23,947 nucleotides of DNA from Myxococcota bacterium (GTDB lineage: Bacteria > Myxococcota > XYA12-FULL-58-9 > JALHOP01). Below, piece by piece: positions 1 through 23,947 of the stretch (within the stretch, counting starts at the first letter, position 1; every line of letters begins with the position of its first letter). The DNA is taken from positions 1 through 23,947 of the forward strand of contig JBGGMJ010000051.1 in assembly GCA_041288095.1 (NCBI GenBank), written 5' to 3'. The position numbers and the translations under genes are program-made. The notes under the pieces are model-generated. The model worked only from the letters and a program-made list of their open reading frames with translations, was not told the DNA's origin and did not search any database.

Positions 1-1548
1 CGTACGCTGGCCCAGACCGGTAACGGCTGGATGACCTTCAAGGACGCGTCGAACGCCAAGTGCAATCAAACCGGCAACGGCGGCACCGACGGCAAGGTCG
101 TGCACAGCTCGAATCTCTGCACCGAGATCATCGAGGTGACGAACGCCGGCGAGACCGCGGTCTGCAACTTGGGCTCGGTCAACCTCGGCTCGTTCGTTCG
201 CCAGGTGAACAACCAGCTCGAGTTCGACTACGAGGCGCTGCGCACCTGCGTGCGCATCGCGGTGAAGTACTTGGACCGCGTCATCGACATCAACTACTAC
301 CCCACCGACGAAGCCGGCGCGTCCAACAACCGTTGGCGTCCGGTGGGCCTCGGCCTCATGGGTCTGCAAGACGTCTTCTTCAAGATGCGTCTGCCCTTCG
401 AGAGCCCACAGGCGCGTGAGCTGTCGAAGCGCATCCAAGAGGAGATCTACTTCGCGGCGCTGACGATGTCGTGCGACCTCGCCGAGCAGCTCGGCCCGCA
501 CAAGGCGTTCGCGGAGACCCGCGCCGCCAAGGGCGAGTTCCAGTTCGATCTCTGGAACGTGAAGCCCGTCGGCATGGAGCGTTGGAATCAGCTGCGCGAG
601 CGCATGATGAAGGTTGGTCTGCGCAACTCGTTGCTCATTGCCATTGCGCCGACGGCGACCATCGCGTCGATCGCCGGCTGCTACGAGTGCATCGAGCCGC
701 AGGTGTCGAACCTGTTCAAGCGCGAGACCCTCTCGGGCGACTTTTTGCAGGTGAACACCTATCTCATCAATGACCTGAAGAAGCTGGGCATGTGGACCGA
801 GGAGATGCGCAACCGCATCAAGCAGGCCGACGGCTCGATTCAGGGCATCGACGAGATCCCGGCCGACCTGCGCACCGTGTACCGGACGGTCTGGGAGATT
901 CCGCAGAAGGCCCTGGTCGACATGGCCGCCGAGCGCGGTCCGTACATCGATCAGTCGCAGTCGTTGAACCTGTTCATCGAGACGCCGACCATCGGCAAGC
1001 TGTCGTCGATGTACGCCTACGCTTGGAAGGCGGGGTTGAAGACCACGTATTACCTGCGTTCGCGCCCGGCGACGCGCATCGCTCAAACCACCGCGTCGAA
1101 CGACGGCGGCATGAGCACGCGGAGCTCGGGTTCGGCCGGCGGCATGGCGGCGAGCGGCGCACAAAGCGGCGCGGCGGCGGCGAGCACGAGCAGCGCGGTG
1201 AATGCCACGGCGGTAAGCGCTTCGGCGCCGGCCCCGAGCACCACCGAAGAGGCGCCCGCGGCAACGAGCGAAGCAGTAGGCACGACCTCGGTGACGAGCG
1301 CCGAGCCGACTGCTCTCAGCGCCACCACGTCGACCATGGTCATGGCACGTTCGGTGTCGGACAGTGTCGCCGAGCTAGCGTCCGCAGCGGCGGACACGAC
1401 GCCGGCGACGAGCGCCGATATCGACCTCGGTGATCTGGTGCGCGACGACACGCCGATCGCACTCGGCTTCGAAGGGGCGGAGCGCTCGGATCTCGAGATC
1501 ATCGCGTGCTCGCTCGAAAACCCCGAGGCCTGCGAGGCCTGTCAGTAA
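1..1548 (+). CDS. nrdA: Ribonucleoside-diphosphate reductase class Ia alpha subunit, 5'-truncated by the window
   Basis: Frame open from base 1 (RTLAQTGNGWMTFKD). Motifs SSNLCTEI (thiyl-radical Cys with Asn/Glu), VCNLGS, APTAT, DQSQSLN, LKTTYYLR (radical-transfer YY) and C-terminal CEAC. Confidence 0.97.
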   Translation, partial: RTLAQTGNGWMTFKDASNAKCNQTGNGGTDGKVVHSSNLCTEIIEVTNAGETAVCNLGSVNLGSFVRQVNNQLEFDYEALRTCVRIAVKYLDRVIDINYYPTDEAGASNNRWRPVGLGLMGLQDVFFKMRLPFESPQARELSKRIQEEIYFAALTMSCDLAEQLGPHKAFAETRAAKGEFQFDLWNVKPVGMERWNQLRERMMKVGLRNSLLIAIAPTATIASIAGCYECIEPQVSNLFKRETLSGDFLQVNTYLINDLKKLGMWTEEMRNRIKQADGSIQGIDEIPADLRTVYRTVWEIPQKALVDMAAERGPYIDQSQSLNLFIETPTIGKLSSMYAYAWKAGLKTTYYLRSRPATRIAQTTASNDGGMSTRSSGSAGGMAASGAQSGAAAASTSSAVNATAVSASAPAPSTTEEAPAATSEAVGTTSVTSAEPTALSATTSTMVMARSVSDSVAELASAAADTTPATSADIDLGDLVRDDTPIALGFEGAERSDLEIIACSLENPEACEACQ

Positions 1549-1570
1549 CGGTTCGCCCGCGGCTCTGCCG

Positions 1571-1669
1571 CGGCAGGCCCCGTAAGGTCTCTCGTTCGTT
1601 ATCGCGCGTGGCTGCGTAGGCGCCGTGTGCGCGGAAGCGAACGAGACCTTACGGGGCGTCCGTTTTTTT
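1571..1669 (+). terminator. Long hairpin plus T7 tract, likely intrinsic terminator of nrdA
   Basis: Perfect 15-bp inverted repeat GCCCCGTAAGGTCTC (1577-1591) / GAGACCTTACGGGGC (1643-1657), further interrupted pairing inside, then TTTTTTT at 1663-1669. Confidence 0.75.
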
Positions 1670-1712
1670 AGGGAATGCCGTTCGGACACTTCGCATCGCC
1701 GCGCGGTCGGGT

Positions 1713-2396
1713 ATGCTGTTCGCGATGGGTCCCATCGATCGTATCCCCCGGCTCGACCCTGCTGCCGTCAACGGCATCGAGCATGACGATGAGTCCGGTG
1801 ACCCGGCGCCGCCGCTACACCGTGTGGTCCTTCCCATGCACACGCCGCGGGCGCTCCACGTGCTGGGGCTGGTCGACGCGCCCCGCGTAGCCCTGCCGGG
1901 GCCAGTCGCCGGAGACGTACCGGACGCGGTGAACGTGTCGACAGGCCGCTTCGGCGTGCTCACCCGCAACACGCCCGGCCAGGTGCTTCAGACCGCGGGC
2001 GCCGCGCCTTGCGTCATCGTAGTGCTCCACGACGCGAGGAACGGCGTGGCCGCCATGGCGCACTTCCACCCGATGCAAGACCCCGTGCGCTCCGTCGAAG
2101 CGATGGTCCAAGCTGCCCGCGCCGCCGGCCTCGACCCCGCGCAAACCACCGCGCACGTCGCCGGAGGTCGCAACGATGCGCCGGAGCTACCAGGCCGCGT
2201 CCTTGCCGCGCTCGCGCCTCACCGGTTCAGACGAGGCCAGCAGGACTTGCTGGGGATGGAGGTCCGAGCAGTGCAGTTTCATCTGCGCAGCGGCCGCATC
2301 GAGAGCTACTTGGAGACCTGGAACGACCGGGCGCCCGCGCCCAATGACGGACCGGTCGCGGAGCTGGAGCGGCATCCGCGAGCGTGGCGGCCGTAA
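1713..2396 (+). CDS. CheD/NTAN1-like (CNF1/YfiH fold) putative cysteine deamidase; start could be ATG 1725
   Basis: LQTAGAAPCVIVVLHD...VAAMAHF with Cys100 and His117, 17 residues apart as in CheD, and a later AHVAGG strand-GG motif. Confidence 0.6.
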   Translation: MLFAMGPIDRIPRLDPAAVNGIEHDDESGDPAPPLHRVVLPMHTPRALHVLGLVDAPRVALPGPVAGDVPDAVNVSTGRFGVLTRNTPGQVLQTAGAAPCVIVVLHDARNGVAAMAHFHPMQDPVRSVEAMVQAARAAGLDPAQTTAHVAGGRNDAPELPGRVLAALAPHRFRRGQQDLLGMEVRAVQFHLRSGRIESYLETWNDRAPAPNDGPVAELERHPRAWRP

Positions 2397-3548
2397 CTAC
2401 GGCGTCGGTCGCGCGAAGCCGGACGTGCTGAACCCGAGGGCGTTCCAATCCACGACCTCTCCACGTTCGTGTGCCGCGAACGTCCCGTCGAGGATGATGG
2501 CGATCGACTCGTAGATGGTCGCGGGCAACGGCTGCGGGCTGCTCATCACCGCCACCGCATCGAGCGACACACTGCCCTTCATGATGAAGAGCTCGACGAT
2601 GTTCCGGGCGCGCTGCTCGAGCTGGCCGCGCTGGTTGTAGTCACCGTTCTCGAGCAGCTCGAGGCTCGTCAAGCCGCCGAAAAGGTCATCGTAGTAGATC
2701 GACGAGAAGCAGGCCGTATTGCCATCGGCGGCGGTGCAGACGAAGGCACCACCGTTAGCTGGGTCCGAGCCACACGTCGGCTCCTCGCAAGCATCGCCGT
2801 CGAGACAGCCCACGCCGCGCGCGTCGTCACAGAGCGCCCCATCCTCACAGACGCCGGCGGCGAGAACGCAGGCGCGGTAATCGATGTCTTCGCAGAGACG
2901 ATCGATCATATCGGGGAAGCCGGCGTCTAGGTCGACCTCATCGGCGGTACATACCGGCCCCGGCGCGTAGCGGCCGAGCAGCACCAAGACATAGGGCGCC
3001 GTCGCACAAGCGAGCACCTCCGCCGCGAGCGCGCTTTCCAAGGTGGCATGCGCGGCGTTCATGGACGCCTGCAGATCGAATTGCGTGTCGAGCTCCGCTG
3101 GGCCGAGGAGAGCGTCGAGGTCGGCGCCGGCCCACGCCTCGTCACGCGCCGCGTCGAACCAAGCGCTCGTACGCACCGCCGCGCTGCCGGCGATCAAAGC
3201 CACTCTCGTCTGCGATTGCGTACGCAATATCTCGAGCAAGGAGAGAACATCCTCGCGCGGCGAGATCTCGGGGTCCACGGCGGTGTCGTTGAAGATCAGC
3301 AGCACGCGCGGCGCAGGTGCCACGCAATCCTCGTCGGTGGGCGCCGCATCGCCGTCGAAATCACCGATATCGACATGCGTATCGCCATCCCCTTCGTCAC
3401 CGGGATCGCCGTCCTCGTCCGTCTCCGCCACCATATCCTCGTCGGCATCGCCGTCGTCCGAGGGTTGCGGACCGGACGAGCACGCAAAGGCGCCCGCCAG
3501 GACGAGCATGGCGGCGACCGAATGGGGCAGGCTGCGATGAACGGCCAT
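2397..3548 (-). CDS. Acidic Cys-rich lipoprotein with a degenerate vWA-like domain
   Basis: Signal peptide with lipobox (LAGAFA-C), Asp/Glu-rich linker, hydrophobic strands RVLLIF, RVALI and YVLVLL, and a 10-Cys insertion. Stop abuts the stop of the convergent gene. Confidence 0.65.
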   Translation of the reverse strand: MAVHRSLPHSVAAMLVLAGAFACSSGPQPSDDGDADEDMVAETDEDGDPGDEGDGDTHVDIGDFDGDAAPTDEDCVAPAPRVLLIFNDTAVDPEISPREDVLSLLEILRTQSQTRVALIAGSAAVRTSAWFDAARDEAWAGADLDALLGPAELDTQFDLQASMNAAHATLESALAAEVLACATAPYVLVLLGRYAPGPVCTADEVDLDAGFPDMIDRLCEDIDYRACVLAAGVCEDGALCDDARGVGCLDGDACEEPTCGSDPANGGAFVCTAADGNTACFSSIYYDDLFGGLTSLELLENGDYNQRGQLEQRARNIVELFIMKGSVSLDAVAVMSSPQPLPATIYESIAIILDGTFAAHERGEVVDWNALGFSTSGFARPTP

Positions 3549-3551
3549 CGG

Positions 3552-4916
3552 CTACCGCTTCGTCTGCACGTGACCCGACTTCGCAAGCACGAACCTGCGC
3601 AAGCCCTCGAGCGTTCCCAGCGCCTGCACGCGCCCCACCGAAGAGCTCGAGGCGACGATCCGCGTCAGACTGTCGATGGTCGCCAGGCACTGCTCTACTC
3701 GCTCCGCGTTGCGGTCGAGCTCCAAGCGCTCGTCGGTCTCGCCGCGAGGCCGTAGCTCCGCGATAGCGTCCATTGCCTCCTGCGCATGAACACCGTTGGG
3801 ATACCGCGCCAGGTATTCACCCCAGTAGGCCCGTGACCGCGCCACCGCGCAGGCGATTTCACGGCCGCAGATCTTCGGGACCGCCGAATACGCGGCCGCC
3901 GTCCACGCGAGCGCCTCCGCGGCAGGCTCGCCGCGATATTTCTCCTCGGCTGCCCACATGTCGCCGGCACGCACCGCGTAGCCGTCGGGATCCCAGTCGA
4001 GCTGTCCGCCATAGCGTTGCATGAAGCCCTTGTAGGGCTCGCCGAGCTTGTCGCTACGCTCGACCATCTCGGCGGCGCGACCCAAGGCGATGGCGCGCGC
4101 CAAAACCAGCTCGGCGGCGTCGCGGCTGCTCCCGGACTCGGCAAGCGCCTTGGTCAAGCAGGCCACGTAGTCGACGCGCTCGAGGAAACGTTCGCGCGTT
4201 CCCGAGGCCTCATCCTCCGCCTCGCGCGCGACGCCGCAGCAGCGTAGATAGCCCAGGCCTTCCTGTCCGGACGCGACCTCGTGCGTCGCGCTCTCGAGGA
4301 TCCAGCCCTTTTTGCCCTCGGCCTCGACGTGCAGCCAGTCGGAGACATCGCCGTTGCCGGCGAGCCCAGGTTGACCGCGCTTCACCAGCTTCAAGCGCGT
4401 CCCCACGGGCAAACGCGCCACCGCGCCGGAGTCTTCGTTAGCGGACTTGTGCAAGGCGTAGCGCGGCCGGCAGCTCAAGCGCTGGCGCGGGCGGTTATCC
4501 ACCGCGGCCTTCGCGTCGTCCTTCTTGGGTTCCGCCGCGGCGGGCGGGTCGTCGGGATCGGGCGCGAACGGGTCGAGTGCTTTACCCATGACGGTATCGA
4601 AGGCCGCGTCGGCGCGATGGGCGTCGTCGACGTCGTATTCGGCGTCGTAGCCCTCCGGGTAGTCGAACAACCCGCGCTCCTTCGGCTCCGCGAGGCGGGA
4701 CGTATCCGGTAGGCGCGCCGGCATGGGCTGGTCGGGAACGACCGGTACGGCCTTGGGCTCCACCTTGGGCGGCGGCGCGCTGGTGATGATCTGCGGCGCG
4801 GGGCGCTCGCGCTTGCGCTCGCCCTCGTCCACCCGCTCCGTCGAGCAGCCGGCGGCGACGAGGATGGAAGCCCAAAACGCTGCCCCTATCGTCGGGCGCG
4901 CATACCTACGGGTCAT
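3552..4916 (-). CDS. Lipoprotein with bacterial SH3-like domain and helical C-terminal region
   Basis: ATG 4916 gives MTRRYAR...ILVAAG-C (lipobox). Pro-rich linker, then ALHKSANEDSGAVARLPVGTRL...WLHVEAEGKKGWI (SH3b pattern). Stop lies 3 bp before the next lipoprotein start. Confidence 0.7.
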   Translation of the reverse strand: MTRRYARPTIGAAFWASILVAAGCSTERVDEGERKRERPAPQIITSAPPPKVEPKAVPVVPDQPMPARLPDTSRLAEPKERGLFDYPEGYDAEYDVDDAHRADAAFDTVMGKALDPFAPDPDDPPAAAEPKKDDAKAAVDNRPRQRLSCRPRYALHKSANEDSGAVARLPVGTRLKLVKRGQPGLAGNGDVSDWLHVEAEGKKGWILESATHEVASGQEGLGYLRCCGVAREAEDEASGTRERFLERVDYVACLTKALAESGSSRDAAELVLARAIALGRAAEMVERSDKLGEPYKGFMQRYGGQLDWDPDGYAVRAGDMWAAEEKYRGEPAAEALAWTAAAYSAVPKICGREIACAVARSRAYWGEYLARYPNGVHAQEAMDAIAELRPRGETDERLELDRNAERVEQCLATIDSLTRIVASSSSVGRVQALGTLEGLRRFVLAKSGHVQTKR

Positions 4917-5012
4917 GCCCCTAACTTTCGACGGCTCGGCCGCGATTGTCAAAGGCCGGCGCGACACCCGACGCGTTGCATCCCTTTCGCCGACGCGCTA
5001 GCGATGCGCCCG

Positions 5013-5684
5013 ATGTCGCGATCATTCACCCTGACCGGCCCCGTCCTCGAATACGTCCAAAATCTGGGGGTGCGTGAGCATCCTGCCCTGGTCCGCTGCC
5101 GCGAGGACACGCAGCGCATGGCGGACGCGAGCATGCAGGTCAGCGCCGAGCAGGGCGCCTTCATGCAAACGATGGTCGCGGCGACACACGCACGGCGCGC
5201 CGTCGAGGTCGGCGTCTTTACGGGCTACTCGTCGCTCGCGGTCGCGCTCACCATGAAGGAGCTGCACGGCAGCGAGGCCAAGCTCATCGCTTGCGACATC
5301 TCCGAGGACTACGCGCGCAAGGCGCGAGACTACTGGCGTGAGGCTGGTGTCGACGATGTCATCGACCTGCGGATCGGCTCGGCCATCGACACCCTCGATC
5401 GCCTCATCGCCGAGGGCGGCGCCGGCACCTTCGATCTCGCCTTCATCGACGCCGACAAGACATCTTATGGCCGCTACTACGAGCAGTGCCTCGAGCTCCT
5501 GCGGCGCGGCGGCATGCTGCTCGTCGACAACATGTTGTGGAGCGGCGATGTCGCCGACCCGACGAATCGCGAGCCAAATACCGCCGCCTTGCGCGAGCTC
5601 GCGAAGACCATTCACGCCGACAAGCGCGTGATCATGACGCTCGCGACCATCGGCGACGGCGTGTCGATCGTGGTCAAACGCTGA
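5013..5684 (+). CDS. SAM-dependent O-methyltransferase, caffeoyl-CoA/COMT-like family; alternative start 5004
   Basis: MQVSAEQG, VEVGVFTGYS, FDLAFIDADK and VDNMLWSG motifs. Confidence 0.93.
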   Translation: MSRSFTLTGPVLEYVQNLGVREHPALVRCREDTQRMADASMQVSAEQGAFMQTMVAATHARRAVEVGVFTGYSSLAVALTMKELHGSEAKLIACDISEDYARKARDYWREAGVDDVIDLRIGSAIDTLDRLIAEGGAGTFDLAFIDADKTSYGRYYEQCLELLRRGGMLLVDNMLWSGDVADPTNREPNTAALRELAKTIHADKRVIMTLATIGDGVSIVVKR

Positions 5685-5827
5685 CCGTTACTGCGATCGT
5701 TTTTGATCGCGCGTGCGATCGAAACCCGATTTGAAGTTGGTTTGACGCGCTCCGGGCGGCCATGATCAGAAATGATCAGGGGGCACTGATAGATGTCCTC
5801 TATCGACTTCTGTTCGTGGAGGTTTCC

Positions 5828-6826
5828 ATGATTCTCGACCCCGGCTTCAACCTCACGCTCCGCCCAATGAACTATCCCGCGTTCTACGAGATGTTTCTCA
5901 GCGGGATCAAAAACACCTGGACGGTCGACGAAGTCGATTTCTCCACCGATGTCGCTGACTTGCACAATCGCCTACTCCCGGCCGAGCGCCACATGGTGCA
6001 TCGACTCGTCGCCTTCTTCGCGACCGGCGACAGCATCGTCTCGAACAACCTCGTGCTGAACCTCTACAAGCACATCAACTCGCCCGAAGCGCGCATGTAC
6101 CTTTCGCGCCAGCTCTACGAAGAGGCGTTGCACGTTCAGTTCTATCTGACGCTGCTCGACACCTATATCCCGGACATCAAGGAGCGCGAGCGCGCCTTTT
6201 CCGCGGTCGCCAGCATCCCCTCCATCAAGCGGAAGGCCGACTTCTGCTTCAAGTGGATCGACTCCATCAACGAGCTGCATTCGCTCGACACCGACGCACA
6301 GAAGCGCCAGTTCTTGCTGAACCTGGTGTGCTTCGCGGCGTGCATCGAAGGCCTCTTCTTCTTTGCCGCGTTTGCCTACGTCTACTTCATGCGCTCCAAG
6401 GGCCTCTTGGGCGGTCTCGCCTCCGGCACCAACTGGGTGTTCCGCGACGAGAGCTGCCACATGACCTTCGCGTTCGAGGTGGTCGAGACCGTGCGCCGCG
6501 AAGCGCCGCATCTCTTCGACGCCGAGCTCAAGGCCGACATCGTCACGATGCTGCAGGAAGCCGTCGACTGCGAGACCCAGTTCGCCGAGGACCTCCTGGG
6601 CGAGGGCGTCCCGGGCCTCTCGGTTCGCGATATGCGCCAGTACCTCGAGTTCATGGCCGACCAGCGTCTCCAAAACCTGGGCCTGACCCGAGTCTTCAAC
6701 GTGAAGAACCCCTTCTCGTTCATGGAGCTGCAGGACGTGCAGGAGCTGTCGAACTTCTTCGAGCGCCGGGTGTCCGCCTACCAGACCGGTATCAGCGGCG
6801 ACGTGTCGTTCGGCGAGGCTTTCTAG
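5828..6826 (+). CDS. nrdB: Ribonucleoside-diphosphate reductase class Ia beta subunit
   Basis: GGAGG at 5818-5822 before ATG 5828. Di-metal ligands FFATGD, EEALH, IEG, DESCH; radical Tyr (HVQFY); C-terminal NFFERRVSAY. Confidence 0.97.
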   Translation: MILDPGFNLTLRPMNYPAFYEMFLSGIKNTWTVDEVDFSTDVADLHNRLLPAERHMVHRLVAFFATGDSIVSNNLVLNLYKHINSPEARMYLSRQLYEEALHVQFYLTLLDTYIPDIKERERAFSAVASIPSIKRKADFCFKWIDSINELHSLDTDAQKRQFLLNLVCFAACIEGLFFFAAFAYVYFMRSKGLLGGLASGTNWVFRDESCHMTFAFEVVETVRREAPHLFDAELKADIVTMLQEAVDCETQFAEDLLGEGVPGLSVRDMRQYLEFMADQRLQNLGLTRVFNVKNPFSFMELQDVQELSNFFERRVSAYQTGISGDVSFGEAF

Positions 6827-6986
6827 GTCGCCGCGATAGACGCCTGGGTTGGTCCGTGGGGCTGTTTTGGGCTGTAAGGCAGCTCCGCCCTCTCAGGATC
6901 GAAAAAGCTGTTCCCGGGGCCGTTTACGCTTGCTTTTTTTGAACCGCGTCGGCATGAAAGCGCGCTCGATTCGCGAGGTCCCGTTT

Positions 6987-7217
6987 ATGTCTAGAGTTTG
7001 TGAAGTCACTGGCAAGCGTCCGATGAGCGGCAACAAAGTGTCGCACTCGAACATCAAAACGCGTCGCCGCAGCCTCCCCAATGTCCGCCAGCAGCGTTTC
7101 TGGGTCCCGAGCCAGAACCGGTTCGTGAAGCTCAAGGTGAGCGCGCGCGGCATCAAGATCATCAACAAGATCGGCATTGAGCAAGCGCTCAAGCAGATCG
7201 CCCAGCTTCAGGGCTAA
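6987..7217 (+). CDS. rpmB: 50S ribosomal protein L28, zinc-free long form
   Basis: [32 protein letters not shown]...; GAGG upstream of ATG 6987. Confidence 0.96.
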
Positions 7218-7229
7218 GCGAGAAACACC

Positions 7230-7382
7230 ATGCGCGAAAAGATCCGACTCAATTCGTCCGCCGGCACCGGTCACTTCTACACGACGTACAAGAACAAGAA
7301 GACCACGCCGGACAAGATCAAGAAGAAGAAGTACGACCCGGTCGTGCGCAAGCACGTCGAGTACGTCGAAGGCAAAATCTAA
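7230..7382 (+). CDS. rpmG: 50S ribosomal protein L33, Cys-free form (50 aa, not in the ORF track)
   Basis: Manual translation [50 protein letters not shown]; 12 bp after rpmB. Confidence 0.96.
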
Positions 7383-7412
7383 AGCCTTCGCTGGCGGTCC
7401 CCGCTAGCTTCG

Positions 7413-7466
7413 AAAAGCCGCGCTTCGCGAAGTGGTTCGCCACTCGCAGCGCGGCTTTCGTGTTTC
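7413..7466. terminator. Hairpin between convergent rpmG and mutS2, possibly a bidirectional terminator
   Basis: AAAGCCGCGCT (7414-7424) pairs with AGCGCGGCTTT (7448-7458); inner GTGG-TTCG-CCAC stem-loop; short A/T tracts on both sides. Confidence 0.7.
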
Positions 7467-7528
7467 TAGCGAGCCAGACCCCAGCCAGTCCCGCCTCGAG
7501 CTCTCGGCTATCGGCTGCAGCGACAAGC

Positions 7529-9946
7529 TCAGCTCCGGAACATCACCACAGTAACCCCGTCGCCACCCTCATGCCGTTCGCCAGGGCGCGCGGTTTCGAC
7601 ATACGGCGAGAGCTTGAGCGTATCGCGGATAGCTTCCTTGAGGGCGCCCGTGCCGTGGCCGTGGACCACGACGCCGGTCGCGGCGCCATTCAGGTACAGC
7701 GCGTCGAGGAACGCCTCGACGTTGCGAATCGCGTCGTCGGCGCGTTGACCGCGGATATCCAGACGTGTCGACGGCTCATCCGCGCTAACCGCCCCGCCGC
7801 GCGCCGACCGCGCCTTCTCGTCACGTGTGCGGCCGCGCAGACCCTCAGCGGACTTCGCGGCCGTACCGCCGGCTTTCACGGGAACGAGGTCCTCGAGCTT
7901 GGCGCGGGTACGCAAGGGCCCGACCAACACCGTCGCCACCTTGCCCTCGATGGCGATGACCTCGCCGTCCTTCCCGAGGCTCGCAACGCGCACCTTGCCG
8001 CCGACCTTGACGGCGCCGGCAACAGCGCGGTCGCCGGCGCGAACCTCGGCGACGCTCTGCTCCCGGGCCGTTTGCGCGGCGAGCTCCTGCGCCTTCTCGC
8101 CGAGCTCGCGCTGTGCCTTCTGCGCCTCCCGCATGTCGGGCGCGGCTTGCAGCTGGGCTATGAGCTTCGCCACTTGCTCGCGGGCGGCATCGATCTCGCC
8201 GGCGAGCTCGGCGCGAGCCTCGGCCTTGGCGTGATCGCGGGCCTTCGCCGCTTGGGCTTCGAGAGTCGCGGCGTCGGCACGCACCCGCTCGGCATCGACA
8301 AGGGCCTGGCGCGCCTTGGCTCTGTCCGCTTCGGCGGACTGCGCCAAATCGTCCAGCTTGGCCAACGCCTGGCTGAGCTGCGAGCCTTCGTGCAAGCGCT
8401 TCCTTGCAACCTCGAGGATCGCGGGCGGCAAGCCAACCTGCGCCGCCACCTCGAGCGCGTTCGACATGCCGGCCGTACCGAGCTGCAACGCATAGGTCGG
8501 GCGCATGGTCGCGGGGTCGAGTCCGACCCGCGCGTTGACGAAGCGATCGTCCGTGACCGCCAGCGCCTTCACTTCCTCGAGGTGCGTGGTGACGAAGGCA
8601 CGCGCTTCCTTGTCGGCGAGGTGGTCGAGCACGGCCGTGGCAATGGCGGCGCCTTCGCGTGGGTCGGTGTCGGCGGCAATCTCGTCGACCAGCACCCAGT
8701 AACCGGCACGCGCCACCTCGATCACGTCCTTCAAGCGCGTCATGTGCGCCGAGAAGCTCGACAAGCCTTGCGCCATGCTCTGAGCGTCGCCGACCACCGA
8801 CAGCACCCCGCGCACGAGCGGCAGGGCCGAGGCGTCGCTCGCGGGGATCGGTAGTCCCGCGCGCAACATCAGCGCGCACAGCCCCGCGGCCGTGATGGTG
8901 ACGGTCTTGCCGCCGGCGTTCGGGCCGGAGACGACCAGCGTCGTTTGCCGATCTCCGAGCACGACGCGGTTCGCGACCACGTCTTTGCCTTGCAGCAAGA
9001 GCAGTGGATGACGCAACCGCTCGAGCACCACCTCGCTCCGCGATGGCGGAACAATGCGTGGTACCGCAGCGTCGAGGTCGTTCGCCAGACGCGCCGCGGC
9101 CTGCACGAAGTCCAGGGATGCGAACGCTTGGGTGGCCGTGCGGATCGCTTCGACTTGCCCGGCGACGTCCTCCGAAAGCTCGTGCAGGACGCGCCTCTCT
9201 TCCTCGGCGGCGAGGGACTCGGCGATCGATAGCTCGTTGCCGAGGCCGATGATCTGGTCGGGCTCGACGAAGATGGTCTGACCGCTCTGCGAGGCGTTGT
9301 GGACGATGCCCGGCACACGCGAGCGGAACGAGGCATTGATGGGCAGCACGTAACGGTCGTTGCGGGTGCTGAAATAGTTGTCGCGCAGGTTCTCGGCGAA
9401 CATCGGGTCGCGCAGGAGCTCGTCGATGCGCGCCTGGATCTGCTGGTGCAGGGCCCGCGCACGCTGGCGGTACATCGCCAAGGCATCGCTCGCCGTGTCG
9501 CGCACCGTACCCGAAGGCTCGAGGGCATCGTCGATGCGCGAGCCTATGGGGCCTAGGTTCGGGACGTTTTGCGCTTCACGCCCGAGGAGCGGCGCCTCCA
9601 TGGCTTGCTGGCGACCGAAGGCACGGACGCGGAGCGCGGCATGAGCGACGCGTGCGACCGCGAGCAGCTCGGTGGCGGCGAGCGGCGCCCCTTTGGAGAC
9701 GCGGTCCACGGCCGGCCGCACATCGTCGACGCCAGCGACCGGGATTTCGAGCTGTTTGCGAAGAATCGTCCGCGCTTCCTCGACACGGGCGAGCGAGGTC
9801 TCGACCTCGCTCTCGGTGCCCAAAAAGCCCAGGGCGCCCGCGGGCTCCCGACCGAGACTGCTTCCACAACGCGCCACCAGGGCTTCGCGAATACGCGGCC
9901 AGCCGAGCTCTTTCAGGGTGGTGTCGTTGACTTGGAAGGAGGTCAT
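7529..9946 (-). CDS. mutS2: Endonuclease MutS2 (ATPase, coiled coil, KOW-like and Smr domains)
   Basis: [17 protein letters not shown], Walker [35 protein letters not shown], and Smr motifs LDIRGQR / [10 protein letters not shown] / EGGDGVT. TTG 9952 is an alternative start. Confidence 0.95.
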
Positions 9947-9997
9947 GGCCAATACGTCTACGTCCTACAACGTGGTCACGTCCGAAAGGAAACGACA

Positions 9998-10618
9998 ATG
10001 GCCTACCCGTTCAAGCTTCCGGAGCTCGGTTACTCCTACGATGCCGTCGAGCCGCACATCGACAGCAAGACGATGGAGATTCATCACACCAAGCACCACA
10101 ACACTTACATCACCAACTTGAACAAAGCGCTCGAGAGCAAGCCCGACCTCCAGAAGATGGAGATCGAGGAGCTCGTCGCGAAGTGCAACAGCCTGCCCGA
10201 CGACGTCAAGACCGTTGTCCGCAATAACGGTGGCGGCCACCACAATCACTCGCTCTTCTGGCAGTGGCTCAAGCCGAACGGCGCCAAGACGCCGACCGGT
10301 AAGCTCGCCGACGCCATCACCAAGAAGTTCGGCGACCTCGAGAAGTTCAAGACCCAGTTCAACGAAGCCGCGACCAAGCGCTTCGGCTCAGGCTGGGCCT
10401 GGCTCGTCGTCGACGGCAAGGGTGAGCTCGAAGTGACCTCGACCGCCAACCAAGACTCACCGCTCATGGACGGCAAGACCCCGGTGCTCGGTCTCGACGT
10501 CTGGGAGCACGCCTACTACCTGAAGTACCGGAACAAGCGCCCGGACTACATCACCGCATTCTGGGGCGCGGTGAACTGGGATACCGCTGCGAAGCTATAC
10601 GACGAAGCGAAGAAGTAA
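9998..10618 (+). CDS. sodA: Superoxide dismutase, Mn-type signature
   Basis: AAAGGA RBS before ATG 9998; [27 protein letters not shown]. The GGGH plus QD pattern is the Mn-type signature. Confidence 0.93.
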
Positions 10619-10640
10619 CTCGGCAAGCGAAAGCCGATGA

Positions 10641-10716
<76 letters not shown>

Positions 10717-10734
10717 TCACCCGTCGGCTCTCGG

Positions 10735-11190
10735 CTACCCGGAGATCGCCTCGAGCACCTTCTCCACATGCCCCGGCACCTTCACCGGCGACCACACCTG
10801 CACGACCTTGCCCTTCTCGTCGATGAGCACGGTGGTGCGGATCGTCCCCATCACCTTCTTCCCGTACATGTTCTTCTCACCGTAGGCGTTGTACGCTTTA
10901 GCGACCGCGTTGTCGGCGTCGCTCAAGAGCTCGAACGGGAGCTTCTGGGCGACGCGAAACTTGGCGTGCGATTCGAGCGAGTCCTTCGAGACGCCCACCA
11001 CGGCCACGCCCAGCTTTTTCAAGCGCGCCATGTTGTCGCGGAAATCGCAGGCTTCCTGCGTGCAACCCGGGGTCGCGTCCTTGGGATAGAAGTACAGCAC
11101 CAGTTTCTTGCCGGCGTAGTCCTTGAGCGACTTCTCACCGCCTTCGGTCGACGGGAGCTTGAATGTGGGGGCTTTGTCACCTGCTTCCAC
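10735..11190 (-). CDS. bcp: Peroxiredoxin BCP/PrxQ
   Basis: LYFYPKDATPGCTQEACDFRD (peroxidatic Cys plus helix-2 resolving Cys); GAGGAG RBS before GTG. Confidence 0.95.
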   Translation of the reverse strand: MEAGDKAPTFKLPSTEGGEKSLKDYAGKKLVLYFYPKDATPGCTQEACDFRDNMARLKKLGVAVVGVSKDSLESHAKFRVAQKLPFELLSDADNAVAKAYNAYGEKNMYGKKVMGTIRTTVLIDEKGKVVQVWSPVKVPGHVEKVLEAISG

Positions 11191-11881
11191 TGTCTTCTCC
11201 TCGCGGCGGCTTGGCCTCCGCGTCTTCGGCCGCCTTCGGCGGCGCCGACTTGATGTACGCCTTGGGAACCTCGAAGTCCTCGTCGGCGAGCTTCTTGGGT
11301 TCGACCTTCACGGTCGTGACCGTGATGATGTGCCCGGCCTCGTTGCTCACGGCTTTCATCGGATAGCCGCCGAACCCACGCCGCACCAGTGCGTCGCCGA
11401 ATCGCTGGTCATTACCGATCTCGGGCGCGATGAGCGTGAAAGCGCCCGCGACAGCCACGTCCGGGGTCAACCAGACATCGATAACCGCGCCTGAGGGCAT
11501 TTCGCGCAACTGCACGTGCTCGGTCATCACACCCGACACCCGCTCGCGTCCGATGCGCTTGACGTCGATGGGCTTCGGTGACTCGGGCGGCCCCTCCGGC
11601 AGCGATGCCCCGACCGCTTCAGCGGTCAGCTCGACCCATTGCTTTTCCGCGTGCAAGAGCTGGACGACGCGGGCGGGCTGGTCGTGCCATCGCAACATGC
11701 TCACCTGCACCTCGACACCACCGCCGACGGTGTCGACGCGCGAATCGCCGTTCTTGCGCACGAGCACGTGACTCTTCACGGTCCCCACCTGCTCGATGGT
11801 CGCTTCGACGTGGAGCACGCCCTCGAACGGCGGCGGCGCCTTGGCTGGCGCCGCCACGAACAGTGACAGGAGGATGAGCAT
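11177..11881 (-). CDS. Exported protein, DUF4412-like
   Basis: ATG overlaps the corA stop (TGATG). Short hydrophobic N-terminus; GRERVSGVMTEH...DVW...GYPMK...DEDFEVPKAY pattern typical of DUF4412-type proteins. Confidence 0.6.
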   Translation of the reverse strand: MLILLSLFVAAPAKAPPPFEGVLHVEATIEQVGTVKSHVLVRKNGDSRVDTVGGGVEVQVSMLRWHDQPARVVQLLHAEKQWVELTAEAVGASLPEGPPESPKPIDVKRIGRERVSGVMTEHVQLREMPSGAVIDVWLTPDVAVAGAFTLIAPEIGNDQRFGDALVRRGFGGYPMKAVSNEAGHIITVTTVKVEPKKLADEDFEVPKAYIKSAPPKAAEDAEAKPPRGEDSGSR

Positions 11882-12909
11882 CACAGCCAGTCGCGGCGCT
11901 TGAAGTACCAATACGGGGTGACCGCGGATACCAGCATCATCACCACCGCGAGGGGATAGCCCATGGGCCACGCCAGCTCCGGCATGAACTGGAAATTCAT
12001 GCCGTAGATACTGGCGATGAGCGTCGGCGGCAGGAAGACGACGGCAACGACCGAGAACAGCTTGATGATGTTGTTCTGCTCGATGTTGATGAGGCCCAAG
12101 TTCGCGTCGAGCAGGAAGCCGACCTTGGCGGACAAAGCGGCGGCGTGCTCACCGAGCGCCCGCAAGTCGCGCGACACGCTCTTTTCGCGCTCACGCACCG
12201 CTGGAGCGGACCACGACGGCTTCACGTTCAGCCAGTACGCGAGGAGGCGGGTGATGCTGACGATGCTGTCCTGCGCTTTGTGGATGAGCTCGTTCTGACG
12301 ACCCAAGCGCCGCAAGACCACCTGCAGCGTGTTTTCGTTCTCGGCGTTCAAGTTCTTGCGCACGAGGTGCTTCGTCGGCCGGGGCGCGGCGTCGCCGCCA
12401 ATCGAGCGCGAGCTGAAGATGTGGCGCGAGACGTCTTCTGCCTGGCGCCCCACGGCCTCGAGAACGTCGGCCATGCGCTCGACCAAGGTCTCGAGCAGGT
12501 TGATGAGGACCAGCTCGCCCGACGAGCAGAACGTCGGATGCTTGAGCAGACGGCTCTCGTAAATGCTGAAGGCGCGCGCGCTGCCATAGCGGATGGTCAC
12601 GAGGAGCGCCTTGGTGAGGATGAACGTGCAGGGGATCTGCTCCGGCTCCTCGGTGTCGGCGCGCGTCAGCAACGTCGCCGTCATGAAGATGCCGTCGCTC
12701 TCCTCGTAGAAGCGGCTCGAGAACTCGATGCCTTCCATCTCTTCGCGGGTCGGCGCGTTTAAGCCCAGCGCCGCCTCGACGAGCTCTTCCTCGGTCTGGG
12801 TCGGTTCGAGCAGATCGATCCACACCGCACCCTTCGGCATGGTGCCGTCATCGTTCCAAGGGAGCTTCTTGACGGTTATGCCGTTCTCGAGCACGTAGAC
12901 CGACAGCAT
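11881..12909 (-). CDS. corA: CorA-family Mg2+/Co2+ transporter
   Basis: WIDLLEPT, PPTLIASIYGMNF signature, MPEL loop and two C-terminal TM helices. Confidence 0.95.
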   Translation of the reverse strand: MLSVYVLENGITVKKLPWNDDGTMPKGAVWIDLLEPTQTEEELVEAALGLNAPTREEMEGIEFSSRFYEESDGIFMTATLLTRADTEEPEQIPCTFILTKALLVTIRYGSARAFSIYESRLLKHPTFCSSGELVLINLLETLVERMADVLEAVGRQAEDVSRHIFSSRSIGGDAAPRPTKHLVRKNLNAENENTLQVVLRRLGRQNELIHKAQDSIVSITRLLAYWLNVKPSWSAPAVREREKSVSRDLRALGEHAAALSAKVGFLLDANLGLINIEQNNIIKLFSVVAVVFLPPTLIASIYGMNFQFMPELAWPMGYPLAVVMMLVSAVTPYWYFKRRDWL

Positions 12910-12963
12910 ACGGGCCTTGGTAGCAATGTAGCGCCATGGGCCGCAATCCGGAGTTTAAGTCCT

Positions 12964-15300
12964 TTGAAGGTATCGAGATCAGAGCTGTTGGCCAGCGAGC
13001 TCAAGGTCGCCCCCCGTCAGGTCGACGCGGTGCTCACCCTCTTCAAAGACGGCGCCACCGTGCCGTTCATCGCCCGTTACCGCAAAGAGGCGACCGGGAA
13101 CCTCGATGAGGTGCAGATCCGGGCTATCCAGGAGCGCAGCGAGTACCTGACGCAGCTCGACGACCGCCGCACCGCGATCGTCGGCTCGGTGCGCGAGCAA
13201 GGAAAGCTCACCCCCGAGCTCGAAGCCAAGCTCATGGCCGCCGACACCAAGGCGGCCCTCGAAGACCTCTACGCGCCCTTCAAGCCCAAGCGACGCACCC
13301 GAGGCACCATGGCCCAAGAAAAGGGCCTCATGCCGCTTGCCGAGCGCATCCTCGCGCAGACCGAGATCGGCCACCCGGCAGCCGAGGCAGCCGCCTACGT
13401 CAGCGCGGAACGGGGTGTGAAGAGCCCCGAGGAAGCCCTCCAGGGCGCCCGCGACATCGCCGCCGAAGTGGTCGCCGACAACTCCGAGATTCGCACCCTC
13501 GTGCGCACCGCCATGGTCGAGCATGGCCTCGTGGTCAGCGAGCCGGTCCCCGAAAAGACCAAGGGTCCCACCAAGTTCGAGCAGTACTACGCCTTCCGCG
13601 AAGCCTTCAAAACCATCCCCTCGCATCGCTTCCTGGCCATCCGCCGCGGTGAGCGCGAAGGTGTGCTCAAGCTGCGCGTCGAGCTCGATAGCGCTCCACT
13701 GGTCGCGCGCATGCACGCCATCATGGGCGTCTCGACTCCGTCCCCCTTCGCCAAGGATCTCGCGCTCGCCATCCAGGACGCCTACGACCGCCTCATCGTC
13801 CCGAGCGTCGAGACCGACGTGCGCGTCGACGTGAAGATGCGCGCCGACCGCGAAGCCGTGGAGGTCTTCTCCACCAACCTGAAGAGCCTGTTGCTCTCGG
13901 CACCGCTCGGCGCCCGCAGCGTCATCGGCATCGATCCGGGCGTTCGTACCGGCTGCAAGTGCGCCGCGGTCGACATGACGGGTAAGTTCCTCGATACCGT
14001 CACCATCTACCCGACGCAGAAGGCCGAGGCCGCCGCGACGGAGCTGGCGGCCTTCGTGGCCAAGCACCAGCCCTACGCCATCGCCGTCGGCAACGGCACG
14101 CACGGGCGCGAGACCGAGACCTTCACGCGCAAGACGCTCCTCGCCGCCAAGATCGAAGGTGTCATCGTGGTCAGCGTCAACGAGTCGGGCGCGAGCGTCT
14201 ACAGCGCCTCTGATGTGGCGCGTGACGAGTTCCCCAATCTCGATCTCACGATACGTGGCGCCATCTCGATCGCACGGCGCTTGCAGGATCCGCTCGCGGA
14301 GCTCGTGAAGATCGATCCGAAAGCCATCGGCGTCGGCCAGTACCAGCACGACGTTCACCAGCCGCTGCTCGCCCGCAAGCTCGACGAGGTCGTCGAGAGC
14401 TGCGTCAACCACGTCGGAGTCGAGCTCAACACCGCGAGCGCCCCGCTCCTCGCGCGTGTGGCTGGTATCGGCCCAGCTCTAGCGAAGAAGATCGTCGCGC
14501 ACCGCGAGGAGCGCGGCGCGTTCAAGACTCGCGCCGGCCTCCACGACGTCGCCGGCCTCGGGCCCCGCGCTTTCGAGCAAGCCGCGGGCTTCCTGCGCGT
14601 CCGCAATAGCGATCACCCACTCGACGACTCGGCGGTGCATCCCGAGCGTTATGAGCTGGTGGCGCGCATCGCAGGCGATCTGGGTGTCGACGTCAAAGTG
14701 CTCGTCGGCAATCGCGAGCTCGCCAAGAACATCGACGTCGAGAAATACGTCGACGACAGCGTCGGCGCCCTGACGTTGAAGGACATCGTCACCGAGCTGA
14801 CCAAGCCGGGCCGCGATCCCCGCGAAACCTTCACGCCGCCCAAGTTCCGCGACGACGTGTTCAGCGTCGAGGATCTGAAGCCCGGCATGACCTTCGAGGG
14901 CGTGGTCACCAACGTCACCGCCTTCGGAGCCTTCGTCGACATCGGTGTCCACCAGGACGGCTTGGTGCACGTGTCGCAGCTCTCGAACGGCTTCGTGAAG
15001 AACCCCGCCGAGGTCGTCAAAGCGGGAGACAAGCTGCAGGTGCGCGTCCTCGAGATCGATCTGCAACGCAAACGCATCTCGCTGTCCGCCAAGAGCGAGC
15101 AGGTCCGCGCCGAGCGACCACCGCGCGAAGAACGCCGGCCGGATTCACGCGGTCAGCAGCGGCAGCAAGGGCGCGGCCGCGATGAAGGCAGGCGCGGTGG
15201 TGGCGGCGGCGGCCGGCAAAGCGACCGCCGCGAGCAACCCAAGCAGCCCGAGAAGCCGAAGTTCTCGAACAACCCGTTCGCGAGCCTGAAGCTGCGCTAG
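12964..15300 (+). CDS. tex: Tex-family RNA-binding transcriptional accessory protein
   Basis: GATVPFIARYRKEATG, GIDPGVRTGCK, RRLQDPLAELVK, GVGQYQHD, HhH motifs, C-terminal S1 domain (FGAFVDIGVHQDGLVH). TTG start uncertain. Confidence 0.95.
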   Translation: MKVSRSELLASELKVAPRQVDAVLTLFKDGATVPFIARYRKEATGNLDEVQIRAIQERSEYLTQLDDRRTAIVGSVREQGKLTPELEAKLMAADTKAALEDLYAPFKPKRRTRGTMAQEKGLMPLAERILAQTEIGHPAAEAAAYVSAERGVKSPEEALQGARDIAAEVVADNSEIRTLVRTAMVEHGLVVSEPVPEKTKGPTKFEQYYAFREAFKTIPSHRFLAIRRGEREGVLKLRVELDSAPLVARMHAIMGVSTPSPFAKDLALAIQDAYDRLIVPSVETDVRVDVKMRADREAVEVFSTNLKSLLLSAPLGARSVIGIDPGVRTGCKCAAVDMTGKFLDTVTIYPTQKAEAAATELAAFVAKHQPYAIAVGNGTHGRETETFTRKTLLAAKIEGVIVVSVNESGASVYSASDVARDEFPNLDLTIRGAISIARRLQDPLAELVKIDPKAIGVGQYQHDVHQPLLARKLDEVVESCVNHVGVELNTASAPLLARVAGIGPALAKKIVAHREERGAFKTRAGLHDVAGLGPRAFEQAAGFLRVRNSDHPLDDSAVHPERYELVARIAGDLGVDVKVLVGNRELAKNIDVEKYVDDSVGALTLKDIVTELTKPGRDPRETFTPPKFRDDVFSVEDLKPGMTFEGVVTNVTAFGAFVDIGVHQDGLVHVSQLSNGFVKNPAEVVKAGDKLQVRVLEIDLQRKRISLSAKSEQVRAERPPREERRPDSRGQQRQQGRGRDEGRRGGGGGGRQSDRREQPKQPEKPKFSNNPFASLKLR

Positions 15301-16055
15301 CTGCTCTGCTGGTTGCTGTCGTCCGTCGCCGACAAGGCGCGGCCGCTGCGTTCGGGCGCTAGCAAGCCGGCGTCGAGCGCGTAGCGCACCAGGTCAGCGC
15401 GGTTCTTCAGGCCAACCTTCTCGGCGACGCGGGCTCGATAGGTCTCGACGGTCTTCACCGAGAGGCCCAAGCTGTCCGCGATCTGCTGGTTGGTGTAGCC
15501 GTGCGCGACGCTGGTCAGCACCTCGCGCTCGCGCTGCGACAAGCGTACGTCACGCCAAGCACCGTCGCGGTCGCCCGCTTTGGGATTGACGATCTCCTCG
15601 AGGCTGCCGGTGCTGGCAAGAGACACGTCGATGTACGACCGCCCCTGGCTCACGGTACGGATCGCCGAGAGCAGCTCGGCATCCGCGGCGCGCTTCACCA
15701 CGAAGCCGGCGCCGCCGGCGGCGAGCACCGAGCGCACGTAGGCGTATTCGTCGTGCATGGTGAGCACCAGCACCCGCGTCCGTGGATAGCGCTCGCGGAT
15801 CACTTCGAGAGCACGGATACCGCCCATCCCGGGCATCGACAGATCGAGCAGGACGATGTCGGGGTCGAGCTCGCCGACCCGGCGAATGGCGTCTTCGCCA
15901 TCGACCGCCTCGCCTACGACCTCCATGTCGCTCTGTGTGTTGATCAACATGCGCAGGCCGCTGCGCAAGATTGCGTGGTCATCAGCCACGAGGATGCGAA
16001 TGCGGGGTGTTACATCTTCGCCGGTCCGCCCGTTGGTAACGTCTACGCCGTTCAT
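15297..16055 (-). CDS. NarL/LuxR-family response regulator
   Basis: ILVADDH, VLLDLSMP (phospho-Asp), LTMH, FVVK; LuxR HTH LSQREREVL...GYTNQQIA...SVKTVETYR. ATGA overlap with the upstream gene. Confidence 0.94.
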   Translation of the reverse strand: MNGVDVTNGRTGEDVTPRIRILVADDHAILRSGLRMLINTQSDMEVVGEAVDGEDAIRRVGELDPDIVLLDLSMPGMGGIRALEVIRERYPRTRVLVLTMHDEYAYVRSVLAAGGAGFVVKRAADAELLSAIRTVSQGRSYIDVSLASTGSLEEIVNPKAGDRDGAWRDVRLSQREREVLTSVAHGYTNQQIADSLGLSVKTVETYRARVAEKVGLKNRADLVRYALDAGLLAPERSGRALSATDDSNQQSS

Positions 16056-17512
16056 TTGAGCCTCGCGTCCGCTTCTCGCGTTAGTCCGAGTTTCTTCATC
16101 TTGCTTTGTAGGGTCGATGGCTTGAGGCCCAGCAGGGCTGCCGCGCCTCGCGCACCGTAGATTCGGCCGTTCGTCAACTTCAACACTTGGGCAATGTGCT
16201 GCCGTTGCACGTCGGCCAGGGTAGGTACATTCGTTTCATCCGCGGAAGCGGACGAGCGCACGTCGAGGATGTCGGCGTCGATCACCGGCTCCTTGGCGAC
16301 GATGGCGGCGCGCTCGAGCACGGTGGCGAGCTCGCGGACATTGCCCGGCCAGCCATAGCGCGCGAGCTTCTTCAAACCGTCGTCGCTGACGCTGAGCGCC
16401 TGGCGACCGGTGCGACGCTCGATGTCGGCCAACAACGCCGCGCACAGATGAGGCAGATCGCGGCTGCGCTCGCGCAACGCTGGGACATTCAAGGTGAAGG
16501 CGACCAGCCGCTCGAAGAGCTCGGCGTCGAAGTGGCCGACACCGACCTCGGCTTCGAGCTCGAAAGCGGCAAGCGAGCTGGCGGCGACCAAACGAACGTC
16601 GGGAGCGGCGTCGAGGGCGCGCAAGAGCCGGCGTTGCAAGACCAAAGGCAGCACGTGGATGCTCGAGAGGTACAAGGTACCGCCGCGAGCGAGATCGACG
16701 CGGCCACGCGAGCCACCACTGCCGAAGAGCTCGCCTTCGCAGTCCTCTTCGCTGCTGCAATCGACGGCGACGAACGGCTCGTTTGCCCGTTTGCTCCAGC
16801 CGTGCACGGCACGCGCGAGGCGTCCCTTGCCGGTGCCGTCCTCGCCGCAGATGAGCACCGGCGTGTCCGCCATCGCGACCTGGCGGGCGCGCGTCACCAA
16901 GCGGCGCATGGGTGAGTCGTTGCTGTCGTCGTGATCGAGGAGCGCGGTGCCGACCAGCTCGCGCTCGAGCAGACGCACGTGCTCGCGGTCACGCTCGTGC
17001 AAACGCGCGAGGCTCACACCGCGCTGTGCGTTGACGATGGCGAGCGCCAAGACCTGTCCGTAGACCTCGACGAGATTGACGATGCTCGGCGCATACGCTT
17101 CGCAGCGCTCGCGGTCGAGCGTCATGACGCCATAGTTGATGTTGCCGGCGCAGAGCGGCACGACCATGCAGGAGTGGCCGGGCGCGAGATCGAGCACGCC
17201 GTCGAACGGATCGCCGTCGCCATGGGCGTGGTCGTCTTCGGAGAAGCCACGAGCGCGGCGCGTTTCGAGCGCCTCGCGGATCGTCGGAAACGCGGCAAGG
17301 TCGAGCCGATGACCGCGCACGGCTTCGCTGGCGAGCTTGCCTCGGGCACAGCGCACGACGAGGTGATTGCCCTCGAGCACGAGCACCGCCGCGAGGTCGT
17401 AAGGCGCGACGCGCTCGATCCAATCCAAGCCACGGCGCAGGAGATCGTCGAGATCACTCTCACCGCGCTCCAACGTGGTCTGCAGCTCAGGCATGGCGTG
17501 CGCAATCGACAT
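16052..17512 (-). CDS. NorR/FhlA-like GAF-AAA+-Fis HTH regulator with degenerate sigma54-activation domain; start may be 17494 or 17518
   Basis: GAF with DPFDG...HSC...TLD; Walker A GEDGTGK; WPGNVREL; FhlA-type HTH GAAALLGLKPSTLQSKMKKLG. GAFTGA absent and Walker B reads LYLSSI. Confidence 0.85.
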   Translation of the reverse strand: MSIAHAMPELQTTLERGESDLDDLLRRGLDWIERVAPYDLAAVLVLEGNHLVVRCARGKLASEAVRGHRLDLAAFPTIREALETRRARGFSEDDHAHGDGDPFDGVLDLAPGHSCMVVPLCAGNINYGVMTLDRERCEAYAPSIVNLVEVYGQVLALAIVNAQRGVSLARLHERDREHVRLLERELVGTALLDHDDSNDSPMRRLVTRARQVAMADTPVLICGEDGTGKGRLARAVHGWSKRANEPFVAVDCSSEEDCEGELFGSGGSRGRVDLARGGTLYLSSIHVLPLVLQRRLLRALDAAPDVRLVAASSLAAFELEAEVGVGHFDAELFERLVAFTLNVPALRERSRDLPHLCAALLADIERRTGRQALSVSDDGLKKLARYGWPGNVRELATVLERAAIVAKEPVIDADILDVRSSASADETNVPTLADVQRQHIAQVLKLTNGRIYGARGAAALLGLKPSTLQSKMKKLGLTREADARLK

Positions 17513-17554
17513 CGACACCCAATTAAAGCCGATCCGGAGAAAAAATCAAGGTGC

Positions 17555-17594
17555 ACACCGAAATACAGGTAGATGAGCACCGGTATATCGGTGT
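17555..17594. promoter_or_regulatory. Candidate operator: 16-bp inverted repeat with 8-bp spacer
   Basis: ACACCGAAATACAGGT (17555-17570) matches the reverse complement of ACCGGTATATCGGTGT (17579-17594) at 14/16; the right arm contains the palindrome CACCG-N6-CGGTG. Confidence 0.65.
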
Positions 17595-17615
17595 CGTTTT
17601 TCCGACTTTCTTCTC

Positions 17616-17644
17616 TTGCACCGTCCCCGTGGTGTAAGCACTAT
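17616..17644 (+). promoter_or_regulatory. Candidate sigma70-type promoter of ahpCD
   Basis: TTGCAC-N17-CACTAT, 53 bp before the ahpC ATG; imperfect -10. Confidence 0.45.
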
Positions 17645-17697
17645 GTGCCTCCACTTTTGTTTGCTCGCCGGATCAGGCGGGCACGGAGATACGAACG

Positions 17698-18234
17698 ATG
17701 TTGACCGTTGGTGACAAGCTCCCGAAGTTCAAGATGCTGGCGACCGTTAGCCTCGATAAGGGCAAGGAGTTCGCCGAGATGACCGAAAAGAGCCACGAAG
17801 GCAAATGGCTCGTCCTCTTCTACTGGCCCAAGGATTTCACCTTCATCTGCCCCACCGAGATCGCCGAATTCGGCCGCATGAACAAGGACTTCAAGGCGCG
17901 TGACGCGCAGGTCTTAGGCGCCTCGACCGACAGCGAGTTCGTGCACCTCGCCTGGCGCAACAACCACAAGGATCTGAAGGACCTGCCCTTCCCGATGCTC
18001 GCCGACATCAAGCGCGAGCTCGCTCAGGACCTCGGCATCCTCCACAAGTCGGAGGGCGTCGCCTTGCGCGCCACCTTCATCGTCGACCCCGAGGGCACGA
18101 TCCGTTGGGTCAGCGTCAACGACCTTTCGGTTGGTCGTAACGTCAAGGAAGTCATCCGCACCCTCGACGGCTTGCAGACCGACGAGCTCTGCCCCTGCAA
18201 CTGGGAGAAGGGTCAGGCGACCCTCAACCCATGA
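17698..18234 (+). CDS. ahpC: Alkyl hydroperoxide reductase C (AhpD-partnered type)
   Basis: WPKDFTFICPTE and C-terminal ELCPCNW; GGAGA RBS. Confidence 0.96.
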   Translation: MLTVGDKLPKFKMLATVSLDKGKEFAEMTEKSHEGKWLVLFYWPKDFTFICPTEIAEFGRMNKDFKARDAQVLGASTDSEFVHLAWRNNHKDLKDLPFPMLADIKRELAQDLGILHKSEGVALRATFIVDPEGTIRWVSVNDLSVGRNVKEVIRTLDGLQTDELCPCNWEKGQATLNP

Positions 18235-18752
18235 GCAACATCGAAGCACTCCGCGACGCGCTGCCCGACGCCGCGGCGGACATCCGGCTGAACCTGCAAT
18301 CGGTGCTCGACTCCTCGTCGCTCAACGATGCGCAGCGCTGGATGGTCGCCGTGGCGAGCGCGCTCGCGGCGCGCAACCCCAAGTTGCGCGAGGCCGTCCT
18401 GGCCGATGCGTCCACGAAAGTGTCCACCGAGATCCTCGAGGACGCCAAGGCGGCCGCGGCGCTCATGGCCATGAACAACGTCTACTATCGTTTCCGTCAT
18501 TTCATGGAGACGAAAGAGGTCTACAAGACGCTGCGCGCCGGGTTGCGCATGAACCGCATCGCCAAGCCGCTGTCGAACAAGATCGACTTCGAGCTGGCCT
18601 GTCTCGCGGTGAGCGCTATCAACGGTTGCGAAGCCTGCGTGCGCAGCCACGAAGAGGTGGTCATCAAGGGCGGTCTCACCGAAGAGAACGTCAACGACGC
18701 GGTGCGCATCGCGGCGACGATGCACGCGGCGGCTCAAGCCCTGGAGCTGTGA
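18231..18752 (+). CDS. ahpD: Alkyl hydroperoxide reductase D
   Basis: AAALMAMNNVYYRF, LRMN, SAINGCEAC..SHE; ATGA overlap with ahpC. Confidence 0.96.
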   Translation: MSNIEALRDALPDAAADIRLNLQSVLDSSSLNDAQRWMVAVASALAARNPKLREAVLADASTKVSTEILEDAKAAAALMAMNNVYYRFRHFMETKEVYKTLRAGLRMNRIAKPLSNKIDFELACLAVSAINGCEACVRSHEEVVIKGGLTEENVNDAVRIAATMHAAAQALEL

Positions 18753-18758
18753 GAGTCG

Positions 18759-18793
18759 AGAGCTCGCGCCACCACGAGGGCGGCGCGGGCTCT
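18759..18793. terminator. GC-rich hairpin between convergent ahpD and cyclase genes
   Basis: AGAGCTCGCGCC (18759-18770) pairs with GGCGCGGGCTCT (18782-18793), one G-U pair; no U tract. Confidence 0.45.
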
Positions 18794-20093
18794 ACTCGAG
18801 CGCTTTGATGGTCTCGGCTGCCTCTTTTTGCAGGCAACCGTTCTTGAACGAGTTGATGAAACCATCACTCGCGAGCTCCTTGAGCTGCGGCAAGGCGGCC
18901 TTGGTTTCGTGCTCGCGGACCTTCTTCACCGCGGCGAGCCGCTGACTGCAGTCGGGAGCTTCCTTCAAGTCCGCTAAAGCGGTCTGCTCCTCGTCGATGC
19001 GATCACCTTCACCGGTCTGCGCCAGGACTTCGTTCGCCCGGCGACGTCCCCAATAACCCGGCTGGCGGCTGCGCTCGACCAAGGCGCTCGTCGCCACGCC
19101 GTTCGGGTAGGCCACGAGGACGTCCTGCGCCGGCTTCCCCACCGACGTCAGGGCGTCGACGAGGTTCCTCACCAAGCGGGGATCGTCGCGTAGCGAGCCG
19201 TCGGCGGCGAGCGCTCGCTCGTAAGCCTTGATGCCGCTCTGGCGATTGCCGCGGGCAAAGGCGACGTGGCCCGAGACCAAGAGCGCCTCGGGGTCGTTGG
19301 GGTCGTCGACCAGACGCTCCTGCGCCTTGGCGTCGGCCTCGGCAATGCGGCCGGCGGCGAGCAGCTGCTCGGCCTCACCCCGCACCGAGCCACAAGCGCG
19401 CGGCACCAGAACGGCGAGCAGCCCAACCAAGGCAACGGCGGCGACGACCGGCACCACTTTGCGCGGGGGCAACTTCCCGACCACGGCGCGCGCCTGAGCG
19501 GTGGCGTGGACGATGGCCTGGCCCCTGGCCGTGACGGAGCGGTGCAAGCCGCCGAACGGCAACGAGGTGTCGCCGCTCTTGAAGGGCACCACGCGATACA
19601 CCGTGACCGGCTCGGGGATTCCCTTGAGCTCGTGGGTCCCGACGCGCTCGTTCGGCACCTCGGCCTTGGTCATGGCGAGGTAGACCGACTCGCTGAAATA
19701 GACCTCATCGGCGGGCGTCAGCGCCTCGATGCGCGCCGCGATGTTGACCGGCTCGCCGAAAACGTCGCCCTTCTCGACTCGTACCTCACCCTGGTTCAGG
19801 GCGACGCGGACGTGCATGGCGCCCTCGGGCGGCATCGCCTTGTTGTGCGCGTGCAAGGCGTCCTGCACGGCCATACCGCAGCGGACGGCGTCGGTCGGCG
19901 ATGTGAAGACCACCAGCAAGGCGTCGCCGATCGACTTGATCCGCCGGCCACCGAAGTGGCTGACGATGGGCAGCAGGAGGTCGTCGTGGGCCTTCAGCAT
20001 CGCGGCGTTCTCGGCGCGCGACTGCTGGGACGTGCGGGCCGTAAAGCCCGCGATGTCCGTGAACATGATGGTGAGGGTCTGCGACCGTGCCAC
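18792..20093 (-). CDS. Class III adenylate cyclase: N-terminal catalytic domain, one TM helix, C-terminal TPR/HEAT-like region
   Basis: MFTDIAGFT, KSIGDA, GDVFGEPVNIAARIE (both metal Asp, ATP-specifying Lys/Asp, Asn/Arg); TM VVPVVAAVALVGLLAVLV; TPR-like DPNDPEALLVSG...AYERAL. Confidence 0.88.
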   Translation of the reverse strand: MARSQTLTIMFTDIAGFTARTSQQSRAENAAMLKAHDDLLLPIVSHFGGRRIKSIGDALLVVFTSPTDAVRCGMAVQDALHAHNKAMPPEGAMHVRVALNQGEVRVEKGDVFGEPVNIAARIEALTPADEVYFSESVYLAMTKAEVPNERVGTHELKGIPEPVTVYRVVPFKSGDTSLPFGGLHRSVTARGQAIVHATAQARAVVGKLPPRKVVPVVAAVALVGLLAVLVPRACGSVRGEAEQLLAAGRIAEADAKAQERLVDDPNDPEALLVSGHVAFARGNRQSGIKAYERALAADGSLRDDPRLVRNLVDALTSVGKPAQDVLVAYPNGVATSALVERSRQPGYWGRRRANEVLAQTGEGDRIDEEQTALADLKEAPDCSQRLAAVKKVREHETKAALPQLKELASDGFINSFKNGCLQKEAAETIKALE

Positions 20094-20103
20094 GGTCGCC
20101 GAT

Positions 20104-20898
20104 CTAGAAGATTTGCAGCTCGCCCACCAGACCTGTCGAGATGCGCCACTCGTCGTCGAGGTAAATAGGCAGGGCCTCGACCCCGATGCGCAAGGCGGCG
20201 ATGTCCTTGCGTTGGTAGACGGTCACGCCGGCTCGCAGCGACATGCCGACGCCCGCCCTACCTTGGGTGTCGTGGAAATCGCCGTCGTCGGTGTCTTCGA
20301 CGGAGAGGCGAACGGTCTCCAAGTTGCCGGCGAGCCCGACGCCGGCCGCGAGCATGAAGCGGTCGATGGGGAAGAACTGGATCTGCGGGCCGATGAAATA
20401 CGTGGCGCGTCCGTGATAGCGGACCGCATCGCGGTCCTCGCCGTCGGCGAACACGATCTCGTTCTCGTTGTCGTCCACCGACGAGGCGACGATGCGCAGC
20501 AAGAGCGCCGTCTGATCGTTCAAGAAGTAGCCGATGCTGCCGCCGAAGGCGCCGGCCACGCGTCGGTCGCTATCGATGTATTCGGTGGTGTAATGCACGC
20601 CGGCGCCGAGCTCGAACGTGAAGCCTTCGCGCTTGATCGGGTTCCTCTGCTCGTCGCTCTCGGCTTTCCCCTCGACCATGGGGGGCGGCACCGCCCTGGC
20701 CTCGGTCTTTTCGACCACGGCTTCGTGCGCCTCGTTCATGTCGTTCGAGAGCTGCTGCTGCTCGTTTGCCGGGGCGCTGGGAGAGCCCTCGGCACGCGCC
20801 GCCTCGGCGTCGACGTCGTTCATGATCTGCGCTTCGCCCGCGAATGCCGGGAAGCTCGCGCCGGCGATCAACGCCGCCACCATCATCGATGCCTTCAT
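20104..20898 (-). CDS. Putative outer-membrane beta-barrel protein
   Basis: AGGAG RBS before ATG 20898; signal peptide ending AFA; alternating hydrophobic strands; C-terminal GELQIF with terminal Phe. Confidence 0.7.
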   Translation of the reverse strand: MKASMMVAALIAGASFPAFAGEAQIMNDVDAEAARAEGSPSAPANEQQQLSNDMNEAHEAVVEKTEARAVPPPMVEGKAESDEQRNPIKREGFTFELGAGVHYTTEYIDSDRRVAGAFGGSIGYFLNDQTALLLRIVASSVDDNENEIVFADGEDRDAVRYHGRATYFIGPQIQFFPIDRFMLAAGVGLAGNLETVRLSVEDTDDGDFHDTQGRAGVGMSLRAGVTVYQRKDIAALRIGVEALPIYLDDEWRISTGLVGELQIF

Positions 20899-20952
20899 GG
20901 GAACCGCTCCTGTGTTGCCTGCGACGCCGAAGCTTCGCCCTTCATTCACCCA

Positions 20953-20968
20953 CGTGACCTACATCACG
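20953..20968. promoter_or_regulatory. CRP-like binding site
   Basis: CGTGA-CCTACA-TCACG, symmetric, 8/10 match to TGTGA-N6-TCACA, in a divergent intergenic region. Confidence 0.5.
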
Positions 20969-21004
20969 CGTGCAAGCTTTGGAAACGCCGCGTAAAATGC
21001 CCCG

Positions 21005-21859
21005 GTGCCGACCACCGCGCCGCGTCAGACCCGTTGTGAGAGTTGCGCTCGCGTCTTCGACACCAGCCCCTACAACACCGGCGCGGCGATTTCGTGTCAC
21101 TGCGGGGCCACCATCGTGGTCCGGGACATCACGCCCCACGACAGCCTGGTCATTCGCTGCTCGTCCTGTGGCGGCTCCCGGCCAACCAAGGCCGACGCCT
21201 GCGGCTTCTGCGGCGCCTCATTCACCTTGCGTGACAAGCAGCTCACCGGCCTTTGCTCCGGCTGCGGCGCCCGCGCCAGCGCCACCGACATCTACTGCCG
21301 CGCTTGCGGCGACACCTTGGTCTCTCCCGAGCAGGCGGCCCACCCCGGCGAGAAGAGCTGCCCGGTCTGCGCGGACCATCCGGCTCTGCACCACCGAGAG
21401 CTGCAAGACGTGGCGCTGCTCGAGTGTGTCCACTGCGGCGGAGTGTGGCTCGACCGTCATGCGTTCGGCGCGCTGGCAAGTAGAGCGCGGGAGCATGCAC
21501 GGCTGGAGAGCGCGCACAACCCCAAGATCCCGTCGAACGTGCGCCCGCAAGCCGGGCCGGCATACCGCCGCTGCATCGAGTGTGACGCCGTGATGCAACG
21601 CAAGAACTACGGTCGCAAAAGCGGAGTCATCGTCGACATCTGCGCCAAGCACGGCATGTGGTTCGACCTGCACGAGCTCGAGGAGGTCCTCGCCTGGCTA
21701 CGCGGGGGTGGCGTCGAGGTCAAAGATCCACCACCGGCTCACCGCTCGGAGAACATCACCAAGATGGTGAGCAGCCAGACGCCCCAGCCCAGCGGCGACG
21801 GCATCTTGAGCGTCGGCGACTTGATCGTCGACATCCTGCACTCCTTCTTCTTCCGCTAG
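21005..21859 (+). CDS. Multi-zinc-ribbon protein (double-zinc-ribbon-like plus two zf-TFIIB-like domains)
   Basis: CESC, CHC, CSSC, CGFC, CSGC, CRAC, CPVC, CVHCGGVWLD, CIEC, CAKHGMWFD..EL. Confidence 0.8.
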   Translation: MPTTAPRQTRCESCARVFDTSPYNTGAAISCHCGATIVVRDITPHDSLVIRCSSCGGSRPTKADACGFCGASFTLRDKQLTGLCSGCGARASATDIYCRACGDTLVSPEQAAHPGEKSCPVCADHPALHHRELQDVALLECVHCGGVWLDRHAFGALASRAREHARLESAHNPKIPSNVRPQAGPAYRRCIECDAVMQRKNYGRKSGVIVDICAKHGMWFDLHELEEVLAWLRGGGVEVKDPPPAHRSENITKMVSSQTPQPSGDGILSVGDLIVDILHSFFFR

Positions 21860-23238
21860 CGCGCCTCGGGCTCGACCTCCGCGGGCGTCGAAAGCCCCCA
21901 AGCCTCGAGCTTGCGGTAGAGCGTGCGCCGCTCGATGCCGAGCACCCGCGCCGTCGCCGCTTTGTTGCCATGAAGAGCCGCCAGCACCTTCTCGACGTAG
22001 CGGCGCTCCATGACGTCGAGGCTCACAAGCTCGGCATCGCTGACCGGCACGTTGTGGCCCGCCCGTGGGTGCGCGAGCCTCGGCGGCAAGTCGTCGACGC
22101 CGATCTGGTCGTAGCTCGTCATGATCACGGCGTGCTCCATACAATGCACGAGCTCACGCACGTTCCCCGGCCAGTCGTAAGCGAGCAGCCTCTCGGCGGC
22201 GGCCTTCGACAAGCCTTTCACGTCTTTGTTCTGGGCGCCGGCGAAGCGCAACACCGCGTTGGCGGCAATGGCGAGGATGTCCTCGGCCCCGCGCAAGCGC
22301 AGCGGCGGCAGCGCGATCTCGACCACGGCGATGCGGAAATAGAGGTCGTCGCGGAACTGCTTGGCCGCGATCCGCTCTTCCAAATCGCGGTTGGTGGCGC
22401 AGACGAAGCGCACGTCGATCGGAATCTCCTGTGAGGAGCCGACCGGCCGCACTTTGCGCTCCTGGAGAACACGCAGGAGCTTCGGTTGCAGCTCGATGGC
22501 CATGTCACCGATCTCGTCGAGCAGGACGGTGCCGCCCTGGGCTTCGCGGAAGAGCCCCAAGCGGGCATCGCGCGCATCGGTGAAGGCGCCGCGCACGTGA
22601 CCAAAGAGCTCGCTCTCGAGCAGATGTGGAGGCATGGCGGCGCAGTTCACCGCGAGGAAAGGTCGATCCTTGCGGCCGCTATTGTCGTGGATGGCGCGCG
22701 CGACCACCTCCTTGCCGGTGCCGCTCTCACCCGAGATGAGCACTGACGCCGGCGAGTCGGCCACCCGTCCAACGGCCTCGAGGACGCGCCGCATCGCCGC
22801 GCTCTTGGCGACCAGCGAATGTTCGATACGCGCCTCGCTCGCGACGCGGCGCAAGCGCTGCACCTCCGCCTGCAGCTCGTGATGACGAACCGCGCGCTCG
22901 AGCGCGAAGGCGATGGTGTCGAGGCTCGCGGGCTTCGACAGGAAATCATAGGCCCCGGCGCGTAGGGCGGCGACCGCCGCGTCGAGCGTGCCGAACCCGG
23001 TGAGCAAGATGACGGGCAGGTCGGGCCGGCGGTCCACGATGTCGGCGCAGAGCGCGAGGCCGTCGACCTTGGGCATGCGCACGTCGCAGAGCACCGCCGC
23101 GAACTCGGTCTCCGCCATGGCGTCCAAGGCGTCCGCCGCCGTCGCTACCCAGCGAGGCTCGAAGCCCTTTGACGGCAAGCTCCGCTCCAGCGTACGTCCG
23201 AAATCCTTGTCGTCGTCGACCAACAGAATGCGCTTCAT
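21856..23238 (-). CDS. NtrC-family sigma54-dependent response regulator
   Basis: ATG 23238 overlaps the kinase stop (ATGA); ILLVDDD, LCDVRMP, GESGTGKE, ELFGHVRGAFTDA, LLDEIG, WPGNVREL, Fis HTH. Confidence 0.95.
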   Translation of the reverse strand: MKRILLVDDDKDFGRTLERSLPSKGFEPRWVATAADALDAMAETEFAAVLCDVRMPKVDGLALCADIVDRRPDLPVILLTGFGTLDAAVAALRAGAYDFLSKPASLDTIAFALERAVRHHELQAEVQRLRRVASEARIEHSLVAKSAAMRRVLEAVGRVADSPASVLISGESGTGKEVVARAIHDNSGRKDRPFLAVNCAAMPPHLLESELFGHVRGAFTDARDARLGLFREAQGGTVLLDEIGDMAIELQPKLLRVLQERKVRPVGSSQEIPIDVRFVCATNRDLEERIAAKQFRDDLYFRIAVVEIALPPLRLRGAEDILAIAANAVLRFAGAQNKDVKGLSKAAAERLLAYDWPGNVRELVHCMEHAVIMTSYDQIGVDDLPPRLAHPRAGHNVPVSDAELVSLDVMERRYVEKVLAALHGNKAATARVLGIERRTLYRKLEAWGLSTPAEVEPEAR

Positions 23239-23947
23239 GCCGCGCTCCCGCTTTCCCACCCCGCGCGTGGTAGCGACAGGGTGAAGACGCTGCCGCTCTC
23301 GTCCACCGTGAGCTCGATGGTGCCGTTGTGCGCGGTAGCGATCTCGTATGCGATCGATAGCCCGAGGCCGGTCCCCTCGCCGACGTCTTTCGTCGTGAAG
23401 AAGGGCTCGAAGACGGCCGAGCGGAGGTCTGCCGGCACGCCAGGACCGTGATCGCGGACGGCGAGGTGGAGCTGACCAGCGTCGACGCGCCCCTCGAGAC
23501 GTACCTCGGAGCCACGCGGCGAGGCATCGATGGCGTTCAGAACCAGATTCGCGAGGGCCTGAGACAGCGCCAGGCCGTCCGCCTCGCACGACATCGGCTC
23601 GTCAGGCAGCGACTGAACCAGCGAAACGCCTTTGCTCTGGGCGAGTGCTTCGAGCATGCCGGTGGTCGAGCGGGTAATCTCGCGCAAGTCGACGACTGCT
23701 TTGGCAAGATTGGGGCGTCGCGAGAAGGCGAGGAGCGTCGACACCAATTTGGTCATGCGGTCGCTGGCGAGGTGAATCGCGTCGACCGATTCGGTACCGA
23801 GCTGTGACATGCCTGCCTCGTTCCGCAGGAGGTTCGCGTTCACCACGACCACGTTCAGCGGCGTGCCGAGCTCGTGCGCCATGCCCGAAGCGAGCCGGCC
23901 AACCGTGGAGAGACGGTCGCTGTGGTGGAGCTTGCGCAGGGCTTCCT
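23235..23947 (-). CDS. Sensor histidine kinase, 5'-truncated by the window
   Basis: Frame open to the edge (DRLSTVGRLASGMAHELGTPL H-box); NLVLNAIDA, DHGPG, FEPFFTTK, GTGLGL. Confidence 0.95.
   Translation of the reverse strand, partial: EALRKLHHSDRLSTVGRLASGMAHELGTPLNVVVVNANLLRNEAGMSQLGTESVDAIHLASDRMTKLVSTLLAFSRRPNLAKAVVDLREITRSTTGMLEALAQSKGVSLVQSLPDEPMSCEADGLALSQALANLVLNAIDASPRGSEVRLEGRVDAGQLHLAVRDHGPGVPADLRSAVFEPFFTTKDVGEGTGLGLSIAYEIATAHNGTIELTVDESGSVFTLSLPRAGWESGSAA

Follow-up and report, generated by a model that had tools for sequence, protein, structure and literature searches.

The gene pair at this locus raises the question of what kind of regulator stands opposite ahpC-ahpD, and how such a protein could act on these genes when its AAA+ domain has lost the hallmarks of a sigma54 activator. 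Within the window, meaning the whole 23.9-kb stretch of DNA analysed here, the genes and domains that bear on this question are as follows:

15297..16055, minus strand: NarL/GerE-type response regulator (REC and GerE domains by Pfam; ATGA overlap with pexR*).
16052..17518, minus strand: pexR*, PexR-family GAF-AAA+-HTH regulator with a degenerate AAA+ domain (Pfam domains, tree, identity, dN/dS).
16088..16222, minus strand: HTH_8 (Fis-type) DNA-binding domain of pexR*, residues 433-477 (Pfam, 26.9 bits).
16484..16918, minus strand: degenerate AAA+ core of pexR*, residues 201-345 (alignments A1 and A2, motif table).
17024..17461, minus strand: GAF sensor domain of pexR*, residues ~20-165 (conserved alignment columns).
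17698..18234, plus strand: ahpC, 2-Cys peroxiredoxin (PF00578, 127 bits; TIGR03137, 151.9 bits, below the cut-off of 272).
18231..18752, plus strand: ahpD, CMD family, CxxC present, 4-nt overlap with ahpC (TIGR00777, 186.7 bits against a cut-off of 191.95; PF02627).

Read from its GTG start, pexR* encodes 488 aa, but translation probably begins at the ATG at 17512; the resulting length of 486 aa matches both the database copy P0001 and the genus homolog L001. Its Pfam matches comprise GAF (residues 21-162; GAF_3/GAF_2), Sigma54_activat (201-343, 83.6 bits), AAA_lid_14, and HTH_8 (433-477), with no LysR domain among them. The gene is flanked by ahpCD, the response regulator, Tex, and an adenylate cyclase. 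The ATG of the response regulator overlaps the pexR* TGA by 4 nt (ATGA; AAATGAAC), with GAGG 5 nt upstream, and its receiver domain is intact (D25, D26, D71, T99, K121). This arrangement recurs in L001-L003 and is thereby common to the four genus genomes. The layout given in the initial annotation, a GAF-AAA+-HTH gene opposite ahpC-ahpD and translationally coupled to a NarL-type regulator, therefore stands, with a 179-nt spacer between the divergent genes.

The claim of a new stress regulatory system does not. Judged by alignment and phylogeny, pexR* is a member of the PexR family, and the regulator-ahpCD pair is that of PexR, an H2O2-sensing, NorR-related enhancer-binding protein characterized in Myxococcus xanthus (Bastida-Martinez et al., Nucleic Acids Res 2025, PMC12754779). 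In a tree of 51 rows, from which the truncated L014 was left out, the window clade (7 rows) is monophyletic with an SH-aLRT of 100 and nested inside the PexR group, which is itself set apart from L055/L077 and NorR. Identity to the PexR homologs of the phylum is 50-58%, and a divergent ahpC was found at 33 of the 41 genome loci that share 42% identity or more, including all four degenerate-type loci, so that the linkage to ahpCD on which the original proposal depended is conserved. Kinship with NorR was also correctly recognized: NorR is the best NCBIfam match, and its positions D96, D99, C113, and D131 fall on invariant columns in the alignment with the PexR family; the NorR equivalog cut-off is not reached (NF003451, 205.8 bits against 476). 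A "repurposed NorR", however, goes one step too far back, as the direct ancestor is a PexR still intact and sigma54-dependent, for which repression of a sigmaA ahpC promoter was nothing new; the variant looks like the loss of one PexR arm rather than a fresh invention. No close OxyR turned up in the genome (best match 24.6% identity, 64 bits). Two Fur-family genes lie elsewhere in it.

The sensory and DNA-binding ends of the protein are well preserved. Residues H97, H115, C117, and D135 of the pexR* GAF domain correspond to H102, H120, C122, and D140 of M. xanthus PexR, a numbering confirmed on the Myxococcus homolog L025, where the same H, H, C, and D are found. All four columns are invariant in alignments A1 and A3, including all seven degenerate sequences, and the role of the M. 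xanthus residues in metal/H2O2 sensing is described in PMC12754779. The HTH_8 sequence is near-identical to that of intact PexR homologs (GRIYG..GAAALLGLKPSTLQSKMKKLG). According to the same study, PexR at rest represses a sigmaA ahpC promoter ~20-fold via repeats overlapping that promoter, and under peroxide it activates a sigma54 promoter; the CACCG-n6-CGGTG repeats that it binds were defined by EMSA/ChIP. Its GAF domain is described there as dispensable for DNA binding, and H2O2-induced release from DNA is not reported.

The AAA+ domain is where pexR* departs from the family. A 9-residue stretch bearing the GAFTGA motif is deleted (junction near 16718-16723; alignment A1, motif table), the Walker B pair DE is replaced by SS (16661-16666), a further 12-residue segment, FEPVGSDRTVKV in relatives, is missing (junction 16600/16601), and the first Arg of FRxDL has become Asp (D331); Walker A reads GEDGTGKG at 16823-16846, keeping GxxGxGK. 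HMMER alignments against NifA (9qq6) and VpsR (7v2b) place gaps at the GAFTGA stretch and at a later segment. The degenerate form occurs in all four genomes of the window genus and in three metagenomic relatives; across these sequences the Walker B DE is replaced by SS, AA, TG, or AS, the GAFTGA loop and the 12-residue segment are deleted, and one conserved Arg is changed to Asp. Features on which a bEBP relies to hydrolyse ATP and to contact sigma54 (GAFTGA, the Walker B DE, one conserved arginine) are lacking, in agreement with the dead AAA+ motor and the sigma54 independence proposed initially. The logo and text of PMC12754779 present PexR homologs as keeping Walker A/B and GAFTGA, with degenerate forms unmentioned there. 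In its sequence features, pexR* fits the definition of atypical EBPs taken from PMC6158489: its AAA+ domain is of the sigma54-activator type but has no GAFTGA, and its Walker B departs from the consensus.

This remnant appears to be maintained. In an AF2 model, pLDDT is 80-94 over residues 210-340, and the best structural matches of the AAA+ core are NtrX (first), ZraR, FlrC, and VpsR. Values of dN/dS are 0.07-0.13 for the whole gene, 0.05-0.13 for the AAA+ core, and 0.03-0.10 for the GAF domain (dS 0.6-1.5), which shows purifying selection on what is left of the AAA+ domain.

The promoter region has changed along with the protein. The initial annotation had found no GG-N10-GC sigma54 promoter before ahpC, and the element is indeed absent from both strands in the 150 nt before ahpC at all four genus loci; the sole match in 17440-17700 falls within the pexR* coding region. 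A sigma54 element matching at least 9 of 12 positions was detected at 21 of 30 canonical loci (antisense control 0/30) and at none of the four window-type loci. Besides rpoN, the genome encodes 33 further bEBP-like genes, including one 4 kb off at 21856-23589, so the loss of sigma54 coupling is specific to pexR*. The spacer itself holds the following elements:

17522..17549, minus strand: candidate pexR* promoter (read by eye; same spacing in L001-L003).
17556..17571, no strand: PexR box B1, CACCGAAATACAGGTA, two mismatches to CACCG-N6-CGGTG (predicted by motif; conserved in L001-L003).
17578..17593, no strand: PexR box B2, CACCGGTATATCGGTG, perfect palindrome (predicted by motif).
17616..17649, plus strand: genus-conserved block, either a candidate sigma70-type ahpC promoter (P2) or the site of a second regulator (four loci compared by eye).
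17619..17634, no strand: PexR box B3, CACCGTCCCCGTGGTG, one mismatch (predicted by motif).

The inverted repeat seen earlier between the divergent genes is accordingly confirmed as B2, with B1 and B3 as related copies. No perfect CACCG-N6-CGGTG other than B2 occurs in the window, and a whole-genome search recovered no other tandem array of such boxes with an A/T-rich spacer. All three boxes are conserved in L001-L003, and the CACCG-N6-(T/A)GGTG form of B3 is kept at all four genus loci. B1 and B2 overlap the position homologous to the M. xanthus sigmaA ahpC promoter, while B3, 41 nt from B2 centre to centre, overlaps the -35 hexamer TTGCAC and the spacer of P2.

The sigma70-like promoter proposed between the genes fared less well: a consensus scan of 17400-17800 returned no sigma70-type promoter, leaving only weaker, genus-conserved candidates. 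P2, below the scan threshold, consists of TTGCAC (17616-17621), a 17-nt spacer, and CACTAT (17639-17644), with a GGTGTAAGCAnTrTGTGCC footprint at 17631-17649. The candidate pexR* promoter combines a -35 TTGATT (17549-17544), a 16-nt spacer, and a -10 TTTAAT (17527-17522), and was missed by the scan because of the T at position 2 of its -10. With 9 nt between this -10 and the ATG at 17512, the mRNA would be near-leaderless, which fits the suggestion in PMC12754779 that pexR may be leaderless.

Taken together, pexR* is very probably PexR-derived and sigma54-independent. What is new at the locus is, on the sequence evidence, a variant: a degenerate PexR without sigma54 coupling and without a sigma54 ahpC promoter. 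Since the parts with which PexR works on sigma54 have been lost, pexR* is probably only a repressor, a reading towards which we lean modestly; on balance, we see in it a PexR that has become an "atypical EBP" and in which, of the two functions of the M. xanthus protein, only repression survives. Under this model, metal-loaded PexR* would bind the three boxes as dimers that oligomerize by way of the AAA+ scaffold, dead as an ATPase yet perhaps still able to bind nucleotide, and would thereby occlude a weak sigma70/sigmaA-type ahpCD promoter while sitting beside its own. H2O2 would then oxidize or empty the GAF metal site and alter oligomer geometry or DNA occupancy, such that ahpCD and the pexR*-response regulator operon would be derepressed together. 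Repression of the sigmaA ahpC promoter by M. xanthus PexR and the position of B1-B3 over the candidate promoters speak for this reading, as does NtrX, the best structural match and an atypical EBP reported as a repressor (PMC6158489). Against it, neither candidate ahpC promoter reaches the scan threshold (0 matches); if P2 is real, B1 (~-88) and B2 (~-66) occupy activator-typical positions; and four of the five other listed atypical EBPs, together with VpsR, are sigma70 activators (PMC6158489). Moreover, with the GAF domain dispensable for DNA binding and no reported release by H2O2, a pure repressor would need some additional coupling of signal to DNA. The response regulator, coupled to pexR* and 94-95% conserved, has no role in the model.

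The positions of B1 and B2, the record of the atypical EBPs, and the weakness of the candidate promoters, often a trait of activator-dependent promoters, are also what recommend the alternative that PexR* is a peroxide-triggered activator of sigma70-RNAP, like VpsR, TyrR, or PhhR, which from the three boxes would recruit or remodel the holoenzyme at the ahpC promoter once the GAF metal site is oxidized. The second-best PDB sequence match of pexR*, with similar gaps, is VpsR, a protein without GAFTGA and with a Walker B off consensus that binds just 5' of the -35 to activate sigma70-RNAP (PMC6158489). We nevertheless consider this alternative unlikely, as the centre of B3 would lie ~24 nt 5' of the inferred P2 start, within the spacer, a placement rare for non-MerR activators; where sigmaA is concerned, PexR is ancestrally a repressor (PMC12754779); and no activation surface on PexR* can be named.

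An alternative that does employ the response regulator assigns activation to it, at a sigma70 promoter and perhaps through the GGTGTAAGCAnTrTGTGCC block, a proposal that we judge improbable; comparably doubtful is the part it leaves to PexR*, that of a peroxide-sensing repressor or gatekeeper, or of setting the level of the regulator by autoregulation of the shared operon. The ATGA overlap and identical arrangement in all four genus genomes invite such a circuit, although operon membership by itself is weak evidence. In the two sister genomes aligned, the response regulator is 94-95% identical as against 87-91% for PexR*, and the 19-nt conserved block beside B3 exceeds what a -10 element needs. 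Its nearest orthologs (52-57% identity), in six of six genomes of a sister family without PexR, each lie directly upstream of a CMD/AhpD-superfamily gene; yet this CMD protein is not an AhpD ortholog (E = 0.11), and no motif common to the sister-family spacers and the window spacer was found. The regulator also has no known binding site or kinase, and no histidine-kinase domain occurs among the 18 window ORFs (at least 200 aa) scanned against Pfam. A bolder form of the idea, in which the ATPase-dead AAA+ domain of PexR* would offer the co-translated response regulator a platform for docking or gating under peroxide control, a two-protein sigma70 switch at ahpCD would replace the sigma54 arm, and the same regulator lineage would generally control CMD/AhpD-superfamily peroxidase genes in this bacterial order, strikes us as a long shot.

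The initial annotation had favored NO or metal as the signal; on that view, H2O2 is not the main cue of the sensor, which answers chiefly to NO, peroxynitrite, or metal status, and AhpCD serves as a peroxynitrite reductase. The invariant NorR columns would suit this, and PMC12754779 itself allows that PexR might sense NO and leaves the physiological metal, Fe or Zn, unsettled. However, the only inducers tested for the family are H2O2 and tBuOOH, both active, and paraquat, without effect (PMC12754779); the targets encode peroxidases, the score falls far short of the NorR equivalog cut-off, and none of the 18 scanned window ORFs is an NO-detoxifying gene, which makes NO-centred sensing quite improbable. 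That pexR* still works with sigma54, through an unrecognized promoter or as the DNA-bound partner of an intact bEBP, or is a decaying relic, is hardly credible despite rpoN, the other bEBP-like genes (including the one 4 kb away), and non-canonical -12 elements in some PexR clades, given the absence of GG-N10-GC from the 150 nt before ahpC at all four loci, the loss of both AAA+ segments and the Walker B pair, and, against decay, a dN/dS of 0.05-0.13 with intact frames in four species.

Compared with known systems, the repressor variant that we favor stands closest to M. xanthus PexR, with which it shares the GAF-AAA+-HTH architecture, the His/His/Cys/Asp sensing residues, three CACCG-n6-CGGTG repeats (predicted in the window), a divergent ahpC-ahpD, a likely leaderless pexR, and membership of the PexR clade. 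It differs in the missing GAFTGA stretch and 12 residues, in SS for DE and Asp for the FRxDL Arg, in the absence of a sigma54 ahpC promoter, in the NarL-type regulator joined to the operon, and in a compact spacer (179 nt) with the third box about two helical turns further downstream; catalase (PF00199) was not found in the window's 90%-complete genome. With the atypical EBPs VpsR, NtrX, TyrR, PhhR, HupR, and HsfA, whose sensory domains are REC, ACT, or PAS, pexR* shares a sigma54-activator-type AAA+ domain in which no functional GAFTGA remains and Walker B deviates from the consensus; it is an ortholog of none of them and carries instead a predicted metal-binding GAF peroxide sensor. Those proteins act at sigma70 promoters, activating or repressing (PMC6158489). 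As intact sigma54-dependent sisters of pexR* are extant, its transition can be traced clade by clade. OxyR (LysR) and PerR (Fur), the classical regulators of the peroxide response, whose genes often lie divergent from ahpC, resemble pexR* in genomic position and presumably in physiological job, whereas they belong to unrelated protein families. NorR, the NO-sensing GAF-bEBP of Escherichia coli, is strictly sigma54-dependent; it has the same domain order and the columns noted above, but shares only 30% identity with pexR* and recognizes a different DNA motif, and no norVW was found among the scanned window ORFs. Like PexR, as noted in PMC12754779, NorR also has three enhancer sites.

The regulator gene standing divergent from ahpC-ahpD in the window, termed pexR* (protein PexR*), encodes a PexR-family protein with GAF, AAA+ and HTH domains, of which the AAA+ domain is degenerate. 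ORF coordinates and overlap bear out both the divergence from ahpCD and the coupling to a NarL-type regulator described in the initial annotation, the locus comprising the following genes (ahpC and ahpD by domain matches, the other two by Pfam domains):

15297 to 16055, minus strand: response regulator, REC and GerE domains, 252 aa
16052 to 17518, minus strand: pexR*, GAF, sigma54-type AAA+ and HTH_8 domains, 488 aa
17698 to 18234, plus strand: ahpC
18231 to 18752, plus strand: ahpD

The pexR* TGA and the response-regulator ATG overlap (AAATGAAC), with a GAGG 5 nt 5' of the latter start, and ahpC and ahpD share a 4-nt overlap. The true start of pexR* is likely to be the ATG at 17512, which would yield 486 aa and matches the database copy P0001 and locus L001 of the window's own genus. 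The flanks encode Tex, adenylate cyclase, CorA, an Fe/Mn superoxide dismutase, MutS2 and ribonucleotide reductase; the dismutase ORF (9569 to 10618, plus strand) carries ~147 residues before its SOD domains that match no Pfam family and could reflect an upstream mis-start or a genuine extension. Scanning 18 window ORFs against Pfam recovered no histidine-kinase domain, and no Rfam families were found in the window. A second, intact REC-AAA+-HTH enhancer-binding protein (bEBP; Sigma54_activat, 233 bits) lies at 21856 to 23589 on the minus strand, 4 kb from the pexR* locus, evidence that the genome encoding PexR* also keeps canonical bEBPs.

Alignment of PexR* with 17 relatives (A1), together with a motif check of 41 locus-encoded regulators, confirmed the dead AAA+ motor proposed in the initial annotation. 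Both the 9-residue stretch holding GAFTGA (A1, motif table) and a 12-residue segment (FEPVGSDRTVKV in relatives) are absent from PexR* and its close relatives, and in window-type proteins, that is, those with this degenerate AAA+ form, the Walker B DE is replaced by SS, AA, TG or AS and the first Arg of FRxDLyyRL by Asp or another non-Arg residue. The window-type Walker A reads GEDGTGKG, whereas GETGTGKE is found elsewhere, with the GxxGxGK core retained. Aligned by HMMER to the solved structures of NifA and VpsR, PexR* shows one gap at the stretch with GAFTGA and the other further along the AAA+ core, positions known in PspF and NtrC1 as loop L1 and the pre-sensor-I insertion (L2), the two loops contacting sigma54. 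The AF2 model of PexR* (mean pLDDT 77; 80-94 across residues 210-340) preserves a compact AAA+ core, and Foldseek matched it best to Brucella NtrX, followed by ZraR, FlrC and NtrC1; VpsR came 12th. Between four species of the genus, with dS of 0.6-1.5 in pexR*, dN/dS is 0.03-0.10 for the GAF region, 0.05-0.13 for the AAA+ core, 0.11-0.28 for the lid and 0.03-0.11 for the HTH. The AAA+ remnant is thus under purifying selection, and the variant is maintained rather than decaying.

Protein searches recovered the degenerate type as six 90%-identity clusters, the window's own included (P0001-P0006; 59-100% identity; 486-495 aa), and intact relatives in their thousands (about 510-530 aa, 50-55% identity); in the 50%-identity cluster library, the degenerate clade has no representative of its own, the best match being 55% identical. 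From 79 genome loci collected, 41 reach at least 42% identity, and in 33 of these a divergent ahpC, mostly with ahpD, adjoins the regulator gene, upholding the conserved ahpCD linkage of homologs that the initial annotation had proposed to look for. Of the eight loci without an adjoining ahpC, five are from Polyangium and the others are L015, L017 and L036, the contig of the last beginning 170 nt upstream of the gene. Among the 57 metagenome matches listed, ahpC lies alongside in 31, many contigs being too short for a call; none is a confirmed window-type member, L094 representing a second degenerate type and four loci being cut off by the end of their contig ahead of the AAA+ motifs.

A tree of 51 rows, with NorR as outgroup and the truncated L014 left out, unites all seven window-type sequences in a single clade (SH-aLRT 100) that is nested within PexR and carried by a long stem of 0.72. 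All four genomes of the window's genus, the window's own counted, have the window type, which was found in none of 18 genomes from other families of the same order. Across 401 sampled genomes of the phylum, a PexR homolog at E <= 1e-80 is present in 117, none outside the genus exceeding 58% identity. The Myxococcus homolog L025, numbered from an ATG start, has H102, D108, D111, H120, C122, D140 and C144, and identical residues occupy positions 97, 103, 106, 115, 117, 135 and 139 of PexR*. PexR* descends from PexR, keeping its sensor residues, HTH and boxes. The source labels of two loci seem at odds with their sequences: L011, recorded as 'Comamonas sp. KCTC 72670', groups with the Myxococcus locus L025 in both tree and spacer sequence, and L003 ('uncultured Bdellovibrionales') corresponds, by its match identity of 91%, to a genome of the window's genus, whose loci L001 and L002 are labelled Myxococcota. 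The window's genome encodes rpoN (218.8 bits) and 33 further bEBP-like matches, none of which covers the GAF part, so that it holds no second PexR. Neither catalase (PF00199) nor a close OxyR was found in this 90% complete genome, which has two genes of the Fur family. Peroxide in this organism may be scavenged mainly by AhpCD.

We scored the 150 nt before ahpC in 56 loci against TGGCACG-N4-TTGCW, requiring GG-N10-GC and using the antisense strand as control.

Sigma54-type elements before ahpC by regulator type (loci scoring at least 9/12 and at least 8)
Canonical, GAF[TS]GA or GAYTGA: 30 loci; sense 21 and 26; antisense 0 and 1
Window type: 4 loci; sense 0 (without any GG-N10-GC) and 0; antisense 0
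DS type (L094): 1 locus; sense 0 and 0; antisense 0
GAFAGA type: 10 loci; sense 0 and 1; antisense 0 and 1
G[SG]FTGA: 7 loci; sense 1 and 2; antisense 0
Truncated or unclear: 4 loci; sense 3 and 4; antisense 1 and 2

The element of canonical loci lies mostly 40-110 nt from the ahpC ATG. As the initial annotation had noted for the window, GG-N10-GC is missing before ahpC, here from all four window-type loci within 150 nt. These counts by locus type indicate that loss of the protein's sigma54 determinants is accompanied by loss of the sigma54 promoter, an association that, the loci being related, is a pattern across clades rather than a statistical test. Loss of sigma54 dependence in PexR* is a reading that we hold with high confidence.

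A second altered PexR lineage was also observed (genome loci L026-L031, L033, L034, L036, L038 and L042; further P0035, P0086 and L094). A clade of 11 MAG loci carries GAFAGA (or GALPGV, GAFAGV, GAFASA) and the Walker A GEPGSGKE while retaining the Walker B DE; its sister (SH-aLRT 100 for the pairing of the GAFAGA and DS/DG clades) has lost part of the loop, and its Walker B reads DG or DS in place of DE. No canonical sigma54 element reached a score of at least 9 in the 10 scorable GAFAGA loci, nor was one found at L094. The lineage has in common a conserved AATCAATGATTTG-like element, which has an IHF-like consensus, and a CTGG-rich stretch. Separately, the GSFTGA/GGFTGA loci L005, L006, L007 and L012 share a conserved TGGCCCGATTCTCGATA ~110-125 nt before the ahpC ATG, in which a -24-like element is paired with a -12 that departs from the canonical form (GA for GC); this may be a variant sigma54 promoter.

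PexR of M. xanthus, a GAF-bEBP whose gene is divergent from ahpCD, binds CACCG-n6-CGGTG repeats, as the main text reports from ChIP, EMSA and mutagenesis, and at rest it represses about 20-fold a sigmaA-type ahpC promoter overlapped by these repeats (PMC12754779). Spacers of intact and degenerate loci alike hold two or three tandem palindromes of the form CACCGA(A/T)AT(A/T)TCGGTG, and the 179-nt pexR*-ahpC spacer carries three boxes, with candidate promoters for both genes:

17556 to 17571: box B1, two mismatches to CACCG-N6-CGGTG
17578 to 17593: box B2, perfect match
17619 to 17634: box B3, one mismatch
Minus strand, ending 9 nt upstream of the 17512 ATG: candidate pexR* promoter, TTGATT-16 nt-TTTAAT, conserved in L001-L003 at identical spacing
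17562 to 17567 (AATACA), 16 nt, 17584 to 17589 (TATATC): candidate ahpC promoter P1, weak, by eye, overlapping B1 and B2
17616 to 17621 (TTGCAC), 17 nt, 17639 to 17644 (CACTAT): candidate ahpC promoter P2, weak, by eye, overlapping B3

Box centers are 22 and 41 nt apart in the window, and 22-23 then 17-19 nt apart in the intact loci L005 and L010. B1 lies 6 nt upstream of the candidate pexR* -35, and the position of this promoter fits the leaderless pexR suggested for M. xanthus in the main text of PMC12754779. P1 is positionally homologous to the M. xanthus sigmaA ahpC promoter, and P2 falls inside a 34-nt block conserved across the genus; a consensus promoter scan gave no matches, reporting neither. 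Either candidate, if real, is overlapped by one box or more, and this is the geometry of the M. xanthus repressor arm. A hairpin (GCTCGCC / GGCGGGC, 17663-17682) sits directly 5' of the ahpC ribosome-binding site, and L001 and L002 have hairpin-capable but different sequences at the same spot, which suggests a conserved leader structure before ahpC. A 23-nt inverted repeat (74% complementary; 17531-17553 / 17652-17674) flanks the entire operator region, possibly by chance.

The whole GC-rich genome holds 67 perfect CACCG-N6-CGGTG matches; no second tandem box array was found. Four further candidate places checked for regulon members yielded three inside ORFs and one lone site, at 23338-23353 of contig C95 (CACCGTGATTTCGGTG). 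Outside the pexR* locus, this single copy is the genome's sole intergenic PexR-like box whose spacer is A/T-rich, and it lies 48 nt upstream of a 290-aa ORF without a Pfam match, near an Hsp70 gene.

Taken together, PexR* would regulate a sigma70-type ahpCD promoter without sigma54, most likely as a repressor relieved by peroxide, with the AAA+ remnant serving as an oligomerization and allosteric scaffold that possibly still binds nucleotide. That it works in a repressor-only mode we rate at slightly better than an even chance. Against this model, the GAF of M. xanthus PexR is dispensable for DNA binding, and the main text reports no peroxide-induced release (PMC12754779); most atypical EBPs are activators, according to the consulted text of PMC6158489; and the response regulator is left without a role.

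That last protein is central to two less likely alternatives, in which the co-translated response regulator would provide the activating arm and PexR* the peroxide sensor, or the dead AAA+ scaffold would be a peroxide-controlled platform for the response regulator at ahpCD. Both are founded on the repeated linkage of the response regulator with CMD/AhpD-superfamily genes. The response regulator is 94-95% identical across the genus with all receiver residues present, and has no close paralog, its sole genome match at E <= 1e-20 being itself. Its nearest orthologs (52-57% identity) occur in all six genomes of a sister family in the same order, where PexR is absent (L158-L163, in genomes G016, G018, G021, G020, G008 and G013, respectively). 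A CMD-family gene encoding ~220 aa lies 300-500 nt downstream of each; it is not an ahpD ortholog (E = 0.11) and has no homolog in the window's genome. The long intervening spacers contain G-rich repeats and a TAATTTCCCCGATACC-like motif that is conserved; they gave no Rfam match, and by eye no motif common to them and the window spacer was found.

PexR, described at the end of 2025, is a third bacterial peroxide-sensing route besides OxyR and PerR, in which a metal-binding GAF sensor is coupled to a sigma54 ATPase. The present locus is a natural separation of function, the sensor, DNA-binding domain and operator repeats being kept while the sigma54 arm is gone from both protein and promoter. 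It offers a handle on whether GAF peroxide sensing can, when no ATP is hydrolyzed, steer the occupancy of DNA or the geometry of oligomers, and on how an enhancer-binding protein becomes an 'atypical' sigma70 regulator. Given the intermediate states in the sister clades (GAFAGA in one; part of the loop deleted and DS or DG in place of DE in the other), the PexR family could be a worked example of this transition. The current label 'sigma 54-interacting transcriptional regulator' is probably wrong for the window-type clade.

Among known systems, NorR gives PexR* its best NCBIfam match, in keeping with the NorR-like label of the initial annotation, but the score is far below the NorR cut-off. 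At 30% identity to E. coli NorR, the alignment has invariant columns at D96, D99, C113 and D131, which are the iron ligands of NorR and the topic of reference 74 in PMC12754779. The system, announced as new, is as such already known as PexR. Upon H2O2, the M. xanthus protein activates the ahpC and katB sigma54 promoters; its GAF residues H102, H120, C122 and D140 bind Zn/Fe, and H2O2 releases the metal (main text of PMC12754779). The same text describes PexR homologs as conserved and names GAFTGA once, in a figure legend; neither degenerate forms nor TyrR are mentioned in the consulted text. Among the titles listed by literature searches on PexR/peroxide and on GAFTGA-lacking sigma70 EBPs or repressors, none describes a degenerate PexR. 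The window form lacks two defining features of published PexR, the bEBP determinants and the sigma54 promoter, and falls within the sequence definition of an atypical EBP in the consulted text of PMC6158489. Judged by its sequence, PexR* is a variant of the already known PexR without the sigma54 arm.
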